Of a stretch of 64,000 bases of DNA, positions 1-64,000 are shown piece by piece (within the stretch, counting starts at the first letter, position 1; each line of letters begins with the position of its first letter). The DNA lies in the NCBI GenBank assembly GCA_963782055.1, contig CAWAIF010000003.1, positions 6,272,001-6,336,000 on the forward strand, written 5' to 3'. The position numbers and the translations under genes are program-made. A model generated the notes under the pieces. The model saw nothing but the letters and a program-made list of their open reading frames with translations, was not told the origin of the DNA and searched no databases. Source of the stretch: an uncultured delta proteobacterium (GTDB lineage: Bacteria; Myxococcota_A; Polyangia; Polyangiales; Polyangiaceae).

Positions 1-1095
1 GTCCAGCAGGCGGCCCACCTGCGCCGCGAACCGCACGGGGTCGTCGGCGAGGAGCAGATCGCGCTCCGGGAGCACGTCCAGACCCTCCGCGCCGAGGGTC
101 GTGGAGACGATCGCCTTCCCCATGGCCATCGCCTCCACGATCTTCAGGCGGGTGCCCCCCCCGATGCGCAGCGGCACCACCACCACCGTGGCGCGCTCCA
201 GCCACGGTCGGAGATCGTCCACGGTCCCGGTGATCCGGACGTCCGGCCCGGCCTGGGCGAGCACCGCCTCCGGGGCCTTGCGGCCGACGATGGTGAGCGA
301 GACGCCGGGGTAGTGCGCGCGCAGCCGCGGCATCACCTCGCGGAGGAAGTACAGGATGGCGTCGGTGTTGGGGTAGTAGTCGATGGCGCCGAAGAAGAGC
401 AGCGACCGCGGCTCCCGCCGGAGCCTGTCGCCCGGCCGGAAGTAGTCCACGTCGACGCCGTTGGGCACGACCTCGGTGCGCGTGCCCGGCGCGTCGGCCA
501 GCACGTGCTGCCGGTCGCGCGGCGAGGTGACGGCGCAGCCGTCCACCCGCTCCCAGGCCGCCCGCTCCTCGCGGCGCACCTTCCGCCAGTCCACCGTGCT
601 GTAGGCGCGCCGCAGCGGGCTCGCCTCCGCCTCCGCGGTGCGCCGCACAATCTCGTACTCCACGTTGTGCTCGTCCAGACAGATCACCGGGCGTCGCCGC
701 GCGTCACCGATGCGGTAGCCCGCCATGTGCGCGAGCTCGAGCTGCACCACGTCGAAGCGGCCGGCGGCGAGCAGCCTGTCGAGCGCCTCCTGCAGCGCGC
801 GCTCGCGGTGCACGACGCGCTCGTAGCTCCACGGCGAGACCAGCGATCCGAGCTGCAGCAGGCGCTTGCGCACGCCCTCGGCGGCCCGCTTGGGTCCCGG
901 CACCGCGACCACCTCCTCGCAATATGCACGCGTCGCCTTTAGGCTCTGCTCCAGCCCCGGCTCCCCCGGGTCCACCAGGGAGAGCACCGAGACGTCGTGG
1001 GCACGCGCCAGGCCGGCCGCCAGCGCATGAATGCGCTGCTGCCCGCCGAAGCGCGGCGGGCTCGGCAGGAAGGGCGTGACCACCAGCACCCTCAG
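1..1095 (-). CDS. Glycosyltransferase family 4, runs off the left edge; exact start uncertain
   Basis: Not in the ORF track. Hand translation of the minus strand gives VLVVTPFLPSPPRFGGQQRIHAL... and ...FFGAIDYYPNTDAI...VVVVPLRIGGGTRLKIVEAMAMGKAIVSTTLGAEG, a typical GT4 C-terminal motif. Confidence 0.85.
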   Translation of the reverse strand, partial: MRVLVVTPFLPSPPRFGGQQRIHALAAGLARAHDVSVLSLVDPGEPGLEQSLKATRAYCEEVVAVPGPKRAAEGVRKRLLQLGSLVSPWSYERVVHRERALQEALDRLLAAGRFDVVQLELAHMAGYRIGDARRRPVICLDEHNVEYEIVRRTAEAEASPLRRAYSTVDWRKVRREERAAWERVDGCAVTSPRDRQHVLADAPGTRTEVVPNGVDVDYFRPGDRLRREPRSLLFFGAIDYYPNTDAILYFLREVMPRLRAHYPGVSLTIVGRKAPEAVLAQAGPDVRITGTVDDLRPWLERATVVVVPLRIGGGTRLKIVEAMAMGKAIVSTTLGAEGLDVLPERDLLLADDPVRFAAQVGRLLD

Positions 1096-1161
1096 GCGGG
1101 AGCGGGGGGCGTTGCGCGGCCCATGGGCGCGTGCTTGACTCCTTGCGAGGTCGCCGGAGCG

Positions 1162-1329
1162 ATGCGCAAGGTCATCCTGCTCTCTATCCTGCTCGCGAAC
1201 ATCGCCATCCCCCTCTGGGCCGCGCGCGAGCGGAAGGCTGGCCGCGGCCTGCGCAAGGCGCTCCTGGCGATGCTGATCTTCAACGTCGTCTACCTGGGGG
1301 CGCTCCTGATCGTCTACCCTCACCTGTAG
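1162..1329 (+). CDS. Small (55 aa) two-TM membrane protein
   Basis: MRKVILLSILLANIAIPLWAAR...ALLAMLIFNVVYLGALLIVYPHL; GGAG upstream of ATG 1162; two hydrophobic segments. Confidence 0.7.
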   Translation: MRKVILLSILLANIAIPLWAARERKAGRGLRKALLAMLIFNVVYLGALLIVYPHL

Positions 1330-1335
1330 GTTCCC

Positions 1336-1659
1336 ATGACCACCGAACGGCGGCACTTCCGCAGGCTCAGCGCTCCGGTCTTCTGGCGGCTTACCGGGTT
1401 CCGCGGGGCGCGGAGGCCCGTCGACGTGAGCCTGGGCGGGATGCGGATGTACTGCGACGACGCGCTGGACGTCGGCAAGGTGCTCGAGCTCGAGCTGCTT
1501 GCCGCCGACGACGACGAGCCGATCGAGTTCCTCGCCCGGGTGGTGTGGGTCGACGCCCTTCCCGAGGGTGGGCCCGCGCGCTTCGACGTGGGGCTTGCGT
1601 TCATCGAGCTGCCCGACGGCGCGCGGCACCGCCTCGCCGGACTGCTCTCGACCGATTGA
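1336..1659 (+). CDS. Single-domain PilZ protein (c-di-GMP receptor)
   Basis: RRHFR (RxxxR) and DVSLGG (DxSxxG) motifs; ARVVW...GLAF PilZ barrel pattern. Confidence 0.85.
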   Translation: MTTERRHFRRLSAPVFWRLTGFRGARRPVDVSLGGMRMYCDDALDVGKVLELELLAADDDEPIEFLARVVWVDALPEGGPARFDVGLAFIELPDGARHRLAGLLSTD

Positions 1660-1673
1660 CGGAGCGCCGCGCT

Positions 1674-3314
1674 TCATCGCATCGCTTCCCTTCTGGCGTC
1701 GAGCCGGATGTCGAGGACCGTGATCGAGTACGGGGGCAGCGTCGGGTCCGTCGTCCGGGCGAAGCCGGGCGCGCCGGCGCGGTAGACGTAGCGCGTGGTG
1801 GAGGCGACGTGACCGCACGTGGAGACGTCGAGCTGCGGCGCGACGGGCGTCGTCGGGTCGAGGTCGAGGAGCACCACGACCATGTGCCCGCCGGCGGCGT
1901 CGCGAGAGGCGTAGACCGAGGCCAGCGGGCTGGACGAGTCCGCGCGCACCGACCAGTCGAGGAAGCGCCCGCCGGCGCCGTCGAAGTTGCGGTAGGCACG
2001 GAAGGCCCAGAACGCCGGTGAGTCCTCGGCCGGGTAGTCCCAGTAGAAGGCGGAGGTGACGCCCTGCGCGCCGAAGGCCCCGAGCGCCTCGGCCAGCGCG
2101 AGGCCGCCGCTCATGTCTTGCTCTGCTCCGAAGTTGTACTCCCCGATGGAGATGCCCAGACCCGGCGCGTTGTCGTCGATCCACGCCTGCACGCGCGGGA
2201 TGAGCCGCATCGGCTTGCGGATCCACGACTCGTCGGCGTAGGTCGGGTCCCAGAGCGAGCGCGGCGCGCGGACGCGCCGCCCGGCAGTCGCCGGGTCGGT
2301 GCCGCCGGAGGTGCCGATGCCGATGTCGCGGCCCTGCGGGTAGAAGTGCACGTCGACGACGTCGATCAGCCGCTGGCCGCTGCGCTCCTCCGCGGCGCGC
2401 ACCTGCCGCAGCCACCACGGCAGGAGCGGCTCGCTCGCGTGGCGCGCGCGGTCCGGGTGGCCGAGGCGGTGCCGCCCGCGGTCGACGGCGGAGTCGAAGT
2501 AGGCCGGCCAGCCCCAGAGCGCCGGTCCGGCGATCACCGCGTCCGGGTCGGCGTGGCGGATGGCAGTCGCGTAGGTGATCGTGCGGCGCAACAGCTCGTC
2601 GTAGGACACCGGCTCCGGGTGCACGTCGCGGTGCGTCTCGTTCCAGAGCATCGGCTCGTTGTCGAGGATGTACATCTGCACGCCCCGCACGCCCTGCTCG
2701 TGCCCGCGCTCGCGGATGACGCGCACCCACGCGGCGATGTCCGCCGGGCGCATCGGGACGCTGGTCTGCTGCGGGCTGCCGGGCTCGATCAGCCGGCCGT
2801 CCGGCGTCACACCGTTGCCGCAGTCCGGCCGATCGAACGCCGTCGCCTCCTGCGGGCCGTAGACCGAGACGGGGAAGCCGCACGAGGTGACGTCCTTGGT
2901 CACCCAGCCGATCGTCGGCACGGTGAGCGCGGTGGCGACGCCGTGCGCGACGTCCTCGTCGATGAAGTGCTGGTACGCGGGGCCGGGCTTGTCGTCGTAG
3001 TCCACGTTCTCGTAGAACCAGTCCTTGCCCGAGTTCCACGCGTGCCCCTTCCCCCTCCAGTCGTAGCGGCTGGTGTGGTCGCCGCCCCAGCGGCGCGCCG
3101 TCGCGCCGAGCTCCCACTCCACGGGCGTCTCGTGCATCGGCAGCTCGGCGATGCCGTAGATCAGCGGGCTGATCGGGCGCGTCGCCTCGTCGCAGTGGAT
3201 GACCATCGGGACGCGCGCGAGGAGCCCCGGAGGGCGCGGCGCCGGCCGGGGGCTCCCCGGTACGAGCGACGCGGCGGCCGCGAGGACGGACATGAGCAGG
3301 AGGCGGTGCGCCAT
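1674..3314 (-). CDS. Secreted glycoside hydrolase family 44 (endoglucanase-like)
   Basis: Signal peptide MAHRLLLMSVLAAAASL; RPISPLIYG, RRWGGDHTSRYDW, YILDNEPMLWNETHRDVHP, DVHFYPQ, IGEYNFG motifs. Start reset to ATG 3314. Confidence 0.85.
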   Translation of the reverse strand: MAHRLLLMSVLAAAASLVPGSPRPAPRPPGLLARVPMVIHCDEATRPISPLIYGIAELPMHETPVEWELGATARRWGGDHTSRYDWRGKGHAWNSGKDWFYENVDYDDKPGPAYQHFIDEDVAHGVATALTVPTIGWVTKDVTSCGFPVSVYGPQEATAFDRPDCGNGVTPDGRLIEPGSPQQTSVPMRPADIAAWVRVIRERGHEQGVRGVQMYILDNEPMLWNETHRDVHPEPVSYDELLRRTITYATAIRHADPDAVIAGPALWGWPAYFDSAVDRGRHRLGHPDRARHASEPLLPWWLRQVRAAEERSGQRLIDVVDVHFYPQGRDIGIGTSGGTDPATAGRRVRAPRSLWDPTYADESWIRKPMRLIPRVQAWIDDNAPGLGISIGEYNFGAEQDMSGGLALAEALGAFGAQGVTSAFYWDYPAEDSPAFWAFRAYRNFDGAGGRFLDWSVRADSSSPLASVYASRDAAGGHMVVVLLDLDPTTPVAPQLDVSTCGHVASTTRYVYRAGAPGFARTTDPTLPPYSITVLDIRLDARREAMR

Positions 3315-4501
3315 CACGACTCTCCCTCTCGCGGCGTGCGGACCCAGCGCTTGTCGCCACGGCCGGCGCGAAGCGGCAGGGTGAGCTTCCAGGCGACGTA
3401 GATGGGCGCCCACGCCAGGCCGAGCAGACCCCGCACGCCGGTGCCGGAGAGGTGCCAGCCCCGCAGCGCGTACGCGGTGAGGGCGACGGCGCAGAGCGCC
3501 CACGGGACGACCACCACCACGAAGTGACCCGCGACCGCCCACAGGAGCACCGACGCGACCAGGCCGACGGCGGTGCCGGCCGCGAGCGTGGAGAGCGGCG
3601 GGACGATGAGGTCCATCGCGAGGTCGAAGGCGACGGCGTCGCGCCTGCGGAGCGCCCGCGCGAGCAGCCGCGGGACGACCGCGAGGGCGAAGCGGCGACG
3701 CCCGTCCTCCCAGCGCCGGCGCTGCGTGCGCGAGTGGCCCTCGGTCGCGGGCATCTCCCCGAAGACGTGCGCCTCCGGGGCGTAGACCACGCGGATCCCC
3801 CGCTCGCCGAGGCGCACGCCGTGCTCGACGTCCTCCACGACGGAGTAGGCGTCGTAGGGGACGGCGCGCAGGAGCGCGGTGGTGAACGCCATGCCGTTGC
3901 CGCGCAGCCCGCACGAGACCGCGAGCCGCTCGCGCGCCAGCGATCGCAGCCGGTGGAAGGTCGCGAAGGCGACCGCGACGAGGCGCGCGCGCCACGAGGC
4001 GTCGGGGTTTCGCACCGAGTAGTCCGCCTGCACCGCCATGGCCCCGTCCTCGATGCGCGCGGCGAAGGCGCGCAGCAGGTTGGGCGACACGACGGTGTCG
4101 GCGTCGACGACCACCACCGCGTCGGCGAGGCCCTCGCGGAGTACCTGGTCGAAGGCGTACGCCAGGGCGTGGCCCTTGCCGACGCGCGTCAGGTCGTGGC
4201 GCGGCCGCACGATGGCGCCGGCGGTGAGCGCGCAGCCGGCCGTATCGTCCTGACAGTTGTCGGCGACCACCACGACGCGGAACAGGTCGTGCGGGTAATC
4301 CAGGGCGCGGAGGCTCGCCACCGTGGCGGCGATCCCGTGCGACTCGTCGTGGGCGGGCACGATGACGTCGAAGCGCACGTGGGGTGCGCGCCCGGGCGGC
4401 GACGGTCGCCGCAAGGAGAGCGCGGTGAGCAGCGCGAGATAGCTCGCCAGCGCGAGCACCGGCACGGCGGCGAGCGCGAGCAGAACCTGGGCGAGGGTCA
4501 T
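3314..4501 (-). CDS. Glycosyltransferase family 2 (membrane-associated)
   Basis: IVPAHDE, VVADNC, GKGHAL, VVDAD, VED and QRRRW motifs; N- and C-terminal TM segments. Confidence 0.9.
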   Translation of the reverse strand: MTLAQVLLALAAVPVLALASYLALLTALSLRRPSPPGRAPHVRFDVIVPAHDESHGIAATVASLRALDYPHDLFRVVVVADNCQDDTAGCALTAGAIVRPRHDLTRVGKGHALAYAFDQVLREGLADAVVVVDADTVVSPNLLRAFAARIEDGAMAVQADYSVRNPDASWRARLVAVAFATFHRLRSLARERLAVSCGLRGNGMAFTTALLRAVPYDAYSVVEDVEHGVRLGERGIRVVYAPEAHVFGEMPATEGHSRTQRRRWEDGRRRFALAVVPRLLARALRRRDAVAFDLAMDLIVPPLSTLAAGTAVGLVASVLLWAVAGHFVVVVVPWALCAVALTAYALRGWHLSGTGVRGLLGLAWAPIYVAWKLTLPLRAGRGDKRWVRTPREGES

Positions 4502-6060
4502 GACACCGCTCCTTCTGCGCCCTGCGGCGCCGGCACGAGCCCCTCCGAGGGCACCACGCGAATGTCGGGGAGCGGTGCGGGGGCCTCCGCCGGCACCCAC
4601 GCGTGCGTCCGGACGGCGAGCTGGCTCGACACGGCCAGCGCCGGGGCCACGGTGAAGACGCTGGTCCACGTGCCCAGGCCCATGTCGCCGTAGCAGTGCA
4701 CCAGGTACACGACGATCATCGCGACGGACGCCAGCGCCGCCACCCGGTCGTCACGCAGCTCGGCGTGCAGGCACGCCCGCGCGCCGAAGAACATGCCGAC
4801 GAAGAACATGGCCCAGAGCGCGGTGAAGCCGACAATCCCGCCGTAGGCCCAGAGGCCCATGATGCTGTTGTGCGGGATGAACCGGTAGAGCGCGTAGACG
4901 TTGGAGATGTCGGGCAGCTTGACGATCTCGATGTAGCCGTGGCCGTAGCCCTCCCCGAGCAAGGGGCTCGCGCGGACGGTGTAGAAGAGGTCGTAGTTCT
5001 CCCAGTCGCGCCACTTGGCCGACATGTCCGCGCTGGAGTCGACGACCGTCCGCAGCACGTGCACCGGTCGGAAGATCGCCGCCTCCGACCCCCAGCCCAG
5101 CACGAAGTAGACGAGGAGCAGCGGGCTCGCGAGGAGGAGGGCTCGCTGGACGAGGCGCTTCGCCCGGGTCGGCGGGCTGAGCCAGAAGACCACCGCGAGC
5201 CCGACGATCAGCTCCACCCACACCATGCGGCGGTTGTTGGCGACCATGCCGGCGACCAGCAGCGGGAGCGTCACGACCGCGAGGAGCACGCGGCCCCGGG
5301 AGCGTCCGGCGAGGAGCATGATGACGACGGCGCACGCGGCCCCGGCGAAGAGCATGGAGTCGGCGTGCGTGGTGGCGTACTCCAGCTCCGCCTGGCCGGG
5401 CGGGGGCGCGATGGTGTGGCGCACGTAGATCGCCACGACCGCCTTCAGGCACGCCGCGCCGATGAGCACCTTCGCCAGGGACCATGCGTCCTTCGGCCGG
5501 AGCGCGTAGTCGAAGGCGAAGAAGACGAGCGGCAGGTAGACGACGCGCTGCACCTGCCAGAGCGAGCTCGCGACGTCGGCGCCGCCGCGGACCATGCCGT
5601 AGACCCACATCCACGTCATGCCGCCCAGCGCGACGACCACGGCGAGGCGCATCGGCCGCGCGCCCGCGATGCGCCCCGGCTTGTCGATGGGCGAGCGCGA
5701 GTACACCCGCCAGAGAAGGACGGCGAACAGATAGACCAGCACCACGTCCAGCCCGGAGAAGATGAGCGCGCGGTGGTGGAGGGTGACGTTCAGGTGCGCC
5801 AGAAGCAGCGCGCCGGCGGTGTAGAGCGGAGACTTCCACAGACCCTGCGCCGGCGCGTCGGCCGGGTTCTCCATGGTCAGCGCGAGGAAGGCGATGACGA
5901 AGAGCGGCCATCGCAGGGGCAGCCGCCACACCGCGTAGGCGAGGCCGAACACGATGGCCGGCGCCACCGCGAGCAGCGGGTTGCCGTCGCTCAGCACGAC
6001 GGCCACGAGGCTCAATGCGCAGAGGCCGACCCCGGCGAGGAGGAAGCCCAGGGACCTCAT
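4498..6060 (-). CDS. wzy: Wzy-like repeat-unit polymerase / O-antigen ligase family
   Basis: Many TM helices; NNRRMVW, SPLLGEGYG and PHNSIMGLWAYGGIVG Wzy_C-type motif; translationally coupled to neighbours. Confidence 0.75.
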   Translation of the reverse strand: MRSLGFLLAGVGLCALSLVAVVLSDGNPLLAVAPAIVFGLAYAVWRLPLRWPLFVIAFLALTMENPADAPAQGLWKSPLYTAGALLLAHLNVTLHHRALIFSGLDVVLVYLFAVLLWRVYSRSPIDKPGRIAGARPMRLAVVVALGGMTWMWVYGMVRGGADVASSLWQVQRVVYLPLVFFAFDYALRPKDAWSLAKVLIGAACLKAVVAIYVRHTIAPPPGQAELEYATTHADSMLFAGAACAVVIMLLAGRSRGRVLLAVVTLPLLVAGMVANNRRMVWVELIVGLAVVFWLSPPTRAKRLVQRALLLASPLLLVYFVLGWGSEAAIFRPVHVLRTVVDSSADMSAKWRDWENYDLFYTVRASPLLGEGYGHGYIEIVKLPDISNVYALYRFIPHNSIMGLWAYGGIVGFTALWAMFFVGMFFGARACLHAELRDDRVAALASVAMIVVYLVHCYGDMGLGTWTSVFTVAPALAVSSQLAVRTHAWVPAEAPAPLPDIRVVPSEGLVPAPQGAEGAVS

Positions 6061-7226
6061 GACTCCCCCCTCGCGGGAGGGGCGGCCATCGCCACCTCGG
6101 CGAGCGCGGGCGAGGGCGTCGGCGAGGCGCCCGAGGGGACGGGCCTGGCCCGGAGCAGGCGCCGGCGCAGCCTGGCCGCGGGCTTCTCCACCAGCTCGTG
6201 AATGAGCCAGGCGATCGCCGCCGAGATGGCGAGCGCGACGAGGGTGCGCGCGATCGGGTGCGTCGGGAGCACCGGCCGCAGGCCCTCCAGCACCACGTGG
6301 TGGACCAGGTAGAGCGAGTACGAGAGCACGCCGACGAAGGCGAGCAGGCGCGTGTTGAGCACCCGCATCGGAGCCCAGGTGGGGAAGCGCATCGCGACGA
6401 TGAAGAGCGGGTAGAGCGCCACGCCCTGGAGCGAGTAGCGGAAGGTCTCCCGGAAGCCGGGGTCGCGCAGGACGAAGGAGACGAGCAGCATGGCCGCCCC
6501 GATCGGCAGCATCACCCACTTCCACACCCGCGCGGAGAGGCGCGACGGGCCGTCGAGCATCGGGTTGCCGTGGACCGCCAGGGCGCAGCCGAAGAGGATG
6601 GAGTCGACCCGCGTGTCGCTCGCGACGTACGTGCGGTTCGGGGGCGAGTTCATCCCGTAGACGAGGACACATCGCCACGCGAGCACCAGCACGCAGAGCG
6701 TCCAGAGCACCACCGCCTGCCGGCGCCCGCCCTTCACGAAGCGGCGGAGCAAGAGGTACACGCACGGGAAGATCAGGTAGAAGTGCTCCTCCACCGCGAG
6801 CGACCAGTAGACGCCGGTGCCGGCGGGCTGGCCGTCGTAGCCGTGCCGGACGATCCAGTAGTTGGCCATGTGGAGCGTCTGCGCCGCCACCGCCTCCGGC
6901 TGGTAGCCGCCCGCGATCAGCCCGACGGTCGCCGCCAGCACCGCGAGGGCGAGCACCACGTAGAAGGGCGGCAGGATACGCAGCACGCGCCGCAGGTAGA
7001 ACCGGCGCAGGCTGCAGGTGCCGTGCGCGTCATGCTCGATGCGCAGCAGCGTCGTGATGAGGTAGCCGCTCAGGAAGAAGAAGACGGTGACGCCGAACCC
7101 GCCCGGCACGACCCAGTACAGCCCCGCGTGCGCCGCGAACACGGTGAGGAACGCCACCGCACGGATCCCGTCGAGCGACGGAACGTGGAAGGCCTCCGGT
7201 CGGGGGGACGGAGCGCGTGAAGTCAC
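6057..7226 (-). CDS. Acyltransferase family 3 (OafA-like O-acyltransferase)
   Basis: SLDGIRAVA, GVTVFFFLSGYLIT, FYLRRVLRILP, YWSLAVEEHFY, SYSLYLVH motifs. Confidence 0.9.
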   Translation of the reverse strand: MTSRAPSPRPEAFHVPSLDGIRAVAFLTVFAAHAGLYWVVPGGFGVTVFFFLSGYLITTLLRIEHDAHGTCSLRRFYLRRVLRILPPFYVVLALAVLAATVGLIAGGYQPEAVAAQTLHMANYWIVRHGYDGQPAGTGVYWSLAVEEHFYLIFPCVYLLLRRFVKGGRRQAVVLWTLCVLVLAWRCVLVYGMNSPPNRTYVASDTRVDSILFGCALAVHGNPMLDGPSRLSARVWKWVMLPIGAAMLLVSFVLRDPGFRETFRYSLQGVALYPLFIVAMRFPTWAPMRVLNTRLLAFVGVLSYSLYLVHHVVLEGLRPVLPTHPIARTLVALAISAAIAWLIHELVEKPAARLRRRLLRARPVPSGASPTPSPALAEVAMAAPPARGES

Positions 7227-8776
7227 TGGACATCGGGCTCCGGCAAGCGGGGCAGCTCGATCTCCGCGACGATGGGGCGGTCGAGCAGCCGCTCGAGCTG
7301 CCAGCGTTCCACCAGCCGTCCCCGGCGCAGGTCGGCGATCACCGCCAGCACGAGGGAGACGGCGGCCGCGGCGAGCACCCCCGCGAAGATCACCAGGGGC
7401 GCCTTCGGCTTCACCGGCTTGCGCGGCAGGTGCGCGGGCTGCACGACGGAGTAGCGGTACTTGAAGGCGGCCTTGGCGGTGTCCAGGTCGATCTGCGCCG
7501 TCTGGATGTGCGTGCGGAGCGTGGCGTAGTTGGTCATCGCCTCGCGGAGCTGGCCGCGCGCGTAGACCATGTCCGGGTCGCGGTCCTCACGAAGCTGCAG
7601 GTCCAGGCCGAGGATGTTGTCTGCGAGCGGCCGCGGCGTGGCCGGGGCGGCGCTCACCGGAGCGGGCACGTAGCGCGGGGCCGGCCGCACGCGGCCCGGC
7701 GGGTCGGCGGCGCTCGACTCTCCCCTCTTGTACTCGTCCTGCAGGCCGGCAATCTCGGTCCGGAGCGACTTCACCTGGGGCGAGTCCCCCGACACCGACG
7801 CGACGGCCTGCTCCAGGTCCACCACGGCGGGGTGGTTCTGCGTGTAGAGCGTGCGTGCGTCCGCGAGGCGCGACTGCAGCTCGGAGAGCCGGTGGTGGCG
7901 GAAGTCCTCCAGGTCGGAGAGCGTGCGCTGCTTGGCCTCGATGCGGGCCTTGAGGGCGACGCGCGCTGCGGTCTCGGCGGGGGGCGGCGCCTCGACTCGC
8001 CGCGGCGCGACGACCATGCGCGGCGCCGGGGCGGGCGTCGGCGTCCTGTCAGCGCCCGCCGGACGGGGCGGCGAGTCCTTGGCCGCTCGCAGCTTGTCGA
8101 TGGCGCTCACGGCGGTGTCCACCTCGGTCTTGGCGCTGGTGGCGTGCGACTGCAGGATGGCGATGGACTCGGAGAGGGCGGTGACCTCGTCGGCGTAGCG
8201 CGCCTCCAGGTAGTTCTGCTGGGCGGCGTCGATGATGCGGCAGGCCATGTGTGGGTCGGGCCAGTTGATGGCGATGGTGACGGTGTTGCCCCCGTCGTCG
8301 GTCCAGACCGAGAGGCGCTTCTCCAGCAGCTTGACCATGTCCTCCACGCGGTCGTCGGCGGTCTCCTTGTCGGCGCCAAACAGGCCGACGATGGCGTTGC
8401 GCGCGCGCTGCGACGGTGCGAGGTGCGCCTGGTAGTGCTCCACCAGGTTCGTCTGGTGGATGAGGGCGACGAGGCTGTCGTGACGGAGGATCGTCTCGGC
8501 GGCGGTGCCGGTGAGGGCGGTGTTGTTCCCCTCCGAGTCGCCGCGCACGGTCAGGGCGGGGTTCTTGTGCGCGAGGACCTTGGCCTGCACGTGGTAGGTC
8601 TTGGGCAGCGAGTAGAGCGCGCCCACCGTCGCGCCGACAATCGTCAGGAAGACGAGGAGGGCCATGAGCCGGTGCCGGCGCATGGAGCCCTTGAGGAACG
8701 TGTAGTAGTTGCGGGCCTGCTTGCGGTCGAAGATGGGCTCGCTCTCGATGTCATTCGCGTCGTCGGCGGAGTGCAT
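7223..8776 (-). CDS. Polysaccharide co-polymerase (Wzz/Wzc-N type) without a C-terminal tyrosine kinase
   Basis: N-terminal TM then LPKTYHVQAKVL, periplasmic coiled coil with YTQNHPAV, VVQPAHLPRKPVKP then a second TM; GAGGA RBS before ATG 8776. Confidence 0.8.
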   Translation of the reverse strand: MHSADDANDIESEPIFDRKQARNYYTFLKGSMRRHRLMALLVFLTIVGATVGALYSLPKTYHVQAKVLAHKNPALTVRGDSEGNNTALTGTAAETILRHDSLVALIHQTNLVEHYQAHLAPSQRARNAIVGLFGADKETADDRVEDMVKLLEKRLSVWTDDGGNTVTIAINWPDPHMACRIIDAAQQNYLEARYADEVTALSESIAILQSHATSAKTEVDTAVSAIDKLRAAKDSPPRPAGADRTPTPAPAPRMVVAPRRVEAPPPAETAARVALKARIEAKQRTLSDLEDFRHHRLSELQSRLADARTLYTQNHPAVVDLEQAVASVSGDSPQVKSLRTEIAGLQDEYKRGESSAADPPGRVRPAPRYVPAPVSAAPATPRPLADNILGLDLQLREDRDPDMVYARGQLREAMTNYATLRTHIQTAQIDLDTAKAAFKYRYSVVQPAHLPRKPVKPKAPLVIFAGVLAAAAVSLVLAVIADLRRGRLVERWQLERLLDRPIVAEIELPRLPEPDVQ

Positions 8777-8801
8777 GTGGGATCCTCGTTGGAGGACACA
8801 A

Positions 8802-8817
8802 AGCATGGGCCGTTCCA
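8802..8817 (-). promoter_or_regulatory. Putative sigma54 (-24/-12) promoter of the eps operon
   Basis: Minus strand TGGAACGGCCCATGCT, i.e. GG-N10-GC, about 26 nt upstream of ATG 8776. Confidence 0.55.
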
Positions 8818-9047
8818 CCAGCCCGGCCGTCGCCCCGCGCAGGCCGGCTGGTTTGCGAAATGCCACTCAACCTGCCGGGCGCTCGTGCCCTCGCCGACGC
8901 CGACAGCCGCCGCCGGCCCCCTCCCGAGCCGCCTCCGGCGCGATCCCTCTGCGGCTCCGGCGCGGACAATGCGCGAGCCGGTCGCGCCACTGGCCCACTT
9001 TCCCCTGTCTCGCGCGCGGAACGCAAAATGCAACCCGCAATGGCTCG

Positions 9048-10052
9048 ATGCCCCTGGACAACGCCTCCACTCGCGAAGTGCCCGGCGACCGCCGGTTCCT
9101 GCCACCGGTACCCGACGCGGAGCTCGTCGCCCACAGCCCGTCGATGCGCGCGCTCGTCGAGATCCTCGTACGGGTGGCCGCCTCCTCTGCCCCGGTGGTC
9201 ATCGTCGGGGAGGTGGGCGTCGGCAAGACGCGCGTCGCGCGCGCCATTCACGCGCGGAGCGCCCGCGGCGCCGGGCCGTTCGTGTGCCTGTCGGCGACGT
9301 CGGCCCCGGAGCCGCTGCTGGAGAGCGAGCTCGTCGGACACGTGCGCGGCGCCTTCGGCGCGGCGACGGAGGACCGCCCGGGCCTGGTCGCCCGCGCCGA
9401 CGGCGGCACGCTGCTCCTGGATGAGCTCGGGGAGATCCCGCGCGCGGTGCAGTCCAGGCTCGTCGCCGTGCTGCGCGACGGCCAGGTACGCCCCGTCGGC
9501 GCCGACGCCGTGCGCGACGTGGACGTGCGGTTCATCGCCACCACGCGGGACGACCTGGACGCCCTGGTGCGCGAGGGTCGCCTCCACCCGGACCTGCGCT
9601 ACCGGCTGAACGTGGTGACCCTCGTCGTCCCCCCGCTGCGCGAGCGGCGCGAGGACCTCCCCGCGCTGGCGCGACGCTTCCTGGAGGAGGCCCGCCTTCG
9701 CGCGCCCGCCTCCCCCGTGGTGGACATCGACGACGAGGCGATGGCCGCGCTCGTGCAGGCGCCGTGGCCGGGCAACGTGCGCGAGCTCGGGAGCACGATC
9801 GAGCGACTCGTCGTCCTCGGCGCGGGCCCCACGGTGCGCGTGGAGGACCTGGCCTTCCTGGAGGCCGCAGGCGACCACCCCTGGCCCATCGCGCAGAGCG
9901 GCCTCTGCACGCTGCGGGAGATGAACCAGCGATACCTGGACTGGGTCCTCTCGCAGACGGGGGGAAACAAGGAGCGCGCGGCGAAGATCCTGGGCATCGA
10001 CCTCTCGACGCTCTACCGCTGGCGCCGCTCCGGGAAATACAGGACCGCCTGA
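9048..10052 (+). CDS. Sigma54-type enhancer-binding protein (AAA+ plus Fis HTH), no N-terminal sensor, degenerate GAFTGA
   Basis: GEVGVGKT Walker A, ELVGHVRGAFGAA, TLLLDELGE Walker B, WPGNVREL, C-terminal GGNKERAAKILGIDLSTLYRW. Confidence 0.88.
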   Translation: MPLDNASTREVPGDRRFLPPVPDAELVAHSPSMRALVEILVRVAASSAPVVIVGEVGVGKTRVARAIHARSARGAGPFVCLSATSAPEPLLESELVGHVRGAFGAATEDRPGLVARADGGTLLLDELGEIPRAVQSRLVAVLRDGQVRPVGADAVRDVDVRFIATTRDDLDALVREGRLHPDLRYRLNVVTLVVPPLRERREDLPALARRFLEEARLRAPASPVVDIDDEAMAALVQAPWPGNVRELGSTIERLVVLGAGPTVRVEDLAFLEAAGDHPWPIAQSGLCTLREMNQRYLDWVLSQTGGNKERAAKILGIDLSTLYRWRRSGKYRTA

Positions 10053-10059
10053 TGGGCGG

Positions 10060-10144
10060 ACTCCCGTGCCCGTGCCCGTGACCCCCGCACGCCGATCGTC
10101 CCGGGGGACGCGTACGGGCGCGGGCGCGGGCACGCGTACGGAGT
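10060..10144. repeat. Imperfect inverted repeat of CCCGTG/CGGGCG units between convergent genes (REP-like or bidirectional terminator)
   Basis: ACTCC-CGTGCCCGTGCCCG ... CGGGCGCGGGCACG-CGTAC-GGAGT. Confidence 0.45.
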
Positions 10145-10151
10145 TCTCGCG

Positions 10152-10403
10152 TCAGGAGGCGGCGCCCTGCTGTCTGGAGACGTAGGCCGCCATCCGCGCG
10201 ATGGAGTCCAGGTTGTCGGGGAGGATGTCCTCATCGGCCACCACGATGCCGAAGTCCTGCTCGAGGAAGGCGACGACCTCGAGCACGCCGGTGGAGTCGA
10301 TGACGCCGGTCTCGATGAGAGACGCCTCGTCGTCGAGCTGCGAGAGCTCGGCCACGTAGAAATTGTGTGCGATGAATTCCCTGATTTGCTCTTTGGTTTC
10401 CAT
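10152..10403 (-). CDS. Acyl carrier protein
   Basis: 83 aa acidic protein; SLIETGVIDSTGVLEVVAFLE with the phosphopantetheine Ser in IDS. Confidence 0.9.
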   Translation of the reverse strand: METKEQIREFIAHNFYVAELSQLDDEASLIETGVIDSTGVLEVVAFLEQDFGIVVADEDILPDNLDSIARMAAYVSRQQGAAS

Positions 10404-10441
10404 GTTCCCAGTCCGTGTGAGAGGCAGCGCGGCCCTGTTCT

Positions 10442-12019
10442 TCATTTCAGTCCGGTCTTCTTGATCTTCCCGGTCGAAGTCTTGGGGAGCTCGGCGATGA
10501 GCTCGACCGTCTTGGGCACCATGAAGCTCTCCAGGCGCCGCGCGCACTCGCGCAGGATGTCCCGCTCGCCGAGGTCCGCGCCTTGCTCCAGCACCACGAA
10601 CGCCTTGACGGCCTCGCCGAGGATCGGGTCGGGCACGCCGATGACGGCCGCCTCCTTGATGCCCGGGATGTCGACGATGGCGCTCTCGACCTCCTTGGGC
10701 GCGACCTTCTCCCCGCGCGACTTGATGATGTCGTCCATGCGGCCGACGAAGTAGAGGTAGCCCTCCTCGTCCAGCTTGCAGTAGTCGCCGGTGTAGAGCA
10801 CCTGCTCGCCCGGCAGCGGGCCGGGGCGGAGCTTCTTCGCCGTCTCCTCCGGCTTCTCCCAGTACCCGCGCATGACGGTGGCGCCGCGGATGACGAGCTG
10901 ACCCACCACGCCGGGGCCGACCGGTCTGTCGTTCTCGTCGACGACCCACAGCTCGGTGTTGGGGATGGCCACGCCCACGCTCGTCGGCTTGCGCTCCAAA
11001 TCCTCCGGCGGCAGGTACGTGCACCGCTTGCACTCGGTGAGCCCGTACATCGAGTAGATGCGCGCCTGCGGGAAGAGGTCGCGCAGCATGGTGATGTGCT
11101 TGACCGGCAGCGCCGCGGCGGTGTTGGTCACGTAGCGGATGGAGGAGAAGTCGTGGGCCGAGAGGGTCTTCAGCTCGGCCAGGATGGCGAAGATGGTGGG
11201 CACCCCTGGGAAGCCGGTGACCTGCTCTTCCACGACGCGCTTGAGGACCTCCGCCGGGTAGGTGAAGGAGCGCTCGAGCACCAGCCGCGCGCCCACCTTG
11301 AAGGCCATGATCATCTGGTAGAGGCCGTAGTCGAAGGCGAGCGGGAGCACGTTCAGGATGACGTCGTCCTCCACGTTCCGGATGTAGGTGGTGATGGACG
11401 TCGCCGCGGTGAGCATGTTGCGGTGCGTGAGCATCACGCCCTTCGGGTCGCCCGTGCTGCCGGAGGTGTAGATGATCGCCGCCAGGTCGACGTCGATCGC
11501 GCGGCGCGGGGGCGGCGCGCTCCCCTCCCCCTCCCCCAGGGCGTCGTCCAGCGAGACGACGCCGCGCACGCCCTCCAGGCCGCGCGCGCCGGAGAGCCCC
11601 GCCACCACCACCGCGCGAAGGTGCTCCGACGCGGCAGCCGCCGGCGCGAAGACCGGTCCGAGACGCGCGTCGGTGACGAGCGCGGCGGCCCGGCAGTCGG
11701 AGAGCAGGTAGGCGAGCTTGTCGGTCTTGGTCTGCGGGTTGACCATCGAGACCACGCCGCCGGCCTTGAGCACCGCCCAGAAGGCGACGACGGCCTCCAC
11801 CGAGTTGTCCAGGAAGACGACGACGCGGTCCCCGCGCTCGACGCCGCGCCGCACCAGCGCGTGAGCCAGGGCGTTGGCGCGCGCGTCCAGCTCGGCGTAG
11901 GTGGCGCGCTCGCCCCGGCACACCAGGGCGACCTTCTCCGGCAGCCGGCGTGCGGACTCGGTCAGGTAGTCGTGGAGCAGCGCGACCGCGCGCTCGTGGC
12001 CGGGAGTCGGTGTGTTCAT
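10442..12019 (-). CDS. Class I adenylate-forming enzyme (acyl/aminoacyl-AMP ligase)
   Basis: IIYTSGSTGDPKG, YGLTE, YTGD, GRMDDIIKSRG, PKTSTGKI motifs. Confidence 0.9.
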   Translation of the reverse strand: MNTPTPGHERAVALLHDYLTESARRLPEKVALVCRGERATYAELDARANALAHALVRRGVERGDRVVVFLDNSVEAVVAFWAVLKAGGVVSMVNPQTKTDKLAYLLSDCRAAALVTDARLGPVFAPAAAASEHLRAVVVAGLSGARGLEGVRGVVSLDDALGEGEGSAPPPRRAIDVDLAAIIYTSGSTGDPKGVMLTHRNMLTAATSITTYIRNVEDDVILNVLPLAFDYGLYQMIMAFKVGARLVLERSFTYPAEVLKRVVEEQVTGFPGVPTIFAILAELKTLSAHDFSSIRYVTNTAAALPVKHITMLRDLFPQARIYSMYGLTECKRCTYLPPEDLERKPTSVGVAIPNTELWVVDENDRPVGPGVVGQLVIRGATVMRGYWEKPEETAKKLRPGPLPGEQVLYTGDYCKLDEEGYLYFVGRMDDIIKSRGEKVAPKEVESAIVDIPGIKEAAVIGVPDPILGEAVKAFVVLEQGADLGERDILRECARRLESFMVPKTVELIAELPKTSTGKIKKTGLK

Positions 12020-14013
12020 GGCGATGATACCCTCTCGATCAGGGTCCTCGGCGTGGCGACGGCCGTCTCCGGCGCGTCGTGGACGAAGTGCTCGTGGAGC
12101 AGCTGGGTGGAGAGCACGCCCACCACCGCCATGTTGTCGGCGTTGGAGAAGGGCGTCCCGCCGCCGTGCTCGCGGAGCTTCTGCCGGAGCCGTGCGACGG
12201 CTCGCGGGTCGAAGACGCCGGCACGCGCCACCGATCGCTCGCTGATCGCCTCGGAGACCCACGCCGCGGTGTGCGGCCCGGCGAAGGCGAGGGCATCGGG
12301 GGCGCGGTACGGCTGCTTCTTCCGCGCCACGATGGACGGCGGGACGAGCTCGCGGGCCACTTCCTTGAGGACGTGCTTCTCGTCGAGCACGTTCAGCTTG
12401 AAGCGGTCCGGCAGGGAGTGGGCGAGGGCGACGACCTCCTTGTCGAGGAAGGGGAACCGCCCCTCGACGGAGTGGGCCATCAGCATCCGGTCGCCCTGCG
12501 ACGCGAGGATGTAACCGGCGAGCAGCGTGCGCAGCTCGAAGTACTGGTCCTGGGCGAGCGGCGTCCAGCCCTGAAGCTCCGGCGGGAGCGAGGCGAGCAG
12601 CTCGCCGATGGCGTCGCGCCCCCCGAGCAGCGCGCGCATGTCCGGCGAGAAGAGCCGCTTGAGCGCGGAGGTGGTGCGCCAGCGCAGCTCGTGACCGAAG
12701 CCGGGCTCGCCGGCGCGCCCGAGGTTCCGGCCGAAGAACTGCCGCGCCATGGTGTGCTGCGCGACGGGCGAGCGGGCGAGGTACGGGTAGAGGCGCTCCA
12801 GCAGGCGCGGGCGCATCGCCGATTCGGGGTGCCGCGACCAGAAGCGCCGCACCCTCGCCTCGCGGAACAGGTCGTAGCCGGCGAACATCTCGTCGGCGCC
12901 CTCGCCGGTGAGCACCACCTTGATCCCGGCGTCGCGCACCAGCCGCGAGAGCAGCATCATGGGCGCGGGCGCGGTGCGCAGGATGGGCCGCTCGGTGTGG
13001 GCGACCACGTCCGGAAAGACGTCCACCACGTCGCGGGCGGTGACGACCACCTCGTGGTGCTCGCTCCCGATGGCGCGCGCCATCTCCCGCTGGTAGCCCG
13101 TCTCGTCGTACTCGGCGTCCTCGAAGCGCAGCGAGAAGGTGGCGAAGCCGGGCCCCTGCGCCCGAAGCCCGAGGGCCGCCACCAGCGAGCTGTCCAGCCC
13201 GCCGGAGAGGTAGCTCCCCACCGGGACGTCGGCGCGGAGCATCCGCAGGCGCGTGGCGCGCTCCAGCGCCTCGCGCACCGCGTGCGTGGCGTCGGCGAAG
13301 CTCCCGCGGAAGCTCCCCTCCTCGCCGGCGGGGAAGGCCGGCGGCGACGGCGCGCGCGAGACGACGCCGCCCGGGCCGTACGTCCGCACCTCCCCGGGCA
13401 ACAGCTCGCTCACCCCGACGAAGACCGACTGCGGCGGGACCACCGACCAGAAGGTGAACGTCTGATCGAGCCCCTCCGGGTCGAGCTCCCGCGGGATGCT
13501 GCGGTCGGCGGCGAAGATGGCCTTCACCTCGCTGGCGAAGTACAGGCGCCCGGCGTGCTCGCACACGTAGAGCGGGCGGATCCCGTGCGTGTCGCGCGCG
13601 AGGACGAGCGCGCGGCGCGGCGCGTCCCAGATGGCGACGGCGTACTGCCCGTTGAAGCGCGCGAACGCGTCGTCTCCCCACTCCTCGTAGGCGTGGACGA
13701 TGACCTCGGTGTCGCTGCGGGTGCAAAAGACGTGGCCCAGCCGCTCCAGCTCGTCGCGCAGCTCCACGTAGTCGTAGATCTCGCCGTTGAAGACGACCTG
13801 CACCGACCCGTCCTCGTTGCCGAGCGGCTGCTGCCCGGTGGCGAGGTCGACGATGGAGAGTCGCGTGTGCGCGAGCCCCACCCGCCCGTCGCGATACACG
13901 CCCGACTCGTCCGGGCCGCGGTGCCGCAGGGCGGCGGCCATGCGAAGCAGCTCCTCGCGCGAGGGAGGTCGCGCGGCTTCGGAGCGCACCAGGATACCGG
14001 CGATGCCGCACAT
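12016..14013 (-). CDS. asnB: Asparagine synthase-family glutamine amidotransferase
   Basis: MCGIAG N-terminus, RHRGPD, FNGEIYD, YLSGGLDSS, VVLTGEGADE, EGRFPFLD. Confidence 0.9.
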   Translation of the reverse strand: MCGIAGILVRSEAARPPSREELLRMAAALRHRGPDESGVYRDGRVGLAHTRLSIVDLATGQQPLGNEDGSVQVVFNGEIYDYVELRDELERLGHVFCTRSDTEVIVHAYEEWGDDAFARFNGQYAVAIWDAPRRALVLARDTHGIRPLYVCEHAGRLYFASEVKAIFAADRSIPRELDPEGLDQTFTFWSVVPPQSVFVGVSELLPGEVRTYGPGGVVSRAPSPPAFPAGEEGSFRGSFADATHAVREALERATRLRMLRADVPVGSYLSGGLDSSLVAALGLRAQGPGFATFSLRFEDAEYDETGYQREMARAIGSEHHEVVVTARDVVDVFPDVVAHTERPILRTAPAPMMLLSRLVRDAGIKVVLTGEGADEMFAGYDLFREARVRRFWSRHPESAMRPRLLERLYPYLARSPVAQHTMARQFFGRNLGRAGEPGFGHELRWRTTSALKRLFSPDMRALLGGRDAIGELLASLPPELQGWTPLAQDQYFELRTLLAGYILASQGDRMLMAHSVEGRFPFLDKEVVALAHSLPDRFKLNVLDEKHVLKEVARELVPPSIVARKKQPYRAPDALAFAGPHTAAWVSEAISERSVARAGVFDPRAVARLRQKLREHGGGTPFSNADNMAVVGVLSTQLLHEHFVHDAPETAVATPRTLIERVSSP

Positions 14014-14015
14014 GG

Positions 14016-14990
14016 TCAGTGCTCCTCCACCGGCTGGGCGAAGAGGGGCTGCACGTGGAGGTACCGCGTGGCGCGTCGTTTCGCCTCGATGTCCCGGTAT
14101 ACCCGCTCCACCTGCGAGGCGCTCAGGTCCACCACCGGGGCCACCTCGCTCGACGGCACGTCGTGGTCGTGGGCGTACAGGCACAGGTCCATCCGCCGGT
14201 AGTCGACGGAGAAGTAGAACTCCTCCTGCGTCTGCTCCAGGGAGTAGGTGTCGGTGGTGGGCGGCCGGCTGGTGATCTCGCGCGGGATGCCGAGGTGGTC
14301 GGCCAGCGCGTAGACCTGCGTCTTGTACAGGTGGGCGATGGGCTTGAAGTCCGCGGCGCCGTCACCCTGCTTCACGAAGAACCCCTGGTCGTACTCCAGG
14401 CGGTTGGGCGTCCCCGCCACGGCGTAGCGGAGGCGGTCGGCGTGGTAGTACTCCACCATCTTGCGCACCCGCTGCTTGAAGTTGGTGGCGGCGACGAGCT
14501 TCAGGTACGCGGCGGGGGACATCCGCGCGGTGCGGCGCTCACCGTCGGGGCTCTCCACCGTGAGCATGGAGACGTTCAGGCGGTCGCCCTCCAGGATGGA
14601 GGGCAGGGTGATCTTGCACTTCCAGTCCTCGCCGTAGTCGGGGAACACGGTGCGGATGGCCTCCACCTGCCGCGCGTAGCAGCCGATGCCCGCGAGCGCG
14701 GGGGCGATGTCCTCCACCTCGGTGGCGATCCCCAGCGTGCCGGCGACGAGCCGACCGAGGCGCAGGGCGTCGTCGGAGGAGTCGCGCTCCGGCATGAAGA
14801 GGCCGAACACCCGCTCCGGGCCGAGCGCCTTCACGCAGAGGGCAGCCACCACCGAGCTGTCCACTCCCCCCGACAGGCCGAGGACCGCGCCCCGGCGCCG
14901 GAGGGTCTCCATGACCTGGACGCGGATGGTGCGCTGCAGGCTCTCGGTGAGCGCCGCGGGATCGATGTGAAGGACGTCTCTGGAGAACAT
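14016..14990 (-). CDS. nadE: NadE-like NH3-dependent NAD synthetase paralog
   Basis: LGLSGGVDS PP-loop, NFKQRVRK, GTPNRLEYDQGFFVKQGDG, KPIAHLYKTQV; carries an internal insertion. Confidence 0.8.
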   Translation of the reverse strand: MFSRDVLHIDPAALTESLQRTIRVQVMETLRRRGAVLGLSGGVDSSVVAALCVKALGPERVFGLFMPERDSSDDALRLGRLVAGTLGIATEVEDIAPALAGIGCYARQVEAIRTVFPDYGEDWKCKITLPSILEGDRLNVSMLTVESPDGERRTARMSPAAYLKLVAATNFKQRVRKMVEYYHADRLRYAVAGTPNRLEYDQGFFVKQGDGAADFKPIAHLYKTQVYALADHLGIPREITSRPPTTDTYSLEQTQEEFYFSVDYRRMDLCLYAHDHDVPSSEVAPVVDLSASQVERVYRDIEAKRRATRYLHVQPLFAQPVEEH

Positions 14991-15133
14991 GGGGACCTGC
15001 AGGGGCTGCGCGTGGCGGCAGGATTTTTCGCGTCCGCCGCCAGCGGGTTCAAGGGGAGAGGCCCCCGTGCGGCGGCACCAAGGCCTCGAACCGAACGCCG
15101 ACTCGAGGAATGTGGATTGCACGGACGGGGGGC

Positions 15134-16336
15134 ATGAGCTGGCTCGGTGCAATCTCCGTGCGCCGCAAACTTCACGGGTGCGCGAGTGTGGGTGAAGGGA
15201 CGCGGGCGCACGGAACGGTGTGGGTCCACGGGGGGGGCTCGGTGCGCCTCGGCGCGCGCGTTCACCTGGACGGAACACGCGCGCCCATCGAGCTGCACGC
15301 CGGGCCGGGGGCGGAGCTGGTGCTGGACGATGACGTCCACGTGGCGGGTGGCACCTCCATCGAGGCGCAGCACGCCGTCCACATCGGGGCGCGCACCCGC
15401 GTGGGGCCGTTCTGCAAGGTGCTCGACACCCACTACCACCGCCTGGAGGGCGACCGGACCGAGCGCCCCCCGCCGGGATTGGTGGTGGTGGAGGAGGACG
15501 TGGAGCTGGGCCCGCGCACCGTGCTCCTCCCCCGGGCGCACGTGGGGCGCGGCTCGACCGTGCGCGCCGGCACCGTCGTGACACGGCGCTTCCCTCCGGA
15601 CAGCGTCCTGTCGGGCATCCCCGCCGCGGCGCACGCCCGGCCGCCGGCGGGTCGTGGCGACGGGGCGAAGCGCGACACCGACAAGAGGCCATCGGATGCG
15701 GCGCCGCCCGCCGGGGAGCCGCCGCCGGCGGTGATCCAGGAGGCTCTCCGCATCGCCCGGTTGCTGGTGACCGACCCGTTGGCGGGCATGGGCCGCATCG
15801 AGCGCGGGCTGGGAGTGGCCAGGGCACAGTGGGTCTTCCGCAAGTGTCGCGTCGGCGCCCTGGTCAACGTCCTCGGAGACCTGCGCGTGCAGGCGCGCGG
15901 CGAGATCACCTTGGGCGACCGCATCCAGTTCGTTCAGGGGATGGTGTCGAGCGAGATCGTGTGCGACGACGGCGCGGAGATCCGCATCGGCACCGGGACC
16001 ATGTTCAGCTACGGCCTGTCCATCCACGCCCTGCGCAGCGTGCGCATCGGCGAGCGGTGCCTCTTCGGGGCGATGGTCCAGATCCGCGACGCCGACCACG
16101 AGGGCATCGCGCCCGTCGTCATCGGCGACGACGTGTGGGTCGCCCACGGCGCGATGATCGAGCCGGGCGTGACCATCGGCGCCGGCAGCGTGATCTCCGC
16201 CGGCAGCGTGGTGACCTCCGACGTCCCGTCCCACAGCATCGCCGTGGGCAACCCGGCGAGCTGCATCCCCCTTCGCATGATGACGCGGAGGGAGGCCGCG
16301 CCCCTCGGCCGCACCAGCGCGAGCGGCGCGGGATAG
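15134..16336 (+). CDS. Tandem hexapeptide (left-handed beta-helix) acyltransferase
   Basis: Two LbH domains (VVVEEDVELGPRTVLLP...SGIPA and VVIGDDVWV...GAGSVISAGSVVTSDVP...GNPA) joined by a Pro/charged linker. Confidence 0.8.
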   Translation: MSWLGAISVRRKLHGCASVGEGTRAHGTVWVHGGGSVRLGARVHLDGTRAPIELHAGPGAELVLDDDVHVAGGTSIEAQHAVHIGARTRVGPFCKVLDTHYHRLEGDRTERPPPGLVVVEEDVELGPRTVLLPRAHVGRGSTVRAGTVVTRRFPPDSVLSGIPAAAHARPPAGRGDGAKRDTDKRPSDAAPPAGEPPPAVIQEALRIARLLVTDPLAGMGRIERGLGVARAQWVFRKCRVGALVNVLGDLRVQARGEITLGDRIQFVQGMVSSEIVCDDGAEIRIGTGTMFSYGLSIHALRSVRIGERCLFGAMVQIRDADHEGIAPVVIGDDVWVAHGAMIEPGVTIGAGSVISAGSVVTSDVPSHSIAVGNPASCIPLRMMTRREAAPLGRTSASGAG

Positions 16337-16421
16337 GCCGTTCCTCTGCGCGCGGGTGGCGGTCGCACGGCGGCGGCCAGGGGTGGGCGGCGGCCGACGC
16401 GAGCGATGGTAGCTTCGCCTG

Positions 16422-17528
16422 ATGCGCACCTCGTGGCTCCTGCTCGCGATCGCCGCCGCCGCCGGCGCGACGTGGGCGCGCGCAGCGAGCGCGGGCGACG
16501 CGGCGCTCGTCGTCATGCTGGAGAACGACGACGCCGCCCCGCCGGAGTCCGCCACGCTCGACGCGATCCGCGCGCAGGTGGGCGACCTCCCCGTGAAGGT
16601 GCGCCTCGAGCGCCACGCGCGCTTCGCCGACCTGCGCGCGCAGATGGACTACGCGGCGCACCTGGCGTCGTCGTCCGGCGCGCGCGGCGTCTTCTGGGTG
16701 AACGCCGACGTCTCCGGCGATGTCCTGCTCTTCATGCTCGACCCCGACGGCGACCGCCTGCTCCTGCGCCGCATCGAGGGCCACGGCGCGAGCGAGGCGG
16801 TGACCGAGGAGGTCGCCAACGTGGCGCACGCCATCGTCGAGGCCCTCGCCGAGGGGCAGCGCGTCGGGATGACCGCGGTGCCGGTGCCGGCGCCTCCTCC
16901 GCCTCCGCCGAGTCCACGGCCACACCCACCACCCGCACGGCGCACGCCGCCGGCGCCGCGACCAATCCCTCACCCGCGCCCTCCCCCTCGCCGCCACGTC
17001 CCGGCGCCGGGCGTCCCCGTCTGGACGCAGGCCGGTTGGGCGGGCTCCACCTGGGCGTCCGGCGTCCCGTGGACCCACGGCGCCGCCCTGGGCGTCGAGG
17101 CGCGCCTCACGCGCGGGCTCCTCTTGCGTGCAGACTACACGTTCTTTCTCCCGGCGACGGTCGCCGCGCAGGGCACGACGCTGCAGCTCGCCCGGCACCC
17201 GGCCGACGTCGCCTTCGGATGGGAGGGTACCTTCGGCCGCCTCGGCGTCGGCGCGGAGCTGGGCGCGACGCTCGATCCGGTCGGGCGCGCCACCCTCGCG
17301 GTCGCGGAGGGCCTGACGCCCGCGCCCGATGGGATCGCGCTGACCTTCGCCCTCTCGCCCCGGGCGCGCGCCGCGCTGCGCCTCCTCCCGTGGGTGGAGA
17401 TCTACCTGCGTGGAGGCGTGGATGTCTTCCTCGCCCAGCCCGCTTACGCCATCGGACCCACGACGCTGGTGTCGCCGGACGTGGTCCGCGCGCGCATTGA
17501 CAGTGGTCTGTCCTTCAGAGTGTTCTGA
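16422..17528 (+). CDS. Secreted or outer-membrane protein with a Pro-rich linker and barrel-like C-terminus
   Basis: Signal peptide; PPPPPP linker; alternating hydrophobic strands ending GLSFRVF. Confidence 0.6.
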   Translation: MRTSWLLLAIAAAAGATWARAASAGDAALVVMLENDDAAPPESATLDAIRAQVGDLPVKVRLERHARFADLRAQMDYAAHLASSSGARGVFWVNADVSGDVLLFMLDPDGDRLLLRRIEGHGASEAVTEEVANVAHAIVEALAEGQRVGMTAVPVPAPPPPPPSPRPHPPPARRTPPAPRPIPHPRPPPRRHVPAPGVPVWTQAGWAGSTWASGVPWTHGAALGVEARLTRGLLLRADYTFFLPATVAAQGTTLQLARHPADVAFGWEGTFGRLGVGAELGATLDPVGRATLAVAEGLTPAPDGIALTFALSPRARAALRLLPWVEIYLRGGVDVFLAQPAYAIGPTTLVSPDVVRARIDSGLSFRVF

Positions 17529-17540
17529 AGCGTCCTTTTG

Positions 17541-17570
17541 ATCCGCCCGATTTCGACCGCCGGCCCCACT
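17541..17570 (+). promoter_or_regulatory. Putative ECF-sigma promoter ATCCGCCCG-N16-CCACT (copy 1)
   Basis: The same two boxes with the same 16-nt spacing recur at 19450-19479. Confidence 0.6.
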
Positions 17571-17576
17571 GTAGCG

Positions 17577-18143
17577 GTGGAGTCTGCTCCGGCAGACGCC
17601 TCCGGTGGGAGCGTGCAAGGTCTCGATGAGGATCGGTCGTTGATGCAGCGTGTCGCAGCCGGAGAGCGCAGGGCTCAGCAGGATCTGCTGACGCGGCTCG
17701 CGCCGCGCGCGCGCCGGGTCTCCCTGGCCCTCCTGCGCGACGCGGCCGACGCGGACGACGCGGCGCAGGGCGCGCTCCTCGAGGTGCTCAGGTCCGCGCA
17801 CACCTACGGCGGGGCCGCTTCGGTGGAGCGCTGGGCGGACCGCATCGTGGCGCGCACCGCCATTCGCCTCGCGCGGGACAACCGGCGCCGCGTCCCCCCG
17901 GAGGCCGCGCCGGAGAGCGCGTCGCCGCCGTCGCTCGAGGGCGCCGCGCACGACGTCCGGCGCTACCTGGAGGTCCTCCCGGAGGCGCAGCGGACCACCC
18001 TCGTGCTGCGCCACGTGATGGGCTGCTCGATCGAGGAGATCGCCGCGACGACGGGCGTGCCGGTCAACACCGTCAAGGATCGCCTGGTGCGCGCGCTGGG
18101 CCAGATCCGCGGCATGGTGCGGCGGGGCGAGGGGAGCGCATGA
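17577..18143 (+). CDS. ECF RNA polymerase sigma factor
   Basis: Region 2 (ADADDAAQGALLEVLR...ERWADRI) and region 4 (LPEAQRTTLVL...SIEEIA...VNTVKDRL). GTG 17577 preferred because the track start overlaps the promoter motif. Confidence 0.88.
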   Translation: MESAPADASGGSVQGLDEDRSLMQRVAAGERRAQQDLLTRLAPRARRVSLALLRDAADADDAAQGALLEVLRSAHTYGGAASVERWADRIVARTAIRLARDNRRRVPPEAAPESASPPSLEGAAHDVRRYLEVLPEAQRTTLVLRHVMGCSIEEIAATTGVPVNTVKDRLVRALGQIRGMVRRGEGSA

Positions 18144-19450
18144 GGTCGCCCGCCACGTGCCGCGACTGGGCGCGCGTCTTCGAGGCCGAGCTCGTCGACG
18201 ACGCCGTCCCGGAGGAGCTGCGGGAGCAGGCCTCCGCCCACGAGGCCGCCTGCGCGCAGTGCGCGGCGGAGCGGGAGACGTGGCGCGCGCTCGCTGCCCT
18301 GCCGGAGGAGCGCGCCGGGACCGACGCCGCCTTCGCGCAGGGGGTGCTCGCCGCGCTCGACCGGAGCAAGGTGATCCGCGTCCGGCGGTGGTGGGCCGCC
18401 GTGGCCGTCGCGACCGCCGCCGCCGCAGCCGTCCTCCTCGTGCTGCGCGCGCGCCACCAGGCGCCGCCGGCGTCCCCCGTGGAGGTGGCGAGCGTGCAGG
18501 TGTCCGAGCTCTCCGGCGAGGTGAAGGTCGACGGCGCGCCCGCCGCCGTCGCGGGGGCCGTACGCCCGTCGTCCGTCGTGTCCACCGGCGCCGGCCGCGC
18601 CTGCCTGACGGTGGACCCGCGGGTCCGCCTGTGCATGGACCACGACACCGAGGTGGCCGTCGCCGACGTCACGCTCGCGCATCGCCGCGTGGACCTGCGG
18701 CGCGGCCGCGTCGTGGTGTCGCTCGCCCCGCAGCCCGCGGGCTCGACCTTCAGCGTCTCCACGCGCGCCGGGAGCGTCACGGCGATCGGGACGGCCTTCG
18801 CGGTGGACGCGTCGGGCGACGCGGTGGTGGCGCGCGTGCTGCACGGGGTCGTCCTCGTCCGCAGCGGCGCGGCGGAGCAGCGCCTCGGCGCGCACGAGCG
18901 CATGGTGCTCGGCGCGCAGGTGCGCTCCACCTGCTCGGACGACGAGGTGCGCGCCGACCAGGCGCTGCTGGACGGCAGACCGTCTCCGGGGCCCGCGCCG
19001 TCGGCGGCGAGCACCATCCCGTCGGTGGACATCGGCGCCCTCCCGATCGCCTCGGCCTCAGCCGCGCCGCAGCCCTCGCCCGCCGACCTGCTCCGCACGG
19101 CCCGCTCGCAGCGCGGCGATCGCGAGCTGGCCCAGGCGGCCGGCACCTACCGCAAGCTGCAGAGCCTCTACCCGGCCAGCGTGGAGGCACGAGCCTCCTA
19201 CGTCTCGCTGGGAGAGCTGCAACTCGGCGGGCTGAACGATCCCGGCGGGGCCCTCCGCTCCTTCGACGCGTACCTGGCGAGCCCCGGCACGCTCACCGAG
19301 GAGGCGCGCTACGGGCGGATCCGTGCGCTCCGCGCGCTCGGCCGCGGAGACGAGGCGCAGGCTGCGGTCTCCTCCTTCCTCGCCGACTACCCGTCCAGCG
19401 CGGAGGCCGCGGCGCTCCGAGCCGAGCGCGCACCAAGTAATCCGAAGTAA
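18140..19450 (+). CDS. FecR-type anti-sigma factor with N-terminal ZAS-like motif and C-terminal TPR
   Basis: HEAACAQC, a single TM, FecR motif VTAIGTAFAV, C-terminal helical repeats; ATGA overlap with the sigma gene. Confidence 0.8.
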   Translation: MRSPATCRDWARVFEAELVDDAVPEELREQASAHEAACAQCAAERETWRALAALPEERAGTDAAFAQGVLAALDRSKVIRVRRWWAAVAVATAAAAAVLLVLRARHQAPPASPVEVASVQVSELSGEVKVDGAPAAVAGAVRPSSVVSTGAGRACLTVDPRVRLCMDHDTEVAVADVTLAHRRVDLRRGRVVVSLAPQPAGSTFSVSTRAGSVTAIGTAFAVDASGDAVVARVLHGVVLVRSGAAEQRLGAHERMVLGAQVRSTCSDDEVRADQALLDGRPSPGPAPSAASTIPSVDIGALPIASASAAPQPSPADLLRTARSQRGDRELAQAAGTYRKLQSLYPASVEARASYVSLGELQLGGLNDPGGALRSFDAYLASPGTLTEEARYGRIRALRALGRGDEAQAAVSSFLADYPSSAEAAALRAERAPSNPK

Positions 19451-19479
19451 TCCGCCCGGGAGCCCCCAGGCCATCCACT
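19450..19479 (+). promoter_or_regulatory. Putative ECF-sigma promoter ATCCGCCCG-N16-CCACT (copy 2)
   Basis: Matches 17541-17570; lies 8 nt before ATG 19488; overlaps a tandem AAGTAATCCG x2 at 19435-19454. Confidence 0.6.
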
Positions 19480-19487
19480 AGGGGTGC

Positions 19488-21866
19488 ATGAAACGAAACG
19501 CTCTGGTCTCGATGCTCGCGTGCGCCGCCCTCGCCGGGGCGGCCTGGCTGGGATGCTCGGCCGATCAAGTCGCCTTCTCGACCGACGCGGGCGCGCCCGA
19601 CGACGCCTCGCCGGGCGACGAGGTGAACGTCCAGTTCGACGCCGGACCCACCGGCCTCTTCGACATCCAGCCCTCCGCCGAGCAGACGATCCAGGTCGCC
19701 ATCGGCCAGAAGGCGCCGACGGTCGACTACACGGCCTCGATCGGCACCACGCCGGTGAGCATCGGCTGGAACGTCGACCGCGGCGAGATCGGCGGCGTGC
19801 CGCCGGGCCCGGCGAGCAAGGCCACCTTCACGCCCACCGGGACCACCGGCGGCATCGTGACGGTCATCGGCAGCGCGAACAAGCAGACCGTCTCCCGCAC
19901 CGTCTTCGTCGAGCTCTCCGGGCAGCAGAACGGGGCCAGCAACGATCCGCTGGAGCAGCAGCAGATCCCGCAGACCGTCGGCGACCTCGGCAAGGGTGGC
20001 GGCGTGGGCGGCGTGGGCGGCGAGGGGCTCGGCCCCGCGGTCACCGACGCGCCCACGCTGGCGGCGCTCGCGAACCCCGCGCACGACGGCAAGGCCCAGG
20101 GGCTCGCGTTCCTCTACCCCTACGACAAGACCGTGTGGCCGCGCGGGATGCTCGCGCCCCTGCTCATGTGGGACTGGAGCGTGGGCGACGCCGACGCGAT
20201 CAAGATCGACCTGAGCACGACGAGCGGCTCCTTCCACTGGTCGGGCACCTTCGCGCGGCCGGCGATCCTCCAGCAGACGGGCGGCAAGTTCATCCACCAC
20301 CCCATCCCGCAGGACGTGTGGGACATGGCGACCAACACGGCCGGCACGGTGATCCACGGCGCGCGCGACAAGCTCGTCGTGAGCGTCACGGTGGCGAGCA
20401 ACCAGCAAGGCTACGGGCCCATCTCCGAGACCTACGACGTGGCGCCCGGCCGCCTCACCGGGACCGTCTACTACAACTCGTACGGCACGCGGCTCACGCA
20501 CACCAGCTGGAAGGACAAGGCCGGCAACCCCATCGGCGCCGCCGTGCTCAGCATCCGCTCCGGCGATCTCGCGCCGAAGGTCGCCGCCGGCTTCGACAGC
20601 ACCGACGCCACCGGCTGCCACGTGTGCCACGTGGTGGCGTCGCGGGGCGGCTCGCTGGTCGCGCAGTCGGAGGACAAGGGGTACAGCGATCGGCACAGCT
20701 ACCGCCACGATCTCGGCAAGGCGGACGCGAAGGGGACGAGCCTCGCCCCCGACTACAAGTTCGCGTGGTCCGCGCTCACCAGCGACGGCGCGCTCGCCTT
20801 CACCAACTCCACGCACCTGTCGTGCACCAACTACGGCGTGGACAACAGCCCGAGCGAGCTCTGGAACATGAGCAACACGCCGTCGAAGGCGACCATGTCC
20901 GGGCTGCCCAACGGGCTGCAGGCCGGCTACCCGTCCTTCTCCCCGGACGACGCGTACCTCTCCTACATCGACGTGACGGGCAGCCCCAACGACGTCCACG
21001 GCCCCCTCACGGTCGCCAGCTTCAACCCCGCGACGCACGCCTTCTCCAGCGTGCGGTCGCTCGCCACGCCTGCGCAGGGCAAGCGGCTCGGCTTCCCCTC
21101 CTTCACGCCGGACGACAACGGCGTGGTCTACGAGACGCAGGTCCGCGACGGCACCACCTCCGGCGTCGAGGGCGTCTACTGCGGCGACAGCGAGCTGGTG
21201 ACGCGCGCGGGCGCGCGGGGCGAGCTGTGGTGGGTCAACACGCAGGGCAACCCGAAGCCTGTCGCGCTCGATCGCGCCAACGGCAAGGGCTACCTGCCCC
21301 TCGGCCCCAACAACCACGGCGCCTCCACCGGCTCCGATCCCGTCGACAGCTACAACGAGAGCGGCCTGGACGACACGACGCTCAACTACGAGCCGACCGT
21401 CCTGCCCGTCGTCGCAGGCGGCTACGTCTGGGTGGTGTTCACCAGCCGCCGGATGTACGGCAACGAGCTCCAGTCCTTCCCGTACCGGAGCTGGCCCGGC
21501 GAGTACGACACGAGCAACGTCGCGCTCGGCACCACGAAGAAGCTCTGGGTCGCGGCCATCGATCTGAACGCGCCCCCGGGCACCGACCCGAGCTACGCCG
21601 CCTTCTACCTCCCCGCGCAGGAGCTGCTCGCGGGCAACTCGCGCGGCTTCTGGGTGCTCGACCCCTGTCACGAGGACGGCGACACCTGCACCTCCGGCGA
21701 TCAGTGCTGCAGCGGTGGCTGCGGCGGCGGCGGCGACGGAGGCCTGGTGTGCTCGCCTCCGGTCGGCTGCTCCAAGGTGTCGGACAGGTGCACCACCGCG
21801 GCCGACTGCTGCGACTCCACCAACCAGTGCATCGGCGGCTACTGCGCCTGGATCCCCCCGAAGTGA
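19488..21866 (+). CDS. Large lipoprotein with TolB/PD40-like propeller and Cys-rich tail
   Basis: Lipobox WLGC; YPSFSPDD and FPSFTPDD repeats; CHVCH motif; C-terminal CC repeats. Confidence 0.75.
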   Translation: MKRNALVSMLACAALAGAAWLGCSADQVAFSTDAGAPDDASPGDEVNVQFDAGPTGLFDIQPSAEQTIQVAIGQKAPTVDYTASIGTTPVSIGWNVDRGEIGGVPPGPASKATFTPTGTTGGIVTVIGSANKQTVSRTVFVELSGQQNGASNDPLEQQQIPQTVGDLGKGGGVGGVGGEGLGPAVTDAPTLAALANPAHDGKAQGLAFLYPYDKTVWPRGMLAPLLMWDWSVGDADAIKIDLSTTSGSFHWSGTFARPAILQQTGGKFIHHPIPQDVWDMATNTAGTVIHGARDKLVVSVTVASNQQGYGPISETYDVAPGRLTGTVYYNSYGTRLTHTSWKDKAGNPIGAAVLSIRSGDLAPKVAAGFDSTDATGCHVCHVVASRGGSLVAQSEDKGYSDRHSYRHDLGKADAKGTSLAPDYKFAWSALTSDGALAFTNSTHLSCTNYGVDNSPSELWNMSNTPSKATMSGLPNGLQAGYPSFSPDDAYLSYIDVTGSPNDVHGPLTVASFNPATHAFSSVRSLATPAQGKRLGFPSFTPDDNGVVYETQVRDGTTSGVEGVYCGDSELVTRAGARGELWWVNTQGNPKPVALDRANGKGYLPLGPNNHGASTGSDPVDSYNESGLDDTTLNYEPTVLPVVAGGYVWVVFTSRRMYGNELQSFPYRSWPGEYDTSNVALGTTKKLWVAAIDLNAPPGTDPSYAAFYLPAQELLAGNSRGFWVLDPCHEDGDTCTSGDQCCSGGCGGGGDGGLVCSPPVGCSKVSDRCTTAADCCDSTNQCIGGYCAWIPPK

Positions 21867-21873
21867 GCGACGG

Positions 21874-23730
21874 TCAGAGCGACTCCAGGTAATCGACCAG
21901 GTTCCTCCGGTCGGCGTCGGTCAGCGACTGGGTGTTGCCGTGGAGGGAGCCGGCGCACGCGGTGTCGGTGAGGCGCGCCATCAGGGTCGGGGCGCAGCCG
22001 TCGTGCATGTAAGGCGCCCGGTCGCCGACGCCCAGCAGCATGGGCACCTGCACCGGCGTCTCGCGCCCGATGTCCACGTCCTCGGCCATCGTACCCTTCG
22101 GCCCGTCGTGGCACGCGACGCAGCCGCCGGTGCCCTCGAAGATCGCCTTCCCCGCGGCGACGCGCTGCGGATCCAGATCGGTGCGCGCGGGGATACGCGG
22201 GACCGCGCCGAGCCAGCGCGCCAGGATGGGGAGCTGCGCGTCGCTCAGCGCGCCGCCGCTCATGCGGCTGGTCAGCACGTCGTGGGTGAGCGCGGCCAGA
22301 TCCTTCTGGTCGCCGTCCCAGTGGTACGGGGCGCTGCCGGCGACCACGCCGCCGCGGAGCGACTGCGTCCGGCGGTCGCGCTCCTCGCCGTCCTCGAAGA
22401 AGGACCAGGTGTGCCCGTCGTCCCCACCCTCGGCGTGGCAGCTCATGCAGGCCACGCCCGCGAGCGTTGGCTGGTGGAAGACCGCGAAGCCGGTGTCGGC
22501 GTGGCTCGTCTTCTGCGGCAACGCCACCTGCTGGACCTGCTCGGTGTGATCCGGGCCTCTGGTCTCGACGACGAGCGCCGCCGGATCGCGCTGCTGGAAC
22601 ACGATCGCGCGCGGGAGCGTCCCATGCGGCGGCGCCACCGCGATGGACAGGAAGGCGCGAGGCACGGCCGTCTCGGAGAGCGAGGGTGGCGCCACCTGCG
22701 TGTCGAGGGTGCGGTCCGCCTGGACGATCATCACGCTCCCGCCCTGGACCGGGACCGCCAGCGCGCGCCCGTCGTCGGAGATCGCGACGTCGATGACCGG
22801 CCCCGCGGGGACGAGCTCCACCGGCGGGGCGGGCACGCCCGCGGAGAAGATGGTCACCTCCGGCCCCACCAGACCGGTGACGTCCCCCCCGCCGGCGCCG
22901 TACGCATCCGGCGCGGCGACGTCGATCAGCATGGTGGACGCGCGCTGGTGCAGCATGAGCACCCCGCCGCCCGGGGCGCGCACCGCGCGCCACGCGAGGT
23001 CCGGCTGGAAGCCGTCGGGCGCCAGGGGCGCGGTGCGCCCCACGACGTCGCCGGCGGGATCGATGGTCAGCAGCTCGGCGCTGCGAAAGCGTGTAATATA
23101 CAACTTGTCGCCGTCGACCACGACGTCGCGCAGATCGCGCTGCAGGTGCAGCACCCGCGTCGGGGCGCCGCCCGCGGCGGGGAGCGTCACCAGCTCGCCG
23201 GTGGCGCAGGCGACGAGGACGCTGTCGCTCGCCGGATCGTAGTCCAGCCCGCGGGGCGCGGGGCACACCGCCGTGCGATCGAGCAGCGTCTGGGTCACGG
23301 GGTCGATCGTCACGACCGCGCCGCCGCGGCGCAGCGCGACGTGGACGTGCCCCGCGCCGTCGGCCACCATGCGCCCCGGCTCGTCCCCCGGCTGCAGCGC
23401 CACCCCGCCCAGGTACCCTGCCCCGTCGATGGACACCACGTCGATGCGGTCCTCGTCCGGATCGGAGGCGACGGCGATCCGGCCCACGGGGCTGGAGGAT
23501 GGGACCACGAGCAGGGAACCCCCGGACAGGGGCGGGGGGGGCGCGTCCGCCTGCACGGCGACGCCGCCCAGCACGGGCGGTTCGAAGGGCGGCGCCGCCT
23601 CCGAAGAGGGCACGCCCCCGTCGTACCAATAGTCGTAGCCGCCACCGTACGACCAGCGGTCCTGGCAGGCGGCGACGGCGAGGGCGCAGGGGACGGTGAG
23701 CAGGAGGACGAGACGAGCGAGGGGACGCAT
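21874..23730 (-). CDS. Lipoprotein: beta-propeller plus di-heme c domain (cytochrome c peroxidase/MauG-like)
   Basis: Lipobox VAAC; CMSCH and CVACH; RTQSL, APYHWDG, VPMLLGVGDRAPYMHDG. Confidence 0.8.
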   Translation of the reverse strand: MRPLARLVLLLTVPCALAVAACQDRWSYGGGYDYWYDGGVPSSEAAPPFEPPVLGGVAVQADAPPPPLSGGSLLVVPSSSPVGRIAVASDPDEDRIDVVSIDGAGYLGGVALQPGDEPGRMVADGAGHVHVALRRGGAVVTIDPVTQTLLDRTAVCPAPRGLDYDPASDSVLVACATGELVTLPAAGGAPTRVLHLQRDLRDVVVDGDKLYITRFRSAELLTIDPAGDVVGRTAPLAPDGFQPDLAWRAVRAPGGGVLMLHQRASTMLIDVAAPDAYGAGGGDVTGLVGPEVTIFSAGVPAPPVELVPAGPVIDVAISDDGRALAVPVQGGSVMIVQADRTLDTQVAPPSLSETAVPRAFLSIAVAPPHGTLPRAIVFQQRDPAALVVETRGPDHTEQVQQVALPQKTSHADTGFAVFHQPTLAGVACMSCHAEGGDDGHTWSFFEDGEERDRRTQSLRGGVVAGSAPYHWDGDQKDLAALTHDVLTSRMSGGALSDAQLPILARWLGAVPRIPARTDLDPQRVAAGKAIFEGTGGCVACHDGPKGTMAEDVDIGRETPVQVPMLLGVGDRAPYMHDGCAPTLMARLTDTACAGSLHGNTQSLTDADRRNLVDYLESL

Positions 23731-23742
23731 GCGGGCCGCGAG

Positions 23743-23758
23743 TGCACGGAGGGTGCCA
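23743..23758 (-). promoter_or_regulatory. Putative sigma54 promoter
   Basis: Minus strand TGGCACCCTCCGTGCA (TGGCAC-N5-GTGCA) just upstream of ATG 23730. Confidence 0.6.
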
Positions 23759-24199
23759 GGGGGTGCGGGGTGCGGCTGGAGGCGGAGGAAGCGCGGGAAG
23801 GAGGGCCGGGGGGTGTCCGGCGTGTGCAGCGTGGTGCACAGGTGGGAAGGTTGGGGGGCCCCTCCAGCTCGTGCTCGGGCCCATGCTCGCGCCCGCGCGG
23901 GCCGGCGATGTATGCGAGGTCACGGGCTGCGGCCCGCACGGGCGCTTGCGCGTGGGCCCTGCGCGCGAGCTTCCACCCCTCGATGTCGCGCTCCGCGCGC
24001 CATACGGGGAGGATGGTGTGCTGCGCGGGGACGGAGCGGCGGTCTGCGACGTGAGGGACGCGGACTTTCTCCTTCACACGTACGAACACCTTGTTCTTCC
24101 CAACTGGGCCGGAAGGACGAGGTCTAGCAGGTCCCCCGCCCGCTCGTGAGTGAGGCGGCGGTTCGCCCGGCGGCGTGCGTCGACTCCCGACTTGCGTCG

Positions 24200-24271
24200 T
24201 GGGCGCGGCAGGGCTCGAACCTGCGACCCCTACCTTGTCGAGGTAGTGCTCTCCCACTGAGCTACGCGCCC
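24200..24271 (-). tRNA. tRNA-Val(GAC), CCA not encoded
   Basis: GGGCGCGTAGCTCAGTGGGAGAGCACTACCTCGACAAGGTAGGGGTCGCAGGTTCGAGCCCTGCCGCGCCCA; anticodon arm CTACC-TCGACAA-GGTAG. Confidence 0.95.
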
Positions 24272-24291
24272 GCCCCTCCACCGACGCGCGC

Positions 24292-24834
24292 TCACCCCCT
24301 GCGCTGACGCCGCCGCAGCAACCCCAGCGCCCCCACCAGCCCCGCCAGCGCCGCCGCGTCCCCCGCACCTCCCGCGAGCGCGCACCCGCCCGACGAATCC
24401 CCGGGCCCCGACACCGCCTCGCACAGGGTCCAGTCCCCTCCCCCGCCGCACACGCACGCGGGCGCGCACCGGCCGCGGGAGCAGCACCCGGACGCGCAGT
24501 CGGCCGCGACCGTGCAGGGGTCCTCGCACGCGCACGCGCCCCCCGCGCAGGCCGCGGCGATCTTCGCCTGCGCCGGCTGGCAGACCAGCGGCGCGCTGCC
24601 CGCGTCCGGCGGCTGGCCGCACGCCGCGCTCTGGCCGCACACCGTGCCGCAGCAGTAGGGGAAGTCGGTCGGGCAGCACATGCCGCCGTCGCAGTCGACG
24701 GGCGCGCTCGCCGGGCAGGCCGCGCGCGCCGGCGACGCGAGCAGCGTGAGCAGCGCCGCCACCGCGATCCCGGACGCCACGCGCCGTCGCGCCCCGCGTC
24801 CCGCGCCGTGTCGCACCCCGCGTCCCGCGACCAT
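24292..24834 (-). CDS. Cys-rich surface protein with a MYXO-CTERM-like sorting signal
   Basis: Signal peptide, many Cys, C-terminal SSGGC...TM...LLRRRQRRG. Confidence 0.75.
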   Translation of the reverse strand: MVAGRGVRHGAGRGARRRVASGIAVAALLTLLASPARAACPASAPVDCDGGMCCPTDFPYCCGTVCGQSAACGQPPDAGSAPLVCQPAQAKIAAACAGGACACEDPCTVAADCASGCCSRGRCAPACVCGGGGDWTLCEAVSGPGDSSGGCALAGGAGDAAALAGLVGALGLLRRRQRRG

Positions 24835-24894
24835 CGCTGGAGCGTATCACGCGCGAGACATTCCCCCCGCGGGCTACTAGGATGCGCGGGAGCC

Positions 24895-26958
24895 ATGGAG
24901 AGCGGATATCGCGACGCGGACGCGCGCGCAGCCGTCCAGCGCTACGGCGGCCCGGAGGAGCTCGCGCTGCGCACCTACACCGCGCGCCTGCTCGGCGCCT
25001 CGCCCGCGCTCGTGCTGCACGGCGGGGGCAACACCTCCGCCAAGGGCAAGCTCACCGACCGCTTCGGCGCGGCCCTCGAGGTCCTCTACGTCAAGGGGTC
25101 CGGCTGGGACCTCGCCACCATCGAGCCGCCCGGGCACCCCGCGGTGCGCCTGGAGCCCCTGCGCACCCTGCGCGCGCTGGACGCGCTGAGCGACGAGGAC
25201 ATGGTGGCCGAGCTGCGCCACGGCCTCCTCGATCCCTCCGCGCCCACGCCCAGCGTGGAGACGCTGCTCCACGCGTACCTGCCCGCGCGCTTCGTCGATC
25301 ACACGCACGCCGACGCGGTGCTGGCCCTCGCCGACCAGCCCGACGGCGAGCGCATCTGCCGCGAGGTCTACGGCGCCGGCCTGGTGTGGATCCCGTACGT
25401 GATGCCCGGCTTCGCCCTCGCCCGGCGCGTCGCGGACGCCTTCGACGCCGCGGCCGCCTCCGGCGCAACCCCGAAGGTCATCGTCCTGGAGCGCCACGGC
25501 GTCTTCACCTTCGGCGAGAGCGCGAAGGAGAGCTACGAGCGGATGATCCACGCGGTCACGCTGGCGGAGCGCGCCATCGCCGACAAGCGCCGCACCGTCG
25601 CCACCACCGCGATGCACCGCACGCAGGGCCTGGAGTCGCGCGTGCTGCCCCGCCTGCGGGGCGTCCTCGCCCGCCTCGCCGGAGACCCGCCGGAGCGCGG
25701 GCCCATCGTCACCGTGCGCTCCGCCGACGCGGTGCAGGACTTCCTTGCCCGGCGCGACGGGGTCGAGCTCTCGCAGACCGGCTGCGCCACGCCCGACCAC
25801 GTCATCCGCACCAAGCCCACCGCGCTCTTCGTGGACAACCCCGACTACGGCGACCTGGACGCGCTCGCCCGTCGGCTGGAGGAGGAGGCCACCGCCTACG
25901 CCCGCCGCTACGACGAGTACTTCGCGCGCATGTGCGCCGAGAAGGGCGTGACGAAGAAGAAGCTCGACCCCTGGCCGCGCGTCGTCCTGCTCCCCGGCTT
26001 CGGCGCGTGCACCGTGGGCGCCACCCTCGCCCAGGCGAACGTCGTCGGCGACGTGTACGAGCACACCATCTCGGTGATGACCGACGCCGCGGACATCGGC
26101 CGCTACGCGCCCGTCTCCATGTCCGACCTCTTCGACGTGGAGTACTGGAGCCTGGAGCAGGCGAAGATGAAGCCCGCGCAGCGCCTCCCGCTCGGCGGGG
26201 CCGTCGCGCTGATCACCGGGGCGGCGTCGGGCATCGGCCGGGCGACCGCGGAGCTCTTCGTCGCGCAGGGCGCGCACGTGGTGCTGGTCGACCGCGACGC
26301 GCCTGCGCTGGAGCAGGCCCGCGCGGCGATCGGCAAGCCCTCGCAGACCGTCGCGCACCGCGCCGACGTGACCATCGAGGGTGACGTGCGCGCCGCGGTC
26401 GCCCTCGCCGCCCGGACCTTCGGCGGGCTGGACGTGGTCGTCTCCAACGCGGGCACCGCCCCGCAGGGACGACTGGACACGCCCGACGGCGCGGAGGCGC
26501 TGCGCGCGTCCCTGGAGGTGAACCTGCTCGCGCACAACCACGTGGCGAAGGCGGCGGCGGAGGTGATGCTCGCGCAGGGCCGGGGCGGCGCGCTGCTCTT
26601 CAACGCGAGCAAGAGCGCCTTCAACCAGGGCCCCGGCTTCGGGCCGTACGCCGTGGCCAAGGCGGCGCTCGTCTCCCTGATGAAGCAGTACGCCGTGGAC
26701 CTGGGCAAGATGGGCTTGCGCACCGGCGCGGTGAACGCCGACCGCGTGCGCACCAGGCTCTTCGCCGGCGGCGTGGCGGAGGCGCGCGCCAAGGCGCGTG
26801 GCGTCCCCGTCGACGAGTACTTCCGCGCCAACCTCCTCGGCCGCGAGGTGCTGGCGAGCGACGTCGCGCAGGCCTTCTCCTACCTCGCGCAGGCGCGCGC
26901 CACGACCGGCTGCGTGATCACCGTCGACGGCGGCAACGCCGCCGCCTTCCCCCGGTAG
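24895..26958 (+). CDS. Bifunctional class II aldolase / short-chain dehydrogenase (rhamnulose-1-P aldolase-SDR family)
   Basis: LVLHGGGNTSAK, PSVETLLH, DHTHAD, TPDHVIRTK, EYWSLEQAK; ITGAASGIG, YAVAK. Confidence 0.88.
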   Translation: MESGYRDADARAAVQRYGGPEELALRTYTARLLGASPALVLHGGGNTSAKGKLTDRFGAALEVLYVKGSGWDLATIEPPGHPAVRLEPLRTLRALDALSDEDMVAELRHGLLDPSAPTPSVETLLHAYLPARFVDHTHADAVLALADQPDGERICREVYGAGLVWIPYVMPGFALARRVADAFDAAAASGATPKVIVLERHGVFTFGESAKESYERMIHAVTLAERAIADKRRTVATTAMHRTQGLESRVLPRLRGVLARLAGDPPERGPIVTVRSADAVQDFLARRDGVELSQTGCATPDHVIRTKPTALFVDNPDYGDLDALARRLEEEATAYARRYDEYFARMCAEKGVTKKKLDPWPRVVLLPGFGACTVGATLAQANVVGDVYEHTISVMTDAADIGRYAPVSMSDLFDVEYWSLEQAKMKPAQRLPLGGAVALITGAASGIGRATAELFVAQGAHVVLVDRDAPALEQARAAIGKPSQTVAHRADVTIEGDVRAAVALAARTFGGLDVVVSNAGTAPQGRLDTPDGAEALRASLEVNLLAHNHVAKAAAEVMLAQGRGGALLFNASKSAFNQGPGFGPYAVAKAALVSLMKQYAVDLGKMGLRTGAVNADRVRTRLFAGGVAEARAKARGVPVDEYFRANLLGREVLASDVAQAFSYLAQARATTGCVITVDGGNAAAFPR

Positions 26959-27107
26959 CCCCCTGGCCCTCGCTCATCGCCGAGGGCCGAGCCTCGGTCC
27001 ACTTCGATCAGCGCCCCGATGACGCGGTCGAACCCATCCTCCTACATTCTGATCTTGCTGTTCACGACGCCCACGACGCCCCACGACCGACGCGTACGAC
27101 GGAGAGG

Positions 27108-29036
27108 TCAGAAGCGGACCGTCAGCTCCGCCCGCGCGCCCTCGTACGCGGGGAAGAAGCGGCACACCCCGCTCACGCACTTCAGGCCCGGGCGCTGCTG
27201 GCCGACGAGCACCTTCAGGTTGGAGTCCGCCGTGAAGCGGTACAGCACCCCCGCGTTGATGTAGAGCCAGGGCGGGTAGCCGTAGGTCGGCGGCAGGTTC
27301 TTCGTCGTGTACTCGATGCCCTGCGTGATGACCCACTTGGGGGCGATCTTGAGGGCGGTGTAGTTCTCCCCCTCGACCCAGTACTGCGGCGCGCTGGTGC
27401 CCTGGAAGTTCTGGTTGTCCTCCCAGCGCACGCGGTGGCGGCCCGTCAGCTCCACCGAGATGGGGCCCTTGATGTGCTTGGAGAAGGTGTAGGTGATCTC
27501 CGACTGCCGGTAGAAGGGCTCGCCGGTGGCCTTCACGTCGTTGCGCGCGCCGATGGTCGCGTACAGGTAGCTCGTGTTGTCGTCGAAGTCGTACTGGATG
27601 CCGGAGAGGCCGTCGAAGACCTGGTTCTCGTACTCCCGCGGGTCCTGCCCCGCGGGCACGATGATGCTGCCGTCGCGGGTGCAGCGCGCGTTTTGCTCGG
27701 TCTTCGTGTAGGCGTAGATGCCCTGCAGGTAGACGAGCATGTCCTTCGAGACGCGCACGTCACTGCGGATGCGCCCGCCATCGACGCAGGCGTTGAAGAA
27801 GCCGTACTGGTTGTCCTGGGTGATGACCTCGGTCGTGGGCGTCGTGGCGTAGAAGACGTTGCTGAAGGCGGAGGCCTTCGTCGCGTTGAGCGAGGCGTCC
27901 ACGCTGTAGAAGTTGCGGTTGCTCTTGAGCTCGACGGTGTTGGTCACAGGGCCCACGCTGCCGGAGTACGCGGCGTAGATGGCGTTGCCCTGGTCGTCCA
28001 TGCTCGGGTCGAGCGCGCTGCGGTTCTGGATCGCGCCGACGACGTAGAGGTTCCCCAGCGGGCCGAGCTTCGGCACCTCCATGCTCTGCGCGACGGTGGT
28101 GGTGGACTGCGACTGCCGGGTGCGGCTGGTGTTGTCGGCGATGGAGTCCAGCCACGTCGCCTCGTAGCCGGCGTCGCAGTAGCCGATCTCGCGCAGCAGC
28201 GGCCCCTCGTCGTAGATGCGCGAGGTGCCGGCGTAATACTGGTAGGGCGCGCAGCGGGTGAAGTTGGACGCGCTGGTCCCGAAGACGACGGGGCCGCCCT
28301 GGCCCCCCTTGATCTCCCCGGCGATGACGTGGTCGGAGCCGAAGACCGGGAACGGAAGGTTGGACTCGTAGGCCGGGTTGGTCGACGGCACCGTCTTGGA
28401 GAGGAAGAGCGAGCGCCCGGAGGGCTCGTCGATGCGCGATGGGTTCATGTACCCGCCGACGAGCGTGAAGGCGAAGGGGCCCTTGGTGATGGCGACCTTC
28501 GCCCCGCGCACGGTGGTGTCCAGGCCCAGGTCGTCCACCTTGCGGGCGGTGATGACCAGGCCGCGCGCGAGCTGGACGTAGGCGTCGCCCACGGTGAGCT
28601 CGACGCCCGGCGCGTTGTAGGTGACCCACATCTTCGCGGGGTAGATCGCGTTCTGGAAGCGCGTCAGGTCGTCCGACTGCACGCGCGAGGAGTCGGCGAA
28701 CTGGTCCATCGACGCGGGCGTGTTCCAGTAGACGACGGAGTCCAGCCGCAGGCCGACGGTGATCTTGTTCCAGATGAGCGAGGCGTTGAGCCGATTGAGC
28801 CACTGCCCCCACGGGCCGCCCCCGTCCACGTCCAGATCCTGCGGCGCCACGGTGAGGCCCAGCCCGCCGGCTGTCTGCACGCGCTGCGAGAGGATGGAGA
28901 CCTCGGTGACGTCGAGGGTGAGCGGCTTCTTCAGCAGCTTGGGCAGCTCGAGCGCGCGCGCGGGCGCAGGCCACACCGCCGCGGCCGTTGCCACGACGAG
29001 CGCGCATACCCCCCGGCATGCCCTCGCCAGCCTCAC
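27108..29036 (-). CDS. Outer-membrane beta-barrel protein (resembles DUF6029)
   Basis: Signal peptide; VGDAYVQLARGL; C-terminus GQQRPGLKCVSGVCRFFPAYEGARAELTVRF. Confidence 0.65.
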   Translation of the reverse strand: MRLARACRGVCALVVATAAAVWPAPARALELPKLLKKPLTLDVTEVSILSQRVQTAGGLGLTVAPQDLDVDGGGPWGQWLNRLNASLIWNKITVGLRLDSVVYWNTPASMDQFADSSRVQSDDLTRFQNAIYPAKMWVTYNAPGVELTVGDAYVQLARGLVITARKVDDLGLDTTVRGAKVAITKGPFAFTLVGGYMNPSRIDEPSGRSLFLSKTVPSTNPAYESNLPFPVFGSDHVIAGEIKGGQGGPVVFGTSASNFTRCAPYQYYAGTSRIYDEGPLLREIGYCDAGYEATWLDSIADNTSRTRQSQSTTTVAQSMEVPKLGPLGNLYVVGAIQNRSALDPSMDDQGNAIYAAYSGSVGPVTNTVELKSNRNFYSVDASLNATKASAFSNVFYATTPTTEVITQDNQYGFFNACVDGGRIRSDVRVSKDMLVYLQGIYAYTKTEQNARCTRDGSIIVPAGQDPREYENQVFDGLSGIQYDFDDNTSYLYATIGARNDVKATGEPFYRQSEITYTFSKHIKGPISVELTGRHRVRWEDNQNFQGTSAPQYWVEGENYTALKIAPKWVITQGIEYTTKNLPPTYGYPPWLYINAGVLYRFTADSNLKVLVGQQRPGLKCVSGVCRFFPAYEGARAELTVRF

Positions 29037-29103
29037 GAGGCGAGATCATTACTTGGCCGCGGGGGCGAGGTCGAGACCTTAGCTACGCCGCGCCGCGGCG
29101 TGG

Positions 29104-29706
29104 TCAATTGGCGGCGGTGGGCGGCCCTGCGGGCGCGGCGCTGGCGGCGGGTGGCGGCGCCGCGGAGGCGGCTAGCGTCTTGAGCACGTCCTGCTTCACC
29201 AGCACCTCGTCGCCGGGGTTGTAGCCCTCCCGGACGGCGACCACGCGACCGGCGCGGTTGATGATGACGCTGAGCGGCGCGCTCTTGCGCGGGTTGTAGA
29301 TGCTCGCGATGCGCGAGTCCTCGTCCAGCAGGACGGGGAAGGTCATCTGGTTGCGCTTGGCGAAGGCGGGCACGTCGGCGATGGTGTCCGGCCCGTCCAT
29401 CGACACGGCGACGACCAGGAAGCCCTGCGACTTGTAGTCGTCGTAGAGGCGCTGCAGGTGCGGCATCTCGGCGAGGCACGGCTGGCACCACGTCGCCCAG
29501 AAGTCGATGAGGATGACCTGCTTGCCGAGGTGATCGCTCAGGCGGAAGGTGTTGCCGTCGGCGTCCTGCGTGGTGAAGTCGGTGGCCGCGGAGCCGCCCT
29601 TGACGTCCCCCGAGCCGTCGCTCGCGCTCTTGACGTCCTCGCCACAGCCCAAAATGAGCGCGAGCGCCACGAGGGCGCCCGCGCGGACGATGCTGTCTCT
29701 GGTCAT
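29104..29706 (-). CDS. TlpA/ResA-family thiol-disulfide oxidoreductase lipoprotein
   Basis: Lipobox ILGC; DFWATWCQPCLAEMP. Confidence 0.88.
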   Translation of the reverse strand: MTRDSIVRAGALVALALILGCGEDVKSASDGSGDVKGGSAATDFTTQDADGNTFRLSDHLGKQVILIDFWATWCQPCLAEMPHLQRLYDDYKSQGFLVVAVSMDGPDTIADVPAFAKRNQMTFPVLLDEDSRIASIYNPRKSAPLSVIINRAGRVVAVREGYNPGDEVLVKQDVLKTLAASAAPPPAASAAPAGPPTAAN

Positions 29707-29728
29707 GAGTCCGGAAGGAGCGTGGGGC

Positions 29729-30490
29729 TCACTGCTTCGGCGGGTTCGCCGACTCCCAGTTCACCCACGTGAGAACCTCCTGGTCGAGCGAGGGGTTGAA
29801 GCCCACGCCGGCGTCCAGGATCTCCATCGAGCGGGCGTCGATGTTGGCGTTGAAGGGGACCGCTGCTGCGTCGAAGAAGACGCCGAGGTTCTTCACGCCG
29901 GGATCGAGCATCTCGGTGAAGTTGGAGTTGTGGTTGTTGATCCAGATGTTGAGGTCGTTGAGGGTGGCGCCGGTGCCGGTGACCGCGCCGTCGGAGAGCG
30001 CCTGCACGAAGACGACGCCCTTGTCCGCGAGCTCCGCCGCGAAGCCAGGCGCGCCGCTCTTGCCGGAGATGGCGTCCGTCTCCTGGTTGCAGGGCCCGCA
30101 CCACACCGCCGCGACGGTGATGTGGATCACCTTGATGCCGGTGCCGTTCGGCCCGAGCTTGCCGTCGGGGTCGAAGTACTGGGCGAGCGAGATGGTCTTC
30201 GTCCCGTTGGACGTGTCCACCTTCTGCGCGGTGTTGTCCCAGGGGTAGCCGACGAAGGTGAAGTTGCGGATGCGGTTGCCCGGCGTCGTGCCCTTGCGCG
30301 CCGAGGTGCCGAGGTCGGCTGTCGGGTAGCAGGTGCCGTAGGGGTTCTGGTCGGCGGTACCGCAGGTGCCCGTGTTGTTGTCGTTGGTGATCCCCTTGTC
30401 GGGATCGATGGGCGGGGGAGAGGAGCTGCAGCCCACGGTGGAGAAGGAGCTGACGAGCACGGCGGACAGGGCGAGAAGGAGAGGCTTCAT
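29729..30490 (-). CDS. Thioredoxin-fold lipoprotein
   Basis: Lipobox TVGC; AAVWCGPCNQE; cis-Pro loop AVPFN. Confidence 0.75.
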   Translation of the reverse strand: MKPLLLALSAVLVSSFSTVGCSSSPPPIDPDKGITNDNNTGTCGTADQNPYGTCYPTADLGTSARKGTTPGNRIRNFTFVGYPWDNTAQKVDTSNGTKTISLAQYFDPDGKLGPNGTGIKVIHITVAAVWCGPCNQETDAISGKSGAPGFAAELADKGVVFVQALSDGAVTGTGATLNDLNIWINNHNSNFTEMLDPGVKNLGVFFDAAAVPFNANIDARSMEILDAGVGFNPSLDQEVLTWVNWESANPPKQ

Positions 30491-30782
30491 GGTGGTCCCT
30501 CGACGATGGGCTGGAAGCTCAGCCTACCCCTCGCCTGGCGGAAATCAAGGCGCGCGAGCGCTATCGAGTGCTCCTGCGCCGCGTGACTTCGTTGGTGTTC
30601 TTGCGGCGTGAAAATTCTCCAGCCAGCGCGGAGGCAGGCGCACTGCGTCATGCGGGCCGCCAGAGCGCGGCGCACTTGCTTCGCCGCGGCCGGTAGACCC
30701 AGTATAAGCAGCGTCAGGTCCTTCGGGTCGCCGGCCCGCGCCCGCGCGCGGAGGACCTCACACCAGCGCTTAGGAGCCCCGC

Positions 30783-31907
30783 ATGTCCACGACCGCCTCT
30801 CGCCTCGCTGCCTCGTTCGCCATGGGAGCGACCGTCGCGCTCTGGTTCGGCTGCTCCAGCACGCCGCCCGCCGCCGTCTGCGACAGCAGCACGTGCCTCC
30901 AGGGCAACACGTGCATCACCGGGTTCGCCACCTACGAGGACGAGCAGAACAACACCCCCGACACCAAGTGCCGGCTCCAGTGCAGCGCGCCGGAGGACTG
31001 CCCCTTCGACTACCACTGCGTGGCGGGCGGGAAGATGCAGGACGGCGGCGGCGACGCGAGCTACTGCGAGAAGGACAAGAAGGAAGACTTCCTCCCCGGT
31101 GACGGCTACTTCACCAAGGGCCCGGGCGTCTGGGGCGACAAGTGCGACCCCACCAAGGGCTTCGACCAGAACCCCGACTGTGACACGGGGCAGAGCTTCT
31201 GGTGCTACGGGACCTCGCCGACCGACGGCAACTCCTACTGCACGCAGTACCAGTGCGGTGACGACAGCGACTGCCCCGGCGGCTGGTGGTGCGCCACGGT
31301 CAACGACACGCCCAGCGTGACCGCGGTCAAACGCGCGGTGCCGGGCGGGTGGGGCGCCGACCACACCACCTCGGTGTGTATGCCCCGCGTCTACAACGTG
31401 AACCCGGGCACGTACTGCTCGCCCTGCAAGAGCGACCTGGACTGCCCCCTCAACACCGGGATCAAGCAGCACTGCGCCACCACCGACCAGGGCGACCAGG
31501 TGTGCGCCGTCGAGTGCCAGAGCGACAACAACTGCCCCTTCGACCAGCACTGCGGCTCGGTCGACGGCATCGACAGCAACGTGTGCCTGCCCAACGCCGG
31601 CACGTGCAAGCCGACCGGGGACTTCTGCTCGCCGTGCACGTCGGACAAGGACTGCGGGGGCGGCTTCTGCGTGCAGGCGGACTACTCCACCGAGCACTTC
31701 TGCACCGCGCCCTCGGGCACCACGTGCAAGGTCGTCAACAACGCGCTGCAGTCGACGTGCCCCGGCGCGGTCACCGGCGGCGCCGGGGTGACCTGCTCGT
31801 ACAACGCGCTCTTCACCTTCCCGCTCAACCAGTGCGTGGGTCTGTACAACTTCGGCAGCGGGGCGAACGCCAACAAGGTGTTCGGGTGCTGGACCCGCGC
31901 GCATTGA
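30783..31907 (+). CDS. Cys-rich repeat lipoprotein
   Basis: Lipobox WFGC; repeated C-x(3-5)-DCP-x-C modules. Confidence 0.75.
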   Translation: MSTTASRLAASFAMGATVALWFGCSSTPPAAVCDSSTCLQGNTCITGFATYEDEQNNTPDTKCRLQCSAPEDCPFDYHCVAGGKMQDGGGDASYCEKDKKEDFLPGDGYFTKGPGVWGDKCDPTKGFDQNPDCDTGQSFWCYGTSPTDGNSYCTQYQCGDDSDCPGGWWCATVNDTPSVTAVKRAVPGGWGADHTTSVCMPRVYNVNPGTYCSPCKSDLDCPLNTGIKQHCATTDQGDQVCAVECQSDNNCPFDQHCGSVDGIDSNVCLPNAGTCKPTGDFCSPCTSDKDCGGGFCVQADYSTEHFCTAPSGTTCKVVNNALQSTCPGAVTGGAGVTCSYNALFTFPLNQCVGLYNFGSGANANKVFGCWTRAH

Positions 31908-31983
31908 GAGGATGTGAGCTTCGCTCACACCCCTCTCACGACTGGTGGCAGGGGCGGCACGCGCCCCCCCTCCCCGCGCCCCT

Positions 31984-33024
31984 CTACCCTGCCTTGTCCT
32001 TGCGGGTCTGGACGAGGGCGGTCCACATCGCGCGGTCGTCGGTCATCGCGAGGGCCGTCCACAGCGCGCCCGCGCACGCCGCGAGCGCGCGCAGCGGCAC
32101 GTCGAACACGCCGCGGCCGAGCAGCACCAGCGCCAGCGAGCAGGTGACCGCGGCGAGCTGGCCGGTCTGCGCGATCGCCGCGAGCGCCAGCAGCACCGAG
32201 GCCACCGCGAAGAACGCCGCCAGCGACGACAGGCCGTAGGGCTCCGGCGGCGCGGGGTAGCCGAGGGCGGTGTGCAGCACGGTCTGCCACGTGGCCGCCT
32301 GCGCGTGCCGGCCCTGCCCGGCGCCCCAGACCAGCACGAAGGCGATCGCCAGCGCGACGGTGGAGGAGAGCTGGCTCGTCCAGCGGCCACGGGTGCCCAG
32401 CCAGGCGACCGCCGCCATCTGGCCGAGGCCCTCGAGCACCACGCCCGCGGTCGCGAAGCCGCGCGCCACGCTGTACGCGCGGAGGCTGTCGCCGGCGAAG
32501 TAGGCGATCTGCCAGCCGACGAGGCGCACCAGCCCCGCGAGCGCCAGCGACGCGAGCACCAGGGAAAGCGCCCGGGTGTGTGGCGCGCGCACCCCCGCCG
32601 CCGCGCCCGCGCCGGCCACGACGCACGTGCCGACGACCATCAGGATCGTCCCGATGGGGCTGAGCGGCCGTACGAACGCCGGCACCACCATGAAGGTGAC
32701 GAGCGTGGCGCCCGCGATGAGCGGGCCGCGCACGAACCCGGAGATCCGCGAGGGCCGCGTCAGGTCCACGGCGCCGGTGACGATCAGCCCGACGAGCAGC
32801 AAGCCCATCGTGTACGAGCCGATGCTGGACACGCGCTCCCAGCGGGTGATCACCGCGTCGGAGGCGTTGCCGCGCAGGCCGGGGAGGATGATGCCGCCGA
32901 GCAGCGCGGCGAGCACCGCGACGAGCGCCGCGGCGCGGAGAAGCCACGCGCTGCGCAGGGCCGGCGCCGCCATCCGGGCGTACGACTCGGGCGAGCGCGA
33001 GCTCGGGACCGAACCATCCTGCAT
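31984..33024 (-). CDS. Multi-pass membrane protein of unknown function
   Basis: About 10 hydrophobic segments. Confidence 0.7.
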   Translation of the reverse strand: MQDGSVPSSRSPESYARMAAPALRSAWLLRAAALVAVLAALLGGIILPGLRGNASDAVITRWERVSSIGSYTMGLLLVGLIVTGAVDLTRPSRISGFVRGPLIAGATLVTFMVVPAFVRPLSPIGTILMVVGTCVVAGAGAAAGVRAPHTRALSLVLASLALAGLVRLVGWQIAYFAGDSLRAYSVARGFATAGVVLEGLGQMAAVAWLGTRGRWTSQLSSTVALAIAFVLVWGAGQGRHAQAATWQTVLHTALGYPAPPEPYGLSSLAAFFAVASVLLALAAIAQTGQLAAVTCSLALVLLGRGVFDVPLRALAACAGALWTALAMTDDRAMWTALVQTRKDKAG

Positions 33025-33142
33025 CAGAGACTCACCGTCGGCTGCACGCTTCCTTGCGCTCCCGCGAACGCCGCCGCGGCGCGCGGGGCGCGGAGGAGCC
33101 TACCCGCTTTGACCGGGCGCCTCCAACGCGGTTTTTGGTTGC

Positions 33143-34885
33143 TCACCCGTCGTGCGCCGGCCGCACGAGGAGAAGGCCCTCGCGGGTGTCGTTCATCCCG
33201 GGCGGCGGGGCGCCGCGCTCACGCGGGTTGCCCGCGGGCGTCGGCGTGACGGGCGACGGGTTCTGGCCCGGCAGCGGGCCGGGCGCCACCTTCAGGATGA
33301 AGGGCCGCGCGTTCATCGTGGAGCATGCGTAGATCTCGTCGCGGTGGAACTCCCAGTGGAGGTACACGCGCCCGTCGGGGGAGATGATCGCGGAGGGCGC
33401 CGGACCGAAGGGCGAGGCGCGCTCCACCGAGTCGAGCGCGGCGATGTCGAACGCCGTCACCCCGCTGGTCTTGACCACGCCCATGCGCACCAGGTGGCCG
33501 TCCCTGGAGAGCACGATCTCCAGCCGGGTGATGAGGTGCTGATCGTTGAGCGGGTTGCCCGGCGGCAGGCTGTCCAGCGAGAGCAGGAAGCTGTCGGCGA
33601 AGATGGGGTGGATGCGGTTGTGCATCGAGTTCAGGTACGTGGCGAAGGGCACCGCGGCGGTGTTGAGCGCCGTCTGGTTGCCGGGCTTCACGCTCGTCAC
33701 GTAGTTCTCGATGGCGCTGCGCCAGCGCTGGAAGTTGGAGGCCTGCCAGGACCCGCGGTGCTCGCTCTTGCGGCGCGCCCCGTCCGCCTCGCGCTCGCGA
33801 CGAAGCTCGTCCTTACCGACGACGGCGACCACGCCGTGGTTGTTCAGGTTCAGGTTCACCTGACCCGGCTGCGCGCGGCCACCGAGGCCGTAGGTGCGGC
33901 GGCCCGCGACGGGCGGCGGGAGCTTGCGGCTCGCCGAGCCCGGCCCGGTGCGCTGGCGATCCCCCTCGCCGGGGGTGCGCGCGATGTTGAACGTCCAGCT
34001 GCCGTTGTCGGCCGACTGCAGGTCGGGCGAGGGAGGTGCGGTGTTGCCCGGCGCGAGGTCCGGCGGGGGCTGCACCTGCTGCTCGCTGCCGCGCGGCTTG
34101 CCGTCCCCGCCGGAGCGGGGCGTCGCCTGGGAGGGGGGCGCGATCATGGCGACGGGACCCATCGGCCTGTCGGGGGGCGGGTCGTGCTGGATGTCGAACT
34201 CGGTGCCGCGCTCGCCGGGCGCGCGCCTGTCGTCGCCCTTGTGCGCGTCGGCCTCGGCGATCTTCGTCTGGTTGCTGTCGCCGGGGTTCTGGTCGGGGTT
34301 GGAGTGGACGCCGCTCGGGGTGGGGTTCTCGTCGTCGCGGTCGTGCGAGGTGAGGGTGGCGACCGTCTCCTTGTCGACGTGGTTGGCCTGGTCGGCGATG
34401 AAGTGCGCCTTCGAGTTGTCCGCCTGGTCCGGCTTGACGTGCTGGCGCACCGCGATGCGCTTGTCGGAGTGGAGCGGCGGCGGCGGCGCGACCTTCGCCG
34501 AGGGCTCGGGCTTCACCAGCGCGACCACCTTCTTCTCCGCCTGGGGCTTGGGGACGACCTTCTTCGGCTGGACGGGCTTGGCGGAGGCGACGGGCGGCGG
34601 CGGGTTGACCTTCGGCTTCTCGGTGGGGGCGGGGGGCGGCTCCGTCGGCACGGGCGGCGCGTCGGAGTGCGAGTCGTCCAGGGAGATCTCGACGGGCTTC
34701 TGGTGGGCGTCCACCTTGCCGCCGACGAGCTCGGCGAATGTCTCGAGGGCCTTGTGGTCCTCGTGCACCACCCCCACCTCGTAGCCGCCGACGGCGAGCC
34801 CAAAATGCAGCCACGCAGCGACGCTGCCCCAGAGGAACACCATCAAGGCGTAGGGGACGGTGCTTGTCTTCCCGTCGCGGTCCAT
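33143..34885 (-). CDS. TonB C-terminal domain protein
   Basis: N-terminal TM, Pro-rich spacer, C-terminal LEIVLSRDG...TSGVTAFDIAALDSVERASPFGPAP. Confidence 0.75.
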   Translation of the reverse strand: MDRDGKTSTVPYALMVFLWGSVAAWLHFGLAVGGYEVGVVHEDHKALETFAELVGGKVDAHQKPVEISLDDSHSDAPPVPTEPPPAPTEKPKVNPPPPVASAKPVQPKKVVPKPQAEKKVVALVKPEPSAKVAPPPPLHSDKRIAVRQHVKPDQADNSKAHFIADQANHVDKETVATLTSHDRDDENPTPSGVHSNPDQNPGDSNQTKIAEADAHKGDDRRAPGERGTEFDIQHDPPPDRPMGPVAMIAPPSQATPRSGGDGKPRGSEQQVQPPPDLAPGNTAPPSPDLQSADNGSWTFNIARTPGEGDRQRTGPGSASRKLPPPVAGRRTYGLGGRAQPGQVNLNLNNHGVVAVVGKDELRREREADGARRKSEHRGSWQASNFQRWRSAIENYVTSVKPGNQTALNTAAVPFATYLNSMHNRIHPIFADSFLLSLDSLPPGNPLNDQHLITRLEIVLSRDGHLVRMGVVKTSGVTAFDIAALDSVERASPFGPAPSAIISPDGRVYLHWEFHRDEIYACSTMNARPFILKVAPGPLPGQNPSPVTPTPAGNPRERGAPPPGMNDTREGLLLVRPAHDG

Positions 34886-35027
34886 GGACAACAGCCTCTC
34901 CCTTCCGAGAGCTGCGAGTACGCTAGCATTCCCCTGCCCCGGGGTCGATCGGCCCCCCCGGAGCGAGAGAACGTTGGCAAGCCAACGATGAAGCATCGCC
35001 CGTGCCGTGGACGCGGGCGGCCTCTGC

Positions 35028-36893
35028 CTACGGACCGCGCGATACCCGCAGGTTCTTCGCACGTGCCGGGCCACCTCGCAGCCCGACCGCGACGCGCACG
35101 CCCTGCGCCGGTCCGGCGGGGCACGCGCCCGCCGTGTCACCCCAGCGGTACGTCACGGTCGCGCCGCGGCGCTCCACGTGGAGCTTGGCGGGCAGCGCGA
35201 CCGCAGGAGTGGGGCAGGTCACGCCGCCGACCTCCACCTCGCGGCCATCGTCGCTGCGCAGCACGACGTGCGGCGCGCCGTCGGCCGGGGCGTCCACGTC
35301 GACGGTCACGTCCAGAAAGCGCGCGTCGGAGACGAAGACGCTCGCCCCGACGGGCAACGCGAGCCCGCTCGCCGAGTCGAAGACCATGCCGGCGAGCGAA
35401 GGCGCGCGGTCGGGCGAGAGCAGATCGGTCCCCGCCTGCGCGAGCAGCGTGGTCGTGTCCGTCGCGAAGGCGTTGCGGATGGAGAAGCGCCGGCCGGTCA
35501 CGCTCGCGTCGGAGTCGAGCCAGAGCAACAGACCAGGGTCCGGCGACGCGGTCGGCGCGCCGGCGGGCGGCCCCGCCGGGTCGAGTTGCGAGTCGGCCAG
35601 CACGTCGAAGCGCTCCTGCCACGGGTCCCAGCGCAGCCAACGGCCAGGCGTGCTCGCGTCCGGCTTCCCCGTCCAGAGCACCGGCCGGCCCTCCGCGCCC
35701 GGGAACAGGCGCGGGTCGGTGAGCGCGCCCTCCACCGCGTGCCCCGGCGCGACGGCGCGGTCGGCGGAGACGATCCACACGCTCTGGAAGTCGGCGGGAT
35801 CCGACGCGACGGGCGCGGCGACGTAGAGGGCGCCCCCGCCATCCAGCGCCACCGCCGCGTATCTGGGCCGCGCCGGGACCACCGCGCCGGAGGCGAGCGG
35901 CGTACGACCGTCGGCGGAGAAGAACTCCAGCGTCCCCACCGGCTGCGTCGCGGTGGCGTCCTGGAAGCCGCCCGCCACCATCACGGTGCCGTCCGCCAGC
36001 CGCACGACGACCGGACGCATGCGAGGCACGGCGAGCAGCGGCATGCCGGAGGCCGTGGCGCGCCGGTCCTGCGGGTCGACGCGCTCCAGCGAGGCGAGCA
36101 CCGAGCCGTCCGGACCCACGCCTCCCACCAGCAGCGTGTCGCCCGTCACGAGCTGCACCGCGCCGTGATCGTGACGCGCGACGCTCAGCGCGATGGGCTT
36201 GCCGTCGAAGTCGCCGACATTCGCGTCCCACACCTCCGCGTTGTCGAGAGCCGCGGCGGCGTCCTCCGCGCGCACGCCGCCCGCCACGAGCCCGCCGTCG
36301 CCGAAGGGCGTCACCGTCGCGCGCGCGCGGGGGGTGAGCAGCCCGCTCGGGAGCGCGGAGACGGTGCCGAGGTCCAGGTCGACGAGGTAGCTCGCCGGGG
36401 TCGCCTGCGCCGACGCGGTGCCTCCGGCGACGAGCACGCGCCGCGCCGAGATGGCGCCGACGTTGGGCGCCTGCGACGGCACGCAGCGGGTCGCGGTCTG
36501 CACACAAGCCGCGGCCGAGAGCGAGCACGCCTGGCCCGCAGGCCAGAGCAGCACGTCCACGTCTCCCTCGACCGGGACGCCGGTCACGCCGAGCCACGAC
36601 GCGCTGGTCCTGTCCACCACGTCCAGCGCGAGCGACCGCGTCTGGGCCGGGATGCCGTCCAGCGTGGCGCCCGGCTGCAGGAAGAGCTGCGCCTGCGCGG
36701 GCGTCGAGGGCGAGGGCTCGAAGTCGCCTGTGGCGTGGTAGACGCCGAAGGGCTGGTCCGGCGCAGGGCAGCGGGAGGACACGTGCACCGTCACCACGCG
36801 CGTCACGTCGCGGGTGCCCCCGCACGAGGCGCCGAGCGCCGCCGCGAGGGAGATCGCCCCGAGCCTCCACCCCCGCGCACCCGTCCTGCTCAC
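35028..36893 (-). CDS. Kelch/propeller-repeat lipoprotein (start approximate)
   Basis: Lipobox LGASC; repeated VLVAGG / LVAGG / LLVGG / VMVAGG Kelch motifs. Confidence 0.65.
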   Translation of the reverse strand: MSRTGARGWRLGAISLAAALGASCGGTRDVTRVVTVHVSSRCPAPDQPFGVYHATGDFEPSPSTPAQAQLFLQPGATLDGIPAQTRSLALDVVDRTSASWLGVTGVPVEGDVDVLLWPAGQACSLSAAACVQTATRCVPSQAPNVGAISARRVLVAGGTASAQATPASYLVDLDLGTVSALPSGLLTPRARATVTPFGDGGLVAGGVRAEDAAAALDNAEVWDANVGDFDGKPIALSVARHDHGAVQLVTGDTLLVGGVGPDGSVLASLERVDPQDRRATASGMPLLAVPRMRPVVVRLADGTVMVAGGFQDATATQPVGTLEFFSADGRTPLASGAVVPARPRYAAVALDGGGALYVAAPVASDPADFQSVWIVSADRAVAPGHAVEGALTDPRLFPGAEGRPVLWTGKPDASTPGRWLRWDPWQERFDVLADSQLDPAGPPAGAPTASPDPGLLLWLDSDASVTGRRFSIRNAFATDTTTLLAQAGTDLLSPDRAPSLAGMVFDSASGLALPVGASVFVSDARFLDVTVDVDAPADGAPHVVLRSDDGREVEVGGVTCPTPAVALPAKLHVERRGATVTYRWGDTAGACPAGPAQGVRVAVGLRGGPARAKNLRVSRGP

Positions 36894-36924
36894 GATCACG
36901 CGCGCAGTGTACAATGCAAGGAGC

Positions 36925-38538
36925 GTGTACCCGCAGGTCTTCGGAAAGTACGTCCTCGAACGTGAGCTGTCCCGCGGGGGGATGGCGCGTGTGCTCCTGG
37001 CCACCCTGCGCGGCGCGGGCGGCTTCGAGAAGAAGCTGGTCGTCAAGCAGATCCGCGACGAGCTGGCGGTGGACGAGGAGTTCGTGCGGCGCTTCGTGGA
37101 GGAGGCCAAGACCACCGTCGCCCTGAGCCACCCCAACATCGTGCCCGTCTACGAGCTGGGCGTGGAGCTCGGCACCTACTACCTGGCGATGGAGCTGGTG
37201 GTGGGCGTGAGCGTCGCCGAGCTGCTGGCGGACGGCGCGCTCTCGCCGGAGGAGGGCGCGTACATCGGCGTGGAGGTGTGCCGCGCGCTGGACTACGCGC
37301 ACCGGCGGATGCAGGTCGTGCACCGCGACATCACCCCCCGCAACGTGATGGTCGACGAGGAGGGGCAGGTCAAGCTGATCGACTTCGGGATAGCCCTGCT
37401 CGCCAAGGTGAACGAGGGGCAGCAGGTCTTCGGCTCCCCGGGGCACATGCCGCCGGAGCAGACGGCGGGCGATCGCGTGGGGCCGCCGGCGGACCTGTTC
37501 GCGCTGGGCGTGCTGCTCATGGAGGCGTGGAGTCGCAAGGCGCCCTTCCGGCGCAAGACCGCCGAGGAGATCGACGCCGCGCTCCACGCGCCACACCCCA
37601 GGCCGAGCGACGCCGACCCGCGGCTGCTCCCCCTGGACGACATCATGGCGCGCACGCTCTCCCTCGACCCGGCGGAGCGCCCGCAGACGGCCGACGAGCT
37701 GGGGCGCGCGCTGCGCAAGTTCCTGTCCGGCGTGGACCTGGGAGACGTGGAGCGCGGCCTGGGCGAGCGCGTGCGCGAGCGGCGGATGGTGCAGGAGCGG
37801 CGGCGAGCCGCGCCGGACGAGCCCGCGGCGCGCGGCAAGGAGCCGAGCCACGGCGAGATGGTGACCAAGACGTTCGCCGCGCGCGAGGAGGTGCACCGCT
37901 GGGAGAGCGAGCGGCCCGGCGCCCCGGACGAGGCCACCGGCCCCTCCACGCGCAAGCTGGAGTCGACGCCGCCCGACCGCATCGAGACGGTGGCGACGCG
38001 ACCCATCGAGACGCCGGTCACGCCGAGGACCAGGTCGGCCGACGGCGCGCGCCGCGATCCGCCGCGCTGGGGCCTGTGGCTCGGGCTCGCCGCGGCCGCG
38101 ACCGTGGGCGTGCTCGCGGTGCGCGACGCCGGGCGACCGCCCCCCGCGCCGGCCGCGACCTCCACCACCACGGCGACGACCGCGGCACCTCCGGCGACGA
38201 CGACGCGCGCGCTCCCCCCACCTGCGACCGCCACCACGGCCGCACCCCCACCGTCGACGGCGCCCGCGCCGTCGGAGTCCGCCGGCCCCACCGAGACAGC
38301 CGCCGCGCACCTCGCCCTCTACGGCGACCCGGGCACGCGCGCGGTGGTCGACGGCGTCCCGCGCGGGACCTGCCCCATCTCCGACCTCTCGGTGGAGCCC
38401 GGCTCGCACGACGTCCGCTTCGTCTTCGACGCGACCGGCGAGTCCAACGGCAAGCACGTGACGCTGCGGCCGGGCGATCACGTGCGCGTGCGCGCCGACT
38501 TCACCGGCGCCACCCCCACCGTCACCATCCAGCGCTGA
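36925..38538 (+). CDS. Membrane Ser/Thr protein kinase with C-terminal PEGA-like domain
   Basis: SRGGMARV, VVK, HRDITPRN, DFG, GSPGHMPPE; TM; AAGGAG before GTG 36925. Confidence 0.88.
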   Translation: MYPQVFGKYVLERELSRGGMARVLLATLRGAGGFEKKLVVKQIRDELAVDEEFVRRFVEEAKTTVALSHPNIVPVYELGVELGTYYLAMELVVGVSVAELLADGALSPEEGAYIGVEVCRALDYAHRRMQVVHRDITPRNVMVDEEGQVKLIDFGIALLAKVNEGQQVFGSPGHMPPEQTAGDRVGPPADLFALGVLLMEAWSRKAPFRRKTAEEIDAALHAPHPRPSDADPRLLPLDDIMARTLSLDPAERPQTADELGRALRKFLSGVDLGDVERGLGERVRERRMVQERRRAAPDEPAARGKEPSHGEMVTKTFAAREEVHRWESERPGAPDEATGPSTRKLESTPPDRIETVATRPIETPVTPRTRSADGARRDPPRWGLWLGLAAAATVGVLAVRDAGRPPPAPAATSTTTATTAAPPATTTRALPPPATATTAAPPPSTAPAPSESAGPTETAAAHLALYGDPGTRAVVDGVPRGTCPISDLSVEPGSHDVRFVFDATGESNGKHVTLRPGDHVRVRADFTGATPTVTIQR

Positions 38539-38617
38539 AGAGCCGCCCAGAGCGCTGTCCACCCGCAGGCCCGGGGCCCTCGGCTTCGGCCCGCGGAGGT
38601 GCTAACACGGCGCCGCC

Positions 38618-39781
38618 ATGCCCGACTTCTTCGATCTCGCCCGGCACCTCACCCCCGAAGAGCAGACCGTGCAGCGCACCGTGCGCGCCTTCGTCGACGC
38701 CAAGGTGCTGCCCGTGGTGGGCGACTGCTTCGAGAAGGGCACCTTCCCCACCGAGCTCATCCCGGAGATCGCGGCGATGGGTCTGCTTGGTTGTAATCTA
38801 CACGGATACGGCTGCGCCGGCCTCTCCGAGGTGGGCTACGGCCTGGCGATGCAGGAGCTGGAGCGCGGGGACTCGGGCATCCGCTCCTTCGCCAGCGTGC
38901 AGGGCAGCCTGGTCATGTACCCCATCTGGTCCTTCGGCTCGGAGAAGCAGAAGGAGGCCTACCTGCCGAAGATGGCGCGCGGCGAGATCATCGGCTGCTT
39001 CGGCCTGACCGAGCCCGACCACGGGTCCAACCCCGCCGGCATGCGCACCGTGGCGATCGACGACGGCGACGCCTACGTCATCACCGGCACCAAGCGCTGG
39101 ATCACCAACGGCAACATGGCGCAGGTCGCGCTGGTGTGGGCGAAGCTGGGCGGCCACGACGGGCCCATCCACGGCTTCCTCGTCCCCACCGACAGCAAGG
39201 GCTTCGAGGCGCGGCTGATCCACAAGAAGATGAGCCTGCGCGCCAGCGTCACGAGCGAGCTCATCCTGGAGGAGGTGCGCGTGCCGAAGGACACCATCCT
39301 CCCCGGGGTGAAGGGGATGAAGGGCCCGCTCTCCTGCCTGACGGCCGCGCGCTTCGGCATCGCCTGGGGCGTCATCGGGGCGGCGACCGCGTGCTTCGAC
39401 TGCGCGGTGGACTACGCGAAGCACCGCGTGCAGTTCGGGGGCAAGCCCATCGCCGCCCACCAGCTCGTGCAGGCGAAGCTCGCCGAGATCCTGACGCAGA
39501 TCAGCGGCGCGCAGCTCATGGCGCTGGAGGTCGCGCGACTGAAGGAGGACAAGAAGCTCCGACCGCAGCACGTCTCGATGATCAAGCGCAACAACGCACG
39601 CATGGCGCTGGAGACGGCGCGCACGTGCCGCGACATCCTGGGGGGCAACGGGATCACCCTCGAGTACCCGGTGATGCGCCACCTGTGCAATCTGGAGACG
39701 GTCTTCACCTACGAGGGCACGCACGACATCCACACCCTCATCCTGGGCCAGGACATCACCGGCATCCCCGCCTTCGAGTGA
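38618..39781 (+). CDS. gcdH: Acyl-CoA dehydrogenase, glutaryl-CoA dehydrogenase-like
   Basis: ELERGDSG, SVQGSLVM, GCFGLTEPDHGS, KRWITNG, TYEGTHDIH. Confidence 0.8.
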   Translation: MPDFFDLARHLTPEEQTVQRTVRAFVDAKVLPVVGDCFEKGTFPTELIPEIAAMGLLGCNLHGYGCAGLSEVGYGLAMQELERGDSGIRSFASVQGSLVMYPIWSFGSEKQKEAYLPKMARGEIIGCFGLTEPDHGSNPAGMRTVAIDDGDAYVITGTKRWITNGNMAQVALVWAKLGGHDGPIHGFLVPTDSKGFEARLIHKKMSLRASVTSELILEEVRVPKDTILPGVKGMKGPLSCLTAARFGIAWGVIGAATACFDCAVDYAKHRVQFGGKPIAAHQLVQAKLAEILTQISGAQLMALEVARLKEDKKLRPQHVSMIKRNNARMALETARTCRDILGGNGITLEYPVMRHLCNLETVFTYEGTHDIHTLILGQDITGIPAFE

Positions 39782-39868
39782 GCGGTCCGTCTCGGGGGCG
39801 GCACGCGTTGCCTTTTTCCCCCCACGCGGGCGCGACTTCGTCGCGGGATCTCGACGGCTGGAGCCCTC

Positions 39869-40408
39869 CTATTCGCCCAGGAACGGCCGCGAGAGAGCGC
39901 CCGTCTGGCGGAGCGCCTCGTAGACGGCGATGCTCGCGGCGTTCGCCAGGTTGAGGGAGCGCACGGCGCCGATCGTCGGGATGCCCACGACCCGATCGGC
40001 GTGGGCGTCCAGCAGCGCGGCGGGCAGGCCGACGCTCTCCTTGCCGAAGACGAGCGCGTCGCCCGCGTGGAACCCGGCGTCGAGGTAGCTCCGGGCGGCG
40101 TGGGCGGAGAAGAGGTGGAGGGTGCCGGTGGGGCTCTCCTTGCGGAAGTCGTGCAGGAAGTGGGCGAAGTCCAGGTGCACGCGCAGGTCCACCAGGTGCC
40201 AGTAGTCCAGACCTGCCCGGCGCACCGCGCGCTCGTCGATGCGGAAACCGAGGCGCCCGACGAGGTGCAGCCGCGACCCGGTGGCCGCGCAGAGGCGCCC
40301 CACGTTGCCCGTGTTGGGCGGGATCTCCGGTTCCACGAGCACCACGTGGAGCGGGGAGGCGGGCGCCGGAGGGCGCGCCCGCAGGCGGGCGGAGGAGGAG
40401 GTTTCCAC
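39869..40408 (-). CDS. trmL: tRNA (cytidine/uridine(34)-2'-O)-methyltransferase
   Basis: VVLVEPEIPPNTGN, RRAGLDYW, FGKESVGLP, RSLNLAN. Confidence 0.92.
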   Translation of the reverse strand: METSSSARLRARPPAPASPLHVVLVEPEIPPNTGNVGRLCAATGSRLHLVGRLGFRIDERAVRRAGLDYWHLVDLRVHLDFAHFLHDFRKESPTGTLHLFSAHAARSYLDAGFHAGDALVFGKESVGLPAALLDAHADRVVGIPTIGAVRSLNLANAASIAVYEALRQTGALSRPFLGE

Positions 40409-40427
40409 GTCGGCGCTTAGCCTTACC

Positions 40428-40457
40428 TTGACGGCCTTGCGGCGCCAAACGTAGGCT
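40428..40457 (+). promoter_or_regulatory. Putative sigma70 promoter
   Basis: TTGACG-N18-TAGGCT followed by GAGGAG RBS and TTG 40478. Confidence 0.5.
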
Positions 40458-40477
40458 CCTCTGCCGAGGAGTCCCCT

Positions 40478-41614
40478 TTGCGCACGAGCCGCGCCGCCCG
40501 CTTCGCCCTTTCCACCGCCGCTTCTCTCGTCGCCCTGCTGGCCGGGGCGCATGCGGCGCATGCGGGGGACATGGACCCGGCCACCGAGCGGCTCGTGCTG
40601 CAGCCACCGGGGCTCCCGGCGGGGTCCACCTGCCAGAGCGCTGCGGCCGATCCCAACGGCACCCTCGCCGCGACGGGTCAGGCGCCCAACGCCTTCCCGT
40701 GCCGGCCGGACAACGTCGCCTTCGCCAACCTGGTGAGCGAGCTCGGCTTCGCCGTCGCCCCCAACGCCTTCCACCCGGCGCGCACCACCGGCTTCGGCGG
40801 CTTCGCCCTGACGATGGAGGCGAGCTTCACCAAGATCAACTCCGACGCCTTCAGCAAGGGCGCCGATGGCTCGTCGGTCCAGTACTGGCACGTCGGCACG
40901 CGCGGGCGGAAGGACACCAACACCAACTCGTACACGGGCGTCAACAACTCGCCCGACTCCATCCTGCAGCTTTACTCGCTCAAGGCGCGCAAGGGCCTGC
41001 CCCTCGGCTTCGAGCTCACCGGCGTGCTCGGCTACCTCGCCAACACCACCATGTGGACCGTCGGCGGGGACGTGCGCTGGGCGCCGTTCGAGGGCTTCCG
41101 CACCGGCGTCGGCGGCATCCTGCCGGACATCGGCGTGGGCGGCGGCGTGCGCACCGTCGTCGGCACCGACAAGTTCACGCTGACGACGGTGGGCCTGGAC
41201 TTCCAGCTCTCCAAGCGCATCCCCATCGCCGACAGCTTCCAGCTCACGCCGTACGTCGGCTTCCAGCGCATCTGGGTGTTCGGCGACTCCGGCATCGTCG
41301 ACTCCACCCCCAACGTCGACCCGCTGGCGCAGTGCGGCTACCAGGGCCCCGACGCGACGACGGGCGCGCCCGTCTGCAACAACAAGCTCTCCAACGGGGC
41401 GGACAACAACTCCGACTTCAACAACAACTTCATCTTCCAGAAGGTCCGCACGCAGCGCAACCGCGGCATCGTCGGCATGACCTACCGCTACGAGATGCTC
41501 TACCTCGCCGGCCAGTTCCTCATCGACCTGACCGATCCCACCATCGAGGGGCAGAGCTACCTGCAGAACAGCCGTCAGTGGACGCTCTCCTTCGAGGCGG
41601 GCGCGTACTTCTGA
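40478..41614 (+). CDS. Outer-membrane beta-barrel protein
   Basis: Signal peptide ending AHA; amphipathic strands; terminal FEAGAYF. Confidence 0.7.
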   Translation: MRTSRAARFALSTAASLVALLAGAHAAHAGDMDPATERLVLQPPGLPAGSTCQSAAADPNGTLAATGQAPNAFPCRPDNVAFANLVSELGFAVAPNAFHPARTTGFGGFALTMEASFTKINSDAFSKGADGSSVQYWHVGTRGRKDTNTNSYTGVNNSPDSILQLYSLKARKGLPLGFELTGVLGYLANTTMWTVGGDVRWAPFEGFRTGVGGILPDIGVGGGVRTVVGTDKFTLTTVGLDFQLSKRIPIADSFQLTPYVGFQRIWVFGDSGIVDSTPNVDPLAQCGYQGPDATTGAPVCNNKLSNGADNNSDFNNNFIFQKVRTQRNRGIVGMTYRYEMLYLAGQFLIDLTDPTIEGQSYLQNSRQWTLSFEAGAYF

Positions 41615-42114
41615 TCGCCGCGGCGCTCGGCGCGTGCACGCCGCGCTCGCGCGAGCCGGTCGGCACCTCGCTGGGGGGCGGCGGCGGCGGCGCGGCCCCG
41701 GCGGCGAGCGCGGCGGCGTCGGCGTCGGCCGCGCCCCTCGCGGGCTTGCCTCGGGACTTCCGCACGGCGTGGACGCGCGTCGGCTCCGTCGCGATGTCCG
41801 GCCACGGCGCGGGCGAGTGGAGCGACGTGGTCTACGCGAGCCGGGAGGCGAAGGACGCGGTGGCGGAGGGGACGACGGTGCCGGACGGCGGCGCGCTGGC
41901 GGCCGACCACGCCTCGCGGGGCGCCGACGGCGGCGCGGTGGCGGGGCCGACCTTCCTGATGACCCGGGGCGCCGGCGGGTGGCGCTTCGCGATCGCCGCA
42001 CCGGGCGGGAAGGCGGAGCTGGACGGCCCTGCCGACGCGGGCGTGCCGCTCCCGACCTGCGCGCGCTGCCACGCCGACGCCCCGCACGACGGCGTCTTCC
42101 CCTTGCCGCAGTGA
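41578..42114 (+). CDS. Cytochrome P460 / c'-beta-like mono-heme lipoprotein (start approximate)
   Basis: Lipobox LGAC; VPDGG...FLM...GWRF...CARCH...DGVF layout with a C-terminal CxxCH. Confidence 0.6.
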   Translation: MDALLRGGRVLLIAAALGACTPRSREPVGTSLGGGGGGAAPAASAAASASAAPLAGLPRDFRTAWTRVGSVAMSGHGAGEWSDVVYASREAKDAVAEGTTVPDGGALAADHASRGADGGAVAGPTFLMTRGAGGWRFAIAAPGGKAELDGPADAGVPLPTCARCHADAPHDGVFPLPQ

Positions 42115-42130
42115 ACGCGCGGCGCGGCAA

Positions 42131-42973
42131 TCACCAGAGGACGGCGATCACGACCGACGCGACCACGGCCACCGCGCACACGAGGGTGGCGACGGCGGCG
42201 GCGGCGTACGACGCGCGCAGCGCGGGCCGCGCCTCCTCCCCGACGAGATGGTAGCAGCCCTTGAGGAAGGCGCGGCTGGAGCGTGTCGGCAGGCCGACGC
42301 TCAGGCCGAGCAAGCCGAACGCGCGCGCCGGGCCCTCCTTGAAGAGGAGCACGAAGAAGCCGATGGGACCGAGCACCAGATCCCAGCCGGCCGCGTAGAG
42401 ACCGAAGCGCAGCGCGCGGCGCGGCGAGCGGCGATCCTGCGGCGCGCCGCGGTCCATCGCCCACCCGTGGGCGGCGTGCGCCGCGACGAGCAGCGTGGTC
42501 AGACCGGCGACGGCCACCAGGCTGACGCGAAGGGCGAGGCCGAGGCTGGACAGGTCCAGGTGCACCCCGACGGCGAGCAGGGCGGCGACGAAGGTGAGGC
42601 CGAGCGCGGCGAGCATCGACGACGCGGCGAGCAGCTCCGCCAGCAAGGCGAAGCGGAAGGCGGGGAGCATCGGGCCGTCGGGCAGCGACTCGAAGAAGGC
42701 CTCGGCGTTGTGGGTGGCGGCGCGGGCGGTCGCCCAGACGCGGCCCAGCGCGGGGCCTGGCCGCTCCCACGCCACGATGGAGATGACGCCGGAGCGCGAG
42801 CGCTCCTCGGCGCAGCCAGGGCAGTCGGGATCGCCACAGAAGGCGCAGACGACGGCGGCGGGGACCTCCACCAGGTCGTCGCGAGGCGCAGCGGTGCCGG
42901 CGACGGCAGACGGATCCCGGGCGAGCTCCGGCTCGCGCTCCGGGTCCCGCGGAAGGCGCTTGGCGGGCGACAT
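42131..42973 (-). CDS. Membrane protein with N-terminal Cys cluster
   Basis: CAFCGDPDCPGC followed by several TM segments. Confidence 0.65.
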   Translation of the reverse strand: MSPAKRLPRDPEREPELARDPSAVAGTAAPRDDLVEVPAAVVCAFCGDPDCPGCAEERSRSGVISIVAWERPGPALGRVWATARAATHNAEAFFESLPDGPMLPAFRFALLAELLAASSMLAALGLTFVAALLAVGVHLDLSSLGLALRVSLVAVAGLTTLLVAAHAAHGWAMDRGAPQDRRSPRRALRFGLYAAGWDLVLGPIGFFVLLFKEGPARAFGLLGLSVGLPTRSSRAFLKGCYHLVGEEARPALRASYAAAAVATLVCAVAVVASVVIAVLW

Positions 42974-43103
42974 CGAAGACAAAGCATGGCTCAAGCGGAG
43001 GCGAATTGCCACACGCCCGTGTTCGGGGCCCTCCGCAAGCAGGCTGACGGTCGGGGGGCGGCGGGAGGCACGCGGGGAGGAGGGGGTGGTACCCTGCCGG
43101 GAC

Positions 43104-46100
43104 ATGCGGCCGGGGGAAGTCGTCGCGGAGCGCTTCGCCATCCAGCACCTGGCCGGCACCGGGGGCATGGGCGCGGTCTACAAGGCGCTCGACCGCCTCA
43201 CCGGCGAGGTGGTGGCGCTCAAGACGCTGACCGGGGCGAGCCCGGACAGCCGCGACCGCCTCGCCCGCGAGGGGCAGGCGCTCGCGCAGCTCCGCCACCC
43301 CCACGTGGTGCGCTACGTGACCCACGGCGCGACCCCGCAGGGCGAGCCCTTCGTGGCCATGGACTGGGTGGAGGGCGAGACGCTCGGCCGCCGGCTGCAG
43401 CGCGAGGGGCTCACCGCCCGCGCCGGCTTGCTGCTCGGCGCGCGGCTCGCCGAGGCGCTGGCGTACGCCCACGAGCGCGGCGTGCTGCACCGCGACGTGA
43501 AGCCGGGCAACGTGATGCTGCGCGGCGGAGCGCCGGCGGACCCGGTGCTGGTCGACTTCGGCGTGGCGCGTCTGGAGGCGGGGTACGCCTCGCTGACGCA
43601 GACCGGGATGATGATCGGGACGCCCACGTACATGGCGCCGGAGCAGGCGCGCGGCGCGCGCGACGTGGACCGACGGGCGGACGTCTTCGCCCTCGGCTGC
43701 CTGCTCTTCCGCTGCCTCGCAGGGCGCGTCCCCTTCGAGGGCGAGGACGCCCTTGCGGTCCTCGCCAAGGTGCTGCTGGACGATCCGCCGCGCCTCGGGA
43801 CGCTGCGGCCGGACCTTCCGCTCGAGGTGGACGACCTGATCCACGCCATGCTCGCGAAGGAGCGCGACGACCGACCCGCCGACGCGCGCGAGATCGCCGC
43901 GCGCCTCGCGGCGCTGGCAGAGCGGGCCGAGGACGCCGGCGCGCCGTCCCGCCCGCGCGAGCGCATCACCATGACGGAGCGCCGGCTGCTCGGGCTCATC
44001 GCCGCCGACACACGCCTGCGCCTCGCCGACGACGACGAGTCACGCGCGCCCGCGTCGGCGCTCTTGGCCCGCGTGTCGGCGGCGACGCGCCCCTTCCGCG
44101 CGCAGTGCGACGTGCTCGCCAGCGGCTCGCTGGTGATCGCGCTCTCCGGCCGCCCGAGCGCCACCGACCTCGCCAGCGACGCGGCGCGCTGCGCGCTCCT
44201 GCTGCGCGACGAGGTACCCGGCGTGGCGATGGTGCTGGTCACCGGCCGCGCGGTGATGGGCGGCGAGGGCGCGGGAGAGTCGCGCGCGACGACCGTCGGC
44301 GCCGCCGGCGACGTCTTCGAGCGGGCGACGCGCCTGCTGCGGCGTCACGCGCGCGGCGACGGCGCGCCGGGCGTCCGCGTCGACGATGCCACGCGTGATC
44401 TGCTCGACCCCCGCTTCGACGTCGCGCCCGCCAAGGGCGGCCCGGTGCTGCGGGGGATGCGCGCGGCCGCGGAGCCCATCCGCACGCTGCTCGGCAAGCC
44501 GACGCCGTGCGTCGGGCGGGAACGCGAGCTGCGGGTGCTCGAGGCGACGCTGGACGAGTGCGTGTCGGAGGAGCTCTCGCGCGCGGTGCTCGTCACCGCC
44601 GACGCCGGGATGGGCAAGTCGCGCCTGCGCCACGAGTTCTTGCGGCGCGCGCGCGAGGGCCACGCTTCGCTGGAGGTGCTGCTCGGGCGCGGGGACCCGC
44701 TGACCTCCAGCTCGCCCTACGCGATCCTGGGGCAGGCGCTCCGCAAGGCGGCCGGCGTGCGGCAGGGTGAGCCCGCCGTCGAGCGCGCGGCGAAGCTGGC
44801 AGCGTTCGTCGGACGCGACGTGCGCGCGGAGGACCGCGCGCGCGTCGTGGCCTTCGTCGGCGAGATGGTCGGCGTGCCCGCCGCGGGGGAGCCGGGCGCG
44901 CAGGTCCTCGCGGCGCGCCGAGACCCCATCCTGATGAAGGACCAGACGCGCCGCGCCTTCGAGGACTGGTTACGTGCAGAATGCATACATCACCCGGTAC
45001 TGATCGTGCTGGAGGACGTGCACTGGGCGGACACGTCGTCGATGCGCCTGCTCGATGCGACGATGAGCGTCCTGCCGGAGTCGCCCCTGATGCTCCTCGC
45101 CCTGGCGCGCCCGGAGGTCGACGCCCAGCTCCCGGGGCTCTGGCAGGAGCGCGGGGCGCAGCGGCTGCCCTTGACCCCGCTCTCGCGCAAGGCGTCGGAG
45201 AAGCTGGTGCGCGAGGCGATCGGCGATCGCGTCTCGGCGGAGGCGTGCGCGCGCATCGCGGCGGTCGCCGCGGGCAACGCCTTCTACCTGGAGGAGCTCA
45301 TCCGCGCCGCCTCCGGCGGCGAGGCGGGCGCGGTGCCGGAGTCGGTCCGCGCGATGGTCCAGGCGCGGCTGGAGGCGCTCGAGCCCCAGGCGCGGCGCGT
45401 GCTGCGCGCGGCGAGCCTCTTCGGCGAGACCTTCTGGGTCGGCGGCGTGCGCGCGCTCGTCGGCGAGGCGGCGGCGCGGAGCGAGGCGCCGACGATGGCG
45501 ACCGGCGGCGCCCGCGCCCGGACGACGGGCGAGATCGAGGCGTGGCTGGCGGATCTGGGCGAGCGCGAGCTGGTCGCGCGCCGGCCCGAGGCGCGCTTCC
45601 CCGACGAGCAGGAGTACGTCTTCCGCCACGACATCGTGCGCGAGGCGGCGTACGGCATGCTCACCGAGAAGGACGCGGGCCTCGGCCACCGGCTGGCGGC
45701 GGAGTGGCTGGTGGGTGTCGGCGAGGGCGACGCGCTCCTCGTGGCGGAGCACTTCGAGCGCGGCGATCAGCGCGAGCTCGCGGCGCCCTGGCTCGCTCAG
45801 GCCGCCGAGATGGCGCTCGACTCCAACGACTTCGCCCTGGTGCTCTCCACGGCGACGCGCGCCAGGGCGTGCGGGGCCGACGGCGAGGTGCTCGGGCGCG
45901 CGCGGCTCGCCGAGTCGGAGGCGCACAGGTGGCGCGGCGAGACCCGCGAGGCGCAGCTCGCCGCGGAGGACGCGCTCGCTCACCTGGAGGAGGGCACCGG
46001 GCGGTGGGTCGACGCGGTGGCGGCGGTCGCGTTCACCAGCGGCTACCAGGGCGACACCGACACCCTCGAGCGCATGGCCCACGTGCTGCTCGCGCACACG

Positions 46101-47057
46101 CGCCGCGTCGCGGAGGGGGCGCAGCGGGAGACCATCTTCGCCCTGGCGCAGGTCGCCCGGAGCGTGGCGGTCCACGGGCGGCCGGAGCTGGGCGAGCGCC
46201 TGATGCGGGAGACGGACCGCCTCGCCACGCCGCTCATGACCAGCGACCCCGCGGTCGCCGCGCGCGTGCACGCAGCGCGCGCCCTCGAGGCCATCAGCGC
46301 GGGCGATCACGCTGGCTTCCTCGCCCGGGTCCGCGACTCGCGCGACCAGTACGCGGCGGCCGGCGACCTGCGCAACGAGGCGTCGCAGGACACCAACGTG
46401 GGCTACGCCCTCGGTCAGCTCGGCCGCTACGAGGAGTCGGAGACGGTCCTGCGCGCGCGCCTCGCCGCCGCCGAGCGCGCAGGGTTCGCCACGACCGCGC
46501 TGCACGCGCTGCAGAACCTCGGGTTCGTGCTGCTCCGCCTCGGCAGGATGGAGGAGGCGGAGCGCATCCAGCTCGAGGTGATCGAGACCGCGAAGCAACA
46601 GGGGGCGCTTCGCTACGTCGCCAACGGGCACGCGTCGCTCTCCATCATCGCCCTGGCGCTGGGCCAGACGGATCGCGCCGTGGAGGAGGGCCTGGCCGCC
46701 GTGAGCGCCACCGCGACCGACAGCCCGCGTCATGCGTACGCGCTCACCACTCTCGCCGACGCGCTGCTCGCGCGGGGGGAGACCGACGAAGCGTGCCGGC
46801 GCGCGGCCACCGCGATGGACCTGGTGAAGCGCGTGGGCTCCTTCGACATCGGCGAGGCCTACGTGCGCGTGGTGCACGCGGAGGCGTTGCTCGCGGCCGG
46901 CCGCGAGGAGGAGGCCGCCGCGGCGACGCGCGAGGCGCGCGACGAGGTCCTGCGGCGCGCGAACCTCGTCGGCGAGGCGGACCGCGAGACCTTCGTGCGG
47001 GCGGTGCCGGAGAACCGGCGCATCCTTCGCCTCGCCACCCAGCTGCTCGCGGGGTGA
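43104..47057 (+). CDS. Ser/Thr kinase fused to a STAND-like NTPase and TPR repeats
   Basis: GTGGMG, HRDVKPGN, DFG, GTPTYMAPE; VGREREL, ADAGMGKS, LEDVHWAD, GNAFYLEEL; helical repeats. Confidence 0.9.
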   Translation: MRPGEVVAERFAIQHLAGTGGMGAVYKALDRLTGEVVALKTLTGASPDSRDRLAREGQALAQLRHPHVVRYVTHGATPQGEPFVAMDWVEGETLGRRLQREGLTARAGLLLGARLAEALAYAHERGVLHRDVKPGNVMLRGGAPADPVLVDFGVARLEAGYASLTQTGMMIGTPTYMAPEQARGARDVDRRADVFALGCLLFRCLAGRVPFEGEDALAVLAKVLLDDPPRLGTLRPDLPLEVDDLIHAMLAKERDDRPADAREIAARLAALAERAEDAGAPSRPRERITMTERRLLGLIAADTRLRLADDDESRAPASALLARVSAATRPFRAQCDVLASGSLVIALSGRPSATDLASDAARCALLLRDEVPGVAMVLVTGRAVMGGEGAGESRATTVGAAGDVFERATRLLRRHARGDGAPGVRVDDATRDLLDPRFDVAPAKGGPVLRGMRAAAEPIRTLLGKPTPCVGRERELRVLEATLDECVSEELSRAVLVTADAGMGKSRLRHEFLRRAREGHASLEVLLGRGDPLTSSSPYAILGQALRKAAGVRQGEPAVERAAKLAAFVGRDVRAEDRARVVAFVGEMVGVPAAGEPGAQVLAARRDPILMKDQTRRAFEDWLRAECIHHPVLIVLEDVHWADTSSMRLLDATMSVLPESPLMLLALARPEVDAQLPGLWQERGAQRLPLTPLSRKASEKLVREAIGDRVSAEACARIAAVAAGNAFYLEELIRAASGGEAGAVPESVRAMVQARLEALEPQARRVLRAASLFGETFWVGGVRALVGEAAARSEAPTMATGGARARTTGEIEAWLADLGERELVARRPEARFPDEQEYVFRHDIVREAAYGMLTEKDAGLGHRLAAEWLVGVGEGDALLVAEHFERGDQRELAAPWLAQAAEMALDSNDFALVLSTATRARACGADGEVLGRARLAESEAHRWRGETREAQLAAEDALAHLEEGTGRWVDAVAAVAFTSGYQGDTDTLERMAHVLLAHTRRVAEGAQRETIFALAQVARSVAVHGRPELGERLMRETDRLATPLMTSDPAVAARVHAARALEAISAGDHAGFLARVRDSRDQYAAAGDLRNEASQDTNVGYALGQLGRYEESETVLRARLAAAERAGFATTALHALQNLGFVLLRLGRMEEAERIQLEVIETAKQQGALRYVANGHASLSIIALALGQTDRAVEEGLAAVSATATDSPRHAYALTTLADALLARGETDEACRRAATAMDLVKRVGSFDIGEAYVRVVHAEALLAAGREEEAAAATREARDEVLRRANLVGEADRETFVRAVPENRRILRLATQLLAG

Positions 47058-47076
47058 GCCCGCGCGGATTCACCTC

Positions 47077-47697
47077 TCAGTGCAGCACCTGACCGTGCGA
47101 GGTGCCGCGGGAGACCTCGATGTCGTCGACACGCCCGCCGAAGCGCAGCGAGAGCACCAGCGCCACCGCCGAGAGGCCGAGGGAGAGCCAGAAGGCGGGC
47201 TCGTACGTGAAGCGCAGCGGGACCAGCCCCCCGTGGGGCGGCCGCAGCCACAGGATGACGCACGTGATCAGCGGCGCGGCGGCGAGGAAGGCCGCCGCCA
47301 CGCGCGCGCCGCGCATCTTGACGATGCTGCGGCGGCTGAGCACCGTCGGGATGAGCACCAGCCAGCCCACGCCCGCGCCCCACGCCCAGCCGAGCCGGCG
47401 GGCGAGGAAGAACCCGGTGAGCCGCACGTCGTCGGGCAGGGTGACGTGGATCCACGGGAAGAAGAAGAGGGCGATGCCCAGCAGGCCGCAGACGGCGAGC
47501 AGCCCCCTTCCCCGCGCGACGTAGGTCCACTTCAGCGGCTCGCTCGCGGGGTCGACCGGGACGCCGTCCTCGCTCATCGCGTCGTGGGAGGGGGGCAGCT
47601 TCTCGAAGGCGACCAGGGACATGCCGCACACCGGGCACTCCTTCGCCTCGTCTTGCTGGAACATCTCCCGGCAGAAGGGACAGGCTACGAGTGCCAT
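47077..47697 (-). CDS. Zinc-ribbon membrane protein
   Basis: CPFC...CPVC then four TM segments. Confidence 0.65.
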   Translation of the reverse strand: MALVACPFCREMFQQDEAKECPVCGMSLVAFEKLPPSHDAMSEDGVPVDPASEPLKWTYVARGRGLLAVCGLLGIALFFFPWIHVTLPDDVRLTGFFLARRLGWAWGAGVGWLVLIPTVLSRRSIVKMRGARVAAAFLAAAPLITCVILWLRPPHGGLVPLRFTYEPAFWLSLGLSAVALVLSLRFGGRVDDIEVSRGTSHGQVLH

Positions 47698-47844
47698 GCG
47701 GGACCGGCGGGGAGCATAGCGCGAAGCGCCCTCCCGTCTCTGGGAGCGGGGAAAGGAGGCCATCGAAGGGGCGGACACCGCGCCGCGGCCGGAGTTCCGC
47801 GCGCCCGCGGCGCACGTTGGGGGGCGCGTGCCGCCCCTCGCCGA

Positions 47845-48543
47845 TCAGCCGCCCGCAGGCTCAGCCACGAGGGCCGCGCTGGCCGCCGCGCGCTCCGCCT
47901 GCCGCTTGCTGCCGCCCTCCCCCCGAGCGAGGGCGACCTCCTTCACCTTCACCTCGACGATGAAGTGGGGGGCGTGGGCCGGCCCCTCCGCGCTCACCAC
48001 GTGGTAGGTGGGCGCCGGATCGCCCCGGGCCTGCACACGCTCCTGCAGCTCGCTCTTCGGGTCGCGGCCGCTGGAGGAGGCCGGCTCGCCGTTCTCCCGC
48101 ACGATCTCCGCCACCAGGCGCCGCACGCCGACCATGCCGTGCGCTTCGTAGACGGCGGCGACGAGCGCCTCGACCGCATCGGCGATCACGTTCGTCTGCG
48201 CCTGCTCGACGCTCATGCGCGCGCCGCGACCCAGCGCGATGCACCCGCCCAGCCCGACCGCACGCCCCCACCGCGCCAGCGCCTCGGCGTTGACCAGGGC
48301 GCTGCGCATGCGCGTGAGGGTGCCCTCGTCGGCCTCGGGGAAGTCCTGACAGAGCTGCTCGCTCACGCACACGCCCAGCACCGCGTCGCCCAGAAACTCC
48401 AGGCGCTGGTTGTCCGACGCGCCCGTCTCGTTGGAGTACGACGGGTGGGTGAGCGCCTCGACCAGCCGCGGGATCGTAGCGTCGGAGCCTGTCGTCAGGG
48501 CCAGCCGGACGGCGAGCGCCTCGCGCGCCTCCTCCAGGTTCAT
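47845..48543 (-). CDS. rnc: Ribonuclease III
   Basis: ALTHPS, NQRLEFLGDAVL, ADAVEALVAAVY, dsRBD DPKSELQE...GSKRQAE. Confidence 0.95.
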   Translation of the reverse strand: MNLEEAREALAVRLALTTGSDATIPRLVEALTHPSYSNETGASDNQRLEFLGDAVLGVCVSEQLCQDFPEADEGTLTRMRSALVNAEALARWGRAVGLGGCIALGRGARMSVEQAQTNVIADAVEALVAAVYEAHGMVGVRRLVAEIVRENGEPASSSGRDPKSELQERVQARGDPAPTYHVVSAEGPAHAPHFIVEVKVKEVALARGEGGSKRQAERAAASAALVAEPAGG

Positions 48544-48839
48544 GCGAAGGCGTCCGTGGCCTCGGCGAGGGCGAGGTCCAGCTCGGTGACGCCCTTCTGG
48601 TCGTGCGTCGTCCACACCACGCGCGCGCGCCCCCACCCGAGCTCCACGTCGGGGTGGTGATCGCGCTTCTCCGCGGCGAGCCCCACGCGCACCACGAAGG
48701 CGAGCGCGGCGGAGAAATCGGGGAAGGTGAAGGCGCGCGCGATGGCGTCCTGCTCGCCGGCGCGGACCTTCTCCCAGCCGCCGTGGGCGCGCAGCCACGC
48801 GTCGATGGCCGCGGGTTCCAGCTTCTGAGGCCGAGTCAT
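48540..48839 (-). CDS. phhB: Pterin-4-alpha-carbinolamine dehydratase
   Basis: FTFPDF, AEKRDHHPD, TTHD...DLALA. Confidence 0.92.
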   Translation of the reverse strand: MTRPQKLEPAAIDAWLRAHGGWEKVRAGEQDAIARAFTFPDFSAALAFVVRVGLAAEKRDHHPDVELGWGRARVVWTTHDQKGVTELDLALAEATDAFA

Positions 48840-48891
48840 GCTCCGAGGGTGCCTCGTGTCGCGCGCGACGGCAAGACGCACGAACGCGCGC

Positions 48892-49860
48892 TCAGGGCGT
48901 CGTCGCGGGGGCGACCTGGCCGGGGCGCTTGCGCGGGACGATGGTGCCGTCCGGCGGGGCGACGTCGATGCCGTTGAGCAGCTCCGGCGCGTAGTCCTTC
49001 AGCTTCTGCGTCTTGAGATCCCCGATGAGCTTCTTCGTCTCCGCGTCCACGCGGTCGCGGTAGATCGCGCTCTGGATTTGCTCTTTGACGTCATCGACCG
49101 AGCGGTGGCTCGCGCCCACCGTCCCGCGGCGCCAGACGACGGCGAAGTCGGGGCCCTCGGGCACCGGCTGCGGCACCATCTGCCCGTCCCGCACCGTCGT
49201 CGCCGCCTTGACCACGCCGGGGTCCACCTTGAGGCCCGCCTCGTTGGAGGTGCCGTCCGGCGCGACGAAGCCGAGGTTGCCGCCGCGCAGGTTGGTGGCC
49301 TTGTCCACGCTGTGATCGCGCGCGAGCTTGTTCCAGGTGGAGAGGGACTGGTCCTTCTTGGCCGCGGCGAGCACCGTCTCCGCTTCCTCCCGGGTGGCGC
49401 AGAGGATCCGGTAGACGTTGTAGCGCTCCGGCGCGTCGTAGCGAGCCTTGTGCGCGTCGTAGTACTTGCGCACCTCGTCCATCGGGATGGCGGAGGCGGG
49501 GCCGAGGCGCGCGCGCAGCGCGCGGAGGGTGGCGTCGGCGCGGACGCGGTCCAGGTCGAAGCGGGTGGGGACCTTGTCGTCCAGGTGGCGAGCGCCGGCG
49601 CCGAGGGCGAAGAGGGTCTCCGGGACGAGCACCTCGTTCAAGAACTTCCTGCGGACGGCCTCTGGCGTGGCGCCGAAGGTGCGGAGCTGGAAGGGCGGGA
49701 CCTGCGCCAGCCGGTCCTCCAGCTCGCCCACGGTGATGTTGCGGGGGCCGACGGTGGCGACGACGGCCGCGCGGCGCTTGGCCTCGGCGTCCTGTGCGTG
49801 CGCCGCCCCGCCCGCCACGACCGCGAGCACGACCCCGACGACGACCGAGCGCAGGCGCAT
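48892..49860 (-). CDS. Parvulin-type peptidyl-prolyl isomerase (SurA/PrsA-like)
   Basis: Signal peptide, VVATVG..ITVGEL, LARDHSVD...GGNLGF. Confidence 0.8.
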   Translation of the reverse strand: MRLRSVVVGVVLAVVAGGAAHAQDAEAKRRAAVVATVGPRNITVGELEDRLAQVPPFQLRTFGATPEAVRRKFLNEVLVPETLFALGAGARHLDDKVPTRFDLDRVRADATLRALRARLGPASAIPMDEVRKYYDAHKARYDAPERYNVYRILCATREEAETVLAAAKKDQSLSTWNKLARDHSVDKATNLRGGNLGFVAPDGTSNEAGLKVDPGVVKAATTVRDGQMVPQPVPEGPDFAVVWRRGTVGASHRSVDDVKEQIQSAIYRDRVDAETKKLIGDLKTQKLKDYAPELLNGIDVAPPDGTIVPRKRPGQVAPATTP

Positions 49861-49931
49861 GCCCACCGTCTTAGAGGCACCCGGCCCGCGGCGCAACGGC
49901 AGAGCCCCACCGGGCGGGCGACCGGCGCGGC

Positions 49932-50420
49932 TCATCGGCGCTTGCGCTGGGCCGCCTCGCCGCGCGACTCGCGGAGCGACGCGCCGCGGTGGTTCTCGCG
50001 CTCCGGCTTGCCGAGCACGCCGGCGGCCTTGAGCACGTCCTCCCCGATGCCGAGGAAGCGATAGACCTCCGGCCGGAAGCCGTACGCGCGGTGGAGGCGC
50101 GAGACGGCGACGGCCACCTCCTCGCCGAGCACCGCCGACTTCTTCACCTTGGCGACCTTGCGCAACGAGCCCACCGTCTCCCCGAGCTCCAGCAGCTCCT
50201 GCACGTGGGCGAGGACGTCCAGCGGCTTGAGATCCCGGCTGCGGGCCTTGCCGCTCTCCAGCTCGCGCAGCAGGCGCAGGCGGCGCTTCTCGGTGCGGCC
50301 GTCCAGGCGGCGGCGACCGGCGGCGCGCCCGCCGAGCACGTCGTTGAAGTAGCGGGCAGCGCGACGCTTCTCGATGGCCTCCGGACTTCCGCGTCGATTG
50401 GCGGGCTTCGACTTCGCCAT
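49932..50420 (-). CDS. Small basic hypothetical protein
   Basis: Arg/Lys-rich 162-aa ORF with a clear promoter upstream. Confidence 0.65.
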   Translation of the reverse strand: MAKSKPANRRGSPEAIEKRRAARYFNDVLGGRAAGRRRLDGRTEKRRLRLLRELESGKARSRDLKPLDVLAHVQELLELGETVGSLRKVAKVKKSAVLGEEVAVAVSRLHRAYGFRPEVYRFLGIGEDVLKAAGVLGKPERENHRGASLRESRGEAAQRKRR

Positions 50421-50430
50421 TTCACCCGGG

Positions 50431-50459
50431 ACCCTAGTGCCCGCAGGCCATGGTGTCAA
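50431..50459 (-). promoter_or_regulatory. Putative sigma70 promoter
   Basis: Minus strand TTGACA-N17-TAGGGT, 10 nt upstream of ATG 50420. Confidence 0.65.
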
Positions 50460-50651
50460 TGCACCTTGTCAGGACGATCAATGGCCACAATGAGATGCAG
50501 ATCGGCCAATCAATCGACCCATCAAATACGCTTCCTCCCGCAGGTCCTCGCCCGCGCGTCCTCGTCCTCTTGCGCGCGGGTGGTCGTGGAACAGCAAGAT
50601 CTTCTGATCTTTCTGTGACCTGCCAGCGGCGATGGGCGGCGGACGCCGAGG

Positions 50652-52340
50652 CTACTTCGAGGCCGGGGGCATCTCGCTCACCGGGGGTGGGCCCTCGACG
50701 GGCAAGACCAGCCGGAACTCCGCGCCGCCGCCGCCCGGCGGCACGACGTACGCGAGCTCGCCGCCGTGCTCGATCGCGATGCGCTGCGCGATGGCGAGGC
50801 CCAGGCCCGTGCCGTGCTCCTTGCTCGTCGCGTACGGCTCGAAGAGGCGCGGCACCATCTCCGGCGCGACGCCCGGGCCATCGTCCTTCACGCTCGCCGC
50901 GACGCGGTCGCCGTCCAGCTTCTGCACGCGGACGGTCACCTCGCCCTTGCCCCGCTCGCGCAGCGCGTCGATGGCGTTCTGCACCAGGTTGGTGAGCACC
51001 TGCACGATCTGATCGCGATCGGCCATCACGTGGGGCACGCCCGCGCGCGCGTCGAAGCGCAGGCGCACCTCCCCGGCGGTGGGCTCGTGCAGCTTCACGA
51101 CCCCCCGCGCGAGGTCCACCAGGTCGACGTCCTGCGGCTTCGGCGGTGGGAGCCTCGCGAAGGCGGTGAACTCGGTGACGATACCGGCGATGCGGTGCAC
51201 CTCGTCGAGCACGGTGCGCGTCGCCTCGTCGAAGTACTCGTCGAACGCGGGGTCGGAGCGGGCGCGCAGCCGGCGCAGGGTCTCCACCGCGGCGCGGATG
51301 GGCGCGAGCGGGTTCTTCACCTCGTGCGCGACGCGACGCGCCACCTCGCGCCACGCCGCCACGCGCGTGGTGGCGGCCAGGCGGCGCCGCGTCGCCTCCA
51401 GGTCCTCCAGCATGCGGTCGAAGGCGCGGGTGAGCTCCGCCACCTCTCCCGAGCCGCGCACGCGGACCGGGCGCGCGTCGCCGCTGGCCACGCGACGCGC
51501 CTGCTCGGAGAGGTCGGAGAGGGGGCGGCTGAGGCCGCGGGCCAGGAGCACCGCGAGCAGCAGGGCGAGCGCCGCCGACGCGCCCCCGTACAGCGCGATG
51601 GTGCGGTCGATGTCGGCGAGCGTCTTGTCCAAGGCCGACTTGTCCTTGGAGACGACGATGGGGAAGCTGCCACCGTGCCCGTCGCCCACCTTGCACGTGG
51701 CCTTCGCTGTCGCGTCGGTGCTCACGGCGTCGCTGCCGCGCGCGACGCTCACGTTGACGGTCCGGCCGATGCGCTGGAGCAGCGGGTCCAGGTGGCGCGC
51801 CCCGAGCAGTCCGACGCCCGGCCCGCGCTTGCCGCCGCGCAGGCAGCGCAGCACCAGGCTGGGCTGCGACGGGAAGGTCGCGCCCTTCGGTGGGCTGTCC
51901 TCGATGACGTGGAGCGGATCGTCCTCGATCTGCGCGGCCGCCTCCTTCGGCGAGAGGCCGATGAGGTCGCGCGGATCGGCGCCCAGCACGTCGCCGCGGC
52001 CGTTGACGAGCACCAGCTCGTCCAGGTCGAAGGACTGCCGCTCGGCGGGCACCAGCGCGGCGAGAGCCACGCGGCGCTCGTCCAGATCGCCTGCCTCCAT
52101 CGCGAGCAGCGTGCGGTCCACCAGCTCCCCCGACGCGCACGCCCCGCCGAGCACCTTGCGGTCGGACTCGGCCTGACGGCGCACCTCGGCGTCGACGCGC
52201 GAGCACGCCGAGCGGACCTCGTCGTCGAAGCGCGCCGTCTCGGTGCTGCGGCGCTCCTCGCGCAGCGCGAGGCCCAGCCCGGCGGTCGACGCGACCACCA
52301 GCAGGCCGAAGGCGATGACGAAGCGCGGGGCCAGCCTCAT
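50652..52340 (-). CDS. HAMP sensor histidine kinase (NtrY-like)
   Basis: Two TMs, HAMP, AWREVARRVAHEVKNPL, NLVQNA, DDGPG, GTGLGL. Confidence 0.9.
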   Translation of the reverse strand: MRLAPRFVIAFGLLVVASTAGLGLALREERRSTETARFDDEVRSACSRVDAEVRRQAESDRKVLGGACASGELVDRTLLAMEAGDLDERRVALAALVPAERQSFDLDELVLVNGRGDVLGADPRDLIGLSPKEAAAQIEDDPLHVIEDSPPKGATFPSQPSLVLRCLRGGKRGPGVGLLGARHLDPLLQRIGRTVNVSVARGSDAVSTDATAKATCKVGDGHGGSFPIVVSKDKSALDKTLADIDRTIALYGGASAALALLLAVLLARGLSRPLSDLSEQARRVASGDARPVRVRGSGEVAELTRAFDRMLEDLEATRRRLAATTRVAAWREVARRVAHEVKNPLAPIRAAVETLRRLRARSDPAFDEYFDEATRTVLDEVHRIAGIVTEFTAFARLPPPKPQDVDLVDLARGVVKLHEPTAGEVRLRFDARAGVPHVMADRDQIVQVLTNLVQNAIDALRERGKGEVTVRVQKLDGDRVAASVKDDGPGVAPEMVPRLFEPYATSKEHGTGLGLAIAQRIAIEHGGELAYVVPPGGGGAEFRLVLPVEGPPPVSEMPPASK

Positions 52341-53686
52341 CGCTTGCTCCGGAAGGCGCTCCCCCAGTCGATGCCGTAGCCCAGGCCGGAAGGAGGGAGG
52401 GTCAGGTCGGGGACGCGGCCCCCCTGCACGCGCACCTCGCCCAGCACGCCCACGCGCATCGTCCGGGTGAGGGTGCGCGGGGGAAGGGAGCCGATGCGGG
52501 GTGGGTGGCGTACGGCGTCCACGGCGGAGGCGGGGTTGTCGGCGGTCGCCAGCCCCGCGAGGGTGCCCAGCAGCCCTGGCGCGAAGGGCCGCGCGAAATC
52601 GACCGCGAGGGTGAAGGCGCGCGACGCGCGGCGCGCGGCCAGCTCGCGCCAGGGCACGGGCCGCGGGGTCACCTCGTGCGAGGCGCGCGAGAGGGTGGCG
52701 GCCACCGCGCGCGCCACCTCCACCAGCCACGGCGCGTCGTCGCGCACCAGCAGATCGCACGGCGCGCCGCCCCAGCCCTGGTCCGGATCGGTGCGCCACG
52801 CCGGGCCGAGCGCCAGGTACGACAGGCGCGACGGCGCGATCCCGTCGCAGAGCCGCTGCGCGGTCCCCGGGGCGTCCCACGCCCCCACGAGGCGGCCGGT
52901 GCGCAGCAGCGCCCAGCCCACGGCGCCGGCGTCGAACGGCCGGGAGCCGGCGCGCGGCTCGTGGAGGCCGGAGCCGAGCCAGCCCATGTCGTCGGTGCCC
53001 GCCTCGAAGGAGCGCAGCGAGTCGGCCAGATCCGACGCGGCATGGACGGTCAGCGTGTCGAGGAAGGAGGGGCCGAGCGCCGCGCGAGGATTGCGGCTGA
53101 GGGCGAGGCCTCCCCCGCGGCGCTGCGCGCGGAACGGCCCGGTCCCGTCCGGCCGCTCCGGCGCGAACGCCATAGGGACGATCGCGGTGAGCGGCGACGC
53201 GAGGGCGCGCGCGAGCTTGCCGGGATCCGCCGACGGGAAGAAGAGGGCCGCCTCGCCCTGCCGCCGCGGGACCGGGACGTCGGCGAGCCAGGCGCGGGCG
53301 CCGGAGCGCTTGGCCCGCGCGAGGGAGTGGACCACGTCGCGCGTGCCGATGCCGCGGCCGAGGGCGGTGGACAGCCCGGCGCGCAGCGCGACGCGCGCCC
53401 CACCCTTCGTGGCCTCCGGGGGCGACTCGGCGAGGGCGGGGACCACCGCGTCGCCCTCGAAGGCGTAGAGCGCGTCGAACATCGCCTCGCCGAAGATGGC
53501 GGCCGCCGCGTCATCGGCGCGGTGCGGGTCGACGGAGGCGAGCGGCCAGGGGACGCGGAGGGTGACGCTTCCACCCACCGGCGTGCGGGCGAGGGCGAAG
53601 GCGGGGGTCGCGCGCGCGAGGAGGCCGCCGAGCGCGCCGAGGGTGAAGGCGCGGCGCCCCACGCCACGTGCGACCTCAGCGGACAA
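52337..53686 (-). CDS. Family 5 solute-binding-protein-like, possible Tat signal
   Basis: RRAFTLG; LASVDP, FDALY, PALAE, DGTGPF motifs. Confidence 0.65.
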   Translation of the reverse strand: MSAEVARGVGRRAFTLGALGGLLARATPAFALARTPVGGSVTLRVPWPLASVDPHRADDAAAAIFGEAMFDALYAFEGDAVVPALAESPPEATKGGARVALRAGLSTALGRGIGTRDVVHSLARAKRSGARAWLADVPVPRRQGEAALFFPSADPGKLARALASPLTAIVPMAFAPERPDGTGPFRAQRRGGGLALSRNPRAALGPSFLDTLTVHAASDLADSLRSFEAGTDDMGWLGSGLHEPRAGSRPFDAGAVGWALLRTGRLVGAWDAPGTAQRLCDGIAPSRLSYLALGPAWRTDPDQGWGGAPCDLLVRDDAPWLVEVARAVAATLSRASHEVTPRPVPWRELAARRASRAFTLAVDFARPFAPGLLGTLAGLATADNPASAVDAVRHPPRIGSLPPRTLTRTMRVGVLGEVRVQGGRVPDLTLPPSGLGYGIDWGSAFRSKR

Positions 53687-55010
53687 CCCACACCTCGTCT
53701 CCGACGACGGCCACCAGCGCGGGGACGCCGCGATCCTCCGGCGGGCACGCGGCGAGGGCGCGCACGCCCGCGGGCGCCGGCAGGCGGAGGCGCACGCGCG
53801 GCGCGCCCGGGCCGAAGGACACGACGGTGATGGAGTCCTTCTCGGTCACGTCGCCGCTGAAGGCGACCTCCGGCACGCCGTCCAGGTCCATGTCCAGCCC
53901 GGCGATCTGCGCGCCGGCGTCGTCCTGCGTCGGCTGCTCGGCGCCGCCCACGCGCACGCGCAGCTTGCCCCCCGGGTCGCGCGTGGCCACGACGCGGACG
54001 ACCGCGCCGTTCTTCTGGACCACGTCGAAGAGCGCCGCCGCGTCGTAGCGGTCCGGGCCGAGCGTGTCCGCCCCCTGCCCTGCCGACCCCGCCGTGCGGC
54101 ACGGCTCGAGCGCGCCGCCGAGCGCGCTCGCCTCCGGATCCGGCGAGGCGCACGCGCCGAGCCCCACGGGGAGGCCGTGCAGCGCCTGCGGAGCGCCCAG
54201 CGCCGCGTCGGTCACGACGCCCCCTCGATCGGTGAGGCCGAGCCAGAGGCGTCCCGCGTCCATCGACGCGGTGGCGATGGGCTCGCGCAGCGGCACCGGG
54301 GCGCGCGGCGCCAGCGCGCTCCACCGCGTGGTCTTGTCCGCGACGAACTGCCCGCCGCGCAGCCTGCCGATCGCCACGCGCTCTCGCGTGATCAGCGCCA
54401 GCTCCAGCCCGCCGTCGCCGTCCAGATCGCCGCACGCGGCGGCGACCACCTTCCCCTCCGCCTGCGTCGCCTTGTGGACGTGCGCCTGCTCCAGCAGGAT
54501 GGGCGGAAAGACCGCGCGCACCTCCGCGTCGATGGGCGCGGCGGCGTAGGCGTGCGCGCTCGGCGGCGGAGGCGGCAGCCGCACGCGATCCCAGGCGTTG
54601 ACGACCAGCGGGTACTCGTCGGCGGTGACGCGGAGCTGCCCCTTCTGCACCTCGACGCGCAGGTAGACGAGCGCGGAGGCGTGCGCCGCCTCCCCCCGCG
54701 CCGCGGCGAGGGGGAGCACCTTCGGCAGCGCGCGGGCGGTGCCGCCGAGCTGCCCGGCGACCAGCGCCGCGACGCGCGCGGCCAGCTCGTCGCCCCGCGT
54801 CGCCGGGATGTCGCTCACCAGCGGGCCGGCGGCGACCATCGCGCCGGGCTTCACCGCGCCCAGGCCCTTCGCGATCTCCCGCGCCACGGCGCCCAGGGCG
54901 GTGGTGGGCACGGGCGTGGCCGCCGCGCTCGTCCCCTTCGCCTGCGCGAGCGCCGCGGACGAGGCGTAGGCCAGCGAGAGCACGTAGAGGAGAGCGGTCC
55001 TGGGGCGCAT
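53676..55010 (-). CDS. Secreted protein with FG-GAP-like Ca-binding motifs
   Basis: Signal peptide; GDLDGDG and DMDLDGVPE. Confidence 0.6.
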   Translation of the reverse strand: MRPRTALLYVLSLAYASSAALAQAKGTSAAATPVPTTALGAVAREIAKGLGAVKPGAMVAAGPLVSDIPATRGDELAARVAALVAGQLGGTARALPKVLPLAAARGEAAHASALVYLRVEVQKGQLRVTADEYPLVVNAWDRVRLPPPPPSAHAYAAAPIDAEVRAVFPPILLEQAHVHKATQAEGKVVAAACGDLDGDGGLELALITRERVAIGRLRGGQFVADKTTRWSALAPRAPVPLREPIATASMDAGRLWLGLTDRGGVVTDAALGAPQALHGLPVGLGACASPDPEASALGGALEPCRTAGSAGQGADTLGPDRYDAAALFDVVQKNGAVVRVVATRDPGGKLRVRVGGAEQPTQDDAGAQIAGLDMDLDGVPEVAFSGDVTEKDSITVVSFGPGAPRVRLRLPAPAGVRALAACPPEDRGVPALVAVVGDEVWVVR

Positions 55011-55173
55011 CGGGAGTGCGCCAGCGTACCACCCGCGCCACAGGTGGCGATCCGATGCGCCAGCCTGGGGCCGGGGAGGGCCAGCCGGCGGCTGCGTACT
55101 CCGCCAAACCGGGCGTCACGCCCCGCGCGGTTCGCGGAGAGGCGATGGAGAGCTGGCTCAGCGCGATGGCGCC

Positions 55174-55587
55174 CTACTCCTGGTCTGGGAATACTTCGAT
55201 CGAGAGATTCACTCCAAGGCGAGCCAGTTGCACCACACAAGCATGCGAAATGGTGAATCCTGCATTCTCGCGCCCAACCAATCCCAGGTACAGCTCGCAA
55301 CTGCCGCCCGTTTCCACGAAGTCGTGCAACCATTGCTCGTTCTCGACCAGACGACGTACCCATTCGCCGATCAGATCCTCCATGTCGAACACCTGAGGCA
55401 GTTCGCCGCACCAATAGGTTTCCTGGCGTCGACCCGTCAATGGGTGGCCCTTTGGAGTTCGACGCTCAGCTCCAACCTTCCAAGAATACAACGGTTGAAG
55501 GCCGAGCCTGCTGGTGACCTCTTCCGGGGCCATGCTCGGGTGCGTCAGGCGACAAGCGAGGCTGTTGGGAGGACACCTCGAGATCAT
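55174..55587 (-). CDS. Putative immunity protein (DUF4279-like)
   Basis: PEEVTSRLGLQP...WKVG...TYW...LARLGVNLSIEVF; lower GC; overlaps the toxin stop codon. Confidence 0.65.
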   Translation of the reverse strand: MISRCPPNSLACRLTHPSMAPEEVTSRLGLQPLYSWKVGAERRTPKGHPLTGRRQETYWCGELPQVFDMEDLIGEWVRRLVENEQWLHDFVETGGSCELYLGLVGRENAGFTISHACVVQLARLGVNLSIEVFPDQE

Positions 55588-56090
55588 GGAAGGTAATCCT
55601 CGACTGGGCCATTATCGATGGCGTTACCTTCACCATCCCCAGTTATCACATGCCCATCCGGAGCGATCCCGACCCAATCCTTTGGTCCTGCGAGGACTCC
55701 CTCCTTGATTTTCTGATGTTGTTTAGTCCATGGTGTCTGATTGATGGGTTTCGTCCCGGTCGGACAGCCCTTCGGCTTGGCTTCCTTGGATCGCGATTGG
55801 GGCGTCTCCGCGAATAGACCGATCTGGTCAGAAATCCGGTCTCCGATCTCACCTCCGTAGATGCCGCCGAAGTAGATACCCGCCAGTCCACCCACTCCCA
55901 TCCCTACGGTCGCCTCGGCTGGGGCACCCACCACAGCCGCCGGACCGGTAGTCAGAAGTCCCGTGCCACCTCCAGCGACGAAACCAAGATCCGCGCCGAT
56001 GGCGCCACCGCCGACCGCGCCGAGCACCGTACCGATGAAGCGCCCGAGTGGAGTGTATCCCGATGGATCGATGCAGTTGACCGGGTCGTC
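55584..56090 (-). pseudogene. Orphan Rhs C-terminal toxin module (resembles Ntox37) with no start codon before the DPxG junction
   Basis: Frame reads DDPVNCIDPSG-YTPLGRF...GTKPINQ...IKEGVLAGPKDWVGIAPDGHVITGDGEGNA; in-frame TGA at 56091-56093. Confidence 0.75.
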
Positions 56091-56267
56091 TCACGTGTGC
56101 GGGTGCGCGAGGTGCCGAGCGGGTGGCGGGACGGCGCTCGACGCGGGCGTCCCGGAGCGCGCAGCGGGCAGCCGTGCGTGCTCGGGGGGCGGTTTTTGGT
56201 GGCGCGGATGGACCGGGGCCTGGGCCGCACTCGTGGAGCGAGCGCAGTGGAGCACGACGCGGGGAGA

Positions 56268-57224
56268 TCATGCGGCCCTCGGCGGGGCGCGAGCTCGGGG
56301 CTCGGGCAGCGCGGTGCGCACGAGGGCAGGCGTGTGGCAAGCGGGGCAGCGGCGCAGGTCGATGCCCGCGATTCGCAGCAGCAGGTCGGCGGCGTCGGCA
56401 CGGCGCTCCGGTCGCGCAGCGGGCGCGTGCGGACCCAGTCTGCGGCGTGCGGTCTCGAGGCGCGTGGTGGCGTGGCTGGCGGAGTGCAGGCCGTAGTGGC
56501 GGATCTTGACGAAGCCGCGCGGCAGCACGTGCTGGACGAAGCGCGCGAGCAGCTCCTCGGCCGGGACGGTGACCGACTTGCCGTCTCTGGTGCGGAAGGT
56601 GACGCCGCGCTCGCCCATCGAGACGCCCATCACGCGCACGGGGAAGAGGAAGCGACGGCGCGCGCGCACCCAGCGCGCGGCGTCGCCGGTGAGTCCGCCG
56701 CCGGTGACGATGGCGTGCACGTGGGGGTGGAAGAGCAGCGCGCGCGTCCAGGTGTGCAGGACCATCGTGACGCCGAGCTCGGCGCCGAGCCACTTCGGAT
56801 CCCGCGCGAGGGTGGCCAGCGTGTCGGCCGCGCTCGCGAAGAGCATGTCGAAGACCCGCGCGCGCGAGCGCCGCGCGACGGCGCGCAGCTCGGCGGGGAG
56901 CGTGAAGACGACGTGGAAGTAGTGCACGGGCAGAATGCGCTCGAGCCGCGTGGCGACCCACCGCGCCTGCGCGAGCGACTGGCACTTGGGACAGTGCCGG
57001 TTGCGGCACGAGTTGTACGACGGTCGCTCGAGCCCGCACGCGGTGCACACGTCCAGATGTCCGCCCAGCGCGGCAGTCCGGCATCGCTCGATCGCCCGCA
57101 GCGCCGACCGCTCCTCGGGACGCAGCACGCGGCCGCCGGCGAAGGCCTCGCCGTGGGCGCGCACCACGTCCGCGAGCTCGATGGGCGCCGCGCGCGTGCG
57201 CGCGGGCGCACACGACGGGTGCAT
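56268..57224 (-). pseudogene. IS91-family (Y2/HUH) transposase with an internal in-frame deletion
   Basis: CRTAALGG, YNSCRNRHCPKCQ, YFHVVFTLP, HTW...HPHVH, VLPRGFVKIRHYG; FLFPVR is joined almost directly to VTFR and no YxxRY is present. Confidence 0.8.
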
Positions 57225-57230
57225 CGGGGC

Positions 57231-58076
57231 TCAGGGCAGCGCGTCGAGGGGGCTCTGAATCGACTGCACGCGGGCGGTGCTCACGTGCAGGTAGGCCATC
57301 GTGCTCCTGAGCGACGCGTGCCCGAGCAAGACCTGCAACGTGCGAAGGTCGGTCCCTGCGTCGAGCAGGTGCGTGGCGAAGCTGTGGCGCAGCGTGTGCG
57401 GCGACACGCGCCGGGTGATGCCCGCGCGCCGCGCCGCCTTGAGGATCGCCCGGTGGACGGCCGCGCGCGTGAGGAGCGTCCCGGGCACGCGCCCCGGAAA
57501 CAGTTGCGGTCCTGCGGGTCGTGACGCCTTCCAGTACGCGCGCAGCGTCGCCAGCAGCCTCGCGCTGAGCATCACGTAGCGCTCACGCCCGCGCTTGGTG
57601 TGCCGCACGTGCAGGAGCATCCGCTTCGGATCGATGTCGTCCACCCGGAGCTTGCACACCTCGCTCACGCGCAGCCCCGCCCCGTAGGCGAGCATCACCA
57701 GGGCCCGGTGCTTGTGGCTCGTGAGCGCCGCGAGCAGCCGCGCCACCTCCGCGCTCGTCAGCACCACCGGCACGTGCATCGGCACCCGCATGCGCGCCAT
57801 CCCCAGCGTCGCCTCCGGCCGCTCCAGCGTCACCTCGTAGAGAAACCTCAGCGCGGCCGCGTGCACGTTGACCGTCAACGCCGCCAGCCTGCGCTCCGCC
57901 ACCAGGTGCAAGAGGAACGTCCGGATCTCCGCCGCCCCCAGCGCGCACGGCGACCGCCCGTGGTACTGCGCGAACCGCCGCACGCACCCCACGTACGTGG
58001 CGATCGTGTTGGCGCTCATCCCTCGCAGCGCGAGGTCCTCGCTCATCGTGTCCCGCAGTCTTCGCTTCGCACCCAT
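57231..58076 (-). CDS. Tyrosine recombinase / integrase
   Basis: YGAGLRVSE, TKRGRER, HTLRHSFATHLL, LLGH, TMAY: catalytic residues intact. Confidence 0.92.
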   Translation of the reverse strand: MGAKRRLRDTMSEDLALRGMSANTIATYVGCVRRFAQYHGRSPCALGAAEIRTFLLHLVAERRLAALTVNVHAAALRFLYEVTLERPEATLGMARMRVPMHVPVVLTSAEVARLLAALTSHKHRALVMLAYGAGLRVSEVCKLRVDDIDPKRMLLHVRHTKRGRERYVMLSARLLATLRAYWKASRPAGPQLFPGRVPGTLLTRAAVHRAILKAARRAGITRRVSPHTLRHSFATHLLDAGTDLRTLQVLLGHASLRSTMAYLHVSTARVQSIQSPLDALP

Positions 58077-58369
58077 CGCGGCCTCCTTCGGCTCCGCGCG
58101 CGCCCACGAGCGGGCGGCGCGCGCCGCAGGATCGCCCGCATCACGGCACGCGAGGGCTACGAGGCGGGCTCGTCAGCGCGCACACGGCTCGCGGGGCTCC
58201 CGGGTCGCGAGCGAGCTTGATGCGGAGCCACGCTGCCGCGCAGCGGCTTCGTCCAAGATGGATTTCGTAAACTTTCGCGCCCGACCGCGCTAGGATTTCC
58301 TATGCGCCTACCGAGCAGAAGCTGGACGAAGCACGTCGGGCGCCACGATACTGCATGAGGTGCTGGAGG

Positions 58370-58468
58370 AGGCGAGGAACGTCTTGTAGGTGGTGTCGTA
58401 GTGGTAGTCGTCACGCAGGCGGGGGCGCCGGTGAAGGACTCGCTCTTCGTCGCGACGCGGCCGCTCGC
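58370..58468 (-). repeat. Degenerate duplicate of Rhs core segment 60313-60412
   Basis: By-eye alignment shows 3 substitutions and a 1-nt deletion over about 100 nt. Confidence 0.85.
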
Positions 58469-58520
58469 CTCTCGCGCCCGTGCGGGGCGGTAGACCCGGG
58501 CGAGAGCCGGCTCGAATCGC

Positions 58521-59057
58521 CTACCCTCCACCATCGCGCAGGACAAGCGGTGCCCCCAGCTCCCGGAGGGAAACAATATCTACGATCCGGTCGTGATCGG
58601 AGTCATAATAACCAATGAGCTCCACATATCTGCCTTGGCACGCGGAAAAGCTCGCGAGTTGCTCACACCTGATCCATAGCCAGTAGAACTCGTGGTCGGG
58701 GTTGCCAAAGGACCCTAGCCTCGAACCGAACTCTACATGCTCGAGTGCGCGGTCAACCACGTGACCGTGCATGGTGTAGGGGACCTCGCACCTGGGCGAC
58801 TGCATCGTGGCATCCGTGTCCAGCGCAAGCCATCCTCTGACCTTCACGGCCTCGTGTGGCATGCCGCGTTCGGGATACGCCAAGGGCCGCGCGGACGTCG
58901 GCGTGCCAGCACCAGCCGTATATGCACAGAGCGGCGTCAGTCCTCTGGATTGCATCGGGAGAGGCGGAGGCACGTTGGCGTTGCATTGCGCTCCAAGAGC
59001 GACGATCAGCGCACCGAGGGTAACCTGCACGAACTTACCACCCGCCGCGCAGCTCAC
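58521..59057 (-). CDS. Candidate cognate immunity protein (signal/lipobox-like N-terminus)
   Basis: GTGA overlap with the toxin stop; lower GC; VTLGALIVALGAQC. Confidence 0.55.
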   Translation of the reverse strand: MSCAAGGKFVQVTLGALIVALGAQCNANVPPPLPMQSRGLTPLCAYTAGAGTPTSARPLAYPERGMPHEAVKVRGWLALDTDATMQSPRCEVPYTMHGHVVDRALEHVEFGSRLGSFGNPDHEFYWLWIRCEQLASFSACQGRYVELIGYYDSDHDRIVDIVSLRELGAPLVLRDGGG

Positions 59058-62000
59058 GGCTGAAGCCTAAACGGGACGATTAGATTTGGCGCATTTGCGG
59101 CCGTCCGGAGTAGTTGCAGGCTGCGCGCTCCACTAATCCAGCTCTGCGGCGATTCGTTCGGGCGCGGTATGTTGACCGGCCATGTGGCCGGCGGTATGTA
59201 GATGTACCCGTACCCGAAGCCGCTTCCCTTCCTCGCGTCCACGTAGAGGATTGGGGTGTGGTTGTCGCAGGCTGTCTTTATGTCTGAGGGTGAAAACGAG
59301 CCCCCATTCGGGTGCGTATGAAAGATCACCTGCGCACCAGAGTGCCAACCGATGCCCCCTCCGGTCGGGCTCACTTGCTGTAACGTATACGAGAACTTGC
59401 CAGAACCGCTCTTGTAAAAGACCCCGCCCCACTCGTTGTGTGTCTGCTCCGTACCGGCAAGCGCGTCACGCAAGCCGCTTAAGAATGCGTCCGGGCCGTA
59501 GTCGTACCGCTCGCCCGGAGCGTACCCCGATGGATCGATGCAGTTCACCGGGTCATTCCCACAGTACGCGTAGAAGTTGAGCCCGCCGCCGAAGCGGATC
59601 GGGTCCTTGCTCAGCCAGCGGTGCTCCCAGCCGCTGTAGTCGCGGGCGCCCATGTGGTAGATGGCGGGGTAGTAGTCGAAGAGGCCGCCGGCGAAGCCGA
59701 AGGGCTGGTAGGCGGGCAGGCTGGTCATCGCGCCGAAGTCGTTGTAGTAGGTGTACGGGCCGTCGATGATGTTGCCGGGTGTGCCGCCACACGCCGGGCC
59801 GCTCAGGCAAATGACCGCGCGCGCCGTGCCGATCCCGTCGCTGACGATCCGCAGGATGCTACCATCGGCACGGTAGACCAGATCCGGGATGTTCGGCTTC
59901 GTCACGTAGGCGAAGTGGGCCGTGACGGCCCCGTTGCTGTCCAGGGTCGCGATGACTCGGTCGCCCTGGTAGAGGTACCCCGCGCTCTCGGCACCGGGCG
60001 GCTGGCTGCCGCTGCTGGTCCGGAAGACGAGGCGCCCCTGGCCGTCGATGGCGTAGTCGAGCGTCACGTTGCTGGATGGATCGGAGTAGTGACGGAGGTT
60101 GCCGAGGGGATCGTAGCCGAAGCTCTGGGTCTGCCCGCTCCGGTGGCGGACCACGGCCTCGCCGTTGGAGGAGTAGTCCCAGGTCCAGTAGCCGTCATTG
60201 ATGAGCCGATCCTGCGCGTCGTACGTCCACGCGCTCCCGGCGCCGCCGTTGCCGTCGGCGTCATAGGGGGTGTTCGCGGGCGGGGCCGCGCAGCCCCCGG
60301 TGGTGGTGGAGTAGGCGAGGAACGTCTTGTAGGTCGTGTCGTAGTGGTAGGTCGTCACGCAGGCGGCGGCGCCGTTGAAGGACTCGCTCTTCGTCGCGAC
60401 GCGGCCGCTCGCAGGATCGCGAGTGTAGACCAGAGCGTAGCGCGGCTGAGCGTTATAGGTGATCGTGTCGCTGATCAACGCCCCGTAGCGGTCGTAGTTG
60501 AACTCCTCGTGGAGGTGGTTGTTGTCGGTGTCCGTGCTCGCGAGCATGCGGTTGTAACCGTTCGCGCCGCGGTTGAGCGTCATGGTCATGCCCCCCACAT
60601 CGACCGCGCTGAGCACGCCGTCGCCGTCCAGGTGGAAGGTGTACCCGAGGCCACCGTCGATGTCGCGCGTGGTCAGCCGGCCGTAGCCATCGTAGCCGTA
60701 GTTGACTTTGCGCGTGGCGTTGGGCGACGTGAGCCCGTAGGTCTCCTGCGTCAGCATCGAGCCCTCGTAGCTGTAGGTGAGGTCGACCTGGCCGTTGTCG
60801 AGGGTGTGCAGGTGCCCCGTCGACTCGTACGCGTACTGGTTCGTGACGGTCCCGGTGAACGGCGCGAAGTAGCTCACCGCGGACGGACGCCCGGCGCCGT
60901 CATACGCGTAGCTCACCGTGCGACCAGGTTCCTGCATGCTCGTCGTGAGGCCATCCAGATCGTAAAGGTAGCTGGTCGGGCCGGTGGCGCCAACGGGCGG
61001 TGGCGTGTAGGTGTCGAGCAGGTCCAGAGGGGTCGCGGAGAACTGGTGCCACTTTCCCGCGGGGGTGTCCGCCCAGGTTACGTTGCCGTTCGGGTCGTAG
61101 TACCGGAACAGCGTTCGGCCGGGAATGCTGAACCGCTGGGGTCGACCCACAGGGTCGAACATCGAGTAGCCGTACGTGCCGATGCCCGGCACGTCGATGG
61201 AGGCCACCGCTCCGGTCGCGCCGTCGTACGTGAGGTTCGTGATGCGCGAGTTGACGGTGTAGGTCTCGAGCTGTCCGGTCGCGGGGTAGTAGCCGATCTG
61301 CACCGGGTAGAGCGGCGCGTTCGCGCCCGGCACGTTCCCCGTCACCTGGATGCTGGACGGACGCTCATGCTGGCTGTCCAGCGTGATCTCCGTCCTGGCG
61401 CCGGCGGCGCTGGTCTCGGTGACCTTCGACTGGCTCGAGTCGTACTGGGCCGTCCAGGTGAGGGTGTTGTTGTCGATGTCGGACCGGGTGGTGGTGTCTG
61501 TCTCGGACGTCACGTCGTCGGTCTGCGGATCGGTGACGACCATGCTCGAGTGGGTGGTGGTGACCGTCTTGGTGCCGTCGACCACCACGCCCTTCGCCGG
61601 GTAGCTCGCGTTCACGCCGAAGCGGGGGTCGGGGGCGTACGTGCTGGAGATCTGCGTTCCGTCGCGGAGCGAGACGTCCTCCGATCCGTCGGCGTACGTC
61701 GTGTGGGTGGACAGCTGGCCCGCCGGATCCGTGATGATCCGCGACTCCACCTGGTTGGTGCCCTCGTCGCCGGTCGCGCCACGGGTGGTGTCGACGGAGT
61801 AGGTGGTCGCGCGGGATTCCGCGGTGGTCAGCGCGACGTTCCACCCGCTGCCCGTCACGGGCATCGAACGCGCCAGGGTGACCCCGGGCGAGCTCTGCGG
61901 GTTCTTGTCGTTGGTCAGGAGGCCGACGCTGTCGTACGTGAAGTGGTGGTGCTGGCCCTTCGCGTCGGTGAGGTCGGTGAGCAGGCCGCCGGTGCCGTAG

Positions 62001-64000
62001 GCGAGCTGGATCGTCTCGTTGTTGGCGTTGACAATTCCCGCGAGGTAGAGCGTGCCGCCGTAGTCCTGGAACTCCAGCGTCGTCGGCTCGTTGCTCGCGA
62101 TCCCGGTCGGGGGCGTGATGCTCTTGCAGTCGTCGAAGCCGCAGGAGGAGCCGGCGTCGGTAATCTGGGTGACGTTGTCGTAGTCATCCGTGATGGAGGA
62201 CAAGACGCCCCCGGTGTACGCGAGGGTCTCGAGTGGTACGCCTCGGTAGCGGCTGAGGGTGGCGACGTGCTGCCCGCTGCTGTCGAACTTGTAAATGGCG
62301 GAGCCGTCGGGGCTCAACAGGCGGTAGCCCGCGGTCGGGTCCGGCGTGCCGAGGGGCTGCAAGGCCCGGACGATCGTGCCCGTGTTCCAGTTGCTGGGTT
62401 CACGGCTGGTGTAGAACAGCGATCCGTCCTGCCCGTCGGCCAGTCCCACCAGCTCCGAGCCGCCGCCGTGACCGCCGCCCGTGGCGGGCGCGCCGTCCAC
62501 GTAGGCGATCGTATTCTGCCCGCTGTTGACGATGCAGCTGCTACCTACCACCGTTGACATGGTCCCGTCTGGCTCGATCCGGCGCACTGCAGCCTGGCCC
62601 TTGTCGGCGATGTACAGCGCTCCGGCCTTCCACAGCAGCCGCTGGGGGGCATCGAGCGGCGCTAGGGTTGCCGCGTTCCCATCGCCCCAGTCATGGGGGC
62701 AGGCGTTCCCGTAAACACCGTCGTCGAATCCGTTGCCGCCCGCGGCGACGTGCAGCTTGCCGTCGGTGGACACGCGGAACACTACCGCGCGACTCAGGGC
62801 TGCCCCCTCCTCGGAGAAATAGACATCGCCGTTCGGGGCGACGGCCACGCCTTCGACGTCCTGCAGGGCATAGCTCGTCGCGGCCTGCCCTTCCATCGTG
62901 GCGAGGTCCGCCAGGTTGCCATTCCCAGAGCCGGCGATCGTCTCCAAAACGCCGTCAGTCCGTACGCGCCGGACCTCTGACTCCACCTTCCCGCGGTTAT
63001 CGACGAACACGACGCTGCCATCGGGGGCGGTGGTGATCGCGCTCACGGTGTTCAGGGAGGCCGCCGTTGCCAGGCCCCCGGCGGCCTCGAAGTGCCCATC
63101 CGTTCGGCACCCAAGCTGGGAAGGCCGCGCGTCGCCGGCGAGCACCGTCGTGTGAGCGTTGCTCCAATGGGGTGGATTGTCCGTCGGGGCGTCCACGTGG
63201 AGCACGTCGCATGCGCCTCCGACGAGCACCGCGCCGTCCCGCGCCGGAGCCACGGCCTGGCCGTTCACGTACACGCTCCCGAGGTTAGTGCCGTTGCTCG
63301 GCACCGGTGGGGCGCCGGCATCGACGCTCGACACGATCGTGTTGCCGGGAAACGCCCTCACCGCGCCGCTGTAGAGTCCGATGTCGGCGGCGAGTATGGT
63401 TCCGTTGCTGTCGCTCGTGGCCGTCAGCCCTCCCAGCTGATCCGAGGTGTCCTCCTGCCGCACCATGTCCGGAAGCTGGGTCGCGGTCCGCTTCTCTCCA
63501 TACCCCGTCCAGAGCGTGCCACTGCTCGGCTCGTACACGTGCTCCGCGCTCAGGGTCCACCCGCCGAAGCCGAGGGGTTGGGCGTCGAGTGCGTCGAGCC
63601 GCACGTCGTAGTCGCGGCGCAGAAAGATCACCCGCTCGTTGCGGTCACCATCCACGACCACGTCGCCACCGGTCCCGAAGGAGCCGAAGGTGGGGGTGAG
63701 GCCGGAGGGCGTCGCCGTGTAGGCGTAGGCCACGCGGACGTGGGCGACCACCGAGCCCTGGATCGGCCGCCCGTACGCGTCCTCGCGATTCCACGCCCAC
63801 GACACCGACTGGTTCTTCTTGTTCGCGTCGAGCGGCGTGAAGAGGGCCCGCTGGCCCGCGACGTCGATCTCCACCTCGGCGTAGTTCGGGGCGACCTGGA
63901 GCGTCGTGTTGTCGGTGTACGGAACCGTGATGACCGGGTGGAATCCGCGCTGCGTCTCGCTCCGGTAGTGCAGGCTGTACGGAGTTCCGGCGATCGGGAT
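59054..64000 (-). CDS. Teneurin-like NHL/YD-repeat Rhs protein with a JAB/DUF4329-like C-terminal toxin; runs off the right edge
   Basis: Frame open to 64000 (IPIAGTPYSLHYRS); EIDVAGQ...WNREDAYGR, GGWTLSAEHVY; NHL-like repeats; YD repeats; GFAGG...ARDY...WLSKDP...DPVNCIDPSG; tip NEWGG...HTHP...FSPSD. Confidence 0.88.
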   Translation of the reverse strand: MPIAGTPYSLHYRSETQRGFHPVITVPYTDNTTLQVAPNYAEVEIDVAGQRALFTPLDANKKNQSVSWAWNREDAYGRPIQGSVVAHVRVAYAYTATPSGLTPTFGSFGTGGDVVVDGDRNERVIFLRRDYDVRLDALDAQPLGFGGWTLSAEHVYEPSSGTLWTGYGEKRTATQLPDMVRQEDTSDQLGGLTATSDSNGTILAADIGLYSGAVRAFPGNTIVSSVDAGAPPVPSNGTNLGSVYVNGQAVAPARDGAVLVGGACDVLHVDAPTDNPPHWSNAHTTVLAGDARPSQLGCRTDGHFEAAGGLATAASLNTVSAITTAPDGSVVFVDNRGKVESEVRRVRTDGVLETIAGSGNGNLADLATMEGQAATSYALQDVEGVAVAPNGDVYFSEEGAALSRAVVFRVSTDGKLHVAAGGNGFDDGVYGNACPHDWGDGNAATLAPLDAPQRLLWKAGALYIADKGQAAVRRIEPDGTMSTVVGSSCIVNSGQNTIAYVDGAPATGGGHGGGSELVGLADGQDGSLFYTSREPSNWNTGTIVRALQPLGTPDPTAGYRLLSPDGSAIYKFDSSGQHVATLSRYRGVPLETLAYTGGVLSSITDDYDNVTQITDAGSSCGFDDCKSITPPTGIASNEPTTLEFQDYGGTLYLAGIVNANNETIQLAYGTGGLLTDLTDAKGQHHHFTYDSVGLLTNDKNPQSSPGVTLARSMPVTGSGWNVALTTAESRATTYSVDTTRGATGDEGTNQVESRIITDPAGQLSTHTTYADGSEDVSLRDGTQISSTYAPDPRFGVNASYPAKGVVVDGTKTVTTTHSSMVVTDPQTDDVTSETDTTTRSDIDNNTLTWTAQYDSSQSKVTETSAAGARTEITLDSQHERPSSIQVTGNVPGANAPLYPVQIGYYPATGQLETYTVNSRITNLTYDGATGAVASIDVPGIGTYGYSMFDPVGRPQRFSIPGRTLFRYYDPNGNVTWADTPAGKWHQFSATPLDLLDTYTPPPVGATGPTSYLYDLDGLTTSMQEPGRTVSYAYDGAGRPSAVSYFAPFTGTVTNQYAYESTGHLHTLDNGQVDLTYSYEGSMLTQETYGLTSPNATRKVNYGYDGYGRLTTRDIDGGLGYTFHLDGDGVLSAVDVGGMTMTLNRGANGYNRMLASTDTDNNHLHEEFNYDRYGALISDTITYNAQPRYALVYTRDPASGRVATKSESFNGAAACVTTYHYDTTYKTFLAYSTTTGGCAAPPANTPYDADGNGGAGSAWTYDAQDRLINDGYWTWDYSSNGEAVVRHRSGQTQSFGYDPLGNLRHYSDPSSNVTLDYAIDGQGRLVFRTSSGSQPPGAESAGYLYQGDRVIATLDSNGAVTAHFAYVTKPNIPDLVYRADGSILRIVSDGIGTARAVICLSGPACGGTPGNIIDGPYTYYNDFGAMTSLPAYQPFGFAGGLFDYYPAIYHMGARDYSGWEHRWLSKDPIRFGGGLNFYAYCGNDPVNCIDPSGYAPGERYDYGPDAFLSGLRDALAGTEQTHNEWGGVFYKSGSGKFSYTLQQVSPTGGGIGWHSGAQVIFHTHPNGGSFSPSDIKTACDNHTPILYVDARKGSGFGYGYIYIPPATWPVNIPRPNESPQSWISGARSLQLLRTAANAPNLIVPFRLQP

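Follow-up and report, generated by a model that had tools for sequence, protein, structure and literature searches.

Bacterial teneurin-like proteins (TLPs) were described in February 2026 by Raoelijaona et al. (PMC13018210), passages of which report toxins, immunity genes and occurrence in >20% of Myxococcota. JAB-type toxin tips have been described on Rhs proteins as Tox-JAB-2/DUF4329 and Tox-JAB-1 (PMC3482391; E. coli RhsB/YhhH). JAMM enzymes are familiar as deubiquitinases working inside the cell. Those found in toxins carry a nuclease annotation, a prediction made by analogy to RadC (Zhang 2012, PMC3482391) and repeated as RNase in later papers; our literature search found no measured activity for any Tox-JAB tip.

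The window, by which we mean the whole 64,000-nucleotide stretch analyzed, contains the C-terminal 1,648 residues of a TLP whose intact form has 2,286 residues, followed by a partner gene and a decayed orphan module:

59054..64000, minus strand: TLP gene, residues 639-2286 of 2,286, a single open frame to the stop at 59054
63461..63997, minus strand: FN-plug region, aligning to BiTLP 738-927
62411..63460 (bounds approximate), minus strand: NHL beta-propeller region, from Pfam TEN_NHL and the BiTLP alignment
59525..62410, minus strand: YD shell and Rhs core with autoprotease motif, from the BiTLP alignment, TIGR03696 and R2091/D2104/D2127
59057..59527, minus strand: variable tip of 157 aa, predicted JAB/MPN (DUF4329-like), JAMM residues E2161, H2199, H2201, S2208, D2211
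58521..59057, minus strand: candidate immunity gene, 178 aa, its GTG start overlapping the TLP stop (GTGA)
58359..58468, minus strand: frameshifted YD shell scar, start of the decayed orphan module, 94.6% identical to 60302-60412
56091..58308, minus strand: integrase and IS91-type (Y2) transposase element, ~99% identical to the genome's other copies
55584..56090, minus strand: orphan core end (DDPVNCIDPSG) and unrelated 158-aa tip
55174..55587, minus strand: DUF4279 protein (PF14106, E 5e-9, above cut-off), overlapping the orphan stop

A sequence-only reading of this DNA had called the carrier part of an under-described system; because the family has been published, the TLP is less so than claimed. 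The carrier family is already known, and what is new is the JAB tip with its likely exported partner, which is also the most interesting part of the locus and was overlooked in that reading. Our main reading, to which we assign a probability of about 0.65, is that a lipid-anchored TLP cuts itself and frees a JAB-type hydrolase tip against the envelope of a neighboring cell, while an exported partner protects the producer.

The top PDB match of the 1,648-residue part is the Bacillus inaquosorum TLP (BiTLP; 9IFO/9PT5; phmmer, E 3e-85 to 9e-85); the FN-plug alignment pairs residues 2-180 with BiTLP 738-927, and the NHL and YD shell alignment pairs residues 304-1493 with BiTLP 1049-2144. The frame contains IPIAGTPYSLHYRS, EIDVAGQ..WNREDAYGR and GGWTLSAEHVY, and scores above cut-off for Pfam TEN_NHL (E 2e-9) and the TIGR03696 Rhs core. 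In the BiTLP alignment, the FN-plug is followed directly by the NHL region and this by the YD shell, all in one frame, bearing out the teneurin-like architecture proposed earlier. As also anticipated, the N-terminus lies beyond the window edge: the ATG start falls at window-equivalent 65914, preceded by a GGAGG site. The N-terminal sequence, MGLTKLRISGRSAAMLVLAVVIGLSC, shows by eye a basic n-region, a hydrophobic stretch and Cys26 (..VIGLSC26), and we predict a lipoprotein-like signal, which would resemble the SPII-type N-termini that passages of PMC13018210 report for Myxococcota TLPs. Its GLSC, like GAQC in the partner, is a non-canonical lipobox. After the signal come Cys-rich CTDC-like repeats, where other TLPs have bacterial Ig domains, then TTR (Pfam TTR_TEN1-4, E 3e-13), a TIP-equivalent region and the N-terminal cleavage site. 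BiTLP is likewise the top PDB match of the N-terminal 671 residues (E 1e-58), and BiTLP 190-757 is aligned continuously across TTR, TIP and FN-plug, in a sequence alignment rather than a structural superposition; to that extent the expected N-terminal likeness to the teneurin FN-plug holds.

Both self-cleavage sites keep their conserved residues, and cleavage at each is predicted. The bipartite Rhs protease motif with its upstream Arg comprises R2091, D2104 (DPIR, a motif variant mentioned in a passage of PMC13018210) and D2127 (DPSG); the same source gives the BiTLP counterparts as R2103/D2116/D2140. The spacing is R-13-D-23-D, compared with 13 and 24 in BiTLP, and the PxxxxDPxG motif noted from the sequence is PVNCIDPSG at 59551-59525. 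At the N-terminal site, C621-K-H-V-G625/S626 aligns with BiTLP C719..G723-S724 (CKHVGS versus CNKEGS). The focal TLP thus shares with BiTLP the TTR-TIP-FN-plug-NHL-YD order and both cleavage-site motifs, and with bacterial TLPs a small variable C-terminal domain adjoined by a candidate immunity gene. Superfold homology extends to animal teneurins (TEN2/3/4, Ten-m; phmmer against the PDB, E 4e-15 to 6e-8, a range that also includes two Rhs entries, at E 4e-13 and 3e-12), as does TTR homology to animal TEN2/3/4 (E 2e-7 to 6e-6). Unlike animal teneurins, the focal TLP has no intracellular domain, transmembrane helix, EGF repeats or ABD/Tox-GHH, and it has retained a DPxG protease motif, which mammalian teneurins are missing.

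The locus differs from described TLPs in its JAB/MPN tip, absent by name from the passages and searchable supplements of PMC13018210, in a likely exported partner from an unclassified family, and in the decayed orphan cassette downstream. The tip's E-x(n)-HxH-x(n)-S-x2-D motif is intact, with E, both H and S invariant in 13/13 aligned tips and D nearly invariant. Its nearest Atlas clusters are DUF4329 (0.93) and Toxin-JAB1 (0.92), and it matches library entry P0006 (E 5e-4), which itself scores as DUF4329 above cut-off; another library match, P0005, was dropped as a repeat-protein artefact. The direct Pfam match is weak (Prok-JAB, E 0.009, under cut-off), and at the Pfam cut-off PF14220 (DUF4329 / Tox-JAB-2) matched neither the tip nor anything in G000. 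We call the tip DUF4329-like because its link to DUF4329 is transitive, through P0006 and the Atlas. Word-index homologue searches with the tip gave no match, and a profile of 13 JAB tips matched no solved toxin JAB, giving weak JAMM/MPN matches only (E 0.08-0.85).

The structure model of the tip has a pLDDT of 67.6; a single-sequence fold (pLDDT 37) was set aside. In a wide VIA search, 16/16 top fold matches fell in the MPN/JAMM family, at Z 5.1-6.5 (all under 8) and rmsd 3.5-5.0 Å over 91-125 aligned residues, supporting with moderate strength an MPN fold. Rpn11, CSN5, BRCC36 and PfJAMM1 were the best matches, at 7-19% sequence identity. We therefore treat the tip as a predicted JAB-type metal hydrolase. 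It resembles the Tox-JAB-2/DUF4329 and Tox-JAB-1 Rhs tips in its E..HxH..S..D motif, JAB fold, position after DPxG and partner gene directly downstream. Unlike those tips, its carrier is a TLP and not an Rhs of T6SS type, and its sequence has diverged beyond a direct PF14220 match.

The immunity gene posited in the sequence-only reading has a candidate in the 178-aa partner gene (59057-58521), which adjoins the tip. Its product has a hydrophobic N-terminus ending LGAQC and shares 33% identity (E 4e-19) with the lipoprotein encoded after the homologous tip of a Polyangiaceae TLP (L008), so that the tip and partner pair co-occurs in a second genome. The partner is likely exported and, unlike Tox-JAB partners, is neither Imm-NTF2-2 nor Imm65. 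An OB-fold-like lead is weak (Atlas scores 0.79-0.81 only), a word-index search with the partner gave no match, and a profile comparison with the L020 partner was not significant (E 0.038, probability 1.4%). A tip-partner complex prediction scored 0.00 with controls not folded, and was counted for neither side.

Across JAB-type tip loci, the next gene encodes a hydrophobic N-terminal signal in 25/28 cases, by our own hydropathy rule rather than SignalP, which does not tell signal peptides and membrane anchors apart. The discovery set gave 14/16 and the held-out set 11/12, or 10/12 without L091, whose ORF is doubtful. These loci are not independent, as L095, L098 and L099 have one partner family in common. 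L009, L010, L013 and L014 were left uncounted, their matches being weak or not to toxins (one transposase frame and JAB proteins of phage type); L012 has match statistics identical to those of L011. Partners without a signal are those of L066 (Tenacibaculum) and L102, while that of L020 falls short of the numeric rule. Among other Rhs/TLP tips the count was 10/32 (8/23 non-JAB Rhs, 2/9 non-JAB TLPs). Since partners of JAB tips are mostly of the export type, we infer that the periplasm is quite probably where the focal tip acts, which goes against the nuclease activity predicted in the literature. In line with this, Imm65, which protects against Tox-JAB-1, is noted to be a lipoprotein, and viral Tox-JAB-2 to be secreted (Zhang 2012, PMC3482391), and a passage of PMC13018210 reports the BiTLP tip to be toxic solely when supplied with a signal peptide.

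The predicted nuclease activity could still be reconciled with these partners if the tip acted in the cytoplasm and the exported partner intercepted it in the periplasm before uptake, as the signal-less partners of L066 and L102 and the presence of RadC (2QLC) and cytidine deaminases in the tip's fold list (Z 5.0) might suggest. AHH nuclease tips are true cytoplasmic nucleases, and only 1/10 of their partners has a hydrophobic N-terminus; moreover, stand-alone DUF4329 proteins bear their own signal peptides (4/4 by rule, in one genus; two more by eye). We consider this alternative unlikely. The evidence for the focal tip favors extracytoplasmic action and suggests that JAB-type toxin tips target the cell envelope, not DNA or RNA as annotated.

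The genome has four TLP loci, within the up to four copies per genome given for TLPs in passages of PMC13018210. The paralogues share 94-95% identity over residues 2001-2100 and 13-21% past residue 2200, and their unrelated tips span 127-172 aa; apart from the tip, the N-terminal 200 residues diverge most. Tips have been exchanged among the paralogues, as the proposal of a polymorphic toxin carrier with swappable tips had it. The tip is also low in GC, as noted earlier: it stands at 60.5%, the core at 67.8% and the window as a whole at 72.4%. The 72% GC of the window and the location of the closest tip-bearing TLP in a Polyangiaceae MAG make the label "myxobacterial" plausible. TLP presence is patchy, with 0/6 same-genus genomes positive. 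A divergent Ig+RCC1 gene adjoins all four TLP loci and had no match in 15 other-genome regions, many of them cut off by a contig end; we treat it as a co-duplicated neighbor rather than a demonstrated part of the system. Short DNA contigs from sequencing runs contained no tip-swapping joints, which is uninformative.

By analogy with the family as presented in passages of PMC13018210, the focal TLP would be exported by Sec/SPII and lipid-anchored at the producer surface, with the shell encapsulating the tip until self-cleavage frees it; on our reading, the freed tip would then damage the neighbor's cell envelope, and the adjacent partner would shield the producer. Such a toxin may serve kin discrimination or predation, the roles suggested in the sequence-only reading. 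The genome offers near-identical carriers (78-88%) bearing different tips where no T6SS was found. As to substrate, JAMM enzymes hydrolyse Gly-epsilon-Lys isopeptides, and we therefore guess, speculatively and at less than even odds, that the tip may cut an amide of the envelope, such as a peptidoglycan cross-link; against this, the JAB pocket has been argued to be unsuited to general peptidase work (PMC3239186). Equally tentative is the wider proposal that JAB toxin tips may be unrecognised periplasmic zinc isopeptidases acting on envelope amide bonds such as the peptidoglycan cross-link, countered by exported immunity proteins whose folds are many and unrelated, and delivered here by a TLP from a lipid anchor without a T6SS. 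Periplasmic action, if it holds for JAB toxins, would call for re-annotation of a widespread family (2,693/5,426 E. coli genomes carry the RhsB/yhhH segment at ≥80% coverage) and would imply a new extracellular JAMM substrate.

The TLP might instead serve mainly in adhesion or kin recognition, with a shell that binds like cells, a tip that acts as a processing enzyme or is itself a processed signal, and a partner that is a receptor or chaperone. Adhesion receptors are what animal teneurins are, passages of PMC13018210 leave communication roles open and report 3/9 tested tips as toxic to E. coli, the genome search turned up no delivery machine and none is known, and the divergence of the N-terminal 200 residues and tip would fit as well. 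The features seen here, namely exchangeable low-GC pairs of tip and partner, orphan cassettes, catalytic JAMM residues and a patchy distribution, are however hallmarks of polymorphic toxins, and we give this account little credence. Less probable again is a deubiquitinase-like tip directed at eukaryotic grazers or prey and merely kept inactive by its partner through export: its best fold matches are Rpn11, CSN5, BRCC36 and PfJAMM1, and ubiquitin-like tails are JAMM substrates (PMC3239186), but identity to those structures is low, toxin JABs have no ubiquitin-tail tunnel residues and do have immunity genes (Zhang 2012, PMC3482391), and JAB partners are diverse and tip-specific. Delivery as a conventional T6SS Rhs effector, named in the sequence-only reading as an outcome that would count against it, is effectively refuted despite the Rhs core and YD repeats: upstream lie a predicted signal and TTR/TIP where PAAR would be expected, and VgrG, TssC and PAAR were not found in the 97%-complete genome (~3% unassembled), while E. 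coli positive controls were detected.

The orphan cassette described from the sequence alone is indeed present (56090-55174), yet degraded, being fused to a truncated IS and retaining ~38 bp of core homology. The IS91-type copy has lost 200 bp internally and is cut short at its right end. The orphan tip, which had no Pfam match, consists of a glycine-rich hydrophobic segment followed by a small unclassified domain, and the DUF4279 protein is a candidate cytoplasmic immunity protein for it.

The coding frame on the minus strand runs unbroken from the window end to a stop at 59054 and contains every motif quoted in the sequence-only reading; the feature itself is real. In the genome it reaches an ATG, preceded by GGAGG, at window-equivalent 65914 (same numbering past the window's end), for a total of 2,286 aa; a low-GC3 extension to an alternative ATG 89 codons further upstream was taken as non-coding. 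Inspection of this upstream sequence for a signal peptide revealed a lipoprotein-like N-terminus, basic and then hydrophobic and ending at Cys26, followed by Cys-rich CTDC-like repeats, which score under Pfam's threshold, and then by a TTR domain (E 3e-13). The N-terminal 671 aa and the C-terminal 1,648 aa align with the solved teneurin-like protein (TLP) of Bacillus inaquosorum at E 1e-58 and E 3e-85, respectively, and both of its cleavage sites are kept (C621..G625/S626 and R2091/D2104/D2127). The proposal of a teneurin-like carrier was essentially right.

Bacterial TLPs are defined in PMC13018210, the consulted parts of which report them in 139 genomes and more than 20% of Myxococcota species, with as many as four copies in a genome, SPII signals among Gram-negative members and encapsulated tips of ~15 kDa. 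Those parts describe three of nine tested tips as toxic, immunity as shown for one pair, and a delivery route that is unknown; set against them, our carrier is an ordinary family member. Term searches of 10 of the paper's 11 supplementary files found neither JAB, MPN nor DUF4329, and likewise none of the strings HTHP, HSHP, FHTH and YHTH, which alignment gaps could mask; the remaining file consists of images and may bear on this. What is new here is the pairing of a JAB tip with a likely exported partner, and not the carrier.

The source genome contains four TLP loci and one fragment:
Window 59054 to window-equivalent 65914, minus strand: focal TLP, intact
C3, 2.234-2.241 Mb: paralogue, 78%, intact
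C3, 1.494-1.503 Mb: paralogue, 88%, broken near residue 185 by an insertion
C2, 3.8-12.3 kb: paralogue, 36%, broken by a transposase that we take to be IS66-like
C3, 5.241-5.244 Mb: TLP shell fragment

Close paralogues are 94-95% identical at residues 2001-2100 and 13-21% identical beyond residue 2200, and every tip is followed by a gene of its own. These near-identical cores with unrelated ends are direct evidence that tips are exchanged among paralogues, bearing out the idea of swappable tips. No match was found in any of six same-genus genomes (84-98% complete), and 16 of 40 other genomes gave some Rhs/TLP match.

The focal tip, a 157-aa C-terminal domain, matches Prok-JAB weakly (E 0.009) and has DUF4329 and Toxin-JAB1 as its Atlas neighbours. 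Searching 1.84 billion representatives returned four matches in all: part of an Rhs/TLP core (48%), a TLP of 3,041 aa (46%), a genuine DUF4329 protein (E 5e-4), and a fourth that we rejected as an artefact. For a four-sequence tip model (pLDDT 67.6), all top 16 structure matches are MPN/JAMM proteins (Z 5.1-6.5). An alignment of 13 tips shows no variation at E, H, H and S and almost none at D. The second paralogue likewise carries a JAB-like tip, which shares just ~18% identity with the focal one.

The 178-aa partner gene (58521-59057), a candidate immunity gene, overlaps the TLP stop codon. In a Polyangiaceae MAG, the gene after a homologous tip shows the same overlap and encodes a partner homologue with 33% identity and a clear LTAC lipobox; tip and partner therefore travel together. 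Two more orphan core-tip cassettes follow that TLP, and one of them keeps a long remnant of the shell (L008:4453-8438).

We chose as partner the best coding-like ORF starting -35 to +90 nt from the tip-gene stop, and scored it as export-type by a hydropathy rule, distinct from SignalP (mean of at least 2.0 over 10 residues without D/E, within the first 45 aa). In the discovery set, 14 of 16 JAB-tip partners were export-type: 8/9 loci, a JAMM tip found within the Rhs control set (L025), 4/4 Acidobacteriota-side loci and YhhH, with Tenacibaculum negative; for the last three groups a plausible ORF was picked by hand or the annotated gene taken. Profile searching across the class, in 401 genomes, gave 17 matches, from which four already counted and one without a downstream ORF were removed; 11 of the 12 held-out partners passed (10/12 without the doubtful L091). 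This compares with 8/23 Rhs-core controls (30 loci, 24 scorable, less L025), 1/10 AHH nuclease controls and 2/9 scorable non-JAB TLP controls (from 12 regions). Nominal Fisher p values (0.0016 for held-out versus Rhs, 5e-6 overall) overstate the contrast, as kin are not independent. The JAB-tip partners are mostly unrelated among themselves, and many have a hydrophobic stretch ending in Cys. Since immunity proteins reside where their toxin acts, the JAB tip likely works in the periplasm. Speaking against this are the three partners that fail the rule, the rule's difference from SignalP, and the nuclease activity predicted in the literature.

Among proteins that follow DUF4329 tips, E. coli YhhH (L068:693-1076) and an Imm-NTF2-2 protein (L011:1686-2024) show hydrophobic signal-like N-termini. 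Stand-alone DUF4329 proteins have signals of their own (by the rule, in one genus), with signal-like N-termini in six carrier-free cases (L016, L017, L018, L021, L022, L071), and are possibly housekeeping periplasmic JAMM enzymes. Three proteins, presumably phage head-morphogenesis-like, end in a JAB-like domain with HNHP..SPSD (L010, L013, L014). One TLP frame (L081, G019:C145) exceeds 4,400 codons, with ~1,150 residues beyond the core motif, far over usual tip size.

Our preferred model, to which we give a probability of roughly 0.65, is that the TLP would be exported by Sec, lipidated and displayed on the surface, and would cleave itself at both sites with the shell holding the tip. Contact would release the tip, the tip would hydrolyze an envelope amide in the neighbour in a zinc-dependent manner, and the exported partner would neutralise it in kin. 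The substrate could, at a guess, be the D-Ala-mDAP cross-link, which resembles the Gly-Lys isopeptide cut by JAMM enzymes. A JAB tip with a likely exported partner would offer a cheap test of function for a toxin family that is widespread and annotated wrongly or not at all.

That the tip is instead a cytoplasmic nuclease seems improbable; it is what the literature predicts for JAB tips, in the consulted parts of papers including PMC3482391 and PMC10469887. The portion consulted of bioRxiv 10.1101/2024.03.05.583533 gives the activity as unknown, and PMC3239186 argues that the JAB pocket is ill suited to general peptidase activity. The sections seen of Zhang 2012 (PMC3482391) already flag the lipoprotein Imm65 as an exception and do not draw the periplasmic conclusion; our open-access search found no study that assayed a JAB tip or assigned one to the periplasm. 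A role for the TLP in adhesion or signalling is about equally doubtful, and an anti-eukaryote deubiquitinase less likely still. A conventional T6SS Rhs is very improbable, as searches of the genome, which is 97% complete, found no VgrG, TssC or PAAR.

The focal pair is followed downstream by a YD scar with a frameshift, an integrase/IS91-type element that is damaged, and an orphan core end accompanied by DUF4279 and a tip unrelated to the focal one. Because its core homology has shrunk to about 38 bp, this orphan is a poor donor for recombination. A second, frameshifted copy of its tip end and DUF4279 (84% identical; G000:C3:2,725,095-2,725,744) likewise adjoins a ~100-bp repeat/IS end. This repeat, at window 58215-58312, has inner inverted ends (GCATAAG..CCTATGC) that on visual inspection resemble attC, and occurs about 20 times in the genome, clustered at 0.1-10 kb spacing among Rhs tip cassettes (C3 2.72-2.74, 4.41-4.49 and 5.17-5.27 Mb). 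It may be a MITE or cassette-array site, and the integrase/IS91-type element appears to be located within it. TIGR03696 identifies 12 Rhs cores in the genome; non-TLP-type cores with distinct tips lie in repeat-rich regions at C3:4,421,520, 5,246,681, 5,249,639 and 5,252,672.

Each of the four TLP loci is accompanied by a divergent gene of ~800 aa with a signal-like start, HYDIN/ASH Ig domains and RCC1 repeats:
Window-equivalent 66085-68598 (L001:13086-15599), past the window: focal copy, interrupted by an in-frame stop at 66766-66768
C3, 1.503 Mb and 2.241 Mb: one locus each
C2, 12.4-17.5 kb: two tandem copies
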